From a virus (taxonomy: Duplodnaviria > Caudoviricetes): DNA of 64,000 nt. The translations under genes and the position numbers were made by a program. Positions 1 through 64,000 of this stretch are shown here, one piece after another. The DNA is taken from IMG/VR virus record IMGVR_UViG_2890524856_000001, positions 1-64,000 of that record, one strand, 5' to 3'. Position 1 is the stretch's first letter; every line of letters starts with the position of its first letter. The notes beneath the pieces were generated by a model that saw nothing but the letters and a program-made list of their open reading frames with translations, made no database searches and was not told the origin of the DNA.

Positions 1-615
1 ATGAAGGATTTGAAAGAGCGCGTGACTGATGAGCTGATGCCGCGAGCATTCGGCGTAAAGCGCTTGACGCACGTCTGGATCGATACCATCAACCATTGGT
101 TAGTGATTGATGCATCGAGCTCAGCACGCGCCGATGAAGTCATCAAGTTACTGCTGAAATGCTGCGACAAGATCCCGCTGGAGAGCCTACGCGTAAACAT
201 TAGTCCACAAACAGCAATGACAGCCTGGCTGGCTGGCAACGAGGCACCTAAAGGCTTCACTATCGATAAGGACACTGAGCTCAAGAGTGCGAATGAAGAT
301 AAAGCCACCGTGCGCTATGTGCGTCATACGCTGGAACCGAACAACATTAGCGGGCACATAGCAGACGGCAAGCAATGCACAAAGCTTGCACTGACCTGGA
401 ATGATCGCGTCAGTTTCGTGCTGACCGATGCCCTGACCATCAAACGCATTAAGCCACTGGATGTGCTGGATGATGACCAGGATAAGGGTATGAATGAAGA
501 AGAGCGTTTTGATGCTGATTTCGCGCTCATGACGGGTGAATTGGCAACTCTGATCGATGATCTGGTGTTTGCGCTGGGTAGCGAGCCGTCCCCTACATCA
601 ATTGAGGGGAAGTGA
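1..615 (+). CDS. rdgC: Recombination-associated protein RdgC, C-terminal part (5' end outside window)
   Basis: Motifs LVIDASSSARADEVIKLLLK, GKQCTKLALTWNDRVSFVLT and FDADFALMTGEL are typical of RdgC. Confidence 0.9.
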   Translation: MKDLKERVTDELMPRAFGVKRLTHVWIDTINHWLVIDASSSARADEVIKLLLKCCDKIPLESLRVNISPQTAMTAWLAGNEAPKGFTIDKDTELKSANEDKATVRYVRHTLEPNNISGHIADGKQCTKLALTWNDRVSFVLTDALTIKRIKPLDVLDDDQDKGMNEEERFDADFALMTGELATLIDDLVFALGSEPSPTSIEGK

Positions 616-616
616 G

Positions 617-886
617 ATGTGCGACTTAGACTTGGTTCAGTTTTACGCAGAGCTCTATGCTGAAGCCCTGCGTATTGCGTCAATGAGTTCAGCGAACATG
701 CCATTTTCAGCAAAAACGTTAGCCAGCGAAAGCATATTAATTGCAGATGTTGAAACTGCCGAGGCAATCATCAAGCGAATGATGGAGGACGGCAAAATAA
801 CTGAGACATCTCCTGGCTATTACGCATGCAAGTCAGAAGTCATCAAGCGCGCCGATTCATCCAACTGCAACGAGGTGGCCGCATGA
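617..886 (+). CDS. Hypothetical protein (89 aa)
   Basis: ATG 617 follows the rdgC stop with a GAGGGG RBS; ATGA overlap with the next gene. Confidence 0.6.
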   Translation: MCDLDLVQFYAELYAEALRIASMSSANMPFSAKTLASESILIADVETAEAIIKRMMEDGKITETSPGYYACKSEVIKRADSSNCNEVAA

Positions 887-2760
887 GGCGCGATAACTTT
901 ACGATGCAACTCGGATTCCCCCATGAGTTGATCATTGACAATTTTGCTGGCGGAGGTGGAACTAGCGAAGGATTAGAGCAAGCGCTTGGGCGGCCGGTCG
1001 ATATCGCAATTAATCACGATCCTGAAGCTCTTGCAATGCATGCCATAAACCATCCGCATACGATGCACATATGTGAAAGTGTTTGGGATGTAGATCCAAT
1101 TAAGGTAACAAATAACCAGCCGGTAGGCTTAGTTTGGCTATCACCTGACTGCAAGCACTTCAGCAAGGCAAAAGGCGGCACCCCAGTCGAGAAGCGGATA
1201 CGTGGTCTTGCCTGGATCGGGATGCGCTGGGCAGCAAAGTGCAAGCCTCGCATGATCATGCTGGAAAATGTTGAAGAGTTCCAGGATTGGGGGCCACTCA
1301 TCATTGACGCTAGTGGAGAGGCCAGGCCAGATCCATCTAAAAAGGGTAAGACCTTTGAGTCTTTCGTTCGTCAACTGCGCGGACACGGATATCAGGTTGA
1401 CTGGCGAGAGCTGCGCGCCTGCAATGACGGCGCCCCGACAATTCGCAAGCGATTATTTCTTGTTGCTCGACGTGACGGGGTCAAGATTGGTTGGCCTGAC
1501 CATGCTTATGGCGCTCCAACAAATCCCGCTGTACTCGCACGCAAGCTTTTGCCATGGGCAACTGCTGCTCAGTGCATAGACTTTAGCATTCCTGCGCAAA
1601 GTATTTTCAGTCGAAAGCGCCCACTGGTAGTTAATACAGAACGCAGGATAGCCAAAGGACTCTTGCGCCACGTACTGACCTCAGCAAAGCCATTCATAGT
1701 CAGCACAAGTGAGCAAACCATTTCTGCCAACCCTATGTCAATAGGCAATCCGTTAAGAGCTATCGCTAAGGAAAATTTCAACTGCCCTATTCTTGCTCCT
1801 TTCTTAAATGAGCACGCAAATGCAAGCAGTCAGCGCACTATGCCAGCAGACGCCCCACTGCGTACTGTGTGCGCACAAGTGAAAGGCGGTCACTTTTCTG
1901 TCGTCGCTCCCACACTAACGCCAATGCGAGGCACTAGCGAAGCGCATCTTGGGGGGCATGATATCAATGCTCCGCTATCCACAATTTCCGCTGGCGGAAC
2001 TCATCATGGCCTAACATCTGCCCACTTGGTCACAATTGGTCATGGAGAGCGAGCAAGGCAGTGCGCCGAGACGCTAAAAATCGAGCCTAAATTGAACGAT
2101 GAGATAAGTGATGGAGTACATAAAAGTCTAATTGCAGCATTTCTTGAGCAGGCCAATGGGGGATTTTACGATGGTGATGGTAGGGGTGTTGATGAGCCAG
2201 TTTCTACGATTACCAGTTCTGGCAGTAACCAGCGCCTAGTAATGGCATATTGCATAAAGTACTACTCTAGCGGAGGTCAATGGCAAGGTCTTACTGAGCC
2301 GATGCATACATTACCGACGAAAGCCCGCATGGGACTTGTTCAGACTGTCCAAATTGCCGCCGATTGCCTGGATGAAGAACACCGGGAGCGAGCTCGCCTA
2401 TGTGCGAAATTACTGCATACCCATTTGCCGGAATATTTTACTAAGCCTGCTGAAATGGTGATTTTTTATCATTCCGGTCAATGGTGGGTTTTGGTCGATA
2501 TTACCTTACGCATGCTCAAAGCGAGGGAATTATTCAACGCACAAGGATTCCCGTCTACGTACATCATTGACGAGATACCCAATCCTTCCTTGTTGTTTTC
2601 AGATGGCATTCAGGTAGCGAACCCTTTGGAGGTTCCTCGCATACCACTTTCAACAGTTGCTCAAGTACGCATGTGCGGCAATAGCGTTTCGCCAAATCAG
2701 GCGAAGGCCTTGGCAATTGCGAACTTCAAACATGAAAAGCAATTGGCGAGGGTTGCATGA
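883..2760 (+). CDS. Orphan C5 cytosine DNA methyltransferase, phage type, with long variable region
   Basis: DNFAGGGG (motif I), SPDC (catalytic), LENV, R-x-R motif and C-terminal GNSV; ATG 883 overlaps the upstream stop. Confidence 0.9.
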   Translation: MRRDNFTMQLGFPHELIIDNFAGGGGTSEGLEQALGRPVDIAINHDPEALAMHAINHPHTMHICESVWDVDPIKVTNNQPVGLVWLSPDCKHFSKAKGGTPVEKRIRGLAWIGMRWAAKCKPRMIMLENVEEFQDWGPLIIDASGEARPDPSKKGKTFESFVRQLRGHGYQVDWRELRACNDGAPTIRKRLFLVARRDGVKIGWPDHAYGAPTNPAVLARKLLPWATAAQCIDFSIPAQSIFSRKRPLVVNTERRIAKGLLRHVLTSAKPFIVSTSEQTISANPMSIGNPLRAIAKENFNCPILAPFLNEHANASSQRTMPADAPLRTVCAQVKGGHFSVVAPTLTPMRGTSEAHLGGHDINAPLSTISAGGTHHGLTSAHLVTIGHGERARQCAETLKIEPKLNDEISDGVHKSLIAAFLEQANGGFYDGDGRGVDEPVSTITSSGSNQRLVMAYCIKYYSSGGQWQGLTEPMHTLPTKARMGLVQTVQIAADCLDEEHRERARLCAKLLHTHLPEYFTKPAEMVIFYHSGQWWVLVDITLRMLKARELFNAQGFPSTYIIDEIPNPSLLFSDGIQVANPLEVPRIPLSTVAQVRMCGNSVSPNQAKALAIANFKHEKQLARVA

Positions 2761-3164
2761 AACGAATATCCGAGAGAATAACTGGCAAACAGCAAACTTA
2801 CTTAGCGGACTTCCACGACGAAGTTAAAGCCGTGGCACGCAATTACGCATTGAGCCGGTATGTTGGTGAGAAGTACAGAATCATCTCAGATAAAGAGATT
2901 ACCGGCCAGTATTGCGGAGTCCTAGGCGTTCGCATGGCAATTGTCTGGGGTGTAACACGCGGAACTGCGAATCGTAGGCTGCAGGCACTTGCAGCATATG
3001 GCGTGTTTCGCGAACCGCGCTACGGACATACTCACTGCGATAGCTACAAGGTATCGGAAGAATTGGGCGTCCAGTACGTCAACGAGGCTATTCAACACTG
3101 GATTTCCGTAGGCTACAGCCAGACAGAATTCCGAGAAAAAATCCATTTAGAAAGTAAAAAATGA
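2757..3164 (+). CDS. Hypothetical phage protein
   Basis: 135-aa ORF with ATGA coupling at both ends. Confidence 0.6.
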   Translation: MKRISERITGKQQTYLADFHDEVKAVARNYALSRYVGEKYRIISDKEITGQYCGVLGVRMAIVWGVTRGTANRRLQALAAYGVFREPRYGHTHCDSYKVSEELGVQYVNEAIQHWISVGYSQTEFREKIHLESKK

Positions 3165-3670
3165 GCAACCTTCAACAGCACATTGGCAATAAAACAGTAG
3201 GCACTGGAACCACGCCTGGCGCCTACCAATTTGATCGGTTAATCAAAGCATTACCGGTGACAAATCTAAATACAGCAAGAAAATCAGATGAATTGATTTC
3301 GGAGTTGCTTGCGAACGTCAACGAATATGCTCCAGAGACAGTAACAGCACTACTTGCATACGAAGCAGCCCAATATATTAAATCACTGGAAGAGGAAATT
3401 GCCAAATTAAACCGGAAATCAATCCACGGTTTAGAAATTACTGCCGCTCAGCTGCAAGAAGTGCTGGACTTTGTATTTGCCGATGCCGATGCACGAGATG
3501 ACCACGAAAGCAGCGCTCGAATAGCCTTCCTACCAGCCGAGTATGCCCCGATTGGCGATAACAACATACGGATGAAGCCGGGGCTTTACGCATGTGACGC
3601 AGAATATCCTGAGGAGGGCTGGATCCCACTTTTTGACGATGCTGATAACGATGACGGCGGTGCAGCATGA
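3161..3670 (+). CDS. Hypothetical phage protein
   Basis: 169-aa ORF coupled into the operon; ends in GGCGGTGCAGCATGA. Confidence 0.6.
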   Translation: MSNLQQHIGNKTVGTGTTPGAYQFDRLIKALPVTNLNTARKSDELISELLANVNEYAPETVTALLAYEAAQYIKSLEEEIAKLNRKSIHGLEITAAQLQEVLDFVFADADARDDHESSARIAFLPAEYAPIGDNNIRMKPGLYACDAEYPEEGWIPLFDDADNDDGGAA

Positions 3671-4317
3671 GCCAATTACCACAACGCGACGAAACCAAGC
3701 CAGCTGAACAGCAAGGACTGTTTCAAAAATTCATTGTTGCACGCACAGACGGCAAAGACGCGCCAGGGCAAAAGCATTGCGGGTGCGAATATTTTGTTCT
3801 GGACGTGAAACATGACCAACACGCAAAAGCGGCACTGGCAGCATATGCAATTGCGTGCGCGGAAAGCCATCCAGATTTAAGAAACGATTTGGTGCGACGT
3901 TATGCCCTGCCGCCGCCTGAAGTGGCACATAAACCATCCGGCTATTTTAAAGCAGATTTAAATGGCAATTTATTATGGGGGCAGGATTGCGTAAACGAAG
4001 AGGATGTTTTTTTCAATGGCATTGACGAAATATCCAGACCTTTCTTTATGGCACCGCAAGAATTAGTTAGCCTGGAAGTGGAAAACAGAAAATTGAAGCT
4101 TCGTTTAAATCGAAACGTTTCTTTACTTGCTAATGAAACTTTGCAGTCTGAAAAAGAAAGCCTTTTGCTGCAAATAGCCGAACTGCGCGAAGTGCTGGAG
4201 CTGGCAAAGAACGGACTGCAATGGTACCAGGATCAATTCCCGGAGGTTGCCAGCGAGACGGACTATGAAACTATGGAGCGCATCAATGCAGCGCTGGAAG
4301 GTGTTGAAAATGACTAA
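3667..4317 (+). CDS. Conserved phage hypothetical protein with coiled-coil C-terminus
   Basis: GLFQKFIVARTDG...CEYFVLD...HAKAALAAYA segment typical of phage accessory proteins. Confidence 0.65.
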   Translation: MSQLPQRDETKPAEQQGLFQKFIVARTDGKDAPGQKHCGCEYFVLDVKHDQHAKAALAAYAIACAESHPDLRNDLVRRYALPPPEVAHKPSGYFKADLNGNLLWGQDCVNEEDVFFNGIDEISRPFFMAPQELVSLEVENRKLKLRLNRNVSLLANETLQSEKESLLLQIAELREVLELAKNGLQWYQDQFPEVASETDYETMERINAALEGVEND

Positions 4318-5017
4318 TGAAAAACAAGCGGTTGTTACGGTTGAAAAAGACGGAAATATGTGGTGCGCCAAAGGCGAAGGGTTTATTGACCTGCAAACCA
4401 GTGAAAACTATGCTTTTGGCAATACACGGGAAGAAGCAATCGATAATTATTTTATTGCCGCTGTAGCAAAACTCAATGTATTGCCAGTCCCATCAGTTAC
4501 CGATCTGGAAAAGCATGCGGTTAAAAAAGACGGATCAAGACATGATATTTGCAGACGGATTGAATCAGACCTGAAAATTCAAAACGAGCAGTTGTGCGAT
4601 CAGGCCGAAGCCCTGCGCCAAGAGAATGCCGAACTCAAAGCCCAGCTGGAAAAAGAGCGCATGCGCTTGGCAGGCTGTGCCACAGCGGCACTGATGAATA
4701 CGGAGGAATCAGTTAAAGACCGTATCAGCAGTGACAACCCTTACTGGTCAGCATCCTATGGCGACATATGCAATGCTGTGGATCGTGAAATTGCACTGCG
4801 CAATGAGAATCAGCAATTGAAAAGCGTCATTGACTCTGCGCGAAGCGCAATTGAGGTGCTACTGGATTATGCCAGCCCACCGGAAGCTAACTGCAGCTGT
4901 CATATTTCCCCGACTTGCAATGATTGTATCAATTACGGGAAACAGCGCGAAGATGTGGAATATGTAGAGTCCATAGATAAGGAACTTTGCATAGCACTGA
5001 AAGGCGGTGTGGCATGA
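4310..5017 (+). CDS. Hypothetical mosaic phage protein (coiled coil plus Cys-rich C-terminus)
   Basis: ATG 4310 overlaps the previous gene end; C-S-C-H...C-x-x-C motif. Confidence 0.6.
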   Translation: MTNEKQAVVTVEKDGNMWCAKGEGFIDLQTSENYAFGNTREEAIDNYFIAAVAKLNVLPVPSVTDLEKHAVKKDGSRHDICRRIESDLKIQNEQLCDQAEALRQENAELKAQLEKERMRLAGCATAALMNTEESVKDRISSDNPYWSASYGDICNAVDREIALRNENQQLKSVIDSARSAIEVLLDYASPPEANCSCHISPTCNDCINYGKQREDVEYVESIDKELCIALKGGVA

Positions 5018-5496
5018 GCTACGAACAATTGCGCGAGCAATGCGCCGTCGCGTGTTATGAGGCGATAAAAGGTGAAATGGGCGAATCTTGGTTCGCAAAA
5101 CAAATCGCAGACGTAATTCGCGCCTTGCCCCTTCCTGATCAAAAACCTATAGAGCCGATTGGTTTTGTTTATTTGTGGGGCATTGGAAAAATGCGAGCAG
5201 ATAACAAAATCTATGCCTCGTTCAAAGAATGCAACGACCAAGCAAAGCTAGTCAAAAGTTGCACGGAAGTGCATCAAGTCTACACCGCGCCGCCATACAC
5301 CGAAGCACTTCACAAAGAGAATACCGAACTGCGCAAGTTGTCTGACGACTTATTGAGCACTCTATCGAAGCGGTGCTATGTAATGAGTGAGTCGAATCTT
5401 CCCGGGTACCGACTTCTGATCGGGTTTGAAGGCTTAGAAGATGTACAGGCTGCACACTCCGCGATAGTCAACATCAAGAAAGGCGGTGCAGCATGA
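5014..5496 (+). CDS. Hypothetical protein, REQCA...IRALPLP module family member
   Basis: ATGA-coupled; N-terminal module shared with 6916-7371 and 60679-61131. Confidence 0.65.
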   Translation: MSYEQLREQCAVACYEAIKGEMGESWFAKQIADVIRALPLPDQKPIEPIGFVYLWGIGKMRADNKIYASFKECNDQAKLVKSCTEVHQVYTAPPYTEALHKENTELRKLSDDLLSTLSKRCYVMSESNLPGYRLLIGFEGLEDVQAAHSAIVNIKKGGAA

Positions 5497-5987
5497 ACGT
5501 AGCATACCAAGCAATGCTCTTCGCACGTGAAAAGCATAAGAGCCAAGTTCGCAAGTACACGGGCAACCCATACGCCGACCATCTGGCGGAAGTCGCAGGC
5601 ATTGTGGCGACGGTCGATAAATCGCCCTTATCAATCGCAGCTTCGTGGTTGCACGATTGCGTAGAAGATCAAGGCGTGAGCATTGAAGAAATTAATGATC
5701 GCTTCGGCGTGGGTGTTGCTTCGGCTGTCGAATTCTTATCTGACATGGAACAGGGCAACCGAGCGGAGCGGAAAGCCGCGTCGCGCATTCGATTGGCTGC
5801 GGCACCTGGATGGGTGCAAACAATCAAATGCGCAGACATGATCAGCAACACCTCCAGCATTGTGATGCACGACCCGAAATTCGCTGTCACGTATCTGGAT
5901 GAAAAGCGGCTGCTGCTGGACGTTATGACTAAAGCCAACCCATTACTATTGACTATTGCACGCGATCAGATAGGCGGTGCAGCATGA
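5493..5987 (+). CDS. HD-domain hydrolase, RelA/SpoT-hydrolase (small alarmone hydrolase/Mesh1)-like
   Basis: H..QVRKY..PY..H, WLHDCVED and IKCADMISN motifs. Confidence 0.85.
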   Translation: MNVAYQAMLFAREKHKSQVRKYTGNPYADHLAEVAGIVATVDKSPLSIAASWLHDCVEDQGVSIEEINDRFGVGVASAVEFLSDMEQGNRAERKAASRIRLAAAPGWVQTIKCADMISNTSSIVMHDPKFAVTYLDEKRLLLDVMTKANPLLLTIARDQIGGAA

Positions 5988-6250
5988 GCTGCGGATACAA
6001 AGGAAGGCACTTCGGTGCTACTTATCAGGATGCAACTTGCATTGACGGCTACCTTTGGGATCTTGATAGCTGCGATGAGCCAGGCGGAGCGCTCTATCAC
6101 GGAGGCGACATAGGCTGTCCATGCTGCAATACAAAGGCGTATCTTGAATATTGTGACTTCAGGCCATCGGGCAACGCTAAGCAGCGGCGAATCGACATAA
6201 GGAGCAAGATTAGAAACATACACAACAAAATAAATGGAGGTCGTATATGA
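5984..6250 (+). CDS. Cys-rich hypothetical phage protein
   Basis: ATGA-coupled; CIDGYLWDLDSCD...CPCCN. Confidence 0.6.
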   Translation: MSCGYKGRHFGATYQDATCIDGYLWDLDSCDEPGGALYHGGDIGCPCCNTKAYLEYCDFRPSGNAKQRRIDIRSKIRNIHNKINGGRI

Positions 6251-6561
6251 GCCACACAAGAGAACAAGCCAAAGAACTGTGGTGTCCGACGGTACGGGTT
6301 GTGCGCCATGAAGTTGTCCGCCGCGAAACTGCGAAAGTAAGCGGTCTGGTCGCAATTACAGAAGACCATCACATCGTAAGCGGCTGCAACACCGACACAA
6401 TGGGCGGCGTGCGCGTTCCCGCAATCTGCCGCTGCATCGCAGACCAGTGCGCCACATGGCGCTGGGTTCCGGGAGGGCTAAAGAGCAGCGCAGGTGATCG
6501 TCACCCAACAACACGAGGCTACTGCGGTCTGGCCGGTCGTCCGGAGGTGGCGCCATTATGA
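6247..6561 (+). CDS. Hypothetical phage protein
   Basis: ATGA-coupled; WCP...CRCIADQCATWRW. Confidence 0.6.
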   Translation: MSHTREQAKELWCPTVRVVRHEVVRRETAKVSGLVAITEDHHIVSGCNTDTMGGVRVPAICRCIADQCATWRWVPGGLKSSAGDRHPTTRGYCGLAGRPEVAPL

Positions 6562-6719
6562 CCAATATACGAAACCTGATCAGCCGAAACAAGCGTGAAG
6601 GGCGTTATCTTGGCTGGCGTAAGTCAGCAGGCCATCAGCGGATGGGATATCAAATGGGGTACACGCTGCGCGATCTGGCAGCGATGCGTAAGGGGTCTGT
6701 AGAGGAGGTAATGCTATGA
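6558..6719 (+). CDS. Small basic protein (53 aa, MTNIRNLISRNKREG...), not in the ORF track
   Basis: Read by hand; ATGA overlap with both neighbours fills the gap exactly. Confidence 0.6.
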   Translation: MTNIRNLISRNKREGRYLGWRKSAGHQRMGYQMGYTLRDLAAMRKGSVEEVML

Positions 6720-6919
6720 CGCCCATCGAACTCAAACCATACGGCGCAGGGCATCCGCATTACGTCCTTGCAGAGCGCATCCTTTCCTGGCACCTAATCG
6801 ATTACAACGGCAGGCACGGCACTTGTATTGTGCTCGATAACGGCAAGGAAATGAATTGCGGAAATTGGCCGCGTGAAATCGCGGCAGCTATTGAAAATTT
6901 GAAAGCGGGTACAGCATGA
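6716..6919 (+). CDS. Hypothetical protein (67 aa)
   Basis: GGAGG RBS and ATGA coupling. Confidence 0.6.
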   Translation: MTPIELKPYGAGHPHYVLAERILSWHLIDYNGRHGTCIVLDNGKEMNCGNWPREIAAAIENLKAGTA

Positions 6920-7371
6920 ACCAACTAGAACAACCAAGAGAGCAATGTGCAAAGGTTTGCGATGAGCAAATATCCGATGATCTCCGAAACCGCGCTGATG
7001 TATGCGCCAACGCAATCCGCGCCATTCCCCTACCTGATGTTCGGCTCTCTATTGGCAACACGTTTAATGAGCGCGTTTTGAACGTTCTCGGCGAAACCTG
7101 GAATCTGGTCAGCTTTCCGCTTGAGCAGCCATTTAAGGCGCAAGCGCGCAGTGAAATTATGCGTTTAATGACGGAAATTGTATTAATGCGCAATGAGCCT
7201 ACAGTTGAAGAGCTACGCGCTGAGAATGAGCAGTTGCGAAACGCACTGGAGCAATACCACGCTTTCGCCTCTATGAGACGCGATGAACTTGGCTGCTTAT
7301 CGGACGAACTGGAAAGCATCGACGCTTATGCCAAATCTGTGCTCGACAGCAGTAAAGGCGGTGTAGCATGA
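6916..7371 (+). CDS. Hypothetical protein, REQCA...IRAIPLP module family member
   Basis: Shared N-terminal module; ends in GGCGGTGTAGCATGA. Confidence 0.65.
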   Translation: MNQLEQPREQCAKVCDEQISDDLRNRADVCANAIRAIPLPDVRLSIGNTFNERVLNVLGETWNLVSFPLEQPFKAQARSEIMRLMTEIVLMRNEPTVEELRAENEQLRNALEQYHAFASMRRDELGCLSDELESIDAYAKSVLDSSKGGVA

Positions 7372-7433
7372 GCCGCCGTCGCGCCCCCAAGCCCTAACTC
7401 TAAAGATCACTAATTCGCAGATAAACAAAGTTG

Positions 7434-7469
7434 AAAGCCCGCAACTCAATAAAGAGTGCGGGCTTTTTT
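7434..7469. terminator. Intrinsic terminator between the left arm and the lysis cassette
   Basis: AAAGCCCGCAACTC-N-GAGTGCGGGCTTTTTT between converging genes. Confidence 0.8.
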
Positions 7470-7980
7470 ATTCAGCAAAGCATTTGCTGATTCGGACTTC
7501 ATTTTTGAACGATTCAAAGTCAATGATTATTTTGTCTCGATCTTCTGCGAATCGGTAAAGACGCTCCTCAACATCTCTAGGGAGTCGGGTAGTCGTTTTT
7601 TCGACATCTCCGCCGGTGCTGGCGCCTTCGACTCCTGCGGCAAAGCCTTCACAGATGGACTTTGGGACGCGCAGGCCGCCAATGATGCTAGTGCGACCGT
7701 CAGCAATAACTTTGTCATATTTAGTTTTAAGTGCGCCATACATTTCCTCACGATTTAGTCTTTCTTGCTTTATCTTCCCGGCTTTAATGGCTTCTTCAGC
7801 CTTATTTTGAGCATCTTTTTCGACCAACGCTAAACTCTCGCGCAGAATGCGATCACGGTCTTTTTTTTCCCAAGAGGCTTTCTCCCTCTCCATCCCAGCG
7901 ATGCCTCCAAAGTATTCGCCGGCAGAATAGGAACAAATACTTATAGCGATGATGATAAGAATGTATTTGCCATATGTCAT
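7468..7980 (-). CDS. i-spanin (Rz-like)
   Basis: N-terminal TM helix, coiled coil, GLRVP motif; downstream of the endolysin; contains a nested lipoprotein gene. Confidence 0.8.
   Translation of the reverse strand: MTYGKYILIIIAISICSYSAGEYFGGIAGMEREKASWEKKDRDRILRESLALVEKDAQNKAEEAIKAGKIKQERLNREEMYGALKTKYDKVIADGRTSIIGGLRVPKSICEGFAAGVEGASTGGDVEKTTTRLPRDVEERLYRFAEDRDKIIIDFESFKNEVRISKCFAE
7527..7739 (-). CDS. o-spanin (Rz1-like) lipoprotein nested in the i-spanin gene
   Basis: GAGGA RBS; lipobox LAAC followed by a Pro-rich segment; alternate frame inside Rz. Confidence 0.8.
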   Translation of the reverse strand: MAHLKLNMTKLLLTVALASLAACASQSPSVKALPQESKAPAPAEMSKKRLPDSLEMLRSVFTDSQKIETK

Positions 7981-8657
7981 ATACGCCCCATGTATTTAGG
8001 CATCCGGGCAAATACTCTGCCTGGATACTTGCTGTTGATAGTACAAAAATCTTCACCGTAGCCAGCAACTTTTATCCGAGATTGAGGACATTGGTTTTCA
8101 AGATTTCCTGCCCATATGCCCGGCTGGCAGCCAGGCGTCATTCGACAAGATCGAATCCGCTTATTGACGCTACCAGCGCCACCGTTGTATTGAGCCGCAG
8201 CACACATAAGAGAATTGTCACTGTCGTGCATAATTGACGTACATGCCCGGTTATGAGAGCGTAATTTAAGAACAACGGCTCTAACCTGGTATGACACGTT
8301 GAAACAATCCCCCCAAGTCCATCCGTTTAGAGAGGGGTCTAATCGCTTCGTTTCCTCTAAAGCATCAAACCTTACCGACCCATCAGGCTTATAAGCTCGA
8401 GTAAATTGACCAATTCCACAACCATATTCACGCGATGTTTTAAGCTCTGCACGGATCCGGTTCAAACTTTCCTGCTCTGTTGCCGCCGGAATAAACTCGA
8501 GGCGCGCCAGATCAGGCCAAAAATGCTCAATCTCCCCCCGCATAATTGGAAGTAATTTTTCAGACTCCCCCGGAAGGATACTGCCAGCATGCGACACAGC
8601 ACTAAATAAAGGAAGCAAAGCAGTCAAAGCAACTACATTTAGTAGCCTCGGTCTCAT
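7977..8657 (-). CDS. Endolysin, lytic transglycosylase (SLT-like) with N-terminal signal sequence
   Basis: QES catalytic Glu, GIGQFT and AAAQYNGGAG motifs; start MRPRLLNVVALTALL with GGGGA RBS. Confidence 0.85.
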   Translation of the reverse strand: MRPRLLNVVALTALLPLFSAVSHAGSILPGESEKLLPIMRGEIEHFWPDLARLEFIPAATEQESLNRIRAELKTSREYGCGIGQFTRAYKPDGSVRFDALEETKRLDPSLNGWTWGDCFNVSYQVRAVVLKLRSHNRACTSIMHDSDNSLMCAAAQYNGGAGSVNKRIRSCRMTPGCQPGIWAGNLENQCPQSRIKVAGYGEDFCTINSKYPGRVFARMPKYMGRI

Positions 8658-8658
8658 A

Positions 8659-9015
8659 CTATCCCCCGAAATGCGCTGATACCTGCATCCAGTACAGAAA
8701 AAGGAACGCTCCGATGCGTATTGCCCATGCAAATTGATGCGCACAATACAGCGCCGCTGGGGATGTGGCCTCGGCCAATTCAGCAATGTTCTGCAAGTCA
8801 ATTTTTGGCGTTAGGAAAATACGAAACCACATCAGTGAAATTTCGACCCAAGCCAATATCCCAAGGGCGACTAATACATAAATTATCTCCGGGAACATTT
8901 GTCCGACGCTGTAAATGCCGCTGGCACTTAACTGAACAATGCCCTCAATCGATACAAATGCCGCAACAGTTAGCATAAAGAAAACCATTGTACGAAAGAA
9001 TAATCTTTTAACCAT
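8659..9015 (-). CDS. Putative holin (3 TM segments)
   Basis: Three hydrophobic stretches; directly upstream of the endolysin; GGAGG RBS. Confidence 0.6.
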   Translation of the reverse strand: MVKRLFFRTMVFFMLTVAAFVSIEGIVQLSASGIYSVGQMFPEIIYVLVALGILAWVEISLMWFRIFLTPKIDLQNIAELAEATSPAALYCAHQFAWAIRIGAFLFLYWMQVSAHFGG

Positions 9016-9040
9016 AATCACCTCCATTTACCCAAATAAA

Positions 9041-9517
9041 TCAATTCATAACAAATGTTGCATAACTAACCACCTTCCTAGGGTGGGACATCGCAAATGG
9101 AACGTCATTTGTAATGCCTATTTCCAGAGTGCAGACATCCCCAGGATGGATCGTCACAGGCACAAGAGAATGTCGCACGATCTCATAGCTGCCTTGCTTT
9201 ATTTCGCGCAACGAGTCTGATAGATCCGCACTACCACTAGAGCAATTCATCTGCTTATCAAACCGTCCGGTGAAATCACTTAGAGCCACTAAGCCAAGCT
9301 TATATTTGATGTGAGCAATACCGTTGGAACGGTAAGTTTCAACGCTGAGCGGGCTCGATACGCGCCAAAGCGCCTCAGGGTATGTAGTCCTGTACGCAAC
9401 AAAACCGAGCAGTGATGCGGTCGCGGTAATGCAAATAATGACGAGGGTCGCAAGCAATTTATGCCATGCCGAGTCGTTCGATAAGCGATCAGCTATCTCG
9501 TGTAGAAAATTTCTCAT
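9041..9517 (-). CDS. Membrane-anchored hypothetical protein (lysis region)
   Basis: Single N-terminal TM segment. Confidence 0.55.
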   Translation of the reverse strand: MRNFLHEIADRLSNDSAWHKLLATLVIICITATASLLGFVAYRTTYPEALWRVSSPLSVETYRSNGIAHIKYKLGLVALSDFTGRFDKQMNCSSGSADLSDSLREIKQGSYEIVRHSLVPVTIHPGDVCTLEIGITNDVPFAMSHPRKVVSYATFVMN

Positions 9518-9804
9518 TATTTCAGCCCCACTTTAATTGCACTCCAAACCGCGCTACCCACGAAAACAAGAATGCCTATTACGATAGAACCAGCGACCGT
9601 TGTTACAACTTTCTCGATAATTGCCAGCCGCCACTTTTTACGCTGCTCGTCATCATTTCGAAGCTTTGCAATAAACTCATGGTCTTCATCATGCTTTTCT
9701 TTCGGTATTGCGCCCTCAGCCATCTTCGCGTGCATGGCATCAACAATTACCTTCGCAAGACGGCTTTCGCGCTCTGCTTCTGTATCTATTTTCTTTTCAC
9801 CCAT
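9517..9804 (-). CDS. Small membrane protein (holin/antiholin-like)
   Basis: Charged N-terminus and one C-terminal TM segment. Confidence 0.5.
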   Translation of the reverse strand: MGEKKIDTEAERESRLAKVIVDAMHAKMAEGAIPKEKHDEDHEFIAKLRNDDEQRKKWRLAIIEKVVTTVAGSIVIGILVFVGSAVWSAIKVGLK

Positions 9805-9821
9805 GCGGCACTTTCATAAAT

Positions 9822-10069
9822 TCATCTTCGAGACAATTGTTTGCCAAAACCAACTATCGCACGCACTACGTTATCCATTCGCTCTATAAGGGCAACCTGC
9901 ATTTTTTGCTCGGCATCTTTATTTTTTCGCCAAGCATCAAACGCTTTTGATCCAAAAAAATCCCGAACCTCGGAGGTTGGACAGCGCAATGCATCTGGAT
10001 ACGATGTGCCAGAATATAAACTTAAATTTACAGCCAATCCGCTAAGGTTTTCCCGCAAGTCGTTTCGCA
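9822..10069 (-). CDS. Small tail-assembly-region protein; start uncertain (TTG, or frameshift from the upstream gene)
   Basis: Open frame overlaps the end of 10042-10812; no ATG near the junction. Confidence 0.5.
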
Positions 10070-10812
10070 ATGTCGCTGATGCAGGAACATACTGGAAATC
10101 GCACCGGAGACAATTTTGATGCTCCGGCCTCCTGACTCTTAGGTAAGACAACAATGCCAAAATCATCTACTTCCGTCTGAAATAGATGCTCAATTTTTTT
10201 ATTCCCAGCAAGAAATAACCCCAGCAACTCAACGAATTGAGACTCAGGATAATTCGATAGCACTGTCATTTTGTTTTTCAGCCATTGGACATAGTCCGAA
10301 AACGCATCTGCATGATCTGGCGGGGTTTCCGTCTTTAGCGTTAGCTGAGCTGCTATGCAGCCGGTGAGCCAGTGGTACCGGCCGGACATATTTGGTATTT
10401 CGCCATGTAGTTGCTCTATAGCTTCAGCGGCACCACCAAACAAAGGGGATATAGACCAAATGTCCTCGCCCACTTCACCAACTTCAATAGGGAATTCCGG
10501 AACATCTACGCCAATTAAGAAATCGGAGTAGCGCCCCCCGCCAAGCTGAAAATCGGGATCGCCGGCTTCATTTACGTGCGCAATATAATGCGCAACGATC
10601 AACGATCGCTCTTGAACGGTCATCTTCAATGGGTTTTTTACATGGAAATTACCCTGGGGCTCTGCAGAATCAATTACCTTCGCAATGAACTCAGTCATAG
10701 CTGACTCATTCATGTGCTCAGGAATTGCAACCAGCCTGATCGCATCGCCAATCGACAACTCTTTCAGGCGAATAGATAGGCGCTTTGTACGTAGAGGAGA
10801 AAAGTTAATCAC
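10042..10812 (-). CDS. Putative tail assembly chaperone / morphogenetic protein
   Basis: 256-aa acidic protein downstream of the sheath operon; positional inference. Confidence 0.5.
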   Translation of the reverse strand: MINFSPLRTKRLSIRLKELSIGDAIRLVAIPEHMNESAMTEFIAKVIDSAEPQGNFHVKNPLKMTVQERSLIVAHYIAHVNEAGDPDFQLGGGRYSDFLIGVDVPEFPIEVGEVGEDIWSISPLFGGAAEAIEQLHGEIPNMSGRYHWLTGCIAAQLTLKTETPPDHADAFSDYVQWLKNKMTVLSNYPESQFVELLGLFLAGNKKIEHLFQTEVDDFGIVVLPKSQEAGASKLSPVRFPVCSCISDIAKRLAGKP

Positions 10813-10814
10813 GC

Positions 10815-11585
10815 TTACACTCCATTCATGGCTCGCGCCATATCATCTTTATCAAGCGCAGTTAGGCTACAAAGCGTAACTGGGACTACAATTTCCGTGT
10901 AATAGCCATCGGAAGCTATAGGTGAATTTAAAGGCTCACGAATATTCTCAATGACTAGCGGCGCGTAATATCGGCGCTTGTACTGAAGGCCAACCATAGT
11001 GGGAGCCTTTGATGGAAGGAGTGCCATTTGTGTGTTTGATGCAGAATTTTTTGCGCGAGCGGCCAAACTATCTCGACTCAACTTCTCCGGCAAAGCCCAA
11101 TCCCATAGCTGCTTGAGGGGCGTTTCAACCTCATTGATTGGGTCTCGATATGCGCGAAATAATAGTGAGGCGGTGATTCTGATTGGAGGCATGCCAGTAA
11201 AAATCTGAGTCGAATTCAATTTTGTAATGCCCGTCCTACCCTTAAACTCGTTGATGTTCCGCTCAATTGCCCCCATTTCACCACCAGATCCACCCTTGTC
11301 GATTACGCCTATATCTTTCAAAAATGGAATAATTGCGCCCGACTGGAGCATAGCTACCAGCGCCGGGGCTTTTTGATCTGCGCTTGAGTTTTCAAAAGGG
11401 CTTTGCCAATTTAGCGTTGCCTCCAATTCCGATTCGATCAATGGAGCGTGAACCTCTGGAGAAAGCGTATCCTCTCTAATCCCATCACTATTTACCTGGA
11501 ATATTTTTGCTATCAAATATTCACTCATTCCCATCCATTCAGATGAGAATGCGTTATCTGGTTTTGTTTCTCGAATATTTGGCAT
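10815..11585 (-). CDS. Tail/baseplate protein (tube-initiator-like)
   Basis: LNWQSPFE and YAPLVIENIREPL motifs; a late promoter overlaps the ORF-track GTG, so ATG 11585 or later is the likelier start. Confidence 0.55.
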   Translation of the reverse strand: MPNIRETKPDNAFSSEWMGMSEYLIAKIFQVNSDGIREDTLSPEVHAPLIESELEATLNWQSPFENSSADQKAPALVAMLQSGAIIPFLKDIGVIDKGGSGGEMGAIERNINEFKGRTGITKLNSTQIFTGMPPIRITASLLFRAYRDPINEVETPLKQLWDWALPEKLSRDSLAARAKNSASNTQMALLPSKAPTMVGLQYKRRYYAPLVIENIREPLNSPIASDGYYTEIVVPVTLCSLTALDKDDMARAMNGV

Positions 11586-11618
11586 GTCGGTAGAGATCGG
11601 TTTTGGATTCTTGGCATT

Positions 11619-11659
11619 AGTTTGCGGTACCGACACCCCCGAATAAATGTGCGTTTTCC
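11619..11659 (-). promoter_or_regulatory. Putative late promoter 1 (GGAAAA-N29-CAAACT)
   Basis: Exact spacing shared with six other late-operon heads. Confidence 0.7.
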
Positions 11660-11662
11660 AAG

Positions 11663-11697
11663 AAAAAAGCCACCTTGTTTTTTAGGTGGCTTTTAAA
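11663..11697. terminator. Intrinsic terminator
   Basis: AAAAAAGCCACCT-loop-AGGTGGCTTTTT. Confidence 0.8.
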
Positions 11698-11708
11698 AAT
11701 GAGCAAAA

Positions 11709-12566
11709 TTACATACCCATTCGATTACCAATGGTTCTCGATTTCATGCGACGCATGATTGCTCTTGCTGAATGCGACTTCAACTGTGCCTTGCGGATGC
11801 CGATTTTCTGTTTTGCAGATAATCGAACTTTGCCGCTCACCCGCTTATTAATGCGGACTTTCTTACCATGGCGAATAACCAGGGTTTTTTTGTACACAGC
11901 ATCGAGTGCGGCATTTTCGGTTGATGCGTCATCTTCGGTGCCTGGTTCTTTTGTGCCGGCACTGTCAAATACCGCACCTTGCTCGTCATCACCAAAAGCG
12001 AATTCGTCAATATCGTCACTTGCGAGGTCATCGCCGTCAGGCAATGCTGCAGCCACAACGTCAGAAATACGAATTGCGGCATCAGCATCCCAATCATTGA
12101 GAAGCAAAGAGCAATCATCATCAGTAACGCCCTTACCGAGCAAATAGTCCCATGCTGTTTCAAGCGCCATATCCAAAACAGCACTTTCATCATCATCCAA
12201 TTCGCCATCCTGATTCGCATCAGCAATACCTACCAACATCATCAACAACCGGTCAGGAAGTGACTCATCATCTTCAAGATCGTCCGTTTCAACCCATTGC
12301 TGGATCGTTGCTGCTACCAACAGCCTGATGTTTGTGTCTGCATAGATGGACGCCGTCTCAGGGGAATCTGCATTCGTGCCAGGAACTGCCTTCTTTTCGC
12401 TGCCATCGACTGAATCTAGTGCAGCCTTTACAGCATTCGTTACTTGCTTTTGAGCCGGCAAATTCGGCTTACCGGATCCGAGCATCCCACGGATCATACT
12501 TGCAGATGGATGTTCCATTTCTTTCCTTTCTACGTTGAATCCTCCCTGGATAACCAGGGAGGGCAT
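11709..12566 (-). CDS. Structural/morphogenetic protein downstream of the sheath
   Basis: Acidic core and very basic C-terminal tail; in the sheath operon. Confidence 0.6.
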   Translation of the reverse strand: MPSLVIQGGFNVERKEMEHPSASMIRGMLGSGKPNLPAQKQVTNAVKAALDSVDGSEKKAVPGTNADSPETASIYADTNIRLLVAATIQQWVETDDLEDDESLPDRLLMMLVGIADANQDGELDDDESAVLDMALETAWDYLLGKGVTDDDCSLLLNDWDADAAIRISDVVAAALPDGDDLASDDIDEFAFGDDEQGAVFDSAGTKEPGTEDDASTENAALDAVYKKTLVIRHGKKVRINKRVSGKVRLSAKQKIGIRKAQLKSHSARAIMRRMKSRTIGNRMGM

Positions 12567-12569
12567 CGA

Positions 12570-14180
12570 TTATCGCGACAGTGTTTGAGAGATGGTGATT
12601 TGACGGGTCGTGCCGTCATACCGTAACGAGTACGAAATATCCATGAGATCAGCGGGCTTTTGCTGATTTGGCGCAACTGCAAATTGAAATGCTGCCCCAC
12701 CAAGATCCTCAGACTCTTTTATCCAGCCGGATGACTGTGCGCCTTCAAATAAGGCCTTTAAGAAATCCTGCGTCTTCTTGACTGAAATCGACATGGGCAA
12801 CTGCAAAATTTCCTTACCAAACATGCTCACCCAGTTATCAATAGAGCTGGACATTTCGGCGACAGAAATCAGCTTTTTAAAGCTGGTGCTTACTTGTGCG
12901 CATGTCAAGCTATCCACGAACACATATTTACCGCCACCGTTGTATGTCTGGAATTTAACTTGGTTTATCTTTGCCTGCGCCAGGTCACTGTCTTCCGGCT
13001 CAGATGGTATGTAAACCGGGACAATGCCTGTACGATTCAGTGGATATGCCTTACCAGCAATTGGGAAGTTTTTCGGCGCAAAACCTTTGGCGTTTTTTTG
13101 CGCATTTCGAGCGCAGCGCAACGCTACGTTATAAGTTGCCGTACCAATCAAGACTTTCCCATTGATGCCTAAAGGGTCATCCGATTTCAACGGCGACCAG
13201 TAAGCATGAACATAGTGAGAATCGATATTCAACTGAGCTAACTGCGCAATTGCTGCTGATGGGCTCAAAGAACCATCAAGATCAATAGCAAGCTGTGTAT
13301 TGGTATCTTTAGCCAATAACGCCAACTTAGAAAGCAGTGCTGCCGCCTGATTTCCGCCGGAGACCAAATAGCCGTACTGCAAATCGGTATTCTTCAGTGC
13401 ATTTACTGCGCGCTGATAGTCAGCATTCGAATATCCGGTGCCACCTTCGTTGAAATAGATTTGCACCGGTGTCGTTGCAATTTTGCTGTTTCCGTTTGCG
13501 TCCCGCCCATACGCATTACTTGCGACAGGAATCGCAGTAACACTGCCAACGGATACAACAACATCAGACGTACTGCGCTCAACAACATCAGTTAGGAGTT
13601 GGCTTCTGCCAAAGTCATCCTGCGAAGGTGTCAGCGATCCGGTAAATTCATACAGCAAAGATCCCGACGCATCACGTAACTTTAATGTGACGATGCTATT
13701 TGGAACCGGTGCGCCGGCAGACAAAAACTGGTCAGCATGAAGATCGACAATCAAGCCATCATTGAAGCACTCTAAATGCTGGATAGCCAGCAAATACGGC
13801 GTCGCTGGGATTGTAGGCGAAACAGAAGCCGCCAGATTGCTTGAATTATCAAGCGTCAGAACGATGTAGCTGAGCGCTGCAGCAGCGGGTACCAAGCGTG
13901 ATACGATAACTTTATACGCGCCATTGTCCAGGGCTTCAGAAACATGGATATGCGCCTCATTGAGTACGCTGTTGCGCAATGGTTCGCCGCGGCCGAGTTT
14001 GCTTGTAAATTTACTGCGAGAAACTTCAAATGCTTTATCGATGCGGCCACGAGTTGCGCGCATGACTAATGCAAAAACCTGATCCGAATTGCCGGAGTCA
14101 GGTGAGTCTGAATTATCTTTCAGCGGATTCAATTGAACCCCAGATTGATAACCGAGCTGTCGAACAAATGGAGTAACCAT
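12570..14180 (-). CDS. Tail sheath protein (P1 gp22-like)
   Basis: 536 aa; MVTPFVRQLG..SGVQLN start, sheath-type C-terminus; follows the capsid gene as in P1. Confidence 0.8.
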   Translation of the reverse strand: MVTPFVRQLGYQSGVQLNPLKDNSDSPDSGNSDQVFALVMRATRGRIDKAFEVSRSKFTSKLGRGEPLRNSVLNEAHIHVSEALDNGAYKVIVSRLVPAAAALSYIVLTLDNSSNLAASVSPTIPATPYLLAIQHLECFNDGLIVDLHADQFLSAGAPVPNSIVTLKLRDASGSLLYEFTGSLTPSQDDFGRSQLLTDVVERSTSDVVVSVGSVTAIPVASNAYGRDANGNSKIATTPVQIYFNEGGTGYSNADYQRAVNALKNTDLQYGYLVSGGNQAAALLSKLALLAKDTNTQLAIDLDGSLSPSAAIAQLAQLNIDSHYVHAYWSPLKSDDPLGINGKVLIGTATYNVALRCARNAQKNAKGFAPKNFPIAGKAYPLNRTGIVPVYIPSEPEDSDLAQAKINQVKFQTYNGGGKYVFVDSLTCAQVSTSFKKLISVAEMSSSIDNWVSMFGKEILQLPMSISVKKTQDFLKALFEGAQSSGWIKESEDLGGAAFQFAVAPNQQKPADLMDISYSLRYDGTTRQITISQTLSR

Positions 14181-14208
14181 TATTTACTCTCCTTTGAGTA
14201 AGTTTGAT

Positions 14209-14802
14209 TTATTTCTTTTTTGAAGATGCTTTGGTAGATTTATTTTCTGAACCTACAGAACCCTCAGGGCTACCTTCTTCCGCGCCTTCCGATTGCGCTT
14301 CAGAAATACCCTCTCCGGACGCGCCCTCCGATTTCGCTTCAGAGATACCCTCTCCGGACGCGTCATTGCCGGACGTACCTTCACCAGCCGCGCCGTCTGG
14401 ATCTGAGATTGCTTGACCATTAGCAACTTCATTGATTTGCGTATCGCCAACCTTCAAATCCAGACCCGACTCACTTTCAGGAATCGAATAGCGCGCAAAT
14501 TCTTCTTTCAGATAGATTTCCAGCGCCGATTCATACTGATTCAACGCAAGCAGCTGCTCGAAATCTGATAAAACTCGCTTCAATTGGTCTTCGGTTTGAA
14601 TCGTCAAATTAGTGGCGTTCAACTCACCGAGGTTTGAAGTAATTTCAGCGCCTGCCTGTGGAATTTGAAAGTTCAGCGGAGTGTTATTCACCACGACAAT
14701 TTCCAATGGGAAGCCTTGATCCGAGAAATCGGCGACTGCCTTCTGAACAGCAAGGGATAGCAAACTCGCATTCAGGCCGCACAAAATAATGGTTTTTTTC
14801 AT
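14209..14802 (-). CDS. Hypothetical protein with low-complexity acidic C-terminal repeats
   Basis: Between capsid and sheath genes; SGEGISEA(K/Q)SEGA repeat. Confidence 0.55.
   Translation of the reverse strand: MKKTIILCGLNASLLSLAVQKAVADFSDQGFPLEIVVVNNTPLNFQIPQAGAEITSNLGELNATNLTIQTEDQLKRVLSDFEQLLALNQYESALEIYLKEEFARYSIPESESGLDLKVGDTQINEVANGQAISDPDGAAGEGTSGNDASGEGISEAKSEGASGEGISEAQSEGAEEGSPEGSVGSENKSTKASSKKK
14281..14358. repeat. Two tandem 39-bp in-frame repeats
   Basis: 14281-14319 and 14320-14358 differ at 3 positions. Confidence 0.85.
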
Positions 14803-14873
14803 ATCATTGCTTTCTTTTATGATGCAGCCATACCAAAGCATGGCTGCGTTCTTAGTCGACTTGAAGCTTGCTA

Positions 14874-16535
14874 TTACTTCAGATTGATGATGTTAATCAG
14901 CGCACAACCGGCTGCGGATGGCTGGTGCGGATTCACTGCCGTAAAGTTACGGGCATAGAAACCAGCGCCAGAAACTTGATCACGGGTTGCGGTCAAAGGA
15001 ATGATAGTCGGAGGAACAGCATCACCCAGGACGAATGGATTGCGCGCAACCTGTGTAGAGCGACCAATACATACAACCTGAGACGACGCACCACCATTCG
15101 CTTCAACTGCCTGAGGGTTGTAATAAACTTCGTACATACCGAAGAGTCGGCCAAGGCGGTAAATGCTTGGTCGCGCTGTGATTCCGGATGGTTCAAAAAT
15201 CGTTGCATCAGCAGTTTGCAAGTTAGCAGCCATGGATTTGCCAACATACAAATGGGTAATGCCATGATCCATAGTGTCTTCAGCCATTTGCTGAGATGAC
15301 GCATTCAGAATCGCTGCGAAGTCTTGCCAGATTTGTGCGCGAGTTTTTTGCAGGCCGAAGTTCGACCAGTTGAAATCAAAGGTGATGTTATTGGTCGAAC
15401 CGAGGCGAGCCGCTTTTTGCAGAACATTGAAATGACGCTCATTTGCAAATTGATTGCGAATTGCCAACATCGATTCTGCAGCTGGATCCAGACCTAACTC
15501 GTTTGAGAACTGGGTACGAGTGTCGATGGTTTGCTCAGTATTAACTTTCCACGGATTTGCGTACAAATCAAACGAGGTGGCATTGGTACTGATGAACGGA
15601 ATAGTGCCAGGCGAACGCTCAAAGTCAATAAAGCCCTCAGCTACTACCTTCGTATTTGCCGGCAATGGTGTATCGGTAGTGATTGCGACCACGCCAGTAT
15701 CCAGATTCACTGTGCCGGAAATCAAATATGGAACGCCGCCAATCGTGACGCCACCAACGATGGCCGATGCAGAGGCAGAGCCAGATCCATTTGCTTCGCG
15801 AGCTGCGAAGAATCCGTTGATGTAGATTTGCGTACGTCCGCGCATCAATTTAACCGGGCTACCGTTCTGGTCGCACAATTCAGAAGAAATCTGGTTTGCG
15901 GTAATTTTGTCGCCAAACGCATCAGCTGTTCGAGTAAGCGAGTGGCAGCGAGCAGAATTGATGTATGCGCGGCCACTGTTGATGCCGTCCATAATGTCAT
16001 TTTGCTTGTATCCGCCAAATTGATTGCCGGCCGTATGGGAGACAATGATCAACTTCGCTTGATTCGATCCAATGTCTGCAGCCATATAGTTTGCAACCGG
16101 GATGGCTTCAGAAATGGCAGCTGTAATCGCAATTACTGCGCGGTTTGGTTGCAAAGACAGTGGGTCAGAATGTGCATTGCTCGCAGAGTCCAGCGTGTAT
16201 TTTTTACGCGCTTCTTCTGTCGTAGCATATGCCTGGTGAATCGCAGATTCGATAACGTCTGCAGTCGGAGCCACGCCATGCTGGCGCTCGTACGATGCAA
16301 CACCATCAAGCAAACCCTTAACGATGCGGTCAGCATTTTCTTTCGGCATTTCATCCAGAATGACCTGTAATTTTGCAGGTACAACGGAGTTAGCTTGGCT
16401 TGCCGATGTATATTCCATAGCTGCAGCAGAATCAAAAGTACCACTGCTGCCAATGGAGTTTTCTTTCAGTCCTGAGACGTATTCAGCAACTTGGACTGTG
16501 TCCTTGCTATTGTATTGTGCGGATTGCTCACCCAT
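14874..16535 (-). CDS. Major capsid protein (P1 gp23-like)
   Basis: 553 aa; FDSA repeat-type N-terminal propeptide, HK97-type core (QTIDTRTQFSNELGLD, RLGRLFG). Confidence 0.8.
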   Translation of the reverse strand: MGEQSAQYNSKDTVQVAEYVSGLKENSIGSSGTFDSAAAMEYTSASQANSVVPAKLQVILDEMPKENADRIVKGLLDGVASYERQHGVAPTADVIESAIHQAYATTEEARKKYTLDSASNAHSDPLSLQPNRAVIAITAAISEAIPVANYMAADIGSNQAKLIIVSHTAGNQFGGYKQNDIMDGINSGRAYINSARCHSLTRTADAFGDKITANQISSELCDQNGSPVKLMRGRTQIYINGFFAAREANGSGSASASAIVGGVTIGGVPYLISGTVNLDTGVVAITTDTPLPANTKVVAEGFIDFERSPGTIPFISTNATSFDLYANPWKVNTEQTIDTRTQFSNELGLDPAAESMLAIRNQFANERHFNVLQKAARLGSTNNITFDFNWSNFGLQKTRAQIWQDFAAILNASSQQMAEDTMDHGITHLYVGKSMAANLQTADATIFEPSGITARPSIYRLGRLFGMYEVYYNPQAVEANGGASSQVVCIGRSTQVARNPFVLGDAVPPTIIPLTATRDQVSGAGFYARNFTAVNPHQPSAAGCALINIINLK

Positions 16536-16605
16536 ATTTGCCTCTCAAAAAGTTTAAAAATTTTTGCTTTTGCGCGAGACATCCCACGCAATACTTGCAA
16601 AATCA

Positions 16606-16646
16606 ATTTTCAAACTTGTCGAGAGTAGGAAACTTCGTATTTTTCC
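16606..16646 (-). promoter_or_regulatory. Putative late promoter 2 (GGAAAA-N29-GAAAAT)
   Basis: Upstream of the capsid gene; exact spacing. Confidence 0.7.
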
Positions 16647-16650
16647 AAAA

Positions 16651-16857
16651 TCAAGCCTGTTGGCGAGCCTTACGATACTCAAAGTCCTGACGACATTCGT
16701 CGCTGCAAAAAATGGTACTACTCTGCTCAAAGCAATTTATGCACTCGGTGACTTGAACCTTTGAAGGCACCCGTGCCTTTGCCTTTCGAATTTGACGCAG
16801 CCGATGGCTTACTTCAATCTCAGAAAAATCAACAACCATATCAACGATATCAGCCAT
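16651..16857 (-). CDS. TraR/DksA-like C4 zinc-finger protein
   Basis: N-terminal MADIVD acidic tip; CINC...C..EC zinc motif. Confidence 0.65.
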   Translation of the reverse strand: MADIVDMVVDFSEIEVSHRLRQIRKAKARVPSKVQVTECINCFEQSSTIFCSDECRQDFEYRKARQQA

Positions 16858-16859
16858 TA

Positions 16860-17351
16860 TTAACCCACATTCAATTTACTATCGATTGCAGCAATTTGTT
16901 CATTAACTTCTGCGATTGCATCATTCAGAGCGCCGAGGCGGGTCTGTAAAGACTCCTCGATTTTTACTACTGAAGTCTTTATCGCAGCAGGCAATGCCAC
17001 CTTTATGCTAGCTAACCTCTTCTGAAATGAAGTGCGCCCACTCTCCATTTTGGCTGCAAGTTCGGTTGCTGCCTCTTGATGGTCATCTTGGTTCTTGATT
17101 GGAATTATTTTCCCATTCAACTTCACCTGGAAAATGTCCCCAGACTGCTTGACCATCAGAGTAACCGTCTGACTATCCGAAAAAATCAGCTGCAGTTCCC
17201 GGTAAGTTATTCCTGATGTTCTTTTCAACCCAGGCAAGATATCTGCTTGTGCAACCTCTGCACCAGCCCTTAGAAATGCTTTTCTTATTGCTTTTGTCGA
17301 AGCATCTTTAGCACTTCCCATCTCTGAAAAATTCAGTAAAACTTTCCCCAT
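16860..17351 (-). CDS. hdf: Hdf-like protein (DarA N-terminal domain homologue)
   Basis: FSDSQTVTLMVKQSGDIFQVKLNGKIIP matches the DarA_N/Hdf pattern and parallels the DarA domain at ~38.5 kb. Confidence 0.7.
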   Translation of the reverse strand: MGKVLLNFSEMGSAKDASTKAIRKAFLRAGAEVAQADILPGLKRTSGITYRELQLIFSDSQTVTLMVKQSGDIFQVKLNGKIIPIKNQDDHQEAATELAAKMESGRTSFQKRLASIKVALPAAIKTSVVKIEESLQTRLGALNDAIAEVNEQIAAIDSKLNVG

Positions 17352-17360
17352 ATGATCCCT

Positions 17361-17987
17361 TTATGCTCTTGACTTACTTGTGCTGTAACCATCGTGCTCG
17401 TCGTGATGATGCGATTTCGTACCAATGCCATCGACCAACACGTCACCGCCGGTAACTTCGATACTTCCGTTAATCCGCGCTGATGCCCCGCCGCCCGCAG
17501 ATCCGGAGCCGGCCATGCCGCCCTTGTACGTCAGCAATCCGTCAACCTCCACGGCACCGGTAAATTTCGTCTTCGGACATTCAACTAAAATGTCATTGGC
17601 AAGCACAGTAATTTCATTGGCCTCTACTATTGCCTTGTCCGTAACCACATGAAATAGCTTCCCAACTTTGAAATACATTGTCCCGTCAGCATTTAGCTCA
17701 ATATTGGCATGATGATATTTCCGCCAATCAAGCATATTTCCAGTATTTTTAGCCCGGCTACCAACTATTACTGGGTACCTTGGATCTCCGAATTGGAATG
17801 CGAGCCAAACTAGATCACCCTTCAGTATCTCGAGCTCGGTATGCTGCGACTTATCGCCAATCGGATATAAGATTTCCGCCTGCGGCAATACTTCTGCGCC
17901 ATCGGTAATGCCATCGATCTGAATACGACACATGCGTGTAACTTGGTTATATGAATCAACCACAGCAGGTATTAAATTAGCCAGCAC
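17361..17987 (-). CDS. Baseplate central spike (gpV/gp45-like)
   Basis: OB-fold N-terminus, beta-helix region, C-terminal HHH metal-binding tip. Confidence 0.85.
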   Translation of the reverse strand: MLANLIPAVVDSYNQVTRMCRIQIDGITDGAEVLPQAEILYPIGDKSQHTELEILKGDLVWLAFQFGDPRYPVIVGSRAKNTGNMLDWRKYHHANIELNADGTMYFKVGKLFHVVTDKAIVEANEITVLANDILVECPKTKFTGAVEVDGLLTYKGGMAGSGSAGGGASARINGSIEVTGGDVLVDGIGTKSHHHDEHDGYSTSKSRA

Positions 17988-17989
17988 TG

Positions 17990-18883
17990 TTACCCCTCCA
18001 GAGTTCCAAGCCAAAATTTTGAATAAGTATCAACACCTTCGCCGTCAGTTCCACTGATGAATGCGTGCGCCGCCGTGATAACGACATAATCATTTTTCCC
18101 AACAGTGATGATGCTTCCCGCGTTAATCGATGGCGAGAAGTCTAATCGGGCGATCTTTCTTGTTACGATGGCCTTTGATAGGTTGCGCAATAGCCTTGAA
18201 TCAGTACGGGGTTGATACTGAGCCGCCCGTACTTTTGACTTATTGCCAAAAACAAATTTTCCCTGCTCATCTAAAGAGTAAAAGAAAGGGATTTCGTGCC
18301 GCTCTAAAAATCCACTCGCGATTTCTTGCGCGGCATCTTCAGATATAGTGATCGAGGACTTTTGCTTAAACAGATCCTCCAACCTAAGAAATCGCACACT
18401 CCCCTTATCCAAAAACACTGCGCCGCCCTCCTCCTGGAGAGATACTGCTATGTGATAACTTGGCACACCACCGATAAAGCAAGAGAATTTTTTGATAGAG
18501 AAGTCAGATTCGATCCGCACAGAAGCCCCGCACGCCCCGTAAACCTCACCAAGCGTTGCACCCTCTTTAATCACAGCTGAGCTTCTACGAAATGAAATTT
18601 TGTGACATGGGCGGTATAGCGCAGTAATGCTTAGCGGTGGATAAACATCCTTTCCCTGAGCTCCTGCTACATCATTCGACTTCTCAACCTTGATTATCTG
18701 AAATTCATAGTTATAGCTTCCCGCAATGAGAAAATTCCCCTCTACGGCCTGCTTATCAATTTCCTCAGATCCCCTAAGAGTCACCTCCAAAGAGGCCGGA
18801 ACCGGTGAAAGATCAGTCCGCAAAACCGCGGAAATAACCATGTCGCCAGGCAAAACGCTCCCATTTTGAAGGGTTATATTCAT
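17990..18883 (-). CDS. Baseplate hub-like protein
   Basis: Directly upstream of the spike; LRTDLSPVPASLEV pattern of P1-like hubs. Confidence 0.6.
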   Translation of the reverse strand: MNITLQNGSVLPGDMVISAVLRTDLSPVPASLEVTLRGSEEIDKQAVEGNFLIAGSYNYEFQIIKVEKSNDVAGAQGKDVYPPLSITALYRPCHKISFRRSSAVIKEGATLGEVYGACGASVRIESDFSIKKFSCFIGGVPSYHIAVSLQEEGGAVFLDKGSVRFLRLEDLFKQKSSITISEDAAQEIASGFLERHEIPFFYSLDEQGKFVFGNKSKVRAAQYQPRTDSRLLRNLSKAIVTRKIARLDFSPSINAGSIITVGKNDYVVITAAHAFISGTDGEGVDTYSKFWLGTLEG

Positions 18884-18886
18884 AAC

Positions 18887-19339
18887 TCAAATTGAGATAA
18901 TCGGCTGAAAAAAAGCAAGGCTTGGCATGATTTGCTCATACTGAACAATGTCATTCTGTATTTCTGATGTCGTTCTACCGTACACGTCAACACCAAGGTT
19001 TCGAGAAGCCTCAAGGTAAATTGCATTCTCGCGCTCAACGTAAAGCATGAAGAGTGGCTTGATAATCCCCCACTCGTGCTGACTTAGTTTTGTCGACGAA
19101 TCAACCCAATCTGTCGGAGGAACAGGCAATGAATTGAAGCATGGGGAGGATGCATCGCTTAGATCGGTTCCAAGTAGAGCGTCAGCAGGCAACTTACTTT
19201 CGATAGCACCAAAAGTTGCATAAAAGCGAGCTGCATTTACTGCCTGCTGAATCACTACCGGGGCATCCAAAACAATACCAAGCGGTCGCTCTTTGGTAAG
19301 AAGCGACTCCGCGAGTAGATTAATGCTTATGGATTCCAT
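18887..19339 (-). CDS. Tail/baseplate-associated protein
   Basis: Late-operon position; LFMLYVERENA motif. Confidence 0.5.
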   Translation of the reverse strand: MESISINLLAESLLTKERPLGIVLDAPVVIQQAVNAARFYATFGAIESKLPADALLGTDLSDASSPCFNSLPVPPTDWVDSSTKLSQHEWGIIKPLFMLYVERENAIYLEASRNLGVDVYGRTTSEIQNDIVQYEQIMPSLAFFQPIISI

Positions 19340-19347
19340 TGGGCGAA

Positions 19348-19845
19348 TTAGACAGGCGCCCGATTACCAGGAATATCATCTCCGAAATAGTGGAAATGAA
19401 TAGTCCCTGTAATTGTCATAACCTGGGATCGGTTCTCCCAATCTCGGTCAGGGTTATCCAAGACCAAGAAGCAGTCGACGATTCGTTTGGCACGTATGAA
19501 CGATTCTGGAACGCCCTCATAGACTTTTGCATTGAAGCGGGCGCCGCTTCGAAGCTGGGACAGCATCATGGCCGAAACGTGATTTGCGGTTGTTTCGAAC
19601 AGCGTAATCGCCCCTTGATGGTAGATTTTAGTCTGCTGCGGCTGAGTTGAATTCATTCCCATTGGCATTGGAATTTCAATTTCGCCACCCGACGACATAA
19701 CAGGCCATGGAAACTGCTTCGTCAGCATCCACATGTCCTCAAAACCCTCGATTTCGAGTGCGCCGTCTGAGGAAATTACCTTATCACCCATAGCTCGAAT
19801 CGAGCCATAAGTACCCTTGAGTAAATTTAATGCAGAAATTGTCAT
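19348..19845 (-). CDS. Tail-tube-fold protein
   Basis: 165 aa with an Hcp/tube-like strand pattern; first gene after late promoter 3. Confidence 0.55.
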   Translation of the reverse strand: MTISALNLLKGTYGSIRAMGDKVISSDGALEIEGFEDMWMLTKQFPWPVMSSGGEIEIPMPMGMNSTQPQQTKIYHQGAITLFETTANHVSAMMLSQLRSGARFNAKVYEGVPESFIRAKRIVDCFLVLDNPDRDWENRSQVMTITGTIHFHYFGDDIPGNRAPV

Positions 19846-19879
19846 TGCCCCTCCTAAATGGGAAATGTCTAAAGTCTTT

Positions 19880-19920
19880 ACTTTAAGGAGAGGGGGAGCG
19901 ATTTAGTCCGCGACTTTTCC
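19880..19920 (-). promoter_or_regulatory. Putative late promoter 3 (GGAAAA-N29-TAAAGT)
   Basis: Exact spacing. Confidence 0.7.
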
Positions 19921-19952
19921 AAAAAACGCATGGAATAAGATGCCTTAGAAAT

Positions 19953-19982
19953 GAAAAAGCCCCGATATTTCTTCGGGGCTAG
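19953..19982. terminator. Hairpin terminator after the rha gene
   Basis: AAAAAGCCCCGA-loop-TCGGGGCT. Confidence 0.7.
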
Positions 19983-19996
19983 TGCGTATTTCAATA

Positions 19997-20926
19997 CTAA
20001 GTAGTTTGTCGGAATAGCATTTTTAATGCTTCATTACCAGCAGAAGTCCCAATTAAAGATAGCGCGCCTACTTGGGAATCAAGAATCTTAACCCCAGACT
20101 GGATCGCCATAAACTCAATATAAGGGGCATCGACATTGTGCCCATCCTGATGCATTTCTTCCAATAATTTAGCGATTGATGAAGAAAACCTTGCATTTGC
20201 AAATGTGCGTAAATCGAGCTTTGGAAGCTTCAATGACCCATCCTCACGAGTTCCGCAAAAATGAGGCTGCATAAGCATTTCTTTTGGATAAGAGTATTTT
20301 TTTTGCTCAACCGGTGAAATTGCCGGCGACTCAAGCAACTCCCATTCAGCAGCGTATCGCGTTATCAGAGATAAAGCTTCGGAGTACTCTGCCTTTGGAA
20401 TTTCGCGATAGTTGACGCCAAAATGCGACTTTAGCCTTGACCATCCCTTGACCATAAAAGTGGCCTGCTTATCTTTAGGGAGGTGGTCGCATGTTGCTTT
20501 CAACGTCATGCGAATTTCTTCAGCCTGGTCAGCAGACAAAACGTCATGTGAATTTACAGAATATGGGGCGCGACTTTGGCCTGAAATTCTCGCCAACTCC
20601 TCTTCCATCTTGTTAAACGCGTCAATGTAAGCCTCCTTCCACTTAGCAGCGTCTTTACCAGTGAAACCCATAGCAAGGAACATGAAGCCATCTCTTGCAA
20701 TTACGTAACAAGGCAATTTTCTTCCTGTTGAATCATAAAATTCACTCAGCGCAAAATTGCGTTCAGTGAATTCCGATGAACATTCCAATTTTGAAATTGC
20801 ACGCAACACATCCGCATGGCGCTTGCCGAACTTTTCAGCAATTAAATTGCTGCTAGTAACCGCACGGTCGTTTGTAATAGAAACAATGGAAGTTGCAAGA
20901 GCTGCGGATGATGTGGAATTAGACAT
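19997..20926 (-). CDS. Rha-family regulator / antirepressor with extra C-terminal domains
   Basis: TSSNLIAEKFGKRHADVLRAI...RDGFMFLAMGFTG..AAKWKEAYIDAFNKME is the Rha signature. Confidence 0.9.
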   Translation of the reverse strand: MSNSTSSAALATSIVSITNDRAVTSSNLIAEKFGKRHADVLRAISKLECSSEFTERNFALSEFYDSTGRKLPCYVIARDGFMFLAMGFTGKDAAKWKEAYIDAFNKMEEELARISGQSRAPYSVNSHDVLSADQAEEIRMTLKATCDHLPKDKQATFMVKGWSRLKSHFGVNYREIPKAEYSEALSLITRYAAEWELLESPAISPVEQKKYSYPKEMLMQPHFCGTREDGSLKLPKLDLRTFANARFSSSIAKLLEEMHQDGHNVDAPYIEFMAIQSGVKILDSQVGALSLIGTSAGNEALKMLFRQTT

Positions 20927-21084
20927 AGTGGCACCTTTTTGATTGATTTCAGAGATCAACCACTCCAAACTCCAATTTGGGGTGGGAGACTGTACGAGGT
21001 TGGAGTTCTAGCCAAAAGGAAAACTAGCGAGCCTTACGACTCCCTCGCACAGCCCCCCATAGGTAACAGCTGCGCCACGCGAAA

Positions 21085-21162
21085 AAAAAGCCGACATGAT
21101 GTAGGCTTCGCGCCCATTTTGGTTTCAGGACTCCACTCCCGATCGCCTCTTTATCAGCGATG
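21085..21162 (-). ncRNA. c4-like antisense RNA (P1/P7 immI type); target sites at ~20960-21050
   Basis: Hairpin ATCGC-loop-GCGAT, loop TGGAGT complementary to ACTCCA at 21001-21006, U8 tract; sits between a promoter and an antirepressor-type gene. Confidence 0.75.
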
Positions 21163-21167
21163 CAGAA

Positions 21168-21256
21168 ATCTTATTCCTTAGAAGTGCAAATGTCAAACCA
21201 ATCAAAAATTAGGCTTTTTCGGCGCAATTATAGCCATATATGAATAATTTTGGCAA
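21168..21256 (-). promoter_or_regulatory. Tandem sigma70 promoters for the c4/rha operon; the upstream one overlaps an operator
   Basis: TTGACA-N17-TAAGAT (21196-21168) and TTGCCA-N18-TATAAT (21256-21227). Confidence 0.75.
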
Positions 21257-21432
21257 CACAATATGTTTTCATTTTTTTATTTATTAGTACATTAAACCAC
21301 CCGCTTCTTAGCGATACCTACTTGCCAGCAAAAAAAAATCTATATATGAATTTTATTAACCACAAAATAATCAAATTAGCAATTATTGATAGGTAATTTT
21401 ATAATCAGTGAATCACAATAACATTTATATTT

Positions 21433-21828
21433 ATGAAACCGATTCGCTACGCATTTCTTCTTTCAACCCTAATTTTCACTTCAACATCAGCCTATTCTGA
21501 AGAGGCCTCTTTCACAAAGGATTATGAGATTTGCATGAGTAAATCGGATGGTATAACCACTGAAATGCTTGCATGCAATGATGATGAATTCACAAGGCAA
21601 GACAAGCTGCTAAACATAAACTACAAGCAGGTGATGAAAGTCGTATCGAATGAAAGAAGAAAAAGGATTCTTGATGCCCAGAGAGCCTGGATAAAGTACC
21701 GAGATACCAATTGCGACTCATACATTGACGCAGATGGCGGAACATCATCAATACTGAATGCATCATCTTGCAAGTTAAAATTAACGGCAGCAAGAGCATC
21801 TGAATTAAAGCTAATTTCAGGAAATTAA
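21433..21828 (+). CDS. LprI (DUF1311) family lysozyme-inhibitor-like periplasmic protein
   Basis: Signal peptide; C...TTEMLAC...DKLLNINY...QRAWIKYRDTNC...C signature. Confidence 0.85.
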   Translation: MKPIRYAFLLSTLIFTSTSAYSEEASFTKDYEICMSKSDGITTEMLACNDDEFTRQDKLLNINYKQVMKVVSNERRKRILDAQRAWIKYRDTNCDSYIDADGGTSSILNASSCKLKLTAARASELKLISGN

Positions 21829-21899
21829 CTTTAATCGGAAGTTGATTGAATGCGCCACTTGCGGCCTGCCCTCTTGACTTTCGATGGCAAATTAAAGCA

Positions 21900-21934
21900 A
21901 CAAAAAGCGTATAAAAAGTAATACGCTTTTTGTT
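21900..21934. terminator. Bidirectional terminator between lprI and the tape measure gene
   Basis: CAAAAAGCGTAT-loop-ATACGCTTTTTG. Confidence 0.8.
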
Positions 21935-21951
21935 GCAAAATATTCGATTGC

Positions 21952-24900
21952 CTAGCCGCCGCGCCAATTCCCACCTATCCCACCGGTTGCGATATGCGCA
22001 ATGCCTCTATCTTTGATGTCTTGACCGATATCACCCTTATCAACTTTGACGCTCAGTGGACTTTGTTTTTCCGATCCATATATTTGCGTCATAACACTTG
22101 ACGACGGAGCCTCAGGAATTGCGCTGGCCTGTGCTGGCATTTTTGGCATTTCAGGAATGCTAGGCATGGCCGGCATAGAAGGGACGGCAACCGGTTGCGC
22201 GCTCAAAATTGGAGATTCCCCATAATTCGTAACGGCGCTATTCCCAATCTTTGTTGGAGCAACCTCATCATCGTCATCTTCATCTGGCTCATAGTAAGGA
22301 ATTGGAGCGAATGATCGTTTTGATACGTCAGAGGGCGGTAACGGCTCGCTGTATTTAGGCGCGGCACCTGGAAGAGATGGAGCGAACATTGCATCCTGCG
22401 ACATGGGGTCAATGCCTTTATCACTAATCTTGTCTGCAATGGACTCTCCTCCAAGTACCGGCGTATTTTGTGTTCCGTCTTTCTTTTTATATAACGATGC
22501 AAACTCAGAATTATCGTACGTCATCCCAAATCTCCGGACATCTTTTGGCGATTCTTTTGGCGCACTTACATCCGACACATCTGGAATTATCGCCCCTTGT
22601 TTAGCTAATGTAGCCGCAGTAGGTTGAATGGCGGCATCCAATGGAATTGCAGATTCAGGCGTAGATCCTTTATCGCTAGTAGTCACTCCTTCTGTAGATG
22701 CCTTCGAAAGAGATCCAGATGGGTATGACGCCAACTCAAGTAGCCGATCTTTTTCCTTACTAGCCCTAGCAAGAGTCCCCGCTCGTTGCTCTTTGCTAGA
22801 GCTTGCAAACAATACATCATTATTCTTTATTTTATAGTCTTGAATCGCAGAAACAATATCTGCGTCACTCATTTTTGCGAGATCCTTGTCACCCAAGGCC
22901 GACTTGACCATTGATACTGCACCAGTTTTTGATTTATCGCTTCCAGCGCCAAATTGAGTACTGGTTGACCAAATTGCATCTTTAACAGCAGAGCCACGAT
23001 CTGACAGATCGATACCTGATTTTTTAAGACCGCTCATTGCTGGATCATAATGAGTGCTTTTTATAAAATCATGCTGTGCAGATTCAAATTTTGGGTCAGT
23101 TTTAGCAACATCTTTCCACTTATCGCTAAATTCCTTCGTACCTGGCTTCAACCCTTTGAAGGTATCCCCATATGAAGTAGATGATAAAAATTTATCTACC
23201 GTACCAGCTTTCGAAGAGAGTTGATAGGTGCCGTATGAAACGCCACCATTGTCTCCGCGCCCAGTTGAAACAGCCCCGGCTCCGGCCTTTCCAGACTCAA
23301 ACATTTTTGATGTTTGCCCTAAAATCCAATTTCCAGAACTCCGTGCACCATCAACAATTGCGCTGCTAGCTGCGATTGCAGCCCTGCCGCCGCGAGTATT
23401 AGCGGCTGCGGCGACCGCTCCGTCAATTGCATCTTTGCCCTTCTCAATTATTGGAGCCGATGCCTCTTTAACTTGAGTCGCCTTTTCAATTACGGCATCT
23501 TTGACAATACCTACCTTTTTTGATGCTCCATCAACAATTTCTGAGGCCTTTTTCTTACCATCCTCGATAACCTTATCAATATCGAGGCCAAATTTATCTT
23601 TGAGGAACCCCTTGACCGCATCAATAACAACCCCGAATGTCTTACTGACGGTTTTCGAAACATCTTCGAAATAGTCATTGAATTTTTTGACGCCGGCGTC
23701 CCATGTACTCGAGATCCCCATAACAGCAGAGTTCCAGCCAGACGAAATCAGTTCTGTCATTGAATTCCAGGTCGACATTATTCGCTTCGGCATATCGGAC
23801 TTGCGTAGGTCATTGACCCATCCGCCGATCTCCTTACCTACGATTTCTCCGCCGACACTTCCTAGCCAACCACCAAGCAGACCGCCTATAACAGTGCCAA
23901 CACCAGGTAAGATAAAAGTGCCGATGGTCGCGCCAAGCGCGGCACCGCCAGCCATCCCGCCGACAGAACCTGCCGTGCCTGACACATTTTCTATATGCCT
24001 GTCCTTTTTCTGGTCATCAGTTAGCGTGGAGTCAGCTTCAGTCGCATTCGCATCCATCGCCATGCCGCCGAGAGTAAGCAACGTACCCAATATAGGGACT
24101 TTCTTCAGCAACTTCCCTGCACCACCAGCTAATCGCCCCAGCTTAGAAGCAGATTTGACTGCTACGCCGGCCTCCGCAGCAACTGCGCCCCCGGCTGCTG
24201 AAGAATTTGCGCCAATTTCAGCGGCCTTCCCTCCTACGCCTAAAGCATCTTTCGCACGTTCAACTAATCCCTTTTTCGGCGCGCTACCAAACGATGGAAT
24301 CAGTCCGCCTATTACAGGAACTCTCCTCAACAAGTTTAATAGCGGCGCTAAAAGCATTCCCAGGAAACTTCCAACGCCAGATGAACTATTACCGGCAGCG
24401 CCAAGCTTTGTGCGATCTCCAAGAGCGTCCAGCTTTTTCTGGATTGCCTTACCCTGATCTTCATCACCACGCCGAATGTCGGTGAGAGCGCCCCATATCT
24501 GCTGATACCATGCAAGCTTACGCTTCTCAATACGCAGGGACATATCAGAACCATTGTCAGTTCTAGCCGCTGCTGTGGAACTTACCCCTGCGGCGCCACT
24601 CCGGCCAAGTCGTATTGCCCCGCGTGCCATTGGAATTGCAATTTTTCCGACTGGAGCCAGTAAAGACTTCATCTCGTTCGCAGCGGCGATAGTCGGATCA
24701 AAGTCTTGGCTCATCATTGATTTGCCAGCATCTACAGCCATGACTGCAGCTGATTTAAGATGCTTCAACCCTCCGTTTGACGTGCCGCCGTCCGGATCCC
24801 CTACTTCATTGCGCTTTAAAAATCGGCCATTCGCCGCCCGGTCTATTTTCTCCAGCATCGACTTATTAGAGGCCGCCGACTTTGAAATTTCCTGCGCTAT

Positions 24901-25269
24901 TAAATTTTCACCACTAGGCTTTGATGCTGCTATAAATCTCCCAGACGCATCTCGTTCACGGGGCTTAATTTGCGATAAATATTCATCGATAGCTTTTTTT
25001 GAGTCCGGATTCTCAACGTTTATCGTGGAAGTTTTTTGCGCGACCTGGTGCAAAGTCACATCACTTTTCTTTTTCAAATCAACTGGAACTACCGTAGAGT
25101 CATTTGCAGCCTTCGACTTAATAACCGAATTCATGGCAGCCTGATTTGCACCCATTGCGGAGCGTATTGCCGCTACATCAGCACGTATATCGTTCCAAAT
25201 AGAGATTGCCTTTGCCCAGTCAACGGGCTCACCCATAAGGAATCCGAGGTTATCGCTCTTTAATGCCAT
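21952..25269 (-). CDS. Tape measure protein with internal muramidase-like domain
   Basis: 1105 aa, Ala/Gly-rich with TM-like segments; SKMFESG...GDNGGVSYGTYQL domain resembles VgrG3-type peptidoglycan hydrolases. Confidence 0.8.
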   Translation of the reverse strand: MALKSDNLGFLMGEPVDWAKAISIWNDIRADVAAIRSAMGANQAAMNSVIKSKAANDSTVVPVDLKKKSDVTLHQVAQKTSTINVENPDSKKAIDEYLSQIKPRERDASGRFIAASKPSGENLIAQEISKSAASNKSMLEKIDRAANGRFLKRNEVGDPDGGTSNGGLKHLKSAAVMAVDAGKSMMSQDFDPTIAAANEMKSLLAPVGKIAIPMARGAIRLGRSGAAGVSSTAAARTDNGSDMSLRIEKRKLAWYQQIWGALTDIRRGDEDQGKAIQKKLDALGDRTKLGAAGNSSSGVGSFLGMLLAPLLNLLRRVPVIGGLIPSFGSAPKKGLVERAKDALGVGGKAAEIGANSSAAGGAVAAEAGVAVKSASKLGRLAGGAGKLLKKVPILGTLLTLGGMAMDANATEADSTLTDDQKKDRHIENVSGTAGSVGGMAGGAALGATIGTFILPGVGTVIGGLLGGWLGSVGGEIVGKEIGGWVNDLRKSDMPKRIMSTWNSMTELISSGWNSAVMGISSTWDAGVKKFNDYFEDVSKTVSKTFGVVIDAVKGFLKDKFGLDIDKVIEDGKKKASEIVDGASKKVGIVKDAVIEKATQVKEASAPIIEKGKDAIDGAVAAAANTRGGRAAIAASSAIVDGARSSGNWILGQTSKMFESGKAGAGAVSTGRGDNGGVSYGTYQLSSKAGTVDKFLSSTSYGDTFKGLKPGTKEFSDKWKDVAKTDPKFESAQHDFIKSTHYDPAMSGLKKSGIDLSDRGSAVKDAIWSTSTQFGAGSDKSKTGAVSMVKSALGDKDLAKMSDADIVSAIQDYKIKNNDVLFASSSKEQRAGTLARASKEKDRLLELASYPSGSLSKASTEGVTTSDKGSTPESAIPLDAAIQPTAATLAKQGAIIPDVSDVSAPKESPKDVRRFGMTYDNSEFASLYKKKDGTQNTPVLGGESIADKISDKGIDPMSQDAMFAPSLPGAAPKYSEPLPPSDVSKRSFAPIPYYEPDEDDDDEVAPTKIGNSAVTNYGESPILSAQPVAVPSMPAMPSIPEMPKMPAQASAIPEAPSSSVMTQIYGSEKQSPLSVKVDKGDIGQDIKDRGIAHIATGGIGGNWRGG

Positions 25270-25271
25270 TT

Positions 25272-26108
25272 TTATGTCACCGGGAAATAATTATCAAACT
25301 GAACAAAGGTCAGCACCAGTTCTTGCATCGCGCTATCTCTACGGGACAGCTCCATATCTATATTGCCCGGTCGTACATAGACAGTATCAACATACCCATC
25401 TGCGCCCCCAGACTCATCTGTAATGAATGAGTGAACCAGTCGAATTTTTATTAGGAAATCAGCTGGAAGCCCTACTGTTCCGTCGCTGGGGACAGCCTGT
25501 TTACATTTCCCGACAAACCATTTTTTCAAAGTTCCGTTCGCATCATCAAGTGTTGTAATGCGCATATCCATTGGCTCAGATGCCGAGAGCGAATCAACAG
25601 AGGTAGAGCCAATTTTTCGCTTCTCGCCCGTCAAAGTCCACGGGGAATATGAAACCTCTGTAGCAAACATATTGAAGGTGCCGGTAACCCCACCCTCCTC
25701 CATATACATTCCAGAATCGTCATCGGCAGGACTAACATCAGTGACCTCGATAAGAAAAAGATTTTTCCTTGCGAAATCAGTATTCGCATATCCGTCGTAT
25801 ATACGCTTAGCCTCAGATGGCGATATCCCTCCAAAACACGGAGTAGGCGTTTGCATGTAAAGCATCTGATCAATTATGTCGGCGCCAATAGACGACTTTT
25901 TACGAAGCGCCCCCATACCAACACCAATCGCAGATGCTATTGCGCCGTTCACGTTCCCGCTCAATAGCCTGGCGCCCGCGCCAATCAAACCACCCGCACC
26001 GGCCGGAAGGTGCTTCTTTAATTGCGCCTGAGCTATGCTGGAGCCAGCACTGAGCACCGCCCCTTTCGCACCTTGCAACTTTTGCGAAACATTATCAAAC
26101 AGCCCCAT
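25272..26108 (-). CDS. Tail protein with tube-like C-terminal domain
   Basis: Upstream of the tape measure gene; ARKNLFLIEV...LTFVQFD. Confidence 0.55.
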   Translation of the reverse strand: MGLFDNVSQKLQGAKGAVLSAGSSIAQAQLKKHLPAGAGGLIGAGARLLSGNVNGAIASAIGVGMGALRKKSSIGADIIDQMLYMQTPTPCFGGISPSEAKRIYDGYANTDFARKNLFLIEVTDVSPADDDSGMYMEEGGVTGTFNMFATEVSYSPWTLTGEKRKIGSTSVDSLSASEPMDMRITTLDDANGTLKKWFVGKCKQAVPSDGTVGLPADFLIKIRLVHSFITDESGGADGYVDTVYVRPGNIDMELSRRDSAMQELVLTFVQFDNYFPVT

Positions 26109-26110
26109 AT

Positions 26111-27664
26111 TTACTCCGCATATTCGCCATCTTTACCGTCGTCAATCTCCGGCTTAATATCTGCAATTTCTGCATACAGCTTCGCAAGTTCCTCATCCAA
26201 CAGGAATTGATTAGCAAGGATCGATTGGAAAATACTTTTTGGCAGACCAAGATCCTTCATTTGCTGCAGCGCCTGGACGAACAGTGCTGCGCTGTTTAGC
26301 GCCTCTGATTTCGTCTTTGCCTTCTCCGACTCCATAGCGGAAATCGAGCCATAGAAATTAATTTTGTATGGACGATTGCTTGGCTCAAAAACAATGCCGT
26401 ACCGCTTCATCGTGTGAATATCGATGATTGAGTAAAAGAATTCAGATAAGGCATGGCGAATTCCTCGAGCCCGTTCGGCCGCTTGCGCGCTAACGCGAAA
26501 GAAGCCCCCGTCGCCAAGCCCACCGGACAACTGGTCAGCGAATCCAAGCATGGAAAGATCAACACCCAGCGCGCCACTCAGCATTCGGGCATGAAGCATG
26601 ATGTCCTCAACGCTAATCGTGCCACCCCGGCCAGCCGCACCGTTTGGAGCGGTCGAAATAGTTTGAACCTGCTTTTCGTTAAACACCGGTATTAAATGCC
26701 GGATGCGCTCCATCACTGGACGCCCATTCTTAACTGCGTCCTCTGCACGCTGCTTTGATGCGCGCAACATCGTGGTGAAGGTTTTCAGGAACTTGTCTTG
26801 TTGACCTGAGGTCATCGATTGCATGTTGATGCTAATCATTTGCTCATCAATGGAATCCATCCAGCGCTGACCAAGCAAACCGAGCAACGATGCATACAGA
26901 TTGTCGTATGCCTCCTCTGCCTGATAGAGGAACGAGCCGCCGACCATGCCAGGAAGAATAGGCAATTTTTTTTCATCATCTTCCTGAAGGGTCATCCGAA
27001 AGGCTTTTTCAACTACCGAGTATTGCGGCACCCATAACGTGCGAGGCATCTTCAGGCGCGCCATTTGGTCAAGTTGCAGGCGATCTACCAGCTTTTGCCC
27101 TGAGTAAATCATGAACCCAACCGTTCTACTGCCACGCTCATATGGTTGAACCAGTGTAGGCCGCACCAATTCATCGACATATAAATCGGTTACGCCAATG
27201 CCAGGATGAGAATAGATACGAGCATAAGAGTCACCAAATGCCGCGCCGTTATATGCAGACGTGTAAGCAACCCGATTAAATAAGGATGATAAATCGGCTG
27301 AAATTTCATCGGCAATTGCGCCTAGCCTCTTGTCTTTTTCGGCAATTGGGGTCTTTTCAATGAAAACGACATCACCGGTAGTCTCATGTCCACCAAGTGC
27401 AGATGTGACCAGCAGCATCAGGGCACTACTTACTATCGGATCACCCTCCATGAATGACCATTTTTCATAGATAGATTGCCTTGCCTTTGCTACCCGACGA
27501 CCACTGCCGAGAAGCGCAGAAATCGTGGTGCCGCCATTGAATGTAAAGCCATCGGCCTCAGAGATTTGTTGCGCGGGAACTATATTACGGTTAAAAAAAG
27601 TCTTTGCCGACTGACCTAATTTACTGAATATCCCAATTTTTGATTTATCAACTGCGTTTGGCAT
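26111..27664 (-). CDS. prt: Portal protein (P1 Prt-like)
   Basis: 517 aa; IYEKWSFMEGDPIVSSAL and GFADQLSGGLGDGGFFRVS motifs. Confidence 0.75.
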   Translation of the reverse strand: MPNAVDKSKIGIFSKLGQSAKTFFNRNIVPAQQISEADGFTFNGGTTISALLGSGRRVAKARQSIYEKWSFMEGDPIVSSALMLLVTSALGGHETTGDVVFIEKTPIAEKDKRLGAIADEISADLSSLFNRVAYTSAYNGAAFGDSYARIYSHPGIGVTDLYVDELVRPTLVQPYERGSRTVGFMIYSGQKLVDRLQLDQMARLKMPRTLWVPQYSVVEKAFRMTLQEDDEKKLPILPGMVGGSFLYQAEEAYDNLYASLLGLLGQRWMDSIDEQMISINMQSMTSGQQDKFLKTFTTMLRASKQRAEDAVKNGRPVMERIRHLIPVFNEKQVQTISTAPNGAAGRGGTISVEDIMLHARMLSGALGVDLSMLGFADQLSGGLGDGGFFRVSAQAAERARGIRHALSEFFYSIIDIHTMKRYGIVFEPSNRPYKINFYGSISAMESEKAKTKSEALNSAALFVQALQQMKDLGLPKSIFQSILANQFLLDEELAKLYAEIADIKPEIDDGKDGEYAE

Positions 27665-27693
27665 AGATGAGGCTTCCCCAATGGTATAGCGTC

Positions 27694-27734
27694 ATTTTGC
27701 GTGGTCAAATGCATCTAGCTAAGCCCAATTTTCC
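27694..27734 (-). promoter_or_regulatory. Putative late promoter 4 (GGAAAA-N29-CAAAAT)
   Basis: Upstream of the portal gene; exact spacing. Confidence 0.7.
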
Positions 27735-27767
27735 CATTCAACACAACTCAAAGAGAATAAAAATACC

Positions 27768-27796
27768 TTGCCGCAAAAGCCATTTATGGCTACTAT
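27768..27796 (+). promoter_or_regulatory. Sigma70 promoter with overlapping operator
   Basis: TTGCCG-N17-TACTAT containing AAAGCC-ATTTAT-GGCTAC. Confidence 0.7.
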
Positions 27797-27840
27797 TATT
27801 CTCAATTGAATTTACCTATTTATTTTTAAGGAGCCCGAAT

Positions 27841-28089
27841 ATGCAAAAACAAGCACCAAAACCAAGGTGGATGAGTGACAACGCGTTAACGTTCATGCGT
27901 GTAAATGAATATTTCTGCAGCAAACGGCGCGCTACCGTCGTTACGCAATGCGATCTGGTGCATGCAGACGGCACGTTGCTTTATCAAGGCGTAAAGGCTA
28001 GCGAGGAAAAAGCTTTAGGCGTTCAAAAAGAAGTCGGTGCGATGGCCTGGGCAATTCAATGCAATACTGACGTTATCAATCCTCACTGA
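27841..28089 (+). CDS. Hypothetical protein (82 aa)
   Basis: AAGGAG RBS before ATG 27841; downstream of the operator-bearing promoter. Confidence 0.6.
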   Translation: MQKQAPKPRWMSDNALTFMRVNEYFCSKRRATVVTQCDLVHADGTLLYQGVKASEEKALGVQKEVGAMAWAIQCNTDVINPH

Positions 28090-28150
28090 TCTGAATACAC
28101 AAGGCTATATGGACATTTATTCACTAACACATTTGGAGTAAGTCACAAAA

Positions 28151-28537
28151 ATGATACCAGCGAGAAACATAGGTCAAATCGTTTCTACCCATAACTTGGC
28201 ATCGCAACGGCGAGCTGCAGGGAAGCCTGTATGGGATAGAACAATAAACATCAAGCATATTCTTCGTCGCGACCCACAAAATGAGTCAGAAGAACATGCC
28301 GCCAGTGTTGCAAATGAAATAGCGGCTGTTCTGCGCTCCAAAATTCCGGCAAAATTTCTCGATTTGAGTAATGACGAGTGTGATTCGGAATTGCTTGAAA
28401 TTGTCGAGGGTATGGAAAGCCTCCGTGCAGATAGTTTTATCGACTGTGAAGACTATTCGGCACTGGAAGACTTGAACGGCATGCTTAGTCAACTTTATGA
28501 TTGGGCTGACCTTGAACGAGTTTGGCTTGGAAACTAA
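28151..28537 (+). CDS. Acidic hypothetical phage protein
   Basis: GGAG RBS; C-terminal LYDWAD..RVW motif. Confidence 0.65.
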   Translation: MIPARNIGQIVSTHNLASQRRAAGKPVWDRTINIKHILRRDPQNESEEHAASVANEIAAVLRSKIPAKFLDLSNDECDSELLEIVEGMESLRADSFIDCEDYSALEDLNGMLSQLYDWADLERVWLGN

Positions 28538-28544
28538 TGAAGAA

Positions 28545-28580
28545 TCAAATCTCGCAGCGTACATATAGCTGCGAGATTTC
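28545..28580. terminator. Bidirectional terminator
   Basis: AAATCTCGCAGC-loop-GCTGCGAGATTT between converging genes. Confidence 0.75.
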
Positions 28581-28590
28581 TTATTGCCGA

Positions 28591-29019
28591 TCAGAGAAAT
28601 TCCATGCTCTCATCATAAAGCGACCAGAATTCACCATCTCCAAATAAGTCAAATTCACGTACGCCCTGGAATTGGGTAGCGTCATACCAAGTTGCAAACT
28701 CAAACGCAGCTACCATGGTCACATCAGGATCAAACAACCCGGATTCATTTAAACCGGTGTACACCATTTCAATTATGGGCTCGCCAACACCGGAAAAGTC
28801 ATAGCCCTTCTCGATCAATGCGGCCTTCAATGCCCACCAATATGCGCCATAGCGCAAATATGCTGCTTTACTTGATTGAATCCGCCGTACCATGACCTCC
28901 GCCATGAAATCGCTATGCGACTTACCTGGATAGCGAGTTTCGAACTCATGCCGGTAATCCGCCAGCTTGTCGCGCAGATACCCCTGATCAGGGAGATAGT
29001 TCACAAATGCTTTCATCAT
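28591..29019 (-). CDS. ulx: Ulx-like protein (Dar antirestriction accessory)
   Basis: YL...Y..YG.YW..LK..L.E.GY resembles P1 Ulx as recalled; directly downstream of darB as in P1. Confidence 0.7.
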   Translation of the reverse strand: MMKAFVNYLPDQGYLRDKLADYRHEFETRYPGKSHSDFMAEVMVRRIQSSKAAYLRYGAYWWALKAALIEKGYDFSGVGEPIIEMVYTGLNESGLFDPDVTMVAAFEFATWYDATQFQGVREFDLFGDGEFWSLYDESMEFL

Positions 29020-29027
29020 GCTGTACC

Positions 29028-32000
29028 TTATGCGATTGAAACGTTAAATTGACGGACTTTATCTGCGCGATTTTCAAGAAGCCAGTTATAAAATCTTCGT
29101 GTTGTAACCCAAGAATTGATAGGCGCACCTGGCAACTTCGCAACAATTCCAGCATCCTTTGGTGCGATACGCTTTGCTCCCTTAAAGGCAATTTCCTCTC
29201 CAAGAGATTGCGCCATAGTACGGAAACTCTCATCTTTATTGAATGGGAAAGTGTTTCCGATGATTGCAACATAGTTCCCGCCTGGTGGAGAAACTTCAGT
29301 TGATGCGCCACTTTCGATTGCGGATACAACTTCGTCCTGCTTAACTTCCTCGACCTTCGGCGGCTCGGTCAACTCCTTGTATTTTTTTCCATAGACATTT
29401 TTAACAGAGTAGCTATAGAAATTTGATAAGCTCGCACTTATGGCCGGATCTTCCCAATCCAATGCAGAATATGTCGTTCGATACGTACTCAACATCAACG
29501 AATCCAACTCGTCAACCGATTGCGTTTGCATGATTGACTGAGCTAAGTCCGCCTCATTCACGCGCTTACCACTTCTTTCCATTGCAGATTTTAAATACAG
29601 GATGATGCTGTACTCAGTAGAAATAGAGTAGGCAGCCGCGTTCACCGCCGCTACGCTCACCTGAAACCCGTTTGCGATCGCATACTTAACCAACTCTGAA
29701 GTGACATCTGCGGTCTGCGGCATGCCGTACTGTTCGACACGGACAGCCTCATCGACAAGAACATCATCTTTCCCGTACTCCCCCCCAACCAAAGTGACAT
29801 CCGGAGCCTGAGAGTCCGCAATACTCTTGATTAGAGCAATCGACTTATCAGCACCAGATTTAATAACGTACTGATACTTGGGAGCGTCAAAACGAACAAC
29901 TTCAGCCCTTACTCGTAGATTTGGACGAATTGCCAGCTTAGCCCTGACATCGAGATTGTATGCAGAATATAAATATTTCAGCCCTTCTTTTGGAAGACCT
30001 CCATCAAAGCGCTTAATGAGCGCATTGTCGATATCGACCGCACGCGACACTGTCTCGAAATAAACTTCCTGATCAGGATGCTCTTGAGTGATTATTTTTC
30101 CGGTGAACAACACGCTATTATCCGAAACACGCCCTTTGAAGTCATCACTTCCAATAGATCTTAATTCGGATGTTTCTCCGTTTGAAACAACCCATAACGT
30201 ATCATTGCGATCAATTACAAAGTCACCGGTGCCGACGATTTGCCCACGAATGATGCGCGACTGGCCTGCTTTCGCTTGGTCAATGCGTCCAAAGGATACG
30301 CCAGCGTCTGCACAAAGGGTGCGCGCCTTGGCCTCAGAATCCGTCGCCAGCGATTCGGCAATGCTGACCTCTTGCTGCCATTCCTGCATGACAATAGATG
30401 CTTCAAGGATTTTAAAAGTGCCCAGCGCATTCCTGGACACGTCATTGATGATGTTGTCTCGGCTAACCTTGTCACGCACGCGGGATCCACGAGAATGCTC
30501 AAGCCAGCCGTAGCTATCAAACTGCTTTTCTATCGTGTTTGCGCCGTACGATGGAGCCAGTGATGCCTTGATAGGTGCGATCAGTCTGTCGTATGATGCC
30601 TGCGCCTTCGCCAGCGCATCAGTTGCGCGCCCAATCGCCTTTGAATCGTCAGAGTCATCGATAACGGACTTTCTCGCCGCAGCAGAGCGTAAGGCTTGAT
30701 ACGCCTCGGCTGCATCCGCCACCATTTCGGCAAGAAACGCATTCGCAGTCGGATATTTGGCGATTATTTCTCGCTGTGCCAGCATGGTTTCTATATTTGC
30801 TGTCAATGCATCCTTGGCCGCACGCTTGCGCTCGACGACCTCGCGGCGCGCAATTTTCTCGCGCACCTTACGCATACCCTCTGCACTGCCGGCAGCCTCA
30901 GCAAGCATTTCTACGTCAGAATTTGATATGCCGCCGGCAATCTTGACTTTGTTACTGCCGTTGTTCGCCATCAGTTCGCCTATCCAGTCAGCTTTCTTGC
31001 TGACGATGCTGCGCTTATATTCGTCAAAGGTGCCGTCAGCATCGTAGTGGTAGATAGCTACACGACCGACATAATTACCCTGGCGCACACCGCGCCCGTT
31101 GCGCTGGTGGATGCTATCCGGCGTCCAGCCCACCGTCAGATGATGGATGGCCTGCGTACCTTTCTGATAGTTCACGCCAACTTCCGCTTTTTTGTTAGCG
31201 ACCACGACTCGATACTTATTTTCCTCGCCTTCCGCATTGAAACCGTCCTGCGTATCCTGCATGTCCGCGGCGTCCGAGATGGTCACGCCGTTGACAATGA
31301 CTATCTTGCCAGGATCAATGCCGCAGCGGTTTTTCAGCATGATCTTCAGCTTATTGTGCAGAGACAGCATGTCGCAGAACACCAGTTGCTTAGCCTTGCC
31401 CTTACCCCTTGGATTGCCGTTTTCAGCCTGGAAGTTATCTAGGAATGCTGCCAGCTTAGGCGATATCGTCACATCAAGATTCAGCTTGAGCTTGTCCGCG
31501 ATCTTCAGGAACTTGTTTTGCGTATCGATATTTTCCGTGTCAATCACGATCTTATCACCGGCAATCTTCGCCACTACCAGCACCTTGAGCACTTCGACAT
31601 CATCCTGCCCGCTATCCGCGCCGGACTTCTTGATCTTGCGGCTCAGAATAGAGGACTCATCCTGCGTCAGCGATGGGCGGTTGCGCTCCTCGGTGAATTT
31701 CTTGCCATTGAATTCGGCGACGGCCTTCTCGGCGATGTCTGCCTGGCTATCGTTATACACGTAGACGGTCGTTTGCCGCGCCAACTCAGGGTCGGCAATC
31801 AGTTTGCTTACCTTGTTGATGAAATTGAACGGATGGCCGATCAGGTCAATCGGCTCCTTGCTGATGGCTTGATAGCGCGCCACCAGTTCCTCCTCTTCCG
31901 GCAATACATCTTTGTTGCCACGCGCCATTTTCGAGGCAATGCTGTAAATTTTTTGGAGCATCTGCAATTGCGCCACAACATCGGGCGGTAACTCAACAGA

Positions 32001-35000
32001 GGTCGCGATTTCATCTGCATCCGGAATTTTCAAATCAACTTCTTTGGCGGTCTTAATGTTGCAAATCTGACCCAGTACATCACGCAGCAGATTGGTGTTT
32101 TGCAAGCCACGGAAAACGCGCTGCAGCTTATCGGTTCCAGCCAGCGAGGTAACTTCTTCTTCGGAGATATCGCAAAATGCCTCCATGAAGGCATCTGCGC
32201 CGCGCACACCACCCATGCGGCGATTGACCTCTTCCTCGCCGACGGCCAGTGTCAGCATAGAATAAATTTCCAGCGGGCTATTGGTAATCGGTGTCGCAGT
32301 CAGGATCAGAACACCATCCTTTAGCTTGGACTTGCCGCGGATATACCAAGTCTTCATCTGCATATCCATGCCACGGTCGGATGTGCTCGGGTCAGACAAG
32401 AACTTGGCCTGCTTAAAATCGACTGTTTCCTTGGAATTTTTAAACGAATGACCTTCATCAGTCACCAGGGAATCTATCCCCATATCCTCGAAGAACGGCA
32501 CGGCGGCAGAACCTTGAGCGCCAATCTTCGTCACTCCCTTCAGCTTTCCTTCCTTGGCGATCGCCGCAGCCTTGCTGTTGCTGTCGCCGGAATTGTAGGA
32601 ATAATCGACAGTGCCGAGGTAGCTTTCGTACTCTTCTATCGTATTGGCGCGCAGCGGAATCATGTTGAACGCTTCATACGTCATGAAGATTTTACGATGT
32701 TTATTCTCCAGTATGGTATTCAGGTCGCGAGCGTAATTGGACGAATTCATCGCTGCATTGCCATCCGTGTCGACGTCCAAACCAACAAAAAGACAGTCAT
32801 CCACTGACTTATAGCAGCTAATTGTTTCTTTGCGCCAGTTTGTCAATGTCGAATTTGGCACAACGAAAACGGTCTTTTTCTTCGCGCCGATAGACTGTAT
32901 ATGCTGGATCGTAATCAGGGAGGTCGCTGTTTTGCCAAGCCCAACATCGAACCCCAAAATACCGCTCATACGCTTGGCATAACGTCGGATAGCGGCATTT
33001 TGGTAGTCGTGCGGCTGAAACCCTTGGTTCAAACCGTCTATCGCAAGTGGGCTGTTATCGTCTACTTCACGAAAGAATAGGTTTTGAGGATTATCGAATT
33101 GCGCCTTCAGACTGGATTGAACGCCAGTATTGGATTTTGACCAGGCATCAAATTTTTGGTTAGTCTGAGTGATGAGTTGCTTCAGTTGCTCAGTGCGCAA
33201 CGCGTCCAGATTAGCGTTTGCCGCCTTTTCATCCTTATCGGTCAGCGTGCTCAACACGCCTCGCTTCAAGTAGTCGGCAAAGCGCTTCATGTTGCGCAGC
33301 TGGCTATCCGTCATGCCCTTGGCCTTCTTACCATCGAAGGCGATTTCCGGTGCATTGCCGTTTGCCAACACCGAAAAGCCCGGATGCACGTATTTACGTA
33401 GGAATTCCACCTTGCGATATACGTCTACATAGGGCGTGTTCAGGTTCAGTGTTAGCGCGCTAATATCGGTGCGAATCAGGCGATCTTGCGCATTCTGGCG
33501 CTGGCGCACCAGCTTTTCGCGCAATACCGGGTCGCTGGTTTGCTCGATTTCCTGGTTATTTTTGGCGATGAAGTCCGCATAATTCCCGGCATAGTAATCA
33601 TCGGCAGACATAACGCCCTTACCATCGCCAGACACACACCACTCATTCGACTCTAATGGATCAAACCCCTCCCCCATTACTTCAGTCAAATGATCCAATG
33701 GCACAAAACCGGCATCATTCGCCGCTTCATACTTAGCCAGCTCGTATTTTTGCGTTGGCTTGAGTTCGTTGATAACTACCTCAGCCAGCGAAGTACCCAG
33801 CCAGCGGTCGCGGAAACTTTGCGTCTTGGCGATGTACCAGATACCAAGCAGCGAAGCCACATCGCGTACCTGCTTAGGGACAGAGGAAGGAATACGCTTG
33901 ACGTTTTTTACGTTCAGGCGGATGGACTTGGACAGCTCAGGGTAAGCCTCGGCATAATTGAACGGCTCCTCGGTCACATGCTGATTCACCACATCTTGCA
34001 AGGCAAAAGCGGTTTTCAGCGCATCGAATACGGCAGCCTGATCCGCCAGCACGATAGATGAACTGATGCTAGGTACAACTGACTTGATCCACGTCGGAAT
34101 GTTTTTATAGTCGGCTTTGTCGGTTAGGTATTTGTGCAACTTCGCGGCGTCCGCCCAGGTTGCGCCTTTGTTGACGGCTTGCAGCGGTGAGAACAGGCTT
34201 TCGTTGATGTCAACGATTTCAACATCTTGTTCAGTCAGCGGAACTGGGACGAATACGCCGTTTTTGTAGGTCATTGTGCGACCGGCAACCGCGATAGCAT
34301 CGCCATCGCTATACACGATGGGCGCGGTAGGGGCAGCGTTCAACGCCTGCCAGTCAATGCGGGAATCGGGGAACTTGCGCAAGAGCCGAGAGATATTGGC
34401 AATACTATCATCGCTCATCACCTTCTCTACGTCACCAAAGCGCCCTTTGCCCATTTCAGTCTTGCCGAGAATGAAGCGCTTGCCTTCGCCCTTGAAATAG
34501 CCACCCACCAGGAATTCATCCCAGAGCACATTGCACTCATGCAGCTTGTCGGGGTTTTGTTGCACCAGCTCCTGTATCTTTTCGCTGGCTTCGCGGCTGA
34601 ATTTACGGAATACGATCACATCTGTCGTTACATCGGCACCGGCTGCATCAAACATCTTGTTCGGCAAGCGGTACGCACCCAGAAATTCCGCCTTGAGCGA
34701 GGCGCGGTACCTCAGCCTATTTTCGCTAGCATTAGCCACAAAAGCCTTACTCGTGACAAAACAAGCCAATCCGTTTGGGCGTAGCTTTTCTAAACTTCTA
34801 AGAATGAAATAAGCCTCCAGTGATTCGCTCTGATAGCGCGGATCTTTCAGCTTTTCCTTGCCCCGCGCCGAGTTGTCGCCAAACGGGACATTCGTCACAA
34901 TCGCGTCATAGGTTTCATCCGGCGTATTGGCAGCAATCGCCTCAAACGCACTGATCGTGACGTTATTTTTGGCACTGCCATTCACCAATTTATTGACCAT

Positions 35001-35756
35001 GCCGGAAGTTTCATCCAGTTCGATAGCGTCAATTACGGCACTTTTTGGCGAGGTCGCACCAAAGATGCCCGTACCGGCGCTGGGGTCTAACACCTTACCG
35101 CCAGCAAAACCCATCTCTTCCATGAGTGACCAGATACCCTGTGCCAAAGGCTTTGGCGTGTAATATTCGTACTGGGAACCACTCAAACCGTCGGCACCCG
35201 TCATGCCACCACCGTTACCGGAGTACTTGGCTAATATTTGCTTCTGCTCACCGGTCAGCGTAGCTCCATCCACCTTTCCTTGCTTGATGTCGGCCAGAAG
35301 ATTGATCGCGGCGCGGTTATCTTTCTGCCGCTGGCTTGGCTTGATGTCCTGGTTAAATTCGAAATAGATGGAGGTATCTGGTGCCGGCTCAGCTTCAGCG
35401 CGAGCATTTCCACCGAGAAGTTTTTGAATTTCCATGGCTCGAGCAGTGACCTTCATCAACGCCACCTTATCAGCCAGTTCATCGCTAGCTTTTAGAGCCA
35501 CAAATTTTGGCAGCAACTGCATCAACTCTGAAGTCAACTTCAAGTATTCAATTGGGCTGCTTGCATCATCCAGAGCTGGAATAGTAAAAAACTCTATTTC
35601 GGCATCAGTTAAATTGCCCAATAAAGAGGTGCCGTCGACTATCGAAGAAACGCCACTCTTCTCAGTAGGAATTGATTCAGGACACGAAAATGCCGGAGAA
35701 ACCCCGGCAGCATCCACGTTAATAGAGAGGTCTTTACCACCGAGATTTTCATCCAT
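29028..35756 (-). CDS. darB: DarB-like antirestriction protein: N6-adenine methyltransferase plus SNF2 helicase
   Basis: 2242 aa; VLDPSAGTG, TNVPFG, Walker A GLGKT, DEGH, QRNGRGVRQGN; size and context as P1 DarB. Confidence 0.85.
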   Translation of the reverse strand: MDENLGGKDLSINVDAAGVSPAFSCPESIPTEKSGVSSIVDGTSLLGNLTDAEIEFFTIPALDDASSPIEYLKLTSELMQLLPKFVALKASDELADKVALMKVTARAMEIQKLLGGNARAEAEPAPDTSIYFEFNQDIKPSQRQKDNRAAINLLADIKQGKVDGATLTGEQKQILAKYSGNGGGMTGADGLSGSQYEYYTPKPLAQGIWSLMEEMGFAGGKVLDPSAGTGIFGATSPKSAVIDAIELDETSGMVNKLVNGSAKNNVTISAFEAIAANTPDETYDAIVTNVPFGDNSARGKEKLKDPRYQSESLEAYFILRSLEKLRPNGLACFVTSKAFVANASENRLRYRASLKAEFLGAYRLPNKMFDAAGADVTTDVIVFRKFSREASEKIQELVQQNPDKLHECNVLWDEFLVGGYFKGEGKRFILGKTEMGKGRFGDVEKVMSDDSIANISRLLRKFPDSRIDWQALNAAPTAPIVYSDGDAIAVAGRTMTYKNGVFVPVPLTEQDVEIVDINESLFSPLQAVNKGATWADAAKLHKYLTDKADYKNIPTWIKSVVPSISSSIVLADQAAVFDALKTAFALQDVVNQHVTEEPFNYAEAYPELSKSIRLNVKNVKRIPSSVPKQVRDVASLLGIWYIAKTQSFRDRWLGTSLAEVVINELKPTQKYELAKYEAANDAGFVPLDHLTEVMGEGFDPLESNEWCVSGDGKGVMSADDYYAGNYADFIAKNNQEIEQTSDPVLREKLVRQRQNAQDRLIRTDISALTLNLNTPYVDVYRKVEFLRKYVHPGFSVLANGNAPEIAFDGKKAKGMTDSQLRNMKRFADYLKRGVLSTLTDKDEKAANANLDALRTEQLKQLITQTNQKFDAWSKSNTGVQSSLKAQFDNPQNLFFREVDDNSPLAIDGLNQGFQPHDYQNAAIRRYAKRMSGILGFDVGLGKTATSLITIQHIQSIGAKKKTVFVVPNSTLTNWRKETISCYKSVDDCLFVGLDVDTDGNAAMNSSNYARDLNTILENKHRKIFMTYEAFNMIPLRANTIEEYESYLGTVDYSYNSGDSNSKAAAIAKEGKLKGVTKIGAQGSAAVPFFEDMGIDSLVTDEGHSFKNSKETVDFKQAKFLSDPSTSDRGMDMQMKTWYIRGKSKLKDGVLILTATPITNSPLEIYSMLTLAVGEEEVNRRMGGVRGADAFMEAFCDISEEEVTSLAGTDKLQRVFRGLQNTNLLRDVLGQICNIKTAKEVDLKIPDADEIATSVELPPDVVAQLQMLQKIYSIASKMARGNKDVLPEEEELVARYQAISKEPIDLIGHPFNFINKVSKLIADPELARQTTVYVYNDSQADIAEKAVAEFNGKKFTEERNRPSLTQDESSILSRKIKKSGADSGQDDVEVLKVLVVAKIAGDKIVIDTENIDTQNKFLKIADKLKLNLDVTISPKLAAFLDNFQAENGNPRGKGKAKQLVFCDMLSLHNKLKIMLKNRCGIDPGKIVIVNGVTISDAADMQDTQDGFNAEGEENKYRVVVANKKAEVGVNYQKGTQAIHHLTVGWTPDSIHQRNGRGVRQGNYVGRVAIYHYDADGTFDEYKRSIVSKKADWIGELMANNGSNKVKIAGGISNSDVEMLAEAAGSAEGMRKVREKIARREVVERKRAAKDALTANIETMLAQREIIAKYPTANAFLAEMVADAAEAYQALRSAAARKSVIDDSDDSKAIGRATDALAKAQASYDRLIAPIKASLAPSYGANTIEKQFDSYGWLEHSRGSRVRDKVSRDNIINDVSRNALGTFKILEASIVMQEWQQEVSIAESLATDSEAKARTLCADAGVSFGRIDQAKAGQSRIIRGQIVGTGDFVIDRNDTLWVVSNGETSELRSIGSDDFKGRVSDNSVLFTGKIITQEHPDQEVYFETVSRAVDIDNALIKRFDGGLPKEGLKYLYSAYNLDVRAKLAIRPNLRVRAEVVRFDAPKYQYVIKSGADKSIALIKSIADSQAPDVTLVGGEYGKDDVLVDEAVRVEQYGMPQTADVTSELVKYAIANGFQVSVAAVNAAAYSISTEYSIILYLKSAMERSGKRVNEADLAQSIMQTQSVDELDSLMLSTYRTTYSALDWEDPAISASLSNFYSYSVKNVYGKKYKELTEPPKVEEVKQDEVVSAIESGASTEVSPPGGNYVAIIGNTFPFNKDESFRTMAQSLGEEIAFKGAKRIAPKDAGIVAKLPGAPINSWVTTRRFYNWLLENRADKVRQFNVSIA

Positions 35757-35761
35757 CTGCT

Positions 35762-38700
35762 TTAGCCATTCATTGTTTTTTGAGCCAGTGCCAGCGCTTG
35801 CGATGAGTAGGCATTAATAGCTTTCATCCACAAAGCCTGCATTGCCACATCGCTAGAAACGCGACCAAGAATAGCCTCCAGCTTACCTGCCAAGTCAGCC
35901 TCCCAAATATCAGCTTTTCCGTCGATAACAGATTGCATAAACGCTTCATCGTCGGCGTATTGATTTTGGATTGGAAGTTGCGCAGGCTCTTCAATATCAG
36001 CACTGTTAAGGATGGATTCAGGGGTATCAAAATCCGCTCCCGGCTCTGAATCGTGCGAAATTACTGCGGCTTCTTCAAGCGGATTAGACATCTCGCCGCC
36101 TGGCGCCGACAAAACTGGATCAGGATCTGTATTGGTTTGTGGATCAATTATGGAATTTGGCTCCGTCGCTGCATTGGCTTTCACGTCAACATCCTCGCCG
36201 GCGGCATGACTTATGAAATTTTCCAGCCTAGTTTCTGCTTCGGCATAGCGAGCATCCTTTTCCTGCTGCGTCTCCGCTTTCATGCCAGGGTAGTCGGCTA
36301 AAACGTCGTCCGAAACGGCCTTTCCGGAATCAAGTGCTGACTTTACTGCGCCACGATGAAATTCGGCGAATCTATCCTCATCCGTGCGATCGCATGTTTG
36401 ACCAATAAACGCAAAGTGGCCTCGCATTAACTCCTTCCATTTGGCGCACGTTACTTGCCATGCCTCGCCACCGGAACCCTCAAAGACATCCAATGGCGAA
36501 GAACCCTGATCGTTTAATTCGCCCCCACCGTTTGCCTGCAATGCAGCTTCAAGCGCATCACGCCGAACAGACAAATCTGCCGTCAAACTTCCCTTTAAAT
36601 CACGCTCAAATTCTATGGAATTAGCTTCCGTCCATTGCTCTAACGTACCGATGCGTGCAGCCTTTACGATAAGCGCTTCAGAGTGCCAATTCTCCGCTGT
36701 AAGCTTTGACTGCATGGCCTCGTAGTCATCTACTGAGAGAGCCTTAATCTCGTCAGGCGTCAGCAGCCAAGCTTGATTATCGATTGGGTCATCAATCGCC
36801 AACTGAATGCGCGCCGCCGGATCAACCTCAATGATTTCCGGCTTTTCACCGACAATAAACAGATTCAACACCATACCCGATACCGAGTCAAAAACGGCGT
36901 TGACTTCCGTTTCGCCTGGGTTTATATTAAAGGTGTCGGTAATCGCGGAATTGTGATTCGTGGAAACTCCCGATACAGAGGCGGCGCTTGAGGAATCGAG
37001 TGCCGTTTTTGTATCTACGACACCAGCATCAAGCAGCATGTCATAGTGCAGCAATCCCTTATCATCCTCTTCGATAACCACATCAACAGAAATCGACTCG
37101 CCAGCGAGCTCAACTATGTTTTTCAGCTTCAGGTAAGAAATTACATGGGGCTTTTTGTCCTTTTTGAAATTCTCTTCTGTTTTTGGATCGAATGCGGTCG
37201 CGATAATCGACTTAATAGACGACAGTATTTTCAGTTTTCGCGCATCAGCTGAGAAAGACATCATCTCTTTAATGCCTCGGGTACGAATCTCGACTTTGCG
37301 GCCAATCGACGCACAATCAACCCACTCGCCACGAAGCCCCATGAGATAGCTTTTAGCAGCTGAGCGTAATTCCCTTATCCCTTCTGGTGTATCCGGAAAG
37401 CTACCGAGTTCACTGCCAACCACGATCACGGCACTGCGGCTTGGCGTTTGTACCTGGCCTTCATCCGCAGAGGCAATAGGTTTCGCATCCTGCTTTTTAA
37501 AAAGTACGCAGTACTGCTCCCAATCCGGAACCAACTTCCAAATTCCATTAGCCATGGTGACTGCGGGCTTCTTGAAATCGCCCTGCATTTCAAATAGCGC
37601 CGCCAGCAATAGCGCTGCAGTCAAAGGACTATTTTTCGCCTTCACTTTCATTTTGTTTGAAATGCTACTGACGAATAAGCTGCGGTTGTAGCCTTTGTTA
37701 CCTCCATTGTCGATGGTATTAATGAAGTTCGCGCTACTTTTCATGGCGGCCAACGCTGACTTGAAGTCAGCTGTTTGCATGATCACTTTTGCAGCTTCAA
37801 GCGAATCAGTAGAAACCTCAGGATTAGGCGACACTTCGCTCGGCGGCTCTGCAACCGTAACCGGTTCATTTTCAGCTTTAATTACCTCTTTTTGGCTATC
37901 AGAAGGCAAAGCTTCGGCTTGCGCATTCTCGGCAAGCAACGCCTCTGGAATGTGATGCGCAAAATTTGCCGCATCCCAAGCCCTAATGTAGGCCTGCAAT
38001 ATCCCCCCTGACTCGCCAACCTTCAGCCCAGATAGCAAATCCATCAATTCAGAGTTCAGGGCTGGGGCGCGCCGCTTTCCATCAGCAAAAGCCTGCTTGC
38101 CAAGCGAAGTTGCCTTGCGCACCAAATCAATTGGATCTGCTGGCTCTGCAGGCGACTTACCGGCAGTTAGCTTTTCAAGTTCTTCCTTTTTCTTAGCTAA
38201 TATTTTTTGCAGCTCAGACAGTTCAACTTCTTTGGATGAAACAGATTCTTTTAACGACGCAATTCTCCCCATGCGCTCAGTACGCTTGATATTGGCGCGC
38301 TGAAAGGACGAAGAATTTTTCTCTGCCAGGCGCATAATTCGCCGGGCAACTTCACGAGGATTCAATTCATTGCCATTTTCAGGGGCAACGACAATCGTGA
38401 TGTCTTTTTTATTCAGCAGCCATTTCCAAGAGATCATTTCATCCGCAGGGGCAAGCTTATTGGGAGTATTGTCAGGGTTATGGAAAAAGGCACTGATTGT
38501 CTGCCCATCAGACAATTCAAAAACTGCTGCAACGTTAGTTACACCGTGCTGCTTGAAAGGGTCAGTAATTTGCATTGCGATCGGCTTGACATCGTTCCCA
38601 GATCGTTCCATCACCGCTTTAATTTGTGATAGCTTCCGCTCCATCTGAGAGAATGGAATCACCAGGGCATCAAGCGCGACCACTTCATCTGCATCGGAGA

Positions 38701-39382
38701 TAATGTCCATCACTTCGATAGGATCAAACATTAGGCCGGCCTGGTCGTGGCGACGGATATCATACAGAACTGAATCAAGAGAAGCGTTGAGGGGGAAACC
38801 GCCGTGTTCATCGCCGTCAACCCACTCCGGAATAGACATATCCTCATATCCATTTACTGGCAGTGAACTGCTAACCAATGGGCGCGTCATATCCCCATTT
38901 TTAGCCCACCACTTTACCTGGGAGACTGAGGCTTCAATCATATTTCCAAATCCAGCCCATCCGCGATCGTACGACCCCTGATAGGCCGCTTTTGCTTCCT
39001 CCGCGTCAGGAAATGCGAGCATTACCTTATGCTCATCAAACTCCTTTGTATTCGGATTAATCTGGTTGATGACAAACGCTCTTGTAGATTCAGGCATGTA
39101 TCCGATAAATACATCAATACCGTCACCATCTGCGCCTGTGGTGCCCTCAATGTAGCCGTAGTGGGCTGCCATTCGGTTTGACCACTGCACACCGGTCGCT
39201 TGATTGACGCCGCTACGTACGGATCCGCGTGGATTCTCAATGGCGATTCTCATGCCGTGCAGTGAGATGCGCCCCATTTTGTAGTTTCCGGCCACCTTCT
39301 GTCCATCTGTAGGCTCCGGCAAATTGTTATTACCCATCGCGCCACTGTGCGCACCCGCTTCAATTTCTGAAAATTTATCCAT
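35762..39382 (-). CDS. darA: Multidomain DarA-like protein: inorganic-pyrophosphatase-like domain, DarA core, LPD3-like domain, DarA C-terminal domain
   Basis: IENPRGSVRSG...HYGY...GADGD.IDVF; ELSDGQTISAFFHNPD; LKILSSIKSII...HYD; AINAY C-terminus. Confidence 0.8.
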   Translation of the reverse strand: MDKFSEIEAGAHSGAMGNNNLPEPTDGQKVAGNYKMGRISLHGMRIAIENPRGSVRSGVNQATGVQWSNRMAAHYGYIEGTTGADGDGIDVFIGYMPESTRAFVINQINPNTKEFDEHKVMLAFPDAEEAKAAYQGSYDRGWAGFGNMIEASVSQVKWWAKNGDMTRPLVSSSLPVNGYEDMSIPEWVDGDEHGGFPLNASLDSVLYDIRRHDQAGLMFDPIEVMDIISDADEVVALDALVIPFSQMERKLSQIKAVMERSGNDVKPIAMQITDPFKQHGVTNVAAVFELSDGQTISAFFHNPDNTPNKLAPADEMISWKWLLNKKDITIVVAPENGNELNPREVARRIMRLAEKNSSSFQRANIKRTERMGRIASLKESVSSKEVELSELQKILAKKKEELEKLTAGKSPAEPADPIDLVRKATSLGKQAFADGKRRAPALNSELMDLLSGLKVGESGGILQAYIRAWDAANFAHHIPEALLAENAQAEALPSDSQKEVIKAENEPVTVAEPPSEVSPNPEVSTDSLEAAKVIMQTADFKSALAAMKSSANFINTIDNGGNKGYNRSLFVSSISNKMKVKAKNSPLTAALLLAALFEMQGDFKKPAVTMANGIWKLVPDWEQYCVLFKKQDAKPIASADEGQVQTPSRSAVIVVGSELGSFPDTPEGIRELRSAAKSYLMGLRGEWVDCASIGRKVEIRTRGIKEMMSFSADARKLKILSSIKSIIATAFDPKTEENFKKDKKPHVISYLKLKNIVELAGESISVDVVIEEDDKGLLHYDMLLDAGVVDTKTALDSSSAASVSGVSTNHNSAITDTFNINPGETEVNAVFDSVSGMVLNLFIVGEKPEIIEVDPAARIQLAIDDPIDNQAWLLTPDEIKALSVDDYEAMQSKLTAENWHSEALIVKAARIGTLEQWTEANSIEFERDLKGSLTADLSVRRDALEAALQANGGGELNDQGSSPLDVFEGSGGEAWQVTCAKWKELMRGHFAFIGQTCDRTDEDRFAEFHRGAVKSALDSGKAVSDDVLADYPGMKAETQQEKDARYAEAETRLENFISHAAGEDVDVKANAATEPNSIIDPQTNTDPDPVLSAPGGEMSNPLEEAAVISHDSEPGADFDTPESILNSADIEEPAQLPIQNQYADDEAFMQSVIDGKADIWEADLAGKLEAILGRVSSDVAMQALWMKAINAYSSQALALAQKTMNG

Positions 39383-39406
39383 AGCGACCCCGATTATTGA
39401 GGCTCT

Positions 39407-39447
39407 AGTTTATGGACGAGCGGCAGCAGAGATTTCGCAGATTTTCC
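39407..39447 (-). promoter_or_regulatory. Putative late promoter 5 (GGAAAA-N29-TAAACT)
   Basis: Upstream of darA; exact spacing. Confidence 0.7.
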
Positions 39448-39464
39448 TAATGATGCCGACGGAT

Positions 39465-40415
39465 TCAAACCGGCGAAAATAACTGCTTCAGGTGCTCTAC
39501 AAATTTCCTGGCATCCTTATTCAACCTTGCATCGATCCTATCGCACACGTAGAAGTCCTCAATAGCCCAATCACCCTCAATTGGAACGGCGCGCACCGGA
39601 TAGATCGTAGAGAATCGCTTTGCCGTCGAAGCGCTCATTACCGCAATACCCATAGACGTTCTTGATACGAGAGACGCTTGGATTTCAGTTTTATGGGTAA
39701 CAACTGAATATTTAGCCTTTATTTTCATCCTTAACAGTTCCGCATCAATCAATTTTGACGCGCCATGCTCACCCTGAACGCCAATCATCGGGTGCGCAAC
39801 TATTTTATGCAGTGGGACAGTTTTTTCATGCGCGAGTGGATGCGAGTATTGAGCAAGCACATGCAATCTTGCGCTTCTATATTTTTGTAGGCTTATGCCG
39901 GGGATATCTATCTTTTCAGATACGAGTGCGAGATCACACAAGTTATCAAGCACTGCCTTGGCTGCGCCATAATTTGTCTCTGTGTCGATGAAATCAATGC
40001 CGAAACTTGGCGCATCAATCTTCATCCTTTCAGAAATATTAGGGACATCATCCATCAATAAAGATGGCATGCCGCCAACCCTCAAGTACTTTGACTTGTT
40101 TTTTATTTCTTCAATATCCTGATCGGCCAGTTCCGCGATCGGCATGATGCTCAGCGCCGCCTCGAGCAAACGTTCGCCGGCGTCAGTAAGTTTTTTGCCG
40201 CCAGACTTCCTATATATCGGCTGCCCTAACATAAATTCCAGATTTTTTAGCCTATGACTAATCGCTGAATTTGTAACATTTAGTTTATCAGCAACATCCG
40301 TCAAATTTCGTTCGGTAGATAAGGCAATAATTAACTCTAAATCTGTAAATGTAAATCGCGGCACCAATGAAAATGCTATTTTAAAGCTTGAAATAATTGT
40401 GCATTTTGTGAGCAA
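39465..40415 (-). CDS. LysR-family transcriptional regulator (start may be GTG 40364)
   Basis: HTH NLTDVADKLNVTNSAISHRLKNLE, LTDAGE and a substrate-binding domain. Confidence 0.9.
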   Translation of the reverse strand: MLTKCTIISSFKIAFSLVPRFTFTDLELIIALSTERNLTDVADKLNVTNSAISHRLKNLEFMLGQPIYRKSGGKKLTDAGERLLEAALSIMPIAELADQDIEEIKNKSKYLRVGGMPSLLMDDVPNISERMKIDAPSFGIDFIDTETNYGAAKAVLDNLCDLALVSEKIDIPGISLQKYRSARLHVLAQYSHPLAHEKTVPLHKIVAHPMIGVQGEHGASKLIDAELLRMKIKAKYSVVTHKTEIQASLVSRTSMGIAVMSASTAKRFSTIYPVRAVPIEGDWAIEDFYVCDRIDARLNKDARKFVEHLKQLFSPV

Positions 40416-40616
40416 TTGAAATATCTAAACACCAATTTTTCAAACTTTGCTCAAATCAATTTGAGTAAGTTTCAACTTCCTTGTCAAGATTTTCATTTAA
40501 ATTGTCGGAATAGATACATTTTGCAACAACTTAATTTCCAAAGAAGCAATGTGCCTATGAAAACCGTCAATGAGACATAGCAATACCACTTAAACAACTT
40601 TCAGTGAAAACTCAAA

Positions 40617-40886
40617 ATGAATCAATTATCTGCAAATCAAAAAGTTCTTGGCATGCATGCTGCAAAATCCCTTATCGCGGCATTAAAATCAAAAACCGAC
40701 TCACAGTTGGATTTCAACGAATGTCAATCTGCGGTGGCTAGCTATATTGGGTTTGCAAAAGAACAGCCGCTAGAATTCATGGACGGGTTCGTCATCTCGC
40801 TGACTGATTTTATTACTGCCTCATTTGATGGTGCCGTCGACGTCAAAAGTTGGAACCCAGCCATTCGCCTTATGAATGTCGGATAA
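40617..40886 (+). CDS. Hypothetical protein divergent from lysR
   Basis: 89-aa ORF followed by an inverted repeat at ~40900-40944. Confidence 0.55.
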   Translation: MNQLSANQKVLGMHAAKSLIAALKSKTDSQLDFNECQSAVASYIGFAKEQPLEFMDGFVISLTDFITASFDGAVDVKSWNPAIRLMNVG

Positions 40887-41018
40887 AGTACCAGTTAATA
40901 AAAAAGCATCCCAATCTAAAATTACATCCAGGGATGCTTTTTGATTGAATATAATCATTGCTACTTTTTATTATAAAAATCAGAATAATCAGCAATCAAT
41001 CAACTGAGTGAGGAAAGA

Positions 41019-41315
41019 ATGCAATCAACCACGAATTTCGATGAATGGCTCGATGCAGCAGACCCATGCGATGCCGCAAATGTCGCCGGCCTAGTAGAAG
41101 CCGTTGAATCAGAAAGCGAGTTTTCCGGGTTTAAGGCAGTTCGCGCAAAGAATGGCTATTTAATAGTCACCGCAGATGGCATTGATCTTAAACTTGTATT
41201 GGTAAGCAAAGGAGCAGAGGATGGCTTCGTTCAGCGCATACATGGAAGGTATGTTCCAGATAGGATGTCAGCTAGCGTTTATGCAGCAATTGAACATCAA
41301 AACGACAAAGACTAA
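41019..41315 (+). CDS. Hypothetical protein
   Basis: GAGGA RBS; 98 aa. Confidence 0.6.
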   Translation: MQSTTNFDEWLDAADPCDAANVAGLVEAVESESEFSGFKAVRAKNGYLIVTADGIDLKLVLVSKGAEDGFVQRIHGRYVPDRMSASVYAAIEHQNDKD

Positions 41316-41333
41316 CAAAGCGATCAAATAGCC

Positions 41334-41699
41334 ATGAGCAACCAACCAACTACCAAGAGCCCTACCGATGAGCATGAATGCTCTGTAATGCGCCTCCATC
41401 AGATCATTTTGAAGCAATACCCTGAGCACTTCATGGTGTTTGTCGATATGTTTTCCCTTGGGTGCCTTCTGCACATAAAAGGCGATACAGATGCCGGGTT
41501 GAAAGTTATCAACCAAGTTTTAGGAGCAGTTCCTGAGCGTGGGAACAAACTGTACTTTGAATCGATACGCAAAAATCTGCCTGGCAACGAGATCCGCTTC
41601 AATCTTGAAATTCAACCTCACTACGAGATAAAGGAGCTTTTCAAAGAATACCTTTCTGCCGCACGCCCAAATACCACTGGGGCGACAGAGAAGGCGTAG
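41334..41699 (+). CDS. Hypothetical protein
   Basis: 121 aa; convergent with 41700-42206. Confidence 0.55.
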   Translation: MSNQPTTKSPTDEHECSVMRLHQIILKQYPEHFMVFVDMFSLGCLLHIKGDTDAGLKVINQVLGAVPERGNKLYFESIRKNLPGNEIRFNLEIQPHYEIKELFKEYLSAARPNTTGATEKA

Positions 41700-42206
41700 T
41701 CACGGAAGGTTCTTAAATCCGTTCACGTACAGAAGTTCATCCCGTTTTTCGAGTACATACTTTCTTGTATAGGGGGCGATATTTATATCGCCAATAATAT
41801 CGACAATTTCGAAGCCAATTGCCACAGATTCGCTGATATTTATAAAAATAACATCATGCTTATCGGCAATAAAATATTCTTTCGTATCAGGATCTGCCAG
41901 GGACTCAATCAAGGCAATCATCTGAGTATACTTAACGTCTAGTGTCGTTTCCCTGTCATTGAAGCTTGAAGGCTCAAATGTGCCGACTTGAAGCATTTTG
42001 CAGTCGCCAAGCAAATGCCAATCAACATCATCCTCATCCTCTGAATCTAGGACTCCCAATCCACCCATAGTTGGAACACCCCCCATTTGCCCATCAGAAC
42101 CTCTGGACAGCACCTTTCGATACGCATCACAATCAAATGCATTTGGGTGTTTAAGGGTGACTGATCTTGCCCCCTTAGCAATTTGTTTTGGAATTGAATT
42201 CAACAT
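41700..42206 (-). CDS. Morphogenetic protein (head-tail region, P1-like)
   Basis: LKHPNAFDCDAYRKV motif; late-strand operon. Confidence 0.55.
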   Translation of the reverse strand: MLNSIPKQIAKGARSVTLKHPNAFDCDAYRKVLSRGSDGQMGGVPTMGGLGVLDSEDEDDVDWHLLGDCKMLQVGTFEPSSFNDRETTLDVKYTQMIALIESLADPDTKEYFIADKHDVIFINISESVAIGFEIVDIIGDINIAPYTRKYVLEKRDELLYVNGFKNLP

Positions 42207-42209
42207 CTT

Positions 42210-43226
42210 TTATCTATTGGCCTTCACCAAAACGTTAAAGTCGGCTTGAGATATCAATCCAGACTGCAGTAATTTTCTCAGATTGCGTTGAGCATCAAAC
42301 AAAGCCTGCTCGCTATCTACCGGCCGCTTTGATGCCCCCTTATTATTTTTTTTCGCTGCAAGTTTAGTAAGTGCCTTTGACGGCTTTTTAATGTCACTTG
42401 CTGAAATCTCCCGCTTCCTTGCCTTTTGCATCTTGGCAATTTCTGCGGCCTTCTTCTGGGTAATTACACCATTATTTTTAGCTGCTCCCCGCTGACCGCG
42501 GTCGATCATCTCTGCAATAACATTGCGGATGTTCATATTTTTTGAAAGCTCATGCATTACACGCAGCACATGCTTACACGCGACACCGGCCAAATTGGGA
42601 TTCTTCAGCTTTGGGTACCCGTTTTCAGGCCGGCCAGCATTAAACCCACCGATCGTCGTGATGTAGCGGTACCAAAACGTGTGACGGCCGCAATCGCAGT
42701 CGTATTTTAATGGACTTTCTTTCACCAACCATTGCGCCAGCTTTTTAGGATCAGTTGGAGATGCGACGGCAGCCTCGTAATTTACCAACTCGACCGATAC
42801 GTGGTGCCTGGTAACGTTTGAGTCTTTGCTCGCATTTGTTATAAATCGAACTGTCCCTTTATTCGTTCCCGCTGGAACCGCCATGTGAATCTGCTCATTT
42901 GCACGCTCTCGATCTTCCTTACGCGACAGATTTATTATTTGCTGAGCTGTCAGTCCCTTTTTTAAGCGCCCACCAACTGACTTGACGTGCTTCCTGAACG
43001 TTGCCAAATCCTCATGAGTAATTGGCCTGATTTCACCGTTAAGGGTGGTCATCAGCAATCGTCCGGCATCGTAATCCCCTTTTACCTCATGGGGATTAAT
43101 AATGTTTGATGCATTAGAACGTCTCTGCGCATCCATCTTGCGCAGCTGCTCGGCCTCTGCCGCGCTGCCGCGGATTCGCGAAATTGCCAGTAATTGCTCG
43201 GGGGTGACTCTGGATACTCTAGGCAT
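42210..43226 (-). CDS. SWIM-type zinc-finger morphogenetic protein
   Basis: YDCDC...ACKH motif. Confidence 0.65.
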   Translation of the reverse strand: MPRVSRVTPEQLLAISRIRGSAAEAEQLRKMDAQRRSNASNIINPHEVKGDYDAGRLLMTTLNGEIRPITHEDLATFRKHVKSVGGRLKKGLTAQQIINLSRKEDRERANEQIHMAVPAGTNKGTVRFITNASKDSNVTRHHVSVELVNYEAAVASPTDPKKLAQWLVKESPLKYDCDCGRHTFWYRYITTIGGFNAGRPENGYPKLKNPNLAGVACKHVLRVMHELSKNMNIRNVIAEMIDRGQRGAAKNNGVITQKKAAEIAKMQKARKREISASDIKKPSKALTKLAAKKNNKGASKRPVDSEQALFDAQRNLRKLLQSGLISQADFNVLVKANR

Positions 43227-43534
43227 TATCTAGCACTCGCATCATTTTCATACCCGGCATCAATTTTCATTTTCATCAACTGGGATTCTGTTGGCAATAC
43301 CAGCAACTGCTCCGGCAAAGCCTGCTCCACAGAATCGAGCCCGGCAGCCGCCATAATTACGATGAATTCATCGACCCGCCCATATACGCGCCGCGATACA
43401 AGGGTAAGATCAAAGCGCTCATCTGGCTTTGTAAAGTACCGGATTGCTGTTCCCCACACGGGGGTTTGAATTGAAAAATTCCGTACTATTCGAAAAAACT
43501 TCGATACTGACGCAGTATTTCTCTCAATAGACAT
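43226..43534 (-). CDS. LysM/gpX-like baseplate component
   Basis: ERFDLTLVSRRVYG...IMAAAGL...LVLP pattern. Confidence 0.6.
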   Translation of the reverse strand: MSIERNTASVSKFFRIVRNFSIQTPVWGTAIRYFTKPDERFDLTLVSRRVYGRVDEFIVIMAAAGLDSVEQALPEQLLVLPTESQLMKMKIDAGYENDASAR

Positions 43535-43542
43535 CAGATTTT

Positions 43543-43836
43543 TTAAAGCAAAGTAGTTTGATATGGAATAGTCGCGATGAATCCGATTACGCCACCGGTA
43601 GCAGTTGCAAAAAAATCCCAAAAATCGCACGTATGCTTATCAGGATTGAATGCGTCATAGAGCTCTTTTAATGAGCCAACAAGGCACACCCCCAACAAAG
43701 AGTAAATGCCGCACCATGGCGACGGCACCGCGAATGAAAAAATTAAATTTGATAGCGCAAAAAGAATGGCGCCTATCAGGGCATGGCCTTGCTTGTCGGC
43801 TGGAATTGCGCCGATGATTGCGAGCAGTTTTTCCAT
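43543..43836 (-). CDS. Small membrane protein (DK..H...KELYD...DFFAT family)
   Basis: Hydrophobic segments with DKQGH and WDFFAT motifs. Confidence 0.65.
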   Translation of the reverse strand: MEKLLAIIGAIPADKQGHALIGAILFALSNLIFSFAVPSPWCGIYSLLGVCLVGSLKELYDAFNPDKHTCDFWDFFATATGGVIGFIATIPYQTTLL

Positions 43837-43837
43837 T

Positions 43838-44099
43838 TTAACGATGAACTCCATTACGCATCAGTTTCATTACTTCAATGAACGCCTTGTGTGCTTCGCC
43901 GGCATCTTCAATCAAAGTTCCCTTGTAAGTCATACCTTTTTCATCGATCTTCAAAATTGGAGAATCGTGTCCAGAAGGACAAAACACAAAAGTGGCTGGA
44001 ATTTGCGGTGCCACACCGATACTTCCTTTGAGCACGTGATGCGCGCTGACCGCAACTCCAGCGCTACTTTCAGCTACTTTCAGCTACTTGGCTGTCCAT
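43838..44099 (-). pseudogene. Small gene interrupted by an extra copy of a 10-bp tandem repeat
   Basis: ATG 44099 with RBS reads MDSQVAESS-stop; removing one AGTAGCTGAA unit joins it in frame to 43838-44035. Confidence 0.65.
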
Positions 44100-44103
44100 A
44101 TTT

Positions 44104-44424
44104 TTACCCTTCGACCATATTCAGTTGTGGGGGAGCCAGCAATCCAGCTGTAATTTGAAGGATGCGCTGATTACCTTCATTTGCCGCAACCATTTCATTG
44201 CGAAACGATTCAATCGCGGCTGAGGTACCGCGCTGCTGCTGTGAGTTTTCAATTAAAAGCAGCGGCAGCCATGTGATAGCGCAACCATGCTCATCAACAT
44301 TTTCACCGGTACTAGGGTTTTTTCCCGCCAACTTAGTCAACCAGGTGCATTGATGAATCGCGCCATCTCGAATTTCTTGGCACTTACTGCCAAGCGGGCA
44401 TGTTAAGACTGTTTTCAGTTCCAT
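44104..44424 (-). CDS. Conserved tail-fibre-associated protein
   Basis: CPL...C...C.W...GKNP.TG...C.I.WLPLLLIENSQQQR.T.AAIESFRNEMV; common next to phage fibres. Confidence 0.75.
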   Translation of the reverse strand: MELKTVLTCPLGSKCQEIRDGAIHQCTWLTKLAGKNPSTGENVDEHGCAITWLPLLLIENSQQQRGTSAAIESFRNEMVAANEGNQRILQITAGLLAPPQLNMVEG

Positions 44425-44426
44425 TT

Positions 44427-44651
44427 TCAATACCTGTCCGGTAGGTGAGATAAGGACAGTCTGCGCACAATCCATTTCACACCATCCCAGGCAGCCTCCT
44501 CATCCACAGCCAAATTGCTTGGCGGCGGTACTAGAGTCGTTCTAGGTGGCAGATGTATGCGCACTTGATCCTTATTATTTTCGAAATCATATGTGCCGAT
44601 AAAGGACATATCATCTCCCCACTGAAATCCAGTAATAATGTCTTTTTCCAT
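44427..44651 (-). CDS. Tail fibre assembly chaperone-like protein
   Basis: LPPRTTLVPPP...WDGVKW motif directly after the fibre. Confidence 0.7.
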   Translation of the reverse strand: MEKDIITGFQWGDDMSFIGTYDFENNKDQVRIHLPPRTTLVPPPSNLAVDEEAAWDGVKWIVRRLSLSHLPDRY

Positions 44652-44655
44652 TTTC

Positions 44656-47600
44656 TTAAACCTTCACGCAAATAATCATGTCGATGTAGCGAGGTTCCCA
44701 GTTCGTCTGTGACGATCCGTTGTCAGTGCCACCGGTATGGGAGTGACTAGCGGAGATGCCGTTCATCGTCATTCCTGTCGCTGTCGCAGCTGTCGTGCCA
44801 CCTCCGTTGTAAGTCGCATTCCCACCACCAACGCCGTTGATATCGCCGGAATAGTTCGGCATTTGCGTCACAAATGAACCACCTCTGGCGGGGGCATGGG
44901 CATGTCCAGGGTCATTCAGCCAATGGTTATGGTCGGAGGATTGCCACCCAGTTGTAAAGCCGTGCGTATGCGCTGGAACAACATTATTTATTACCGGGTT
45001 ATGAACGCCCCCAACGTTGCCACCTACCCAGTTGACAACGCGAAGAAGTCGGTTATCTGATTTATCTGAAACATCCTGCACCCAACCGGTAGGTGCAGAT
45101 GATTGCGCGAACGGCATTCGCGTCCCGGATGGGAAAATCCCCATGTCGTTGGTCAACTGGCTGAGTTTGTTCAGGTTGCCATCGTGCCATAGCTTGCGCC
45201 ATGCGCCCCAGCTGCTACCGTTATTTGCCTGGCGAACTGACAGCCCATCACCGAACGAAACCTGCACCGGTGTTCCACCGCCCGCGCTGCCAGATGACTC
45301 ATAGCCAACAACAGTTAATATGTAGCTATAGTTGTTGTTTGCACTGATAGGTGGGTTGTCAACTTTGTTAGATTCTTTGAATTCAATAGTTGCTGCGAAG
45401 TTTTGATAATTGTTTGGTGTCGCAGCATTTGCCCGCACATCCGGAATCAACCACGTCCCTCGATAGCCGCCACTGGCTGACAGACTGCCAGCGACTTGCA
45501 TTTTGTCGACACCGTTATCATTGCCCCCCAGTAGCAGACGGCCAGAAGGCGTAAGCGTCATCCATGCTTGTCCGGCAGTTCCCCAGCGCATTCCAATGCC
45601 ATTTTCTTGCATGAACTGCGCGTAACTACCTTTCATGTACTGTATATAACCATTACGCGTCCCGTCGTCATTGACAAATGCGACAAACGCATTGTCATTT
45701 CTAAGCCGAAGCGCTTCTGTAGCGCTAGACGAGACGGTACCATCAAAGCTTGCCGCGCCCGTATTGCTAATTGACGCTACGTTTTTTCCGCCATTGCCAA
45801 CGTTACGGAAAATCCAACCACGACCCGGATCACTCGTCATCGTGAAATAGGTAGCCCAGTCGTTGTTGACTGCCCCATACGTACCGAACGATCCAGTTTG
45901 AGCGAACATAATCCCGTATGACGGCTGAGAGTATGATCCAGTTGTGGCTACTGATGGATATAGATAAACACCCGCCCCTACACCATCTGTTTGATTAAGC
46001 CATAAGCTGCGCATATTAGCAGTACCGCTGCTATCCAGCTGGAGTACAGATAATGGCAAACCCGTAGTCGTGAGAGTTAAGTTGCCATCGTGCCAGATTG
46101 TGCGCCACGGGTTCCACGCACCGACATCACCATTTTGTGTACGGAACTTTAAAACCCCAGCTGGGTCACCATACGCAGAAACCATTTGGCACTGGTAATT
46201 GCTCGCTCCATTATTGCCAAGTGCGCCCAGCTGGCCGAAGTTAAAGAACGCTCCTGTTACGCCTGAACCCGCCGTGTTGTAGTCAAAGCCGTGTTCTGAA
46301 AACGCACTGTTGATGCTGGTTCCATCATCGGAGTGGTATCGCGTCCGCTTTGAAACAATCGGCACTTGGATGTCGGTGGTTACCTTCACCCATGGTTTCC
46401 AGGTATCCTGCTGTCGGCGGAAGTACATGGAGTCATCATTCCAAGGGAACGCGACTTGCGTATAACGAGTTCCGTAGCCAATCTCAATTGTTCGGTAATT
46501 ACCCGAAGCGAAGGGTGGTTTAGTGCCAGTGATGGCACCATCATAGTGATACAGACCTGACGGCTTTGTCACATCGAGATTCAATGCTTGGGTAGCACTG
46601 GTCAGGTTTGTTCCGGCCACATAGCCTGCCGCATGAAAGTTTGCTCCGCCGTATGTCCTAATCGTCCCCGGCTCAATCGCATAAATGCCTACGTTGTACG
46701 ACTCGCTGAACCAGCCTGCGTTACCTGTGGATCTAAACCAGCCGTCTGTACCATTTGTACGCGCCAACCCTCCAAGCGCTGTCGCAGCATCAGCTACCGC
46801 TACTCTCACACCAGCGTGGAAAATAGTATCGTTAAACCCTTTCAAGTACCAATTTGTACCATCCCACCAACTCTGTACATTGAAGGCATCCGGAGCCGTA
46901 TCGCTACGTTGCAAGCCTCGCGCCCTAGCCGCGCTGCCTGAAGCGGTAATGTAGCCAGAGTCATTCGCCAGCTGGCTATTATTTTTCAGGTTCTCGTTCG
47001 TCCAGACAGTTTTCCATGGTGTCCAGCTTGCGCTGTCCGTCTTGTTGCGGAATTGCATTCCTCCGCCGTGAGTGAAAACCTGCTGAACAATCCCTGTGCT
47101 ACCCCCACTGACAAATACTGTCATGCCAGTTGAATATCCGTGCATATCGACTACATATTCGCCCGGCGCTATAGCGCTATCTATGCTGGAAATATCAATA
47201 AAAGTAGCTGCTGTCGTTCGGTACCCGACATCATTTAGTAGCTGGCTAACATTTCGCAGATTTCCTGAGTGCCACAGCTCGTACCAACTGTTCCAAACCG
47301 TGTCGATACCCTTGCGGATCTTCATCTGAGGTAGGCCAAATCCATCATGGCCGGTTCCGCCAAAGGCTAACTGATAAGAAGCCCCACCGCCACCTATAGA
47401 TGCCCCCTGGAATGGTGAGACAGTCATTACTCCAGCGTAGTATCCACCCATGCTGGCGGAAGTTGCTGTGACGAAATCCCAGCGTGTGCTGTATGCCTGG
47501 CCGTTTGGCAAAATCGCGTTTGCATCACGTGCGCCGTCTGTGACAGTTGCGTACCTTGCTGAAGTTGCTGTACCCGCATTACCTGTAATGGCAATTGGTG

Positions 47601-49365
47601 CAGTGCCAGAAAGCTTGCTCGTAAAATCAGCTATCGAGTTACGCCGTAAATAGCCGTCTACACCATTGTTTGTATATACCGAGGATACACCGTGGTTTTC
47701 GTCCAGCTGGGTAGTGTGCAGGCGATTAGCCTGCAGATAACCCTCTGCAGTCCGCTTCGCAATCGATCCATTTGTCGGGGCTTCACTCTCGACCGCGCCA
47801 TTTAAAGAAAATGCATTTGCCGCATTTGAGGCTGTCCGTGTAATGACTTGAACCTGCCCAAATGACGTTACCCCGCTTGATACACTCCAGCCTTTTACAA
47901 AGCTTGCGCTTTGACCGGTATGACCTACAAATACTTCAGATACTTCAACGTTCGGATATCCAAACGTAGAGGCTAATTCGCCAATCCAGATGGCCAATTT
48001 ACCCGCTACGTTACCGAAACGCACATTGAAGGATTTAACCTTTCCCGCACTGATCAATGAAGCCGCACAGTTCAACCAGGTATTTTCGTTCGAACCAGCG
48101 TAAGCGTAGCCAGCTATACCCAGCTCATAGTATCCGCTAGATGTATAGTCATAAATCTTAACGCGCATTATAAGCATCGAATTCAGGTATCCGACCGGCA
48201 TAAGGATCTGAATTGCGCCTGTTGCGCTGGCTACTTGGCTTCTGTCTGCCGCCCCTTCAGGTACAGGAATTCGCACGAAGTCACTGCTGGCTAAAGCTGA
48301 TAGCTTTACAGCTCCGGACAAGCTAATATCCCCACCAACCTGCAGCGAGTCTATGCCATTGTCGCTAGTGTTTACTGTTACGTTTCCACTATTATTCACA
48401 ACAAGTGGAGTTTTTCCGTTCGCTCCTAAGGCGAGAATATGTCCAGATTCAGCCATCAATTGAACGCGTGATCCAGCAATCCCCTGCAAATAGCCTACTC
48501 GCGCATCATTTGCGCTGTTCCAAAAAGAAAGGAATGACAAATCACCGATTGAACGCAGGGTTTCACCACCAATAGTGGCAACTGTGCCTGTGAATGTAGG
48601 ACTTACCTTTTTTGCGTATCCAGCATCATTTGCGAGCTGGCTAACATTTCGCAGATTTCCTGAGTGCCATACAGCCTTCCACTCAGTCCAATTGGTTGAG
48701 TCGCGCTTGTTTCTGTATAGCATACCTCCGTCATATTCGAAGCGTTGTTGTACCGCGCCGGTAGAACCCCCACTGTCAATAATAAGAGATGTTGATGATG
48801 CCCCATCATATCGCTCCAAATAGTATCCAGGAGAAACAACTGAGTCAGCATCGCGGCGAGCATACTCGCCCTTATATTTGAGATACTGAGGATGTGGGTT
48901 TTGCGCAGACTCATGCGCGCCAACAAGGCTCTGCGCAATTGAAATGCTTGAATCAACAGTGACAGTGACGGCGTTTGCTGGCAATACGGATAAATTGATG
49001 GCGTATGAAACCATCGTAGTAACTTTGTCCGCAATGAACATAATGTTCTTATTTGCAGAGCTGAATACTGCGAACAGTGTATTTCCAGCCCAGAATCCAA
49101 TTTCACCACACCAAAAAGCAGCATTTTCACTTGCGGCGACCTCAGCATGGACTTGGATTTGCGTTGCACTTACACTTCCACCGCCAGAAACTGGCGATCG
49201 CTTTATTTCATTTTGCAATGCCACTTCTTTTCCGCTCGGATTGTATTGCCCGGTACCAAAACTGATATGGGTAATCGCCAGGGAAACCCCTAAACCATTA
49301 GCAGTTTTTGTTGCGGCCAACCCAGCTTGAGTAATTGCGGGTTGAAGTGGGATTGAATTCGACAT
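44656..49365 (-). CDS. Long modular tail fibre (1,569 aa)
   Basis: N-terminal collar/baseplate-binding domain, repeated W-x3-W-(H/T)-x-(G/E)-N linkers, C-terminal collar/needle; start at ATG 49365 because promoter 6 overlaps the ORF-track start. Confidence 0.9.
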   Translation of the reverse strand: MSNSIPLQPAITQAGLAATKTANGLGVSLAITHISFGTGQYNPSGKEVALQNEIKRSPVSGGGSVSATQIQVHAEVAASENAAFWCGEIGFWAGNTLFAVFSSANKNIMFIADKVTTMVSYAINLSVLPANAVTVTVDSSISIAQSLVGAHESAQNPHPQYLKYKGEYARRDADSVVSPGYYLERYDGASSTSLIIDSGGSTGAVQQRFEYDGGMLYRNKRDSTNWTEWKAVWHSGNLRNVSQLANDAGYAKKVSPTFTGTVATIGGETLRSIGDLSFLSFWNSANDARVGYLQGIAGSRVQLMAESGHILALGANGKTPLVVNNSGNVTVNTSDNGIDSLQVGGDISLSGAVKLSALASSDFVRIPVPEGAADRSQVASATGAIQILMPVGYLNSMLIMRVKIYDYTSSGYYELGIAGYAYAGSNENTWLNCAASLISAGKVKSFNVRFGNVAGKLAIWIGELASTFGYPNVEVSEVFVGHTGQSASFVKGWSVSSGVTSFGQVQVITRTASNAANAFSLNGAVESEAPTNGSIAKRTAEGYLQANRLHTTQLDENHGVSSVYTNNGVDGYLRRNSIADFTSKLSGTAPIAITGNAGTATSARYATVTDGARDANAILPNGQAYSTRWDFVTATSASMGGYYAGVMTVSPFQGASIGGGGASYQLAFGGTGHDGFGLPQMKIRKGIDTVWNSWYELWHSGNLRNVSQLLNDVGYRTTAATFIDISSIDSAIAPGEYVVDMHGYSTGMTVFVSGGSTGIVQQVFTHGGGMQFRNKTDSASWTPWKTVWTNENLKNNSQLANDSGYITASGSAARARGLQRSDTAPDAFNVQSWWDGTNWYLKGFNDTIFHAGVRVAVADAATALGGLARTNGTDGWFRSTGNAGWFSESYNVGIYAIEPGTIRTYGGANFHAAGYVAGTNLTSATQALNLDVTKPSGLYHYDGAITGTKPPFASGNYRTIEIGYGTRYTQVAFPWNDDSMYFRRQQDTWKPWVKVTTDIQVPIVSKRTRYHSDDGTSINSAFSEHGFDYNTAGSGVTGAFFNFGQLGALGNNGASNYQCQMVSAYGDPAGVLKFRTQNGDVGAWNPWRTIWHDGNLTLTTTGLPLSVLQLDSSGTANMRSLWLNQTDGVGAGVYLYPSVATTGSYSQPSYGIMFAQTGSFGTYGAVNNDWATYFTMTSDPGRGWIFRNVGNGGKNVASISNTGAASFDGTVSSSATEALRLRNDNAFVAFVNDDGTRNGYIQYMKGSYAQFMQENGIGMRWGTAGQAWMTLTPSGRLLLGGNDNGVDKMQVAGSLSASGGYRGTWLIPDVRANAATPNNYQNFAATIEFKESNKVDNPPISANNNYSYILTVVGYESSGSAGGGTPVQVSFGDGLSVRQANNGSSWGAWRKLWHDGNLNKLSQLTNDMGIFPSGTRMPFAQSSAPTGWVQDVSDKSDNRLLRVVNWVGGNVGGVHNPVINNVVPAHTHGFTTGWQSSDHNHWLNDPGHAHAPARGGSFVTQMPNYSGDINGVGGGNATYNGGGTTAATATGMTMNGISASHSHTGGTDNGSSQTNWEPRYIDMIICVKV
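47240..48669. repeat. 35-bp identical direct repeats inside the tail fibre (47240-47274 and 48635-48669)
   Basis: AGCTGGCTAACATTTCGCAGATTTCCTGAGTGCCA occurs twice, 1395 bp apart. Confidence 0.9.
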
Positions 49366-49399
49366 AAAAGAAACGCCTATCCGGATAAGTGATACAGGC

Positions 49400-49440
49400 A
49401 TTTTGAATTAGTCGGGGAGCGCACGCAGCGCCACTTTTCC
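49400..49440 (-). promoter_or_regulatory. Putative late promoter 6 (GGAAAA-N29-CAAAAT)
   Basis: Upstream of the tail fibre; exact spacing. Confidence 0.7.
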
Positions 49441-49442
49441 GT

Positions 49443-49910
49443 TTAGATCGTCATCATCATTCCAAGCTGGAGGTCTGCAAAACGATCTTGCATGTCCAGT
49501 ACCTTGCATACCGTTCTTGCATTTTTTACGTGCCACACGATAGAAAGTACCGCTACCTGACCATTGGATGTTTCAGGGGATATCCGGTAGGCTCTCTTGC
49601 CATTTTCATTTACCCCATCTTTTTCAATGCTATTAGTTGGATTGCACCTGGATGCGGCATCCTTAATCGTCAACTTAGAATCACAAATCATCTCGAAAAA
49701 ATGTGTGATTGCATCGTTAAAGTCCTCTGGAGCAAAAACTGCATCTCGCTCAGGCAGATCAATATTAGAGATCAAAAAGCAATCTTTGAAGCGGTCTGAC
49801 CGGCTTGCAGCCTCTTTGCTGATAACGAGAACATCTGACTCTTCGTCATAATAGGCATACACGGTGCATGGCCTGCCTTGGAATCCACTTATCACAGCCT
49901 GAATATTCAT
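49443..49910 (-). CDS. Morphogenetic-region hypothetical protein
   Basis: ATGA-coupled in the late operon. Confidence 0.6.
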   Translation of the reverse strand: MNIQAVISGFQGRPCTVYAYYDEESDVLVISKEAASRSDRFKDCFLISNIDLPERDAVFAPEDFNDAITHFFEMICDSKLTIKDAASRCNPTNSIEKDGVNENGKRAYRISPETSNGQVAVLSIVWHVKNARTVCKVLDMQDRFADLQLGMMMTI

Positions 49911-50653
49911 TTCGTCACCACTACTACGCCAGTATCTTTGTCCAGCAATTTAGATTGAGATGTGACCTGGTATCCAGATGGGTTATTGAAGTCACCTACC
50001 ACTCCGCGACCGTCGTGCAACTCTCCATCCCGGGGGAAGTCAAATATCGGGATTGTTTCGCGTAGCGATAAGTCCATCGCCAAAATTGTCAGGTTTTTCT
50101 GCTCTGTTTCAATATTCATCGCAGGGGCATCGATGGTCTCCAACTTCACTGGAAATGGCAAATCAAACCCCGCGAACCGGTACGGAGCAGAAAAAGTTCT
50201 ATTTGCCGGATCGGATATGTAAAGGGAAAATTGAGCAGCAATGCTACGCGCAGTTGGCTCATCAGCGGCACAAATGGCAACCTGAGCGCGGCGGTCTCCC
50301 ACCATTTGGCGCATCTTAAACACTCGCTCCTTTTTGTCATCAGGAAGAGTTACGTAAACTGGATTTGCATGCTGAATAGAGTAGTCGCCTGTCGCAGGCA
50401 TGTAATCCTTTGCAGTAGCAATGATAATTACCGGCAAAAATGGGGAGACGGCGCCGGTACCTGAATTATCATTCTTTCGCCATGATGCCAACATATCCTC
50501 AACAGCGTCCACCATTCTTGATGGAGCATAGACGATGCTTTTTGATAAGCCTCGGGATACAAACTCACTTAATGCCTTAGTAGTCGGGGATAAGCGAGAA
50601 TAAAATCCGGCCATGTAATGCCCAAAACCTACTTTCAACTCGTTCATATGCAA
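49907..50653 (-). CDS. Tail completion/terminator-like protein
   Basis: RAQVAICAADEPTARSIAAQF pattern; late operon. Confidence 0.5.
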   Translation of the reverse strand: MHMNELKVGFGHYMAGFYSRLSPTTKALSEFVSRGLSKSIVYAPSRMVDAVEDMLASWRKNDNSGTGAVSPFLPVIIIATAKDYMPATGDYSIQHANPVYVTLPDDKKERVFKMRQMVGDRRAQVAICAADEPTARSIAAQFSLYISDPANRTFSAPYRFAGFDLPFPVKLETIDAPAMNIETEQKNLTILAMDLSLRETIPIFDFPRDGELHDGRGVVGDFNNPSGYQVTSQSKLLDKDTGVVVVTK

Positions 50654-50656
50654 TCC

Positions 50657-51517
50657 CTATCGAATGAAGCGATTGGTGATACGGTCATTTTCATCAACCT
50701 TCTTTGCCTTATTTTCACCAGGCACTTCAACCCCAAAGAGCGGAGCATCCTTAAAGTAAGCGATATCACCCATTAACCGGTGCGCACTATTTTTATCCAC
50801 CACGAGCGGGCTAATAGACTCAAACGAAAGTGAATCGAGAGCAACCCCAGCTCCGCGAGATGACGAAATTAGACTGAGGTAATGTTCATTTTCAGCAGTC
50901 AGCTTAGCCACGATATCCAGGGCATTTGCATGCTCGTTATTCAGACTATCAAGGAGCTTTAGCACTCCAATCAATTGCCGGTTGTACTCATCAGCGACAA
51001 AATTGCCAATATCGTCCAGAGTCATTCCGGACGAACCAACACTATCCAGCGACAATTCATAACCACGATTTGTAGTGAAATTTGGCTCCAAGACATAGTC
51101 AAATCCATAAAATTCAGGCTTTAACTCATCTATTGCCGAACTAAAACCGCCCGTCTTCCTTGCGAAAAGACGCTGAGCCAAGTTGCCAGAATTTGTATCC
51201 AGGAATTCAGCCTCATGCTCAATGGTTCCGTCGTCGTATGCTTTTAGGTGTATCGTTACCATGGCTGGCTCAATCGATACATGACGCCCATCTACGATGC
51301 CACCCTCCGCGGGATTCAATCCGAATTTGATGCGAGGCCAATGCCCGTAGTACCCAAACATATCACGATGCTTTACCTTCTCCTGAGTAGCCCCGCTATT
51401 AATAGCTCGAACTATTGCCGGGATATCGAAATTGCGCTCTTTACCTCTGAATTTCCTTCCGCGATCCTTCAGGTTGTATTTGATAATCCCTGTCTGGTTA
51501 GATGGCTTGCCGCTCAT
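50657..51517 (-). CDS. pro: Prohead protease (P1 Pro-like)
   Basis: GYYGH, HEAEFLDT and GGFSSA motifs match P1 Pro as recalled. Confidence 0.75.
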   Translation of the reverse strand: MSGKPSNQTGIIKYNLKDRGRKFRGKERNFDIPAIVRAINSGATQEKVKHRDMFGYYGHWPRIKFGLNPAEGGIVDGRHVSIEPAMVTIHLKAYDDGTIEHEAEFLDTNSGNLAQRLFARKTGGFSSAIDELKPEFYGFDYVLEPNFTTNRGYELSLDSVGSSGMTLDDIGNFVADEYNRQLIGVLKLLDSLNNEHANALDIVAKLTAENEHYLSLISSSRGAGVALDSLSFESISPLVVDKNSAHRLMGDIAYFKDAPLFGVEVPGENKAKKVDENDRITNRFIR

Positions 51518-51534
51518 ATATTCACCCTTAAACC

Positions 51535-52188
51535 CTATAAAATTACCGCTGCACAGTCAAAAACCGCCAGGTTGCGCAACTCCACCCCATTTGCAAACGC
51601 CAGGGATGAAGCACTTCGCTTAAGCACGGTAATGTCGATCACAAACTTCGCCGGAGTTACCGATCGCAATGCCGGCAACACTGTAGAAAAAACCTCTGAT
51701 CCACCAATTCCAGCCGCTTGATTGGCGTCACCATCAATAGAAATGCGTATACGACTTGTCAGGTAGTGCGTCGAGTTTGGATCCTCAGATGTGATTTTTG
51801 ACCGCGCAACAATGCCCGCTGGGTACTGCTTTAACTTGTCATGCCACATCTGATCGACCACCCACCCATTCGGCCAAATCAACTGCAAGTAAGTTCGCAG
51901 AAAATGCATGCCCCGCTTTGGGTTTCTCGCCTTCCATGCTTTCAGCAGGTACCTCATTGCCGGGTCAATTGAGTTAATCAGTGCCAAGCCCTCGCGACTA
52001 ACATTTCGCTCAATAAGTGCCAGCCTACCCAAGTGCGGCGCGCCAAGCACATTGATGTCGCGCTCGCTGCTGCGCAAATATGACTCAAATATGCCAATGA
52101 ATTGAGCTTTCAGTTCCTCTTCAATAGAGTCAAAATCATTGCTCTTTTTGAGCGGATTTAGACTGACCACATCATGCGAATCGATCAC
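51535..52188 (-). CDS. Baseplate wedge protein (P1 gp16 / P2 gpI-like)
   Basis: KRGMHFLRTYLQLIWP motif; downstream of the J-like gene. Confidence 0.65.
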   Translation of the reverse strand: MIDSHDVVSLNPLKKSNDFDSIEEELKAQFIGIFESYLRSSERDINVLGAPHLGRLALIERNVSREGLALINSIDPAMRYLLKAWKARNPKRGMHFLRTYLQLIWPNGWVVDQMWHDKLKQYPAGIVARSKITSEDPNSTHYLTSRIRISIDGDANQAAGIGGSEVFSTVLPALRSVTPAKFVIDITVLKRSASSLAFANGVELRNLAVFDCAAVIL

Positions 52189-53622
52189 TTACATACCCCA
52201 TCCATTGAGATTGTAATTTGCCCGAGTGACGTTGATAGTTAGGCTATCCGCCGTCATAAAGCGAAATTGTTCCGGCAGTTGAGCTCCGGCAATCGGAGCT
52301 ATATTTACGGTGAAATCAGCACCGTTATCCTGCAGTGCTGGAACCTTTTCCCTTAGCAGCTCATAGACTCGCTTGTACATTGGCATGCTCATTCCTATCC
52401 TTACAGCCGGCGATGAGGCGCCATACTCTGCAAGCAACACATCCCTGATGCTCTGACGAACCGACTCTGTATCATTGACCCTTGCGACCGATGCATTCAC
52501 GGTTGCAACAACGTTAGAAATAACTGGGGCAACGAATGCCACTTTGAATGAGTCATCGGCATCGATAACAACATTGCGAATCATCTCCTGTATAGCCGCC
52601 CGGGACGAGCCAATCGGCTCTAAAAATGAGATGAACAACGTATTAATGTTGCTTACGTTTGCACCGCGAACCGACTCTTCAACAGACTCATTCCAGACAG
52701 ATAAGAATCTAAGATTTGGAACGTTTCTGCGGATTAAAAAATCAAACTCACCCAGGAATACGGCGCTTGAGTCGTATGCGGCCGGGTATTTACACAGCTC
52801 ACGAAGTGTTGGCACGTCCATAGGGTTTGCGCCTGCAACTAAAAGCGCATCCATGGATATCTTTATTTGAGCGTCCTGCGGAGTGTAGGAATACTGCAGT
52901 GAAAATGGACTCCCAGATGGAACTTGGATTTCACCTGACGTTTCACGGACAAGTACCGAATAAACGTCACCGGCCTTTGGCTGATGACCAATCACTTGAT
53001 CGTATCCGAGCACAATAAATATCTTCCGGTACTCATCGCATTCAATATTGAATACAGCATCACCACTGGCTACGTTTGTGAACTCTCGAGAGTATCTGTA
53101 TTCAGTTCCTCCAGAGTCCTTTAACCTGATCCCGCAGATCGTTTTTCCATCAGTCGAGGCGGGGACTTCGACCTTGTAGAACGGCATAGAAACAGAAACG
53201 GTATGGTCAAAGGTTCGCGTCTGAGCCTGAACGAGCTCTGCGAAACCGTCTGAGCCTGGCGGAACCGTCACTGGCAAATCAACTTCATACAGATTTCCGC
53301 TGGAGTCAATCAATGCCCGTCCACTATTCAGCTGATATGGAGAGCTTGAGCTATTTGAGACCTTCACACGAACACGCGATGGCAGCGACATAGGAACCAA
53401 TCCCTTTAGCGCAGCGTCGGCCAAAACAGTGGCATCGCGAGTTTTACTGAATGGCTCCATCATCCCAATTTCCATTTGCTGGGATAACATCGCCAACATT
53501 TGAGCCATTGCTGACTGCGCTTGCAAAATTCGCGGATCACCCGCCTGATACAGCGCAGCCACAGAAGGGTACTGCGCTACGGTCGACTCAATAACGTTCA
53601 GAAAATCCTGCTTCGTATGCAT
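52189..53622 (-). CDS. Baseplate J-like protein (P1 BplA-like)
   Basis: 477 aa; EPFSKTRDATVLADA and AVFLGEFDFLIR motifs. Confidence 0.75.
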   Translation of the reverse strand: MHTKQDFLNVIESTVAQYPSVAALYQAGDPRILQAQSAMAQMLAMLSQQMEIGMMEPFSKTRDATVLADAALKGLVPMSLPSRVRVKVSNSSSSPYQLNSGRALIDSSGNLYEVDLPVTVPPGSDGFAELVQAQTRTFDHTVSVSMPFYKVEVPASTDGKTICGIRLKDSGGTEYRYSREFTNVASGDAVFNIECDEYRKIFIVLGYDQVIGHQPKAGDVYSVLVRETSGEIQVPSGSPFSLQYSYTPQDAQIKISMDALLVAGANPMDVPTLRELCKYPAAYDSSAVFLGEFDFLIRRNVPNLRFLSVWNESVEESVRGANVSNINTLFISFLEPIGSSRAAIQEMIRNVVIDADDSFKVAFVAPVISNVVATVNASVARVNDTESVRQSIRDVLLAEYGASSPAVRIGMSMPMYKRVYELLREKVPALQDNGADFTVNIAPIAGAQLPEQFRFMTADSLTINVTRANYNLNGWGM

Positions 53623-53946
53623 CTATCTACCTCCCACTGTAACGCTCACCCCATCCGATGAAATCATGGATCCAGCAATATCCACTATGAGCAATCGCTT
53701 GTCGGGCTCAATATCTTGGTAATAAATATTAATTGCGCCATTCGGAAGAGCACTCAGAACCGGGATGTCTTGCCGCATTTTTGCAATAAGTGACTGAGAC
53801 ATACCCGCAGATTCTGGGTACTGCAAAAAAGACTTAACGTCATTCCCGTAATCGGAGCCAAGATACGAGCCAACCGGCGTGGCGAGCCAATGGCGAACCA
53901 TGCCCTGTATGTCTACTGCTGTAATGATCGGCTTTGATGAATTCAT
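53623..53946 (-). CDS. gp25/gpW-like baseplate wedge protein
   Basis: HWLATPVGSYLGSDYG motif. Confidence 0.75.
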   Translation of the reverse strand: MNSSKPIITAVDIQGMVRHWLATPVGSYLGSDYGNDVKSFLQYPESAGMSQSLIAKMRQDIPVLSALPNGAINIYYQDIEPDKRLLIVDIAGSMISSDGVSVTVGGR

Positions 53947-53952
53947 TCCTCA

Positions 53953-53993
53953 ATTATCATGTGTGCTTTCATACCAAAATTTCCGCGTTTTCC
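53953..53993 (-). promoter_or_regulatory. Putative late promoter 7 (GGAAAA-N29-GATAAT)
   Basis: Upstream of the baseplate operon; exact spacing. Confidence 0.7.
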
Positions 53994-54000
53994 CTGAAAA

Positions 54001-54029
54001 CAAAAAAGCCTGCAACAATGCAGGCTTTT
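54001..54029 (-). terminator. Intrinsic terminator closing the 56.0-54.0 kb transcription unit
   Basis: AAAGCCTGCA-TTGT-TGCAGGCTTTTTTG on the minus strand. Confidence 0.85.
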
Positions 54030-54420
54030 CATTCAGGCTAGGCCATCCAATTCTATTCAGTTCCTAGGTTTTATCCATTCCCTAGGCGATCTCTGGTTTA
54101 TGTAACTAGCCGTACTCCAGCTGAATCGGTCTCGCAATATGCTCCGTTTCAGCAATACAGAGTTCCGGCCTGTTCCAATAATGCATATAGCTAAACAAGA
54201 GACCTTCAATTATTGCCGGGGAGAAGGCAACAATCAAAAAAAACCTCATCACTAATCTAAGCATTCATATCCTAAAAAAAATTTGCACGAATTAGGCTAG
54301 CCCCGAGTTACTAAGACCTTCGCACTGCTCCTCTTGACCCCAGATTTACCATGCAAGCTCATGGTGGAATATCACCTGCTTTCGCAGCCCTCGATCCGAG
54401 TACGAGGGGATTACCAACAA
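54030..54420 (-). ncRNA. Candidate structured ncRNA segment 2 (~390 nt, unclassified)
   Basis: No ORF of 60 aa or more; helices CCCTCG/CGAGGG, CTGC-GAAA-GCAG, ACCATG/CATGGT, ATTGTTGCC/GGCAATAAT, GGTCTC/GAGACC, CCTAGG/CCTAGG; GU pairs favour the minus strand. Confidence 0.6.
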
Positions 54421-54423
54421 ATT

Positions 54424-54918
54424 TTATTGCTGACCCTGCTTTGAAGCAGAGTTCAATTTATCCAAGTCAGCCTTAGCATCTGCAGCTTGTTTATCAGCGG
54501 CGGCTTTCGCCTCCTCAGCCTGCTTCAGCTTGAGCGCAGCCATTTCTTGGCGCTGCTTTTCAACGGCGGCAGCATCTGCCTTTACGCTCAATTCCATTGC
54601 AAGTGCTTTTTCATCGCGCTCTTTTGCCGACGACAAATAAAGGGAGGCGCATGCCTGATGAAACTCAGCATGTGTCATTGTTTTTCCTGTTTCCTCACCC
54701 GTTTCCTGGTTAATTAACGGGAATTTCTTTTGCGGGTCAACGAATTGGACGATGATACTGTCCACTTGGTTGCCTATCGATTTATCACCCAAAACTACGC
54801 GATCTTCCTCGAGGAAGTGAACAGTTGGAGTTTGACCAAAGCTGTTTTCCGCTACGAATCGCATGCAGCGACGATATGAAACGCCACTGAGGTTTGTTTG
54901 TCGATAATTTTGAGGCAT
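54424..54918 (-). CDS. Small phage protein with Ala/Lys-rich coiled-coil tail, between the two structured segments
   Basis: AAGG RBS; Y.R...N..GQTPTVHFLEE...FPLIN..TGE.TG motif typical of small phage tail-region proteins. Confidence 0.75.
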   Translation of the reverse strand: MPQNYRQTNLSGVSYRRCMRFVAENSFGQTPTVHFLEEDRVVLGDKSIGNQVDSIIVQFVDPQKKFPLINQETGEETGKTMTHAEFHQACASLYLSSAKERDEKALAMELSVKADAAAVEKQRQEMAALKLKQAEEAKAAADKQAADAKADLDKLNSASKQGQQ

Positions 54919-54929
54919 ATAACACCTTA

Positions 54930-56033
54930 TCTGATTGGGTTAAGTTTATAAAATCAGGCTTCTACTTCTATGTGGCGGCCGGCACTGCCTTCTTCCGGCA
55001 TGCCGTGCAGTAAGGTCAGTGCGCCAGCTTTTGCGCCATCCCCGGCAACGACTTGTTTTCTGCTTATTACGTAGCGCATCAGCCTGCGCAATTCCCCCAC
55101 ACAGAAGCGGCCTCTGGTCGTGACGATCCCAGAACCACTAGAGCCAGTGGACACCGTGCACAGTGCTACCCACCTCCCTTGCGCAGTACGCCTATTCGCC
55201 GCCGCTTCTGTGTGGTTCCTGACTCTTACCCGGCCAGGTTAGGTGTGGCGCGCAATACTCTTAATGACTATGAGTTACTAGCCTCCTGCCGGTCGCCAGA
55301 CACCGGCTCTTATCCCTTCGCTTTCAGAGGCAATCCAGTCTTGCGACGCGCTAGGGGTCTACTACTTACAACACCACACAGAAGCGGGTAGGGCGCTACT
55401 CCTACTATCCTCAAAGGCCGACAAAGCCTTTACCTGCATGCGGGTCGGGATCGATACCGATTGCCGCCAATTTTTACTTCGATCTACTGTGCTTTTTCAG
55501 GTGAGCGCAGCAACTTTGCTCTGCGTGTCTGCTTTCCACGCCTCCGCTTTTGTGTGGCCTCTCCTTTAATACTTCGCTGGCGGAGAGCTACCAGCCGGAT
55601 TTTTCGGACACCGGAGTCGGAACGGGGCAGTTGTGAGGCTCCCTGCTCAGGGCGAGTCATTTTGTTCATCCACTTTCTTTTCTGCTGCAATTCTGGCGCT
55701 ACAACAGAGTCATGCTTTCGCCTTCACCAACAAGTTAGGGGGTCTGGACTTGATACCAGCTTGTCGGATTACTGCGATACCGAGTCGCGTGTGGTTGTCG
55801 TCACATTTACCCACAACTTCATTTCCTCTCCCTAGTTCACAGCTCGCACCAAAACTGCTAAGTGATTTGCGAGTCGAATATTTCTGCATCTAGTTCTGCA
55901 CTTCCTTCAGTGCTGCCCCCTAACTTCTTGGCTCCGGCCTTTCTGCCGGATCGGCTACAGCAATTGTTTTTTCTGCTGATTCAAGTAGCTTTTCTCAGAG
56001 TTCCAACGCGCTCAACAAAGATGCGCAATCCAT
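54930..56033 (-). ncRNA. Candidate large structured ncRNA segment 1 (~1.1 kb, unclassified)
   Basis: Own sigma70 promoter, no credible ORF, 11+4-bp long-range helix (55916-55931 with 55727-55742), many hairpins with GU pairs and GNRA loops, five 14-nt inverted repeats. Confidence 0.7.
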
Positions 56034-56039
56034 TTGAGA

Positions 56040-56069
56040 ATTATATTAGCCATTTATGATTATTTGCAA
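56040..56069 (-). promoter_or_regulatory. Sigma70 promoter with an operator-like site, driving the candidate ncRNA
   Basis: TTGCAA-N18-TATAAT; spacer holds TTAGCC-ATTTAT-GATTAT (56046-56063, + strand). Confidence 0.75.
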
Positions 56070-56482
56070 CTAAATTTTTCCGCTTTTAACTTATTAATGA
56101 CGAACCTGACAATTGCATGTCGAACGCACTCGTCTTTGGACGAAAAATTCATGTGCTTTAACGTAACTTGACCTAAGTTCTTTTCGGATTGAGAGCTCAC
56201 AGACACGCTAATTGCGCCCACACCTACAGTCAAGAAATGTTCCGTTTGAAGCGAAATAGCATCATGGGTAAATCTAGTCCAAGATGGCATCATGCAATGC
56301 GGCATAAATTCTGCAAAAGAACAGTTGGCAGGAGGCGCGCCGAAGAAGAAACCTCCCTTAAATTGAATGTCCGTCCATCCAATTAATTCCGCCAACTCCA
56401 TGTTTAGCGCATCAATCTCGTAAGATGCGCTTTCTATCGGAGCTACAACAACACTTTGCTCACACATAAGACCCTCTCTCAA
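56060..56482 (-). CDS. Hypothetical phage protein
   Basis: LAELIGW...PSWTR...AISL pattern; start may be ATG 56467. Confidence 0.6.
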   Translation of the reverse strand: MREGLMCEQSVVVAPIESASYEIDALNMELAELIGWTDIQFKGGFFFGAPPANCSFAEFMPHCMMPSWTRFTHDAISLQTEHFLTVGVGAISVSVSSQSEKNLGQVTLKHMNFSSKDECVRHAIVRFVINKLKAEKFSCK

Positions 56483-56582
56483 TCTTTCGATCCTCGATTA
56501 ATCTTCGGACACTAACGCGACGGCGATTCGCTTCCCTGGCCTCGCCGGCGCTCATAGCCGGATTAGTCATCAAGTCGCTCAT
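56460..56582 (-). CDS. Small ORF (40 aa, MSDLMTNPAMSAGEAREANRRR...)
   Basis: Read by hand; overlaps the start of the next gene. Confidence 0.4.
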   Translation of the reverse strand: MSDLMTNPAMSAGEAREANRRRVSVRRLIEDRKIERGSYV

Positions 56583-56683
56583 CTTTGATGTTGACTTAAC
56601 CTCTTCAAACGAGTGAGTTTTCTTGTATTTTTGCATTTTTAAACCCGTATTTGCATATTTAAGAGCAAATAAATACCAGCACT

Positions 56684-57028
56684 CTAACGGCCATTAGCGA
56701 TCATGTAGGGCTTCCATTTATCCTCGCCCTTTATTGAGTCACCGCGAACCATGATTAACATATCTTTGAATTTTCCGGTCTTTTCCGCGACGCTGATATA
56801 GTCGGAGCAAGGGTGAGGACTTCCAAACGGCGCGCTAATTGGCTTTGCTTTACGCTTTCCGTTAAACAGTTCGCCCTGCTTAACCTCTACAGCAGCATTG
56901 AAATCAGATTGGGACATTGTGAAGTCCTTGTCTTCTTTTCGCACCTTTGCAATTTGGCGCTTTATACACGCATCAGCAATCGGCCTCAGTGATGAATACG
57001 AAACACCAAAAACAATGAACGCTGACAT
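56684..57028 (-). CDS. Hypothetical protein
   Basis: GGAGGG RBS; downstream of the operator-bearing promoter. Confidence 0.65.
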   Translation of the reverse strand: MSAFIVFGVSYSSLRPIADACIKRQIAKVRKEDKDFTMSQSDFNAAVEVKQGELFNGKRKAKPISAPFGSPHPCSDYISVAEKTGKFKDMLIMVRGDSIKGEDKWKPYMIANGR

Positions 57029-57073
57029 TTCAGAACCCTCCTTTGTGGCTAGTTAATAATTCATTTAATGCTT

Positions 57074-57094
57074 ATTATATCCGTATTTGGCTAT
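57074..57094 (-). promoter_or_regulatory. -10 TATAAT overlapped by an operator
   Basis: ATAGCC-AAATAC-GGATAT-AAT on the minus strand. Confidence 0.6.
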
Positions 57095-57118
57095 TTGAGG
57101 ATTATTTTTTGTCGCTCA

Positions 57119-57343
57119 TCAGCACGGATAACCCTCTTTTAACGAGGTATCGCCTTCATGGTACGCATAGAAGCTGCCGGCAACGTGAAAGCACGATGAT
57201 TCGCACGTTTCATCTTGGTTGCGACCATTAGGGCAACGGTAAATAGTGCCATTGATCTTGCCATCGCCGAAACCAGCCAGGCGCCCAAACACATCATCAT
57301 GGATCAGTTCAGCGCCGCAGTACGGGCATTCAATTCCACTCAC
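57119..57343 (-). CDS. Cys-rich hypothetical protein
   Basis: CPYCG...CPN...C; ATGA/GTGA coupling. Confidence 0.6.
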   Translation of the reverse strand: MSGIECPYCGAELIHDDVFGRLAGFGDGKINGTIYRCPNGRNQDETCESSCFHVAGSFYAYHEGDTSLKEGYPC

Positions 57344-57570
57344 GAGGCACCCCTACTAATCTTCGTAATGGCCTCATTCGCATACGAGATACACTGACCA
57401 GGCAACATACCTCCATCATTACCGGAATTAGCAATTTTCTCCAAAGTCAATTTCATTTCCTTGTGCTCAGAGATAAGCTTACGTATTGCGTCAGCCTCTT
57501 TGAAGTCATCGCCACGCGCCATCCATACAGCTGCGCATTCAGCATTTTTATACAGTTCTGTAGTAATCAT
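57340..57570 (-). CDS. Hypothetical protein
   Basis: GAGG RBS; coupled to the next gene. Confidence 0.55.
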   Translation of the reverse strand: MITTELYKNAECAAVWMARGDDFKEADAIRKLISEHKEMKLTLEKIANSGNDGGMLPGQCISYANEAITKISRGAS

Positions 57571-57575
57571 CGAAG

Positions 57576-57863
57576 TTACTCCTCGCAACCTGTTTTTTCC
57601 GCCCCGCCAAGCTGCCCAGTCATCAGTTTTTTAATTTTCTTGATGCTGAAACGGCTCTCTTCATGAATTCGAATAGCTATTACGGATCCAATAGGCAGTC
57701 GGAATGAACGGATTTTACTGATAACCGGTGGAGCCACGCCCAACAGTCGAGCCAGCGCGGCATCATTTCTTAGGCGCAACGAAGAAATTACTTCGTTAAG
57801 CAGCTCATTATTTCCATGTTTTGTCTGAATTAGTTTGCTAAATTTTTCCATTTTTATACTCAC
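57576..57863 (-). CDS. HTH-type DNA-binding protein
   Basis: LRLRNDAALARLLGVAPPVISKIRS, a pattern I associate with Oxalobacteraceae proteins. Confidence 0.7.
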   Translation of the reverse strand: MSIKMEKFSKLIQTKHGNNELLNEVISSLRLRNDAALARLLGVAPPVISKIRSFRLPIGSVIAIRIHEESRFSIKKIKKLMTGQLGGAEKTGCEE

Positions 57864-57870
57864 TTATTTG

Positions 57871-58404
57871 TTAAGAATTCACTTCATCCATACGAAGGCC
57901 GCTTTGAACTGCGGCGATAATTTTGCATAGGTACTCATAATCCGGATTCGGGCGCGATGGCATTGAGTGCCACCAATCTTCACCGAAAATAGGTGCCAAA
58001 ATGCTTGAGTGAGTCCACAGCTCTACGTTTGTGAGCCCGTCGATATCGTCCAAGCTCTCCCATAGTTGACGAGCGGCATTTTTTCTTATGTCGCGCTCGC
58101 GGCGCATTTTGCATATTTCTTTCTTCGCAGCAGGAACAATCGCATCGCCATCTTCGATTGTTGCTGATATCTCTGTATCGAGATTCTTGGCTAGATAGTG
58201 CTCATCAAAACTGCAGAAGAACTGGGCAATCGTTCGCTCCCCCATGCACCCCCATGAGGCAGTCCACGCTTTCGTATAGCAGCAGATAACAATGCGGCCT
58301 TTGCCTGGCTCGGTGTCCTCCAGCATCACATCGATAGGGTCAAGTCGTACCACTTCTGTGATTTTGAGTTTCTTGATCGTTGATGTCGTGACATTGACCT
58401 TCAT
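57871..58404 (-). CDS. Conserved phage hypothetical protein
   Basis: LDPIDVMLED..PGKGRIVICCY.KAWTASWG.MG motif. Confidence 0.7.
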   Translation of the reverse strand: MKVNVTTSTIKKLKITEVVRLDPIDVMLEDTEPGKGRIVICCYTKAWTASWGCMGERTIAQFFCSFDEHYLAKNLDTEISATIEDGDAIVPAAKKEICKMRRERDIRKNAARQLWESLDDIDGLTNVELWTHSSILAPIFGEDWWHSMPSRPNPDYEYLCKIIAAVQSGLRMDEVNS

Positions 58405-58973
58405 GCTTCGACCTCATCAAGATAAATGCGGCGGACTGCACGGGCTAAGTACTCTCTGGACTTCTGGTTGCTGCTCTGGTTACCATCGTGGAAGCGCTGC
58501 ATAAAGGCATAATCGTCGTTGTGGGCGCTCGGTGATCTGCTCCAGTAAGAATCTGCGTCAAATTGCAAAGAGCAATTTGCCAGCAACAACGAAAATTCTC
58601 GACGTGTGGGTAGCTCAAATCCAATGGAATTAGCCCATTCCATTGCGTCCGCCCAGCGCAGTTTTGAATTCGGCTTTTGCGGTACCAGCACCAAAAAGTA
58701 AGGCCGATCATCCAAAATAAGCCCAGCATTCACTTCGCCAGGCTGAAGCAGACCTGAAATTTCAGCCAGCAGCCCTAAAACTGATCTGGTATTCCACATG
58801 GACGTAACGGCATCCAATGTGTCATGGATCATGCCGCCACAACACTCGATTGTGAAAGAGCCAGGATGATCGGGCATTTTGAACCCACCCAATTGCATTG
58901 AATGGCGGTGAGGCTCTATGTGGTTAATGATTGGCTCTTTGCCACAGTGCGGGCAAGGTTTTAATTTATTCAT
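58401..58973 (-). CDS. Lar-like zinc-ribbon N-terminus fused to a DUF1566/Lcl-C-like domain
   Basis: LKPCPHCG...C...WNTR, then WADAM.W...LPTRRE...YWS...ARAVRR. Confidence 0.7.
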   Translation of the reverse strand: MNKLKPCPHCGKEPIINHIEPHRHSMQLGGFKMPDHPGSFTIECCGGMIHDTLDAVTSMWNTRSVLGLLAEISGLLQPGEVNAGLILDDRPYFLVLVPQKPNSKLRWADAMEWANSIGFELPTRREFSLLLANCSLQFDADSYWSRSPSAHNDDYAFMQRFHDGNQSSNQKSREYLARAVRRIYLDEVEA

Positions 58974-59299
58974 GTTGCATCACCTTTCAATGACAGACGC
59001 TTTATTTGAATTTCTTTGAATCTTTCCAAATGCCACTCCTCAAGATCATCCCCTAGACAAGAAAAACCAGGGCTTTCATCTGGACACAATTGGCAATCAT
59101 CAATAACCATTTGACGCAATTCTGTGCAGTCGGCGCATACCTTGAACGAGTGAGTCTCCCCATCCCATATTCCAGAATGGAAGTGATACTTTTCGCCGCG
59201 CTGAATCACGCCGCGACATTCGCAGCATTTATGTTCTTTGCGCGCAGTTCGTATCACCTCACGATAAGCGGATGGAATTTCGCTCATGACTGCACGCAC
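58970..59299 (-). CDS. Cys-rich phage protein
   Basis: ARKEHKCCEC...I..GEKY...KVCADC. Confidence 0.7.
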   Translation of the reverse strand: MRAVMSEIPSAYREVIRTARKEHKCCECRGVIQRGEKYHFHSGIWDGETHSFKVCADCTELRQMVIDDCQLCPDESPGFSCLGDDLEEWHLERFKEIQIKRLSLKGDAT

Positions 59300-59937
59300 T
59301 TAAAAGAAATAACCCAAACCCATGGATTGGCATCCCAATCGCCACCGGTGAACCCCCAAAGATCTTGGAATGCCATGATTGGCGGGGTGTAAAAAACATG
59401 CTGATATTTGGTTGACTTCCAGCCTCGCAGAGTAAGCTCAAGGCCTTCTGCGATAGCATCAGCCTCACTGATGTCGTTTAGGCGCTCGATGCGAATATCG
59501 GTAATTTCAAGGCGTATGCGACTTGCCCAGCGCGGCATATTGCTGGCTCCCTGCCACGGCGCAGGGATTGCATTGCCAGCTCCATCAGTCCATCCCCCGA
59601 GTGGAACGTCCCCATCGCGATAAATCACGTCATAGTTTTCTGGTTCATCCTCAGGACTGCCGCCGTCAGGATCAATTACAGAAAGAGCGAAGTCTTCTTG
59701 AACCCATAGCTGATCCCCAACTTCACCAAGTGGACATTTCACACAGATAAATCCAGCCTGCCACGCCTGATTAACATGCTGGCTGAGCGTTAAATCAGGG
59801 TTCCATGCGCCCAACTCGCGAAGGCGGCTTTCAGTTACCGTTGGCTGAACTTTTAAAATACGGCGTGTTTGCGTTTTGCGCCCGTCTAAGATTGCGCTCA
59901 CCATCTCGCCAATAAACGCGATTGGATTCTCATTCAT
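59284..59937 (-). CDS. ASCH/PUA-like phage protein
   Basis: MVSAILDGRKTQTRR, CPLG..GDQLWVQE, MPRWASRI.LEIT..R.ERL..ISE.DA..EG, W..NPWVWVISF. Confidence 0.8.
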   Translation of the reverse strand: MNENPIAFIGEMVSAILDGRKTQTRRILKVQPTVTESRLRELGAWNPDLTLSQHVNQAWQAGFICVKCPLGEVGDQLWVQEDFALSVIDPDGGSPEDEPENYDVIYRDGDVPLGGWTDGAGNAIPAPWQGASNMPRWASRIRLEITDIRIERLNDISEADAIAEGLELTLRGWKSTKYQHVFYTPPIMAFQDLWGFTGGDWDANPWVWVISFKCVQS

Positions 59938-60152
59938 GGATTACCTCCTTTACTATTTGAGTGCCCCAGGCAACGTCCTGTTGCATCTTGGTTGTCACAG
60001 CCTTCCGAAGGTATAACCTCCATGCCTTGCTTCTTCATGCTATCCAGCTGCCCGCGGATTTCTTTGGCATCGCCAGGGAACATTGACTCCAATTCGGCAT
60101 CGGTGGACTGTTCCGCGGCGCTGATCGGCATATAAATATGAAAAGTTCTCAT
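59934..60152 (-). CDS. Hypothetical protein
   Basis: ATGA-coupled; EVIP..GCDN.D.TG.C.GH. Confidence 0.6.
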   Translation of the reverse strand: MRTFHIYMPISAAEQSTDAELESMFPGDAKEIRGQLDSMKKQGMEVIPSEGCDNQDATGRCLGHSNSKGGNP

Positions 60153-60682
60153 GCTGATGTAACCCCTATTCCCCATGCCTTTAATCTCTCCTTCTCGACT
60201 TCTTTGTTACGCTTGATCGCCGCTTTGTAGCTGACTTTTGCTTCCTTTATTGTCTTGCACCACTCACCGGTACCACGGCGCGATTTAAATCTGACCTTAT
60301 TTTTTTGCTCGCCCCAGCAATCCCAGTTATATTCACGCTCAGGTATGTCTATACCCAACCACTCAGGGAATGATTCAACACACTCTGAGGATAGGTATTG
60401 GTCATAGCGAGTCTTCTTTTTCGGCGGAGGCAACATTTCAATTGCATATTTGCGGCCATAATCTGTAGCAGCGAAGTAGAAGCCACCACCTAGCCATTCT
60501 GCATTCGGCCGCATTGTCATCATGCCGGCGTCAACGAGTGCCGTCAGTCTGGGAAAATCGCTACTGTTTTCACCGGTCATGAAGTAATTTCTGTTTGGAG
60601 TTCGATTCCACTCTGTCAGGCCAAGCGTGTGATTTAGCAACTCGAGGTGACCAGGCTCTATTGATGCAATCTGGCCGCTCAT
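60149..60682 (-). CDS. Hypothetical phage protein
   Basis: LLNHTLG...RNYF...LVDAGMM motif; coupled. Confidence 0.65.
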   Translation of the reverse strand: MSGQIASIEPGHLELLNHTLGLTEWNRTPNRNYFMTGENSSDFPRLTALVDAGMMTMRPNAEWLGGGFYFAATDYGRKYAIEMLPPPKKKTRYDQYLSSECVESFPEWLGIDIPEREYNWDCWGEQKNKVRFKSRRGTGEWCKTIKEAKVSYKAAIKRNKEVEKERLKAWGIGVTSA

Positions 60683-61131
60683 GCTGCACCGCCTTTCAGT
60701 GCTACATCCTTATTGATCTGATCAAGATTGCTGAATGCAGCCTTCCAGGTTGCAAGCTCATCACGCAACTGCTCGTTCTCTTTGCGCAGGGCTGCTGCGT
60801 CATCATTGGTAGGCTCAAAGTACATTGGAATTGAATGACTAGGACGAGTACCGTCAGTCATAAATGTAAGTTCCATTTTTACGCTTACATTACTTCCAAT
60901 TGATTCAATCCAATCCTTTGCAGCGCGACTGATATACAGCGCTGGTTCCTGAGTCACTTCCGGCAGGGGAAGGGCGCGGATTTCATCTGAAATTAATTTT
61001 GCAACTTCCGACGATCTTCTAAGATTATTCTTGGATAAATGGCTTACTTCGTTATGTATTGATCGCAGATATGCTTCAGATTGAGCATCTGCAACCTTCG
61101 CGCACTGCTCTCTGAATTTTTCGTAGTTCAC
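60679..61131 (-). CDS. Hypothetical protein, REQCA...IRALPLP module family member
   Basis: Same N-terminal module and GGCGGTGCAGCATGA ending as left-arm genes. Confidence 0.65.
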   Translation of the reverse strand: MNYEKFREQCAKVADAQSEAYLRSIHNEVSHLSKNNLRRSSEVAKLISDEIRALPLPEVTQEPALYISRAAKDWIESIGSNVSVKMELTFMTDGTRPSHSIPMYFEPTNDDAAALRKENEQLRDELATWKAAFSNLDQINKDVALKGGAA

Positions 61132-62018
61132 TTTGATACCTCCCCATAAAACATCGGCGAACCCTTGACTTCTGCAAGCACTGCTTCGACCTCATCTTTT
61201 GAATAGCCCCAGATGTAGCTGTCGCCACCCCGGGGCAGCCCGATATTGTCGATATGGAGTTTTTCGCCGGCATGAATATATTCAGCAAACGCGATGACCA
61301 GGGATCTCAGCGTGCCTCCGTGAGTAAAGTTATGCATGGCGCCATCTTTATTCGATACCAGAGAAATTGTGTCTGTATGCCCGCACTTGAACACCACCGC
61401 GCCAGCTTGATTAATGGACATTTCTGCGGCGGCCTCATTGGCATAACTCCAAAAGAAGCGTCGGCCATGCCTCGATATGGCAAGAATCACAGCGTTCACA
61501 TGCTCAACGCGCTTAAGCTTTTCTTGCTCGATGCTCGCTTTTTCGCTTTCAGAAATTGGCTCGGGTAGCGACATAAGCCAGTTGCGAAGTAACTGAAACT
61601 CAAAATTCCGAAAGCTGCCGTCGGCGTAGATACGTAACTCACCGCTGTGGTTATGTCGATTTGCGGCAAGATAGTCCTGGCACCCTTTCTCGGTAAAACA
61701 AGCAACAACGGTTTCCCACACGTGCATTAATTCATGCCTGTCATAACCATCGGCAACTTCACCGGTTGATCTGAAAATAGCTTCGAGACGCGCAGCTCGC
61801 GTATCAGATACCTCTGCATGATCGCTATCCCCATCATGCCGCCACTCGATTCTGCAATCTTGGTATTCAGCATTGCCGATGTACTCGCGCTTTTCCTGGA
61901 CAACAAACATTGGCTGATCTGTGAACTGGTTATTCTGCTCACGAATCAACTTGCCAATTTGAAGAAGCTGGACTGGTATGAGCGCAGACACCATGTCCAA
62001 AGTGTTTGATATTTCCAT
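61128..62018 (-). CDS. Two-domain phage hypothetical protein
   Basis: T.QPMFVVQE...W.TV.ACFT..GC..YL..N.HN domain plus VI.AIS.HGRRFF domain. Confidence 0.7.
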   Translation of the reverse strand: MEISNTLDMVSALIPVQLLQIGKLIREQNNQFTDQPMFVVQEKREYIGNAEYQDCRIEWRHDGDSDHAEVSDTRAARLEAIFRSTGEVADGYDRHELMHVWETVVACFTEKGCQDYLAANRHNHSGELRIYADGSFRNFEFQLLRNWLMSLPEPISESEKASIEQEKLKRVEHVNAVILAISRHGRRFFWSYANEAAAEMSINQAGAVVFKCGHTDTISLVSNKDGAMHNFTHGGTLRSLVIAFAEYIHAGEKLHIDNIGLPRGGDSYIWGYSKDEVEAVLAEVKGSPMFYGEVSK

Positions 62019-62025
62019 TGAATAG

Positions 62026-62469
62026 TTATCCTTTTAAAAAATCACTCTGTTGACTGCCAAAAAATGCCGACACCATTTGATCCCGGCGCGGCTTAATACG
62101 CATCGCTCTACGCCGGGCATTAAATGCATCAAAGCGATCAGCGTCTTGCTTAAGCCTGTTTCGGTACTTCCTTGATTTTTCAGCGCCGGTCATTGCTCTC
62201 GGCTTTGCTGCATCGGCACCAGAGCCAACAATGAATGCCGGCTGATAGAGATCGTGCTTTTGACCAATGTGCGACCACGAAATTATGTGAATTTGCTTGT
62301 TAGCGCGCAGGAACGAGATGTAGCCGGTAGCCCAGCGACGAGAGATGCAGATATGCTCCGACACCTCCTGAACAGTCCTGGGGATGGACATAAAGGCGCA
62401 GATCCTTTTAATCCGCAGCTGTGCGCGAGGCGAGTTGAATTTCATCGCACCCATTATTTCCTCCCACAA
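62026..62469 (-). CDS. Putative winged-HTH DNA-binding protein
   Basis: PRTVQEVSEH...HI..W...P and a basic C-terminus. Confidence 0.55.
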   Translation of the reverse strand: MWEEIMGAMKFNSPRAQLRIKRICAFMSIPRTVQEVSEHICISRRWATGYISFLRANKQIHIISWSHIGQKHDLYQPAFIVGSGADAAKPRAMTGAEKSRKYRNRLKQDADRFDAFNARRRAMRIKPRRDQMVSAFFGSQQSDFLKG

Positions 62470-62653
62470 ACCCGACGCTTAACTTCTTCCAGGTTCGTGC
62501 TGCGAAACCAATGCTTTGCACACGCCAACTCATCCGGCTTTGGCAAATCGCAGGAGGCGATAGGTGCCAAATGCTCACGCGACCGTTTTCCTATTTCATA
62601 GGAAACTGTACAAAACATAAGCAGCGCCAAAATTAGAAGAATAATGTCTTTCA
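62454..62653 (-). CDS. Small membrane-anchored protein
   Basis: MKDIILLILALL hydrophobic N-terminus; start approximate. Confidence 0.45.
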
Positions 62654-62659
62654 TGGGTT

Positions 62660-62983
62660 TTATATCCCGAATTCGGCTAAAAGCGCGCACGAAGAAGCAA
62701 TAGACTTTCTCAGCTGCTCTGCGGATACATCGCTGCATAAGATCGACTTAACCAAGTCATGCAACTGGCTGACAACCGCTTCGCGGGTTGGCGCCTGATC
62801 CAGAGATTTGGAATTTCTAACACCGACCATTCGGAGTGCGACTGTCGCTGCAGTCTCAGAAATATCCTGGGGATTCAACATTAAATGTTTCGGTGAATTT
62901 GCCAAAATACCAGCGCCAACCGAAATTAAAGCACTATCGAAAAAGTCAGCATCCGACATGCGGCCAACAGCATTTCCAAGCAT
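62660..62983 (-). CDS. Hypothetical protein
   Basis: First gene after the 63.03-kb promoter. Confidence 0.55.
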   Translation of the reverse strand: MLGNAVGRMSDADFFDSALISVGAGILANSPKHLMLNPQDISETAATVALRMVGVRNSKSLDQAPTREAVVSQLHDLVKSILCSDVSAEQLRKSIASSCALLAEFGI

Positions 62984-63025
62984 GAGAGTTCCTAAATAAG
63001 TTCAAATTAAATCCTGATAAAACTT

Positions 63026-63054
63026 ATTATAGCCATATAAGGCTATTTTTGGAA
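63026..63054 (-). promoter_or_regulatory. Sigma70 promoter of the right arm with a perfect operator palindrome
   Basis: TTCCAA-N17-TATAAT overlapping ATAGCC-ATATAA-GGCTAT (63029-63046). Confidence 0.75.
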
Positions 63055-63084
63055 CTAAAAAAACTCTTTTATGGCTATTTATTT

Positions 63085-64000
63085 TTATGCGTCCGCAAAC
63101 ATCTCATCTGCAACAGCTTCTGCCTTTTCAATCGCACTACCCACAATGCCGCTGCTCGCACCACTCTCGGCGATCAGATAGTTAGCATTTTCAAGAAATG
63201 CAAATGAACATGCATCCCACAAGTCCGGAGACGGTATTCCGTCAGCAGCCATGTCCGCCTTTTTCTCAATATAGCGACGCGCCTTCTCGTCGTAGTGATA
63301 AGGGATTCTTGATCCTTGTTTGATGAGCTTTTTGATTATTGACTTTGGAATATCTGAATTAATCCCGAAGCGCCCCTCCTGGACAGCACGAGCGATGCCA
63401 CAGCATGCCTGCGCACGCTGGTTGACATACCGCTCCTTGTATTCAGTCTTGAAGTTTGGCGAGCCCCAAAGCACCTTAACGAAGTTCGTAAAATCATTCT
63501 TCTCAAGTTGCTTGATAACGCTCAGTCCAATGCCGCCGCCGTCGATAATCGCCGTAGAGTTGGACAGATTTCCCGACTGTACAATGATGTCGCCGTAAAC
63601 GTCGCTTGGGTCTTTGGAGTTTGAGCAAAGAGGCACGCTGACTATCTGTACTCTGCGCGCATCGGCGCCGTATTCGCCATGGCCTATTACTTTTGCAGCA
63701 ATCAGAGCGGTATCATCGCGATATCCGCCACCACCGATATCACTTAGCAGAAACCATCCATATTCCTCATCATCTCTAATGACCTGCTTTCCTACGCAAG
63801 CCTCAATAGATGCAGCACCGGTCAGGTACTTCCCTGCTAACTCGCAGAACTGGCCGACCACCTTGATTAACCATTCCTCGAGCGAGTATTGCGCTTTTTT
63901 CTCAATCAAGAACTCATCAGACACAAGCGGGGAATCTATAGAGCTAAAGCTTAGGGCATTCCATACACCGCCCTCCTCTTTCGATAAGGAGTGATGCTGG
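63085..64000 (-). CDS. pacB: Large terminase subunit (P1 PacB-like), C-terminal nuclease part; 5' end outside the window
   Basis: Frame open to the window edge; DIGGGGYRDDT, IDGGGIG and SPDLWDA RNase H-fold motifs. Confidence 0.85.
   Translation of the reverse strand, partial: QHHSLSKEEGGVWNALSFSSIDSPLVSDEFLIEKKAQYSLEEWLIKVVGQFCELAGKYLTGAASIEACVGKQVIRDDEEYGWFLLSDIGGGGYRDDTALIAAKVIGHGEYGADARRVQIVSVPLCSNSKDPSDVYGDIIVQSGNLSNSTAIIDGGGIGLSVIKQLEKNDFTNFVKVLWGSPNFKTEYKERYVNQRAQACCGIARAVQEGRFGINSDIPKSIIKKLIKQGSRIPYHYDEKARRYIEKKADMAADGIPSPDLWDACSFAFLENANYLIAESGASSGIVGSAIEKAEAVADEMFADA

What the first reader, a model, noticed from the sequence alone, without database searches (positions are those of the whole stretch)
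54030..54420. Second structured non-coding segment (~390 nt) ending at the terminator
Seen (minus strand): CCCTCG/CGAGGG, CTGC-GAAA-GCAG (GNRA loop), ACCATG/CATGGT, ATTGTTGCC/GGCAATAAT, GGTCTC/GAGACC enclosing ~60 nt, a TTCAG/CTGAA multiloop containing CCTAGG/CCTAGG, and long-range TAATTC/GAATTG and GGCTAG/CTAGCC pairing. It shares TAGTAACTC with segment 1. This is far more structure than a 3' UTR needs. Inference: a separate ncRNA or the 3' domain of the giant RNA.
Basis: partly seen in the sequence, partly recalled or inferred. Interest (0 to 1): 0.7.

Follow-up and report, generated by a model that had tools for sequence, protein, structure and literature searches.

The report
Conserved phage 3'-UTR RNA plus insert
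The 390-letter stretch is not one big RNA: its first third is a small folded RNA element shared with one sister prophage lineage, and the rest is window-specific filler ending in an ordinary terminator, so it is a modest, narrow-lineage find.

Summary
As a whole the segment folds only slightly better than shuffled controls (z -2.1; the opposite strand gives -2.7). Most sub-regions fold no better than shuffles. The motif shared with segment 1 is at chance level. No Rfam family matches.

Comparison with relatives splits the segment into three parts.

1. 54420-54283 (minus strand) is a real, conserved RNA element.
 - Two variable hairpins are followed by a ~90-nt core of two helices, HA and HB.
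 - The core recurs at the same position in one sister prophage of the same host genus and in two metagenome contigs ~91% identical to that prophage.
 - Synonymous sites between the two phages are saturated, yet the core is 69% identical.
 - All 13 substitutions in paired columns keep pairing. The consensus fold beats column shuffles (z -3.5) on the sense strand only.
2. About 54283-54033 is absent from all three homologues, where the core abuts the terminator. It has no relative in any collection searched.
3. 54030-54003 is an intrinsic terminator shared with the relatives. It lies just ahead of the late baseplate operon.

The ORF upstream is a genuine protein gene of a widespread family. The sister phage carries a different ORF in front of the same RNA, so the 'giant RNA 3' domain' reading fails.

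My best reading is a 3'-UTR-borne RNA module (a processed sRNA or a stabiliser); its function is inferred, not shown. Earlier notes of this scan concern this same window only.

The parts
54424..54918 (-). Context: 164-aa ORF directly upstream of the segment. It is a real protein gene of an unnamed, widespread family.
   Evidence: Exhaustive HMMER found 556 clusters at E<=1e-3. The alignment shows a conserved ~105-aa domain. AlphaFold2 gave pLDDT 95.7. There is no Pfam or PHROG match.
54376..54408 (-). Variable hairpins: H1 (CCCTCG/CGAGGG) and H2 (CTGC-GAAA-GCAG). The homologues have hairpins at the same positions, but with different sequence and length.
   Evidence: Sequence and alignment A7 with its consensus fold. 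The column-shuffle z for this part is only -2.0.
54338..54369 (-). Helix HA of the conserved core. UUCC pairs with GGGG around the hairpin ACCAUG-AGCUUG-CAUGGU, with a conserved internal loop AAAUCU.
   Evidence: RNAalifold. The pairs A-U>G-C, U-A>U-G, A-U>G-U and U-G>U-A are all kept. L125 and L114, which were not used to derive the structure, add G-C>U-G and G-U>A-U.
54326..54337 (-). Conserved unpaired linker UCAAGAG-GAGCA between HA and HB.
   Evidence: It is nearly invariant in all four sequences. No complementary site is enriched in the window.
54285..54325 (-). Helix HB of the conserved core. GUGCGAAGGU pairs with GCCU..UCGUGC around a variable loop.
   Evidence: RNAalifold. The pairs U-G>C-G, G-U>G-C and G-C>A-U are kept. 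The loop varies in length among homologues.
54274..54281 (-). U8 tract three bases after HB. It is a possible weak termination point that would leave the conserved core at the RNA's 3' end, as in the relatives.
   Evidence: Sequence. The HB hairpin folds at -11.9 kcal/mol. It was not picked up by the terminator scan, so this is inference.
54033..54283 (-). Window-specific stretch of ~250 nt, absent from the three homologous loci. It is flanked by a 7-nt direct repeat CTAGCCT (54300-54294 and 54041-54035).
   Evidence: Alignments. No relative was found in phages or plasmids, 100 relatives or 400 genomes of the class. It is single-copy in its own genome. It is not a degenerate second copy of the core.
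54203..54240 (-). 15-bp A/U-rich hairpin followed by a U-rich tail. It is the only part of the insert that folds clearly better than shuffles, and it is terminator-like.
   Evidence: Terminator scan and fold z -3.2.
54106..54264 (-). Possible small ORF of 52 aa with a hydrophobic N-terminus and AGGA five bases upstream of the ATG. Whether it is coding is undecided.
   Evidence: Translation. No homologue was found, and there is no Pfam or NCBIfam match. The codon score is 0.014; real genes give 0.199 (5th percentile 0.103) and out-of-frame windows give -0.36.
54003..54030 (-). Intrinsic terminator (12-bp stem and a U tract), shared in position and flanks with the relatives.
   Evidence: Terminator scan and alignment with G038. 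It is the only part of the segment that matched in other genomes of the genus.
53985..53995 (-). Context: motif AGGGAAAACGC ahead of a TATGAA -10-like hexamer and the baseplate gene start at 53946. It is a candidate late-promoter element.
   Evidence: It is identical in G038 and similar (AGGAAAACCCC) in Collimonas prophages. It is not repeated elsewhere in the window above chance.

Best explanation
The segment is the composite 3' untranslated tail of a prophage moron or early transcript, not a single RNA.

Directly after the stop codon of the 164-aa gene lies a ~140-nt structured RNA module. It has two variable hairpins and a ~90-nt conserved core of two helices (HA, HB), joined by a conserved unpaired linker. 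In the sister phage lineage the same module follows a different gene and runs straight into the terminator.

I infer that the module is a 3'-UTR-borne RNA. Either it is released as a small regulatory RNA, by cleavage in the A/U-rich stretch next to the stop codon, or it protects the transcript's 3' end.

In this window about 250 nt of unrelated, lineage-specific sequence has been inserted between the module and the terminator. This insert holds one strong hairpin and an unproven 52-codon ORF. The terminator closes the unit and insulates the late baseplate operon that starts at 53946.

Shown: homology, selection, strand-specific covariation, the insertion and the terminator. Inferred: transcription from the promoter-like site at 56069-56040, any processing, and any trans or stabilising function.
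For: Context: this is a P1-like prophage, with C4 RNA and baseplate genes. The only terminator-like sites on the minus strand between 56.07 kb and 54.0 kb are at 54240 and 54030.

Homologues of the core:
- L059/L017 in a genome of the same genus
- L125 and L114 in metagenomes
All lie between an upstream ORF's stop codon and the terminator plus baseplate operon.

Selection: identity at four-fold degenerate sites between the two phages is 22-27%, which is saturated. The core is 59/85 identical.

Structure:
- 22 pairs were predicted. 13 substitutions fall in paired columns and none breaks a pair.
- The consensus-fold z against column shuffles is -3.6 and -3.5 on the sense strand and -0.9 on the antisense strand. 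With four sequences it is -3.6.
- G038 and L125 differ at 16 positions. All are in loops or keep or improve pairing, including two double compensatory changes.

Independence from the ORF: the upstream ORF is Gp49-like in G038 but a different family here.

Insertion: the core abuts the terminator in all three homologues.
Against: - There are only two independent lineages (four sequences), so covariation statistics are weak. The pair-shuffle control reached the observed value in 66 of 500 shuffles.
- Single-sequence folding of the core is no better than shuffles (z +0.83 and +0.88), and the single-sequence MFE folds differ from the consensus.
- The small 2-bp helix inside HB is broken in L125 and L114.
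- No promoter of its own and no target were found.
- There are no expression data.
- In this window the 250-nt insert separates the module from the terminator, which sits awkwardly with a terminator-dependent sRNA unless the U8 tract terminates.
Confidence: 0.5

Rival explanations
1. The whole 390 nt is one structured ncRNA, or the 3' domain of a ~2-kb giant RNA that carries the ORF in a loop.
For: Many stems are present, and the MFE fold has long-range 5'-3' pairing. No strong terminator lies between 56.07 kb and 54.24 kb.
Against: - Folding is barely better than shuffles, and equally so on the opposite strand.
- 250 of the 390 nt are missing in all homologues.
- Segment 1 has no counterpart in the sister phage.
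- The ORF is a normal protein gene, and in other phages it sits in compact operons without RNA flanks.
- Rfam's models of large RNAs give no hit.
Confidence: 0.04
2. The window-specific 250 nt is a small moron gene. It would encode a 52-aa hydrophobic peptide (54264-54106), possibly a type I toxin-like or membrane-acting protein, whose mRNA is held closed by 5'-3' fold-back pairing in the manner of hok.
For: - The ORF has AGGA five bases upstream of its ATG and a hydrophobic N-terminal half.
- The MFE fold pairs the region around the ribosome-binding site with the 3' end.
- It has its own downstream terminator.
- Its length matches Hok (52 aa, from my own knowledge).
Against: - No homologue was found, and Pfam (including Hok_Gef) and NCBIfam give no match. 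The Atlas search gave no usable hit.
- The codon score is below every real-gene window.
- The hydrophobic stretch is encoded by a T-rich run, which gives such peptides by chance.
- No antisense promoter was found.
- The fold z is only -2.0.
Confidence: 0.12
3. The conserved block is a DNA-level feature with no RNA function. It could be a module-boundary 'linker' kept by recombination between phages, or a protein-binding site.
For: Homology begins right at the stop codon of two unrelated ORFs, as expected at a cassette junction. Substitution rates in paired and unpaired columns are equal, at 13/44 and 13/41.
Against: - The structure signal is strand-specific and relies on G-U pairs that would be C-A on the other strand.
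- None of the 13 paired-column changes breaks a pair.
- A recent exchange would give near-identity, not 69%, with saturated synonymous sites nearby.
- Motifs of the block are not repeated elsewhere in the window.
Confidence: 0.12
4. The core acts in cis on transcription. It would modulate termination or read-through at the downstream terminator, and so the coupling between the moron or early unit and the late baseplate operon (put-like or attenuator-like).
For: Its position, immediately upstream of a terminator and of the late operon, is conserved in both lineages.
Against: I could find no alternative pairing between the core and the terminator stem conserved in both lineages (inspection). In this window 250 nt separate the two. 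Known put RNAs lie near promoters, not in 3' UTRs (my own knowledge).
Confidence: 0.1

Closest known systems
Prophage sRNAs at moron insertion sites of lambdoid prophages (EcOnc01-03, AsxR, AgvB; Tree et al. 2014, PMC4104026)
   Same: These are short, structured, terminator-ended RNAs encoded 3' of a variable moron gene, at a conserved position in related prophages. Here the conserved RNA module likewise follows variable cargo genes at a fixed site just upstream of a late operon.
   Different: The phage type (P1-like) and the host (Burkholderiales by the nearest relatives) both differ. There is no sequence or Rfam relationship. No promoter of its own, Hfq binding or target has been shown. The family has only two lineages.
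3'-UTR-derived sRNAs released by RNase E (e.g. CpxQ, SroC; my own knowledge)
   Same: The module starts in an A/U-rich stretch right after a stop codon, and in the relatives it shares the mRNA's terminator. It also has conserved unpaired stretches that could serve as seeds.
   Different: Processing has not been observed. In this window the terminator is 250 nt away. No targets were found.
Lambda sib retroregulator and HK022 put RNAs (my own knowledge)
   Same: Both are phage cis-acting RNA structures placed next to terminators that set the fate of a transcript.
   Different: Here there is no long RNase III-type duplex (HB has 10 pairs with loops). No alternative pairing with the terminator was seen. 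put sites lie just downstream of promoters.
hok/sok-type type I toxin mRNAs (compared with the 3' 250 nt only)
   Same: Both have a ~50-aa hydrophobic ORF inside a folded mRNA with 5'-3' fold-back pairing and a terminator.
   Different: There is no Hok_Gef match, no antisense promoter, no homologues and a weak coding signal.
C4 antisense RNA of P1/P7 (RF01695)
   Same: It is a regulatory RNA of the same prophage, present at 20978-21064.
   Different: It is unrelated in sequence and position. An unrestricted duplex calculation between C4 and the segment was within the range of shuffles.

Membership tests
Any Rfam 15 family, including the large structured RNAs GOLLD, ROOL, HEARO and OLE, and group I/II introns | A covariance-model score at or above the family's gathering threshold | tested here: not met
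   The only hit in the window at gathering threshold is C4, at 20978-21064. Permissive scans of 53000-58000, of 53990-54440 and of the homologous locus give only sub-threshold hits, mostly over the terminator hairpin.
Intrinsic (Rho-independent) terminator | A G+C-rich stem-loop followed directly by a U tract on the transcribed strand | tested here: met
   54030-54003 has a 12-bp stem, a 4-nt loop and a U tract. It is conserved in position in G038, L125 and L114.
3'-UTR-derived sRNA | It lies directly downstream of a stop codon on the sense strand and shares the mRNA's terminator | tested here: inconclusive
   This holds in the three homologues, where the core abuts the terminator. In the window 250 nt intervene, and only a U8 tract follows HB.
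3'-UTR-derived sRNA | A stable processed RNA species, chaperone binding and a target | not testable with these tools
   No transcriptome data are available. A search of the window for complements of the conserved linker found nothing above chance.
Conserved structured RNA (general criterion) | Base pairs maintained by compensatory change beyond what shuffled alignments give, on one strand only | tested here: met
   z is -3.5 to -3.6 on the sense strand and -0.9 on the antisense strand. None of the 13 substitutions in paired columns breaks a pair. Caveat: there are four sequences from two lineages.
Hok/Gef type I toxin (PF01848) | A match to the Hok_Gef profile and an antisense Sok-like RNA gene | tested here: not met
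   There is no Pfam or NCBIfam hit even at E<=10. No promoter-like site lies on the opposite strand within the segment.
tRNA or tRNA-like module, as reported by earlier notes for segment 1 | A cloverleaf detected by ARAGORN, or similarity to the segment 1 cassettes | tested here: not met
   ARAGORN finds no tRNA or tmRNA in the window. The local alignment of segment 2 against segment 1 scores below shuffles. Model R1 hits only 54375-54283 in the window.

The most novel reading that the evidence does not exclude
The conserved HA-linker-HB module could be a previously undescribed phage regulatory RNA with a specific job at the boundary between the repressor-controlled moron or early unit and the late baseplate operon. 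It might gate read-through, or act in trans on host or phage mRNAs, or as a decoy, during lysogeny. If so it would found a new RNA family specific to P1-like prophages of Burkholderiales.
Probability: 0.15. Interest if true: 0.5.

Novelty: new member of a known kind. Interest (0 to 1): 0.3.

Why it matters
If the module is expressed, it adds an unannotated RNA motif to the small set of regulatory RNAs known from P1-like phages. It would also extend a pattern seen in lambdoid prophages of E. coli, small RNAs parked at moron sites next to late operons, to a distant phage type and host group.

The analysis also removes a more exciting but unsupported idea, a ~2-kb giant RNA with an embedded ORF. 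It shows that stem counting alone over-called structure here. The practical value is modest, because the family is narrow (two lineages) and its function is unknown.

Tried and rejected
**Searches for relatives of the segment that found nothing**
- blastn of the 2.15-kb unit against phages and plasmids gave no match.
- DNA searches in 100 relatives and in 400 genomes of the class matched only the terminator or nothing.
- The own genome holds a single copy, so the insert is not a repeated element or MITE.
- IMG/VR pattern scans gave chance hits or none.
- The first metagenome pattern found nothing. The second gave 62 loci, and only two were real by the covariance model.

**Searches with model R1**
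- In 84 genomes of the genus and 51 related P1-like prophage loci it found only G038. The weak hits fall inside coding genes.
- It found no degenerate second copy of the core in the insert.

**Protein-based routes**
- The word-indexed search wrongly suggested that the 164-aa ORF is an orphan. The exhaustive search corrected this.
- Relatives of the baseplate gene at 66-71% identity exist in Logan/ENA assemblies.

**Ideas tested and dropped**
- The start of the insert as a decayed copy of the terminator and late-promoter junction: the alignment scores at shuffle level.
- The conserved block as coding sequence: stop codons occur in two frames, and in the third frame the substitutions fall at codon positions 1 and 2 (inspection).
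- Pairing with C4 RNA: within the range of shuffles.
- Repeated operator-like motifs: none above chance.
- Hok membership: not met.

Full report
**Setting.** The window carries a P1-like prophage.
- Rfam finds a C4 antisense RNA at 20978-21064.
- The genes downstream of the finding are baseplate and tail-fibre genes (phrog_1369 and others).
- All genes around the finding lie on the minus strand.
- In order, the unit reads: a promoter-like site at 56069-56040, a 1.1-kb gene-free stretch (segment 1), a 164-aa ORF (54918-54424), the finding (54420-54030), an intrinsic terminator (54030-54003), and then the baseplate operon from 53946.
- The nearest relatives of the baseplate protein are prophages of Collimonas (55-57%) and a Burkholderiaceae MAG (63%). 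The host is therefore probably a member of Burkholderiales.

**Checking the observation.** The structure is not clearly more than chance.
- The 421-nt stretch including the terminator folds with z -2.1, and the opposite strand gives -2.7.
- The 5' 131 nt give -0.28.
- The conserved core alone gives +0.83, 54115-54206 gives -0.02 and 54036-54120 gives -1.37.
- Only the 15-bp hairpin at 54240-54203 (z -3.2) and the terminator stand out.
- Perfect 6-bp stems number 13, against 9.1 +/- 3.9 in shuffles.
- Segments 1 and 2 share three 9-mers, against 1.66 expected, so TAGTAACTC is a chance match. The best local alignment between the segments is below shuffles.
- No Rfam family reaches threshold. The permissive hits sit mostly on the terminator hairpin.
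- ARAGORN finds no tRNA.

**Relatives.** DNA searches against phages, plasmids, 100 relatives and 400 genomes of the class found nothing beyond the terminator.
- Searching the genus with the 107-aa gene that follows the segment found one sister prophage, G038 (locus L017, the same contig as L059; 71% protein identity).
- In G038 a 290-nt non-coding stretch separates a Gp49-like gene (PF13876) from the same baseplate operon.
- About 95 nt of that stretch align with window 54375-54283. The terminator and a promoter-proximal motif AGGGAAAACGC also align.
- A pattern taken from the conserved block, scanned through the metagenome collection and screened with covariance model R1, gave two more copies, L125 and L114. 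Both come from phages about 91% identical to G038.
- No further copy was found in the 84 genomes of the genus, in 51 related P1-like prophage loci from the species-wide genome collection, or in IMG/VR.

**Is the block selected, and as RNA?** Between the window and G038, four-fold degenerate sites in three flanking genes are 22-27% identical, which is saturated. Neutral DNA should therefore be unalignable, yet the core is 59/85 identical.

RNAalifold gives two helices:
- HA, in which UUCC pairs with GGGG/GGAA around a 6-bp hairpin.
- HB, in which GUGCGAAGGU pairs with GCCU..UCGUGC.

The evidence for these helices is as follows.
- Thirteen substitutions fall in the 44 paired columns and none breaks a pair. 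Three pairs change on both sides.
- Against alignments with shuffled columns, the consensus energy has z -3.6 and -3.5 on the sense strand but -0.9 on the reverse complement. With four sequences it is -3.6.
- L125 and L114 were not used to derive the structure. In HA they carry G-C>U-G and G-U>A-U.
- All 16 differences between G038 and L125 in the 196-nt non-coding stretch lie in loops or keep or improve pairing. One is a compensatory change in a lineage-specific hairpin, H0.

The caveats are these.
- There are two independent lineages only.
- The pair-shuffle control has little power with two rows (66 of 500 shuffles).
- Single-sequence folds are not unusually stable and differ from the consensus.
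- A 2-bp inner helix is not kept.
- The block is not coding. Two frames carry stops, and in the third the substitutions hit codon positions 1 and 2.

**The rest of the segment.** In all three homologues the core runs straight into the terminator.
- In the window about 250 nt (54283-54033) lie between them. They are flanked by a 7-nt direct repeat CTAGCCT.
- This stretch has no relative anywhere I could search and is single-copy in its own genome.
- It is not a decayed copy of the core or of the terminator and promoter junction.
- It begins with a U8 tract three bases after HB. It holds the one strong hairpin (54240-54203).
- It also contains a 52-codon ORF with a plausible ribosome-binding site and a hydrophobic N-terminal half.
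- That ORF has no homologue and matches no family. Its codon score of 0.014 lies between real genes (0.199; 5th percentile 0.103) and out-of-frame windows (-0.36). Whether it is coding therefore stays open.

**The 'giant RNA' idea.**
- The word-indexed search suggested the 164-aa ORF was an orphan. The exhaustive search found 556 related clusters with a conserved ~105-aa domain.
- AlphaFold2 gives a confident model, with pLDDT 95.7, a five-stranded sheet and a long helix. There is no clear PDB match.
- In IMG/VR contigs the homologues sit tightly behind large ORFs, several of which match tail-fibre or virion-protein families, with no non-coding flanks.
- The sister phage has an unrelated gene in front of the same RNA module, and nothing alignable to segment 1.
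- The module is therefore independent both of the ORF and of segment 1.

**Interpretation.** The best-supported reading is a conserved 3'-UTR-borne RNA module at a moron site just upstream of the late baseplate operon, followed here by a lineage-specific insertion and the shared terminator.
- No sigma-70-like promoter precedes the module in either lineage. It would therefore be made as part of the upstream mRNA.
- A/U-rich sequence next to the stop codon is compatible with RNase E cleavage. This is inference from general knowledge.
- The nearest known kind is the set of small RNAs found at moron sites 3' of cargo genes in lambdoid prophages (PMC4104026). There is no sequence relationship to them.
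- Whether the module acts in trans, stabilises the mRNA or influences termination cannot be decided without expression data.

**Earlier notes.** Earlier notes of this scan concern this same window only. They describe segment 1 as an array of hairpin or tRNA-like cassettes. I did not test that, and I found no similarity between those cassettes and this segment.

Noticed in passing
window 54424-54918 (-): The 164-aa ORF belongs to an unnamed but widespread family (556 clusters at 50% identity). It has a conserved ~105-aa N-terminal domain and variable Ala/Gln/Lys-rich helical tails. The AlphaFold2 model is very confident (pLDDT 95.7) and has no clear PDB match. In IMG/VR contigs the homologues sit directly behind large ORFs, several of them tail-fibre-like, which suggests a tail-fibre accessory role.
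   Followed up: partly
window 53985-53995 (-); L059 about 3630-3640; L024-L027 and L067 about 4655-4670: The motif AGG(G)AAAAC(G/C)C lies about 45-50 nt upstream of the first baseplate-operon gene. It is conserved between this prophage, G038 and the Collimonas prophages, and is a candidate late-promoter or activator site. It is not repeated elsewhere in the window above chance.
   Followed up: partly
L023-L027, L067 (Collimonas prophages), about 4000-4700: The site just upstream of the baseplate operon carries different cargo in each related prophage, such as small ORFs on either strand and gaps of 240-550 nt. It looks like a moron hot spot.
   Followed up: partly
L059 2666-2988 (+): The sister prophage also has a ~320-nt gene-free stretch upstream of its Gp49-like gene. 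This is the position where the window has the 1.1-kb segment 1. blastn found no similarity between the two.
   Followed up: partly
window 54300-54294 and 54041-54035 (-): A 7-nt direct repeat CTAGCCT brackets the window-specific 250 nt, and the homologues have one copy. This may be the trace of an illegitimate recombination or insertion event.
   Followed up: no
window 56684-57028 (-) and L059 2294-2665 (+): A 114/123-aa ORF upstream of the whole unit is shared between the two prophages at about 41% identity. It marks the left edge of the variable region.
   Followed up: no
window 20978-21064 (-): A C4 antisense RNA (RF01695, 67.6 bits) marks the P1-type immunity region of this prophage.
   Followed up: no

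What the first reader, a model, noticed from the sequence alone, without database searches (positions are those of the whole stretch)
54930..56033. Candidate giant (~1.1 kb) structured phage ncRNA under repressor control
Seen: TTGCAA-N18-TATAAT promoter with an operator, then ~1.1 kb with no credible gene in an otherwise dense genome. Minus-strand helices: CCAA-G-AAGTTAGGGGG / CCCCCTAACTT-G-TTGG closing a ~175-nt domain; CTCGCA/TGCGAG; CCGGC/GCCGG; CTGTTGTA/TGCAGCAG (2 GU); AAAGGC/GCCTTT; GTAGG/CCTAC; GCCGGT/ACCGGC; CCACT/AGTGG; GCACTG-A-CCTT/AAGGCAGTGC. GU wobbles favour the transcribed strand. Known: GOLLD and ROOL are 600-800-nt phage-associated RNAs of unknown function, described mainly outside Proteobacteria. 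Inference: a larger or unrelated member of this class. I cannot assign it to a family. Best candidate for an undescribed system in the window.
Basis: partly seen in the sequence, partly recalled or inferred. Interest (0 to 1): 0.88.

Follow-up and report, generated by a model that had tools for sequence, protein, structure and literature searches.

The report
Phage leader array of RNA hairpin cassettes
The 1.1-kb gene-free stretch is not one giant RNA: it is the untranslated leader of an early prophage operon, built from separate folded RNA hairpin cassettes, and one cassette belongs to a very widespread family that I found in no RNA catalogue but also in phages lambda and P1.

Summary
Window 54919-56059 has no credible gene, is GC-rich, lies downstream of a TTGCAA-N18-TATAAT promoter on the minus strand, and contains the listed helices.

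The interpretation, a single giant GOLLD/ROOL-like RNA, is not supported. There is no Rfam match even at E<=10. Only two sub-domains fold better than shuffles. Relatives conserve only short blocks, and the number and order of modules differ between them.

The stretch is a tandem array of hairpin cassettes on the minus strand. Cassette A (55074-55238) is a full member of a family with four parts: a small 5' hairpin, a long hairpin with a covarying closing stem (CACA[A/C]C...GUGUGG), an NUGAAU-type linker, and a 3' hairpin GCGCA-GGCUGA-UGCGC. My covariance model also finds this family in these places:
- four times in the C1-controlled ban-operon leader of phage P1;
- directly after tR' in lambda;
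- in pL leaders of mEp460 and Stx2 phages;
- in E. coli K-12 prophage e14;
- in more than 120 IMG/VR contigs.

Cassette B shares A's closing stem and follows a conserved pseudoknot-like block. Domain C is specific to this lineage.

The most likely role (inferred, not shown) is endonuclease processing sites that cut the early leader into stable RNAs. This scan has met the same family before on other DNA (word matches in 183 windows of 171 genomes). No RNA data exist for this strain.

The parts
56040..56069 (-). Sigma-70-type promoter: TTGCAA (56069-56064), 18-nt spacer, TATAAT (56045-56040). The -10 region overlaps ATGGCTAATATAATTC (56053-56038), which resembles a P1 C1 operator. The transcription start is expected near 56033.
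   Evidence: The likeness to the operator is about 10 of 16 positions and is compared with a consensus recalled from memory. Repressor binding was not tested.
55932..56033 (-). 5' end of the leader, with a small hairpin CCGGC-AGAAAG-GCCGG (55949-55934).
   Evidence: The z-score of -0.42 is not significant. No homologue was found.
55727..55931 (-). Domain C: a 205-nt domain closed by CCAAGAAGUUAGGGGG / CCCCCUAACUUGUUGG. It is specific to this lineage.
   Evidence: Inverted repeat I3. z = -3.45. It is absent from the G256 homologue, and no other match was found.
55558..55618 (-). Conserved pseudoknot-like block: hairpins CCGG...CCGG and CUGG-UAGCUCUCCG-CCAG. The loop CUCUCC can pair with the downstream GGAGAG. 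The block takes the place of the small 5' hairpin in front of cassette B.
   Evidence: It is 84% identical to G256 and present in two IMG/VR contigs. Alignment A2 shows a shifted but kept 6-bp loop-to-tail pairing. With only three sequences, the pseudoknot is a candidate only.
55374..55557 (-). Cassette B: a long hairpin closed by CCACACAAAAGCGG / CCGCUUCUGUGUGG, the same 14-mer as in cassette A, with one A-C mismatch on this strand. Its apical part is about 156 nt. It has no GGCUGA tail hairpin.
   Evidence: G256 has the same stem after the same block. The model scores it only 3.4 bits because the tail is missing.
55256..55373 (-). Linker with local hairpins (GCCGGU-8 nt-ACCGGC and others).
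   Evidence: z = -0.72, not significant.
55218..55238 (-). Cassette A, small 5' hairpin H1: CCUGGCCGGGUAAGAGUCAGG. It lies within a 41-nt block that is conserved in two other Undibacterium genomes.
   Evidence: 93-97% identity over 30-41 nt. 81 of 127 family units have a stable small hairpin at this place.
55097..55215 (-). Cassette A, long hairpin H2: a perfect 15-bp closing stem (CCACACAGAAGCGGC / GCCGCUUCUGUGUGG) and a 89-nt apical part.
   Evidence: Inverted repeat I1. The model R1 match spans 55072-55206, 27.8 bits, E 2.8e-8. Family-wide covariation of this stem was counted.
55074..55096 (-). Cassette A, linker GGGAAUU (55096-55090) and tail hairpin H3, GCGCA-GGCUGA-UGCGC (55089-55074).
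   Evidence: The 16-mer is the exact form seen in most family members. In other phages the stems covary while the loop GGCUGA is kept.
54919..55073 (-). 3' part of the leader: hairpin GCACUGACCUU...AAGGCAGUGC, a degenerate fifth copy of the 14-mer (54962-54975), then the ribosome-binding site AAGGUG and the ATG at 54918 of the 164-aa orphan ORF.
   Evidence: z = -0.28. No terminator-like site lies between the promoter and the ORF; the first strong one on this strand is at 54030-54003.

Best explanation
Window 54919-56059, read on the minus strand, is the long untranslated leader of an early transcription unit of a distant P1-like prophage in an Undibacterium chromosome. The unit runs from the promoter at 56069-56040, through the leader and a 164-aa orphan ORF, to a terminator near 54003.

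The leader is a tandem array of separate folded RNA cassettes rather than one large fold.

Cassette A is a complete member of a widespread phage leader-hairpin family that Rfam does not hold. The family unit has four parts:
- a small 5' hairpin;
- a long hairpin whose 15-20-bp closing stem covaries and whose apical part varies freely (rarely a real tRNA, sometimes a T-arm-like hairpin, mostly unrelated sequence);
- a single-stranded NUGAAU-type linker;
- a 3' hairpin with the conserved loop GGCUGA.

Cassette B is a second type: a pseudoknot-like block followed by the same closing stem. Domain C is lineage-specific.

Likely mechanism (inferred, not shown): after repression is lifted, the leader is transcribed. 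Host endoribonucleases then cut it. A double-strand-specific enzyme such as RNase III would cut in the two-turn closing stems, and RNase E would cut in the A/U-rich linker. The window's linker GGGA|AUU fits the RN|WUU rule. The cuts would release the hairpin modules as stable small RNAs and leave the downstream message starting with a protective hairpin (H3). The structured modules would also keep 1.1 kb of untranslated RNA safe from Rho. What the released apical parts do is unknown.
For: Shown here:
1. Family membership. Model R1 was built from 72 units. It hits the window once (55072-55206, minus strand, 27.8 bits, E 2.8e-8), and this is the only copy in the genome.
2. The same model hits other phages:
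   - P1, four times, all in the ban leader between Pban/Op72 and tciA: 66, 63, 41 and 21 bits (annotation, sequence);
   - mEp460: 85 bits;
   - an Stx2a phage: 78 bits;
   - G256: 65 and 53 bits;
   - G242: 50 bits;
   - lambda 44787-44862: 37 bits;
   - K-12 e14: 47 bits.
3. Structure. 16 of the 18 closing-stem pairs show changes on both sides. None of 500 shuffles reaches the observed values. 86.7% of cells are paired, against 30-51% when the partners are slid. In a sample not selected on H3, its stem has 10 variants, several doubly compensated, around an unchanged GGCUGA loop. P1 has GCACA...UGUGC.
4. Strand.
   - G-U/U-G cells number 120, against 34 A-C/C-A, in the sense that equals the window's minus strand.
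   - In all 17 units with a tRNA gene within 400 nt, those tRNA genes are on that strand.
   - In P1, mEp460 and the window the modules are co-oriented with the operon.
5. Modularity. The flanking proteins are unrelated between G000, G256, G242 and the IMG/VR contigs, and the number of modules varies.
6. Position. 19 of 127 units start right after a T-run terminator; in lambda the hairpin lies between Q/orf-64 and S and, by coordinates recalled from memory, directly after tR'. Some units abut tRNA ends.

From the literature:
- A 193-nt RNA (sRNA-17) is made from the intergenic region of an mEp460-type prophage, and its deletion raises the downstream genes yfdP and yfdR (PMC7719688).
- The title of Daniels et al. 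1988 (Virology 167:568, cited in PMC7547250) reports RNase III processing sites in lambda late RNA. The positions were not readable here.
Against: There is no RNA evidence for this window: no RNA run is on record. No cleavage site has been mapped for any family member that I could read, so the nuclease step is inference from shape and position.

The near-invariance of the GGCUGA loop and the linker from Beta- to Gammaproteobacteria is more than a plain RNase III or RNase E site would need. It hints at a specific unknown partner.

Cassette B carries an A-C mismatch on the minus strand that would be G-U on the plus strand.

Only cassette A scores with the model. Domain C and the 5' leader have no homologues, so their status rests on folding alone.

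The window's position in the phage genome is not syntenic with P1 ban. The neighbouring baseplate gene matches P1 bplA, and there is no ban, tci or tRNA gene.

CRISPRi knock-down of the P1 features trnT, plp, upl, tciA-C and ban gave no plaque defect (PMC10695390), so any role is conditional.
Confidence: 0.6

Rival explanations
1. The cassettes are scaffolds that present trans-acting cargo. After release, the variable apical parts would act on the host: as tRNA or tRNA-like decoys against anticodon nucleases or retron-type defences, as sRNA-like regulators, or as sponges. The conserved GGCUGA hairpin and UGGUGAAU linker would recruit a conserved host factor. This does not exclude the processing model; it adds a function.
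For: - The cargo is a true tRNA in 1 of 127 units and has a T-arm-like hairpin in 11 of 127. P1 modules carry GGUUCGAAUCC-type T-arms.
- Identical arms carry unrelated cargo.
- Modules sit in RNA-rich leaders next to tRNAs, IsrJ and a dicF-like region.
- Loss of sRNA-17 changes host gene expression.
- The K-12 clone called ymfH lies beside the e14 R1 match and covers a second, unscored hairpin downstream of it. It was a trigger of the retron-Sen2 toxin (bioRxiv 10.1101/2020.06.22.160242; coordinates).
Against: Most cargo shows no recognisable family, and the window's cargo has no tRNA signal. Free variation of the apex is also what a site whose function lies only in the lower stem would show. 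No target was identified.
Confidence: 0.22
2. One giant (about 1.1 kb) structured RNA with a single tertiary fold, an unrecognised relative of GOLLD, ROOL or OLE.
For: The stretch is continuous, ORF-free and GC-rich, has one promoter and no internal terminator. It contains many local helices.
Against: - No Rfam hit at E<=10.
- Conservation is limited to modules that occur singly and in other orders elsewhere.
- Five of seven segments fold no better than shuffles.
- The G256 homologue lacks 430 nt of it.
Confidence: 0.05
3. A DNA-level element. The alternating 14-bp repeats and conserved 24-mer would be protein-binding or recombination sites: cassette boundaries that drive mosaic exchange, single-strand hairpins, or an origin or partition site.
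For: - There are four exact or near-exact copies of a 14-mer in alternating orientation.
- Identical arms flank different inserts, and the flanking genes differ.
- L012 and L013 differ by a rearrangement next to the modules.
- One stem mismatch favours the plus strand.
Against: - The inner halves of the arms covary rather than being conserved.
- The G-U bias is 120 to 34 for one strand, which duplex DNA would not show.
- Orientation relative to tRNAs and operons is fixed.
- No iteron array, AT-rich region or nearby recombinase or initiator was seen.
- Single-stranded DNA hairpins remain formally possible.
Confidence: 0.07
4. A transcription-elongation element. The modules would act on RNA polymerase or Rho, either as put-like RNA antiterminators or simply as a structured shield against Rho, so that the early operon is read through.
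For: The modules sit in early leaders of the N-less lambdoid phages examined (no N gene is annotated in the mEp460 and Stx2a loci) and in the P1 ban leader. A long untranslated leader needs protection from Rho.
Against: In lambda, and in 19 of 127 units, the module lies directly downstream of a terminator rather than upstream of it. It is far longer than the ~70-nt two-stem put RNA (PMC9378689). It occurs several times in tandem and abuts tRNAs.
Confidence: 0.06

Closest known systems
Leader of the phage P1 ban operon (NC_005856, about 68.7-70.2 kb): Pban/Op72, dicF-like region, trnA, trnT, region annotated as plp/upl, tciABC, trnI, ban
   Same: Both are in P1-type phages. Both have a sigma-70 promoter overlapped by a repressor-operator-type sequence, followed by more than 1 kb without a credible gene. 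Both contain the same hairpin family: four R1 hits in P1 and one full hit here.
   Different: P1 also carries three tRNA genes, a dicF-like region and the tci and ban genes. The window has none of these, carries a pseudoknot-type cassette and a unique 205-nt domain instead, and sits elsewhere in the genome. As far as I could find, P1's modules are not annotated as RNA; they lie antisense to the ORFs plp and upl.
Phage lambda late leader hairpin 44787-44862, just after tR' (6S RNA terminator)
   Same: The long hairpin has near-consensus arms, CACAACAGGUAAGAGCAUUG...CAGUGCUCUUUCCGUUGUG, in an untranslated operon leader.
   Different: Lambda has only the long hairpin and a CUGAAUU linker, without the GGCUGA tail hairpin. 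It is in the late operon, not the early one. RNase III sites in lambda late RNA are reported by title only (Daniels 1988); I could not check whether they coincide with this hairpin.
sRNA-17 of E. coli K1 RS218 (PMC7719688), from an mEp460-type prophage intergenic region
   Same: It comes from the same kind of place, the leader between the repressor gene and the early-left genes, and mEp460 gives the best R1 score of 85 bits. It is experimental proof that such a leader gives a stable ~190-nt RNA.
   Different: It was described as a single ArcA-regulated trans-acting sRNA. No family, structure conservation or processing was reported. I did not map its exact overlap with the module.
GOLLD (RF01998) and ROOL (RF03087) large phage-associated RNAs
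   Same: Both are phage-borne, non-coding, structured and of unknown function.
   Different: There is no sequence or structure match. Those are single conserved folds of 600-800 nt, while this is an array of 120-250-nt modules that occur independently.
RNase III/RNase E processing stems of rRNA and tRNA operons and of T7/lambda early RNAs; T4 stable RNAs C and D in the tRNA cluster
   Same: A roughly two-turn stem with small internal loops encloses a stable RNA and is followed by an A/U-rich single strand. The modules are co-located with phage tRNA genes. This is a resemblance of shape and place (from general knowledge).
   Different: There is no sequence relation, and cleavage has not been shown for this family. 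The conserved GGCUGA hairpin has no counterpart in those sites.

Membership tests
GOLLD / ROOL / HEARO / OLE / raiA (large structured RNAs in Rfam) | Significant covariance-model match | tested here: not met
   cmscan of the whole window at gathering scores finds only C4 at 20978-21064. cmscan of 54400-56600 at E<=10 gives four chance-level hits and none to these families.
GOLLD / ROOL / HEARO / OLE / raiA (large structured RNAs in Rfam) | The whole several-hundred-nt fold is conserved as one unit in homologues | tested here: not met
   Homologues share only 30-76-nt blocks and single modules. Module number and order differ, and the flanks are unrelated.
   Window 55097-55215 has a perfect 15-bp stem. 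The R1 hit is 27.8 bits, E 2.8e-8. The family stem shows double changes in 16 of 18 pairs, and 0 of 500 shuffles reach the observed values.
   Window 55096-55074 reads GGGAAUU-GCGCAGGCUGAUGCGC. In a sample anchored only on the 5' arm, about two thirds of 97 units have NUGAA and 33 have the GGCUGA hairpin. Cassette B lacks this tail.
   Window 55238-55218 is this hairpin, and the block is conserved in G256 and G242. 81 of 127 units have such a hairpin.
   The window's genes are on the minus strand. Neighbouring tRNA genes are on that strand in all 17 units that have one within 400 nt. G-U cells outnumber A-C cells 120 to 34.
   No RNA run holds the window.
tRNA / tRNA-like RNA | Cloverleaf or T-arm detectable by ARAGORN or RF00005 | tested here: not met
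   ARAGORN finds 0 genes in the window. There is no RF00005 hit at E<=10 in 54400-56600. Elsewhere in the family, 1 of 127 units has a true tRNA and 11 of 127 have a T-arm-like hairpin.
P1 ban-operon leader | C1-operator-controlled promoter | tested here: inconclusive
   The promoter is confirmed. The -10 region resembles the C1 operator at only about 10 of 16 positions, with one look-alike elsewhere in the window.
P1 ban-operon leader | tRNA genes, dicF-like region, and tci and ban genes downstream | tested here: not met
   There are no tRNAs and no DicF hit. The downstream ORF is an orphan with no family.
HK022 put antiterminator RNA | About 70 nt with two stems that binds the RNAP beta' zinc domain and acts upstream of terminators | not testable with these tools
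   No model or sequence of put was available. Size and the position after terminators argue against membership.

The most novel reading that the evidence does not exclude
The cassette would be a universal phage 'RNA display and release' scaffold. The near-invariant UGGUGAAU linker and GGCUGA hairpin would be read by one conserved host factor, or would pair with tRNA 3' ACCA ends through UGGU. The freely exchangeable apical parts would be a fast-evolving RNA arsenal (decoys, sponges, defence triggers or blockers) expressed at the moment of derepression. In effect this would be an RNA counterpart of phage accessory-gene cassettes, present even in lambda and P1 yet never described as a system.
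Probability: 0.15. Interest if true: 0.85.

Novelty: new variant of a known kind. Interest (0 to 1): 0.55.

Why it matters
If the reading is right, the long 'empty' leaders of early and late operons in many temperate phages, including the textbook phages lambda and P1 and the K-12 prophage e14, contain a shared structural RNA element. This element has no Rfam entry and is partly hidden under doubtful ORF annotations (P1 plp and upl, K-12 ymfH). A 16-24-nt motif is conserved almost letter for letter between phages of Beta- and Gammaproteobacteria, which points to a conserved host partner that is still unnamed.

For this window the result is more modest. It corrects a 'giant RNA' reading into a modular array. 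It extends the family to a betaproteobacterial P1-like prophage. It adds a second cassette type (pseudoknot block plus the same stem) and an orphan 205-nt domain.

Tried and rejected
- BLASTN of the gap against the phage and plasmid collections found no match.
- Flanking proteins (164 aa and 140 aa) have no relatives in IMG/VR. The 164-aa ORF has none among 5.8 billion proteins, so synteny could not be used to collect homologues.
- Pattern GTGTGGTTCCTGACTCTTAC in IMG/VR gave 0 hits.
- RNAalifold on the raw MAFFT alignment A1 recovered only the tail hairpin, because the variable apex was misaligned. I therefore supplied the structure myself.
- Public reads: no RNA holder is listed for the window. 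The only full holder is a DNA run that may be the source sample.
- Pas sRNA and STnc100: only a sub-threshold STnc100 match (33 bits) lies just 3' of one P1 module, and nothing matches in the window.
- boxA/nut likeness of the consensus arm (UGCUCUUU) was rejected, because that segment is paired and covaries.
- Integron attC likeness (AAC...GTT) was rejected, because the window's stems lack it and the cargo lies inside the hairpin.
- Y RNA (YrlA): only a weak hit over the P1 tRNAs.
- The P1 genome paper and Daniels 1988 could not be read.
- Complex prediction, structure prediction and fold search were not relevant.
Full report
**1. What is in the window**

The window is a prophage in a 4.3-Mb chromosome (G000 contig 12). 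The host genus is Undibacterium: contig C23 of the same-genus genome G256 matches in number and length (76,028 bases) the record titled Undibacterium sp. SXout7W NODE_23.

The phage is a distant relative of P1.
- It has a C4 antisense RNA.
- It has a BplA-like baseplate protein, 27% identical to P1 BplA and 44% to Xanthomonas phage Rb1.
- Earlier first-stage notes mention DarA and DarB (not checked by me).

Between the minus-strand genes 54424-54918 and 56060-56482 lie 1141 bases without a credible gene. GC there is raised, at 0.53-0.59. A TTGCAA-18-TATAAT promoter sits at 56069-56040 on the minus strand. No terminator-like site follows before the 164-aa ORF; the first good one is at 54030-54003. 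The stretch is therefore a 1.1-kb 5' leader of a roughly 2-kb unit.

**2. Check of the observation**

The most striking feature is a 14-mer, CCACACAGAAGCGG, in four copies of alternating orientation. These copies close two long hairpins.

Folding energies support local structure only.

| Segment | z-score, minus strand |
|---|---|
| Domain C (55727-55931) | -3.45 |
| Cassette A | -2.06 |
| Other segments | not significant |

The minus strand folds slightly better than the plus strand, -378.5 against -363.3 kcal/mol.

The 'operator' is only a likeness: about 10 of 16 positions match the P1 C1 operator as I recall it. One look-alike of the promoter region lies near 27.78 kb.

**3. Relatives change the picture**

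BLAST-level searches in the host's family found only short collinear blocks in two other Undibacterium genomes.

Reading the G256 locus showed a 1.2-kb gene-free stretch built from four long hairpins. Their stems start CCACAC and end GTGTGG, and the inner halves differ from the window's in a compensatory way. Each hairpin is flanked by the same short motifs.

A pattern made from the tail motif (plus-strand form GCATCAGCCTGCGCA-N3-8-CCACA) hit 88 stretches in the species-level genome collection. By reading the sequences beside the hits, a large part of these are chance matches in coding DNA. The true hits are in Enterobacterales, Aeromonas and Oxalobacteraceae.

BLAST of one unit found 172 phage records. 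Among them is P1, where the match lies in the C1-controlled ban-operon leader and is antisense to the annotated ORF plp.

**4. The family**

Read in RNA sense, a unit consists of:
- a small hairpin, present in 81 of 127 units; in 19 of 127 a T-run terminator comes directly before the unit instead;
- a long hairpin with a median span of 88 nt and a range of 63-165 nt, whose closing stem of about 18-20 bp has a bulged A and a 1x1 internal loop;
- a linker, G-UGAAU in most units;
- a tail hairpin GCGCA-GGCUGA-UGCGC.

On an alignment of 72 diverse units with the structure given by me:
- 16 of 18 stem pairs show changes on both sides;
- none of 500 shuffles reaches any of the five observed measures;
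- 86.7% of cells pair, against 30-51% when the partners are slid.

To avoid circularity for the tail, I drew a second sample anchored only on the 5' arm. Of its 97 units, 33 have the GGCUGA hairpin. Its stem comes in 10 variants, for example GCGUA/UACGU, ACGCA/UGCGU, GGCGG/CCGUC and GCACA/UGUGC. About two thirds of the units keep NUGAA after the stem.

The apical part is highly variable. It is a true tRNA in 1 of 127 units and carries a T-arm-like hairpin in 11 of 127. Otherwise it is unrelated sequence.

**5. Strand and level**

- G-U cells outnumber A-C cells 120 to 34 in the sense that corresponds to the window's minus strand.
- In all 17 units with a tRNA gene within 400 nt, those tRNA genes lie on that strand.
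- In P1, mEp460, the Stx2a phage and the window, the modules point the same way as the operon.

This argues for function as RNA (or, formally, as one DNA strand) and against a duplex-DNA site.

**6. Model search**

The covariance model R1 gave the following hits.

| Source | Place | Bits |
|---|---|---|
| Window (only copy in the genome) | 55072-55206, minus strand | 27.8 (E 2.8e-8) |
| P1 ban leader | four places between Pban and tciA | 66, 63, 41, 21 |
| mEp460 | pL leader, downstream of the cI-like gene | 85 |
| Stx2a phage | pL leader, downstream of the cI-like gene | 78 |
| G256 | two places | 65, 53 |
| G242 | one place | 50 |
| Lambda | 44787-44862, long hairpin only, directly after tR' | 37 |
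| E. coli K-12 prophage e14 | 1201354-1201453, minus strand, beside the doubtful ORF ymfH | 47 |

In the host's own family, 8 of 151 genomes have a match. That patchiness is what one expects of prophage cargo.

**7. Anatomy of the window's leader (minus strand)**

- 56033-55932: 5' end of the leader.
- 55931-55727: domain C, with no homologue.
- 55618-55558: a pseudoknot-like block shared with G256 and two IMG/VR contigs.
- 55557-55374: cassette B, with the same stem as cassette A and no tail hairpin.
- 55373-55256: linker.
- 55238-55074: cassette A (small hairpin, long hairpin, linker, tail hairpin).
- 55073-54919: 3' part, ending in the ribosome-binding site and start codon of an orphan ORF.

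The two cassettes share the same 14-mer stem. I read this as a recent copy or conversion, not as a switch, because in G256 neighbouring modules have different stems.

**8. Mechanism**

Shown: a modular, conserved, strand-specific RNA-type structure that lies in operon leaders, often right after terminators or next to tRNAs.

Inferred: the two-turn stems and the A/U-rich linker are endonuclease sites (RNase III-type and RNase E-type). They would cut the leader into stable pieces and leave the downstream message capped by the tail hairpin.

Indirect support:
- A 193-nt RNA is made from the mEp460-type leader, and its deletion raises the downstream genes (PMC7719688).
- The title of Daniels et al. 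1988 reports RNase III sites in lambda late RNA.

Against a plain processing role, the GGCUGA loop and the linker are conserved more strictly than such sites need. The P1 region is also dispensable for plaque formation (PMC10695390). I give the modular-cassette identification about 0.85 and the processing mechanism about 0.4. The stated overall confidence is 0.6.

**9. Comparison, novelty and earlier notes**

This is not GOLLD, ROOL, a tRNA or any other Rfam family. It works most like the processing stems of stable-RNA operons and phage early RNAs. By membership it belongs to the family modelled here as R1.

I found no catalogue entry or paper that treats this family as a family. sRNA-17 and, possibly, the lambda RNase III sites are single described instances.

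Earlier follow-ups in this scan reached similar views on other DNA. I used them as leads: lambda and sRNA-17 were then checked here.

Noticed in passing
window 20978-21064 (-): C4 antisense RNA (RF01695, 67.6 bits). This is the only Rfam match in the window at gathering score. It implies a P1/P7-type c4-ant immunity module in this betaproteobacterial prophage.
   Followed up: no
L224 (phage P1 NC_005856) 3172-3741, record 69472-70041: The annotated P1 ORFs plp and upl lie antisense to three high-scoring hairpin modules of the ban leader. They are probably not genes. CRISPRi found both non-essential (PMC10695390).
   Followed up: partly
L228/L229 (E. coli K-12 MG1655 1201069-1201453, prophage e14): K-12 has one module, with the tail variant UGCG-GCUCAG-CGCA, plus a second long hairpin (ACAAAACAGAGAAGAG...CUCUUCUCUGUUUUGUGG). 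They lie beside and under the doubtful ORF ymfH. A ymfH clone was reported as a trigger of the retron-Sen2 toxin (bioRxiv 10.1101/2020.06.22.160242), so the active agent could be this RNA rather than a protein.
   Followed up: partly
L225 (lambda) 24788-24863, record 44787-44862 (+): Phage lambda carries a near-consensus long hairpin of the family between Q/orf-64 and S. By coordinates recalled from memory, it lies directly after the 6S RNA terminator tR'. It has no GGCUGA tail hairpin.
   Followed up: partly
L012 3560-4400 versus L013 6260-7940: Two IMG/VR contigs from related samples carry the same modules and a zinc-finger-like gene in opposite orientation. The junction lies at AAATCTGCTT, next to genes made of short tandem peptide repeats. 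This is either an inversion or an assembly chimera.
   Followed up: no
L017 3517-3593 (+): An IsrJ sRNA gene (RF01393, 58.9 bits) ends in a terminator that abuts a module. The same terminator-then-module junction recurs in several other loci.
   Followed up: no
window 54003-54420 (-): After the 164-aa orphan ORF come about 390 nt without a good ORF, then a strong terminator at 54030-54003. Another first-stage note flags this as a second structured segment. I did not examine it.
   Followed up: no
window 54424-54918 (-): The ORF served by this leader (164 aa, coiled-coil-like C-terminus) has no relative at all among 5.8 billion clustered proteins, and no Pfam or PHROG family.
   Followed up: yes
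window 58401-58973 (-): An upstream early gene combines a Lar-like restriction-alleviation N-terminus with an Lcl_C-like C-terminus. Both matches fall just below the Pfam cut-offs.
   Followed up: no
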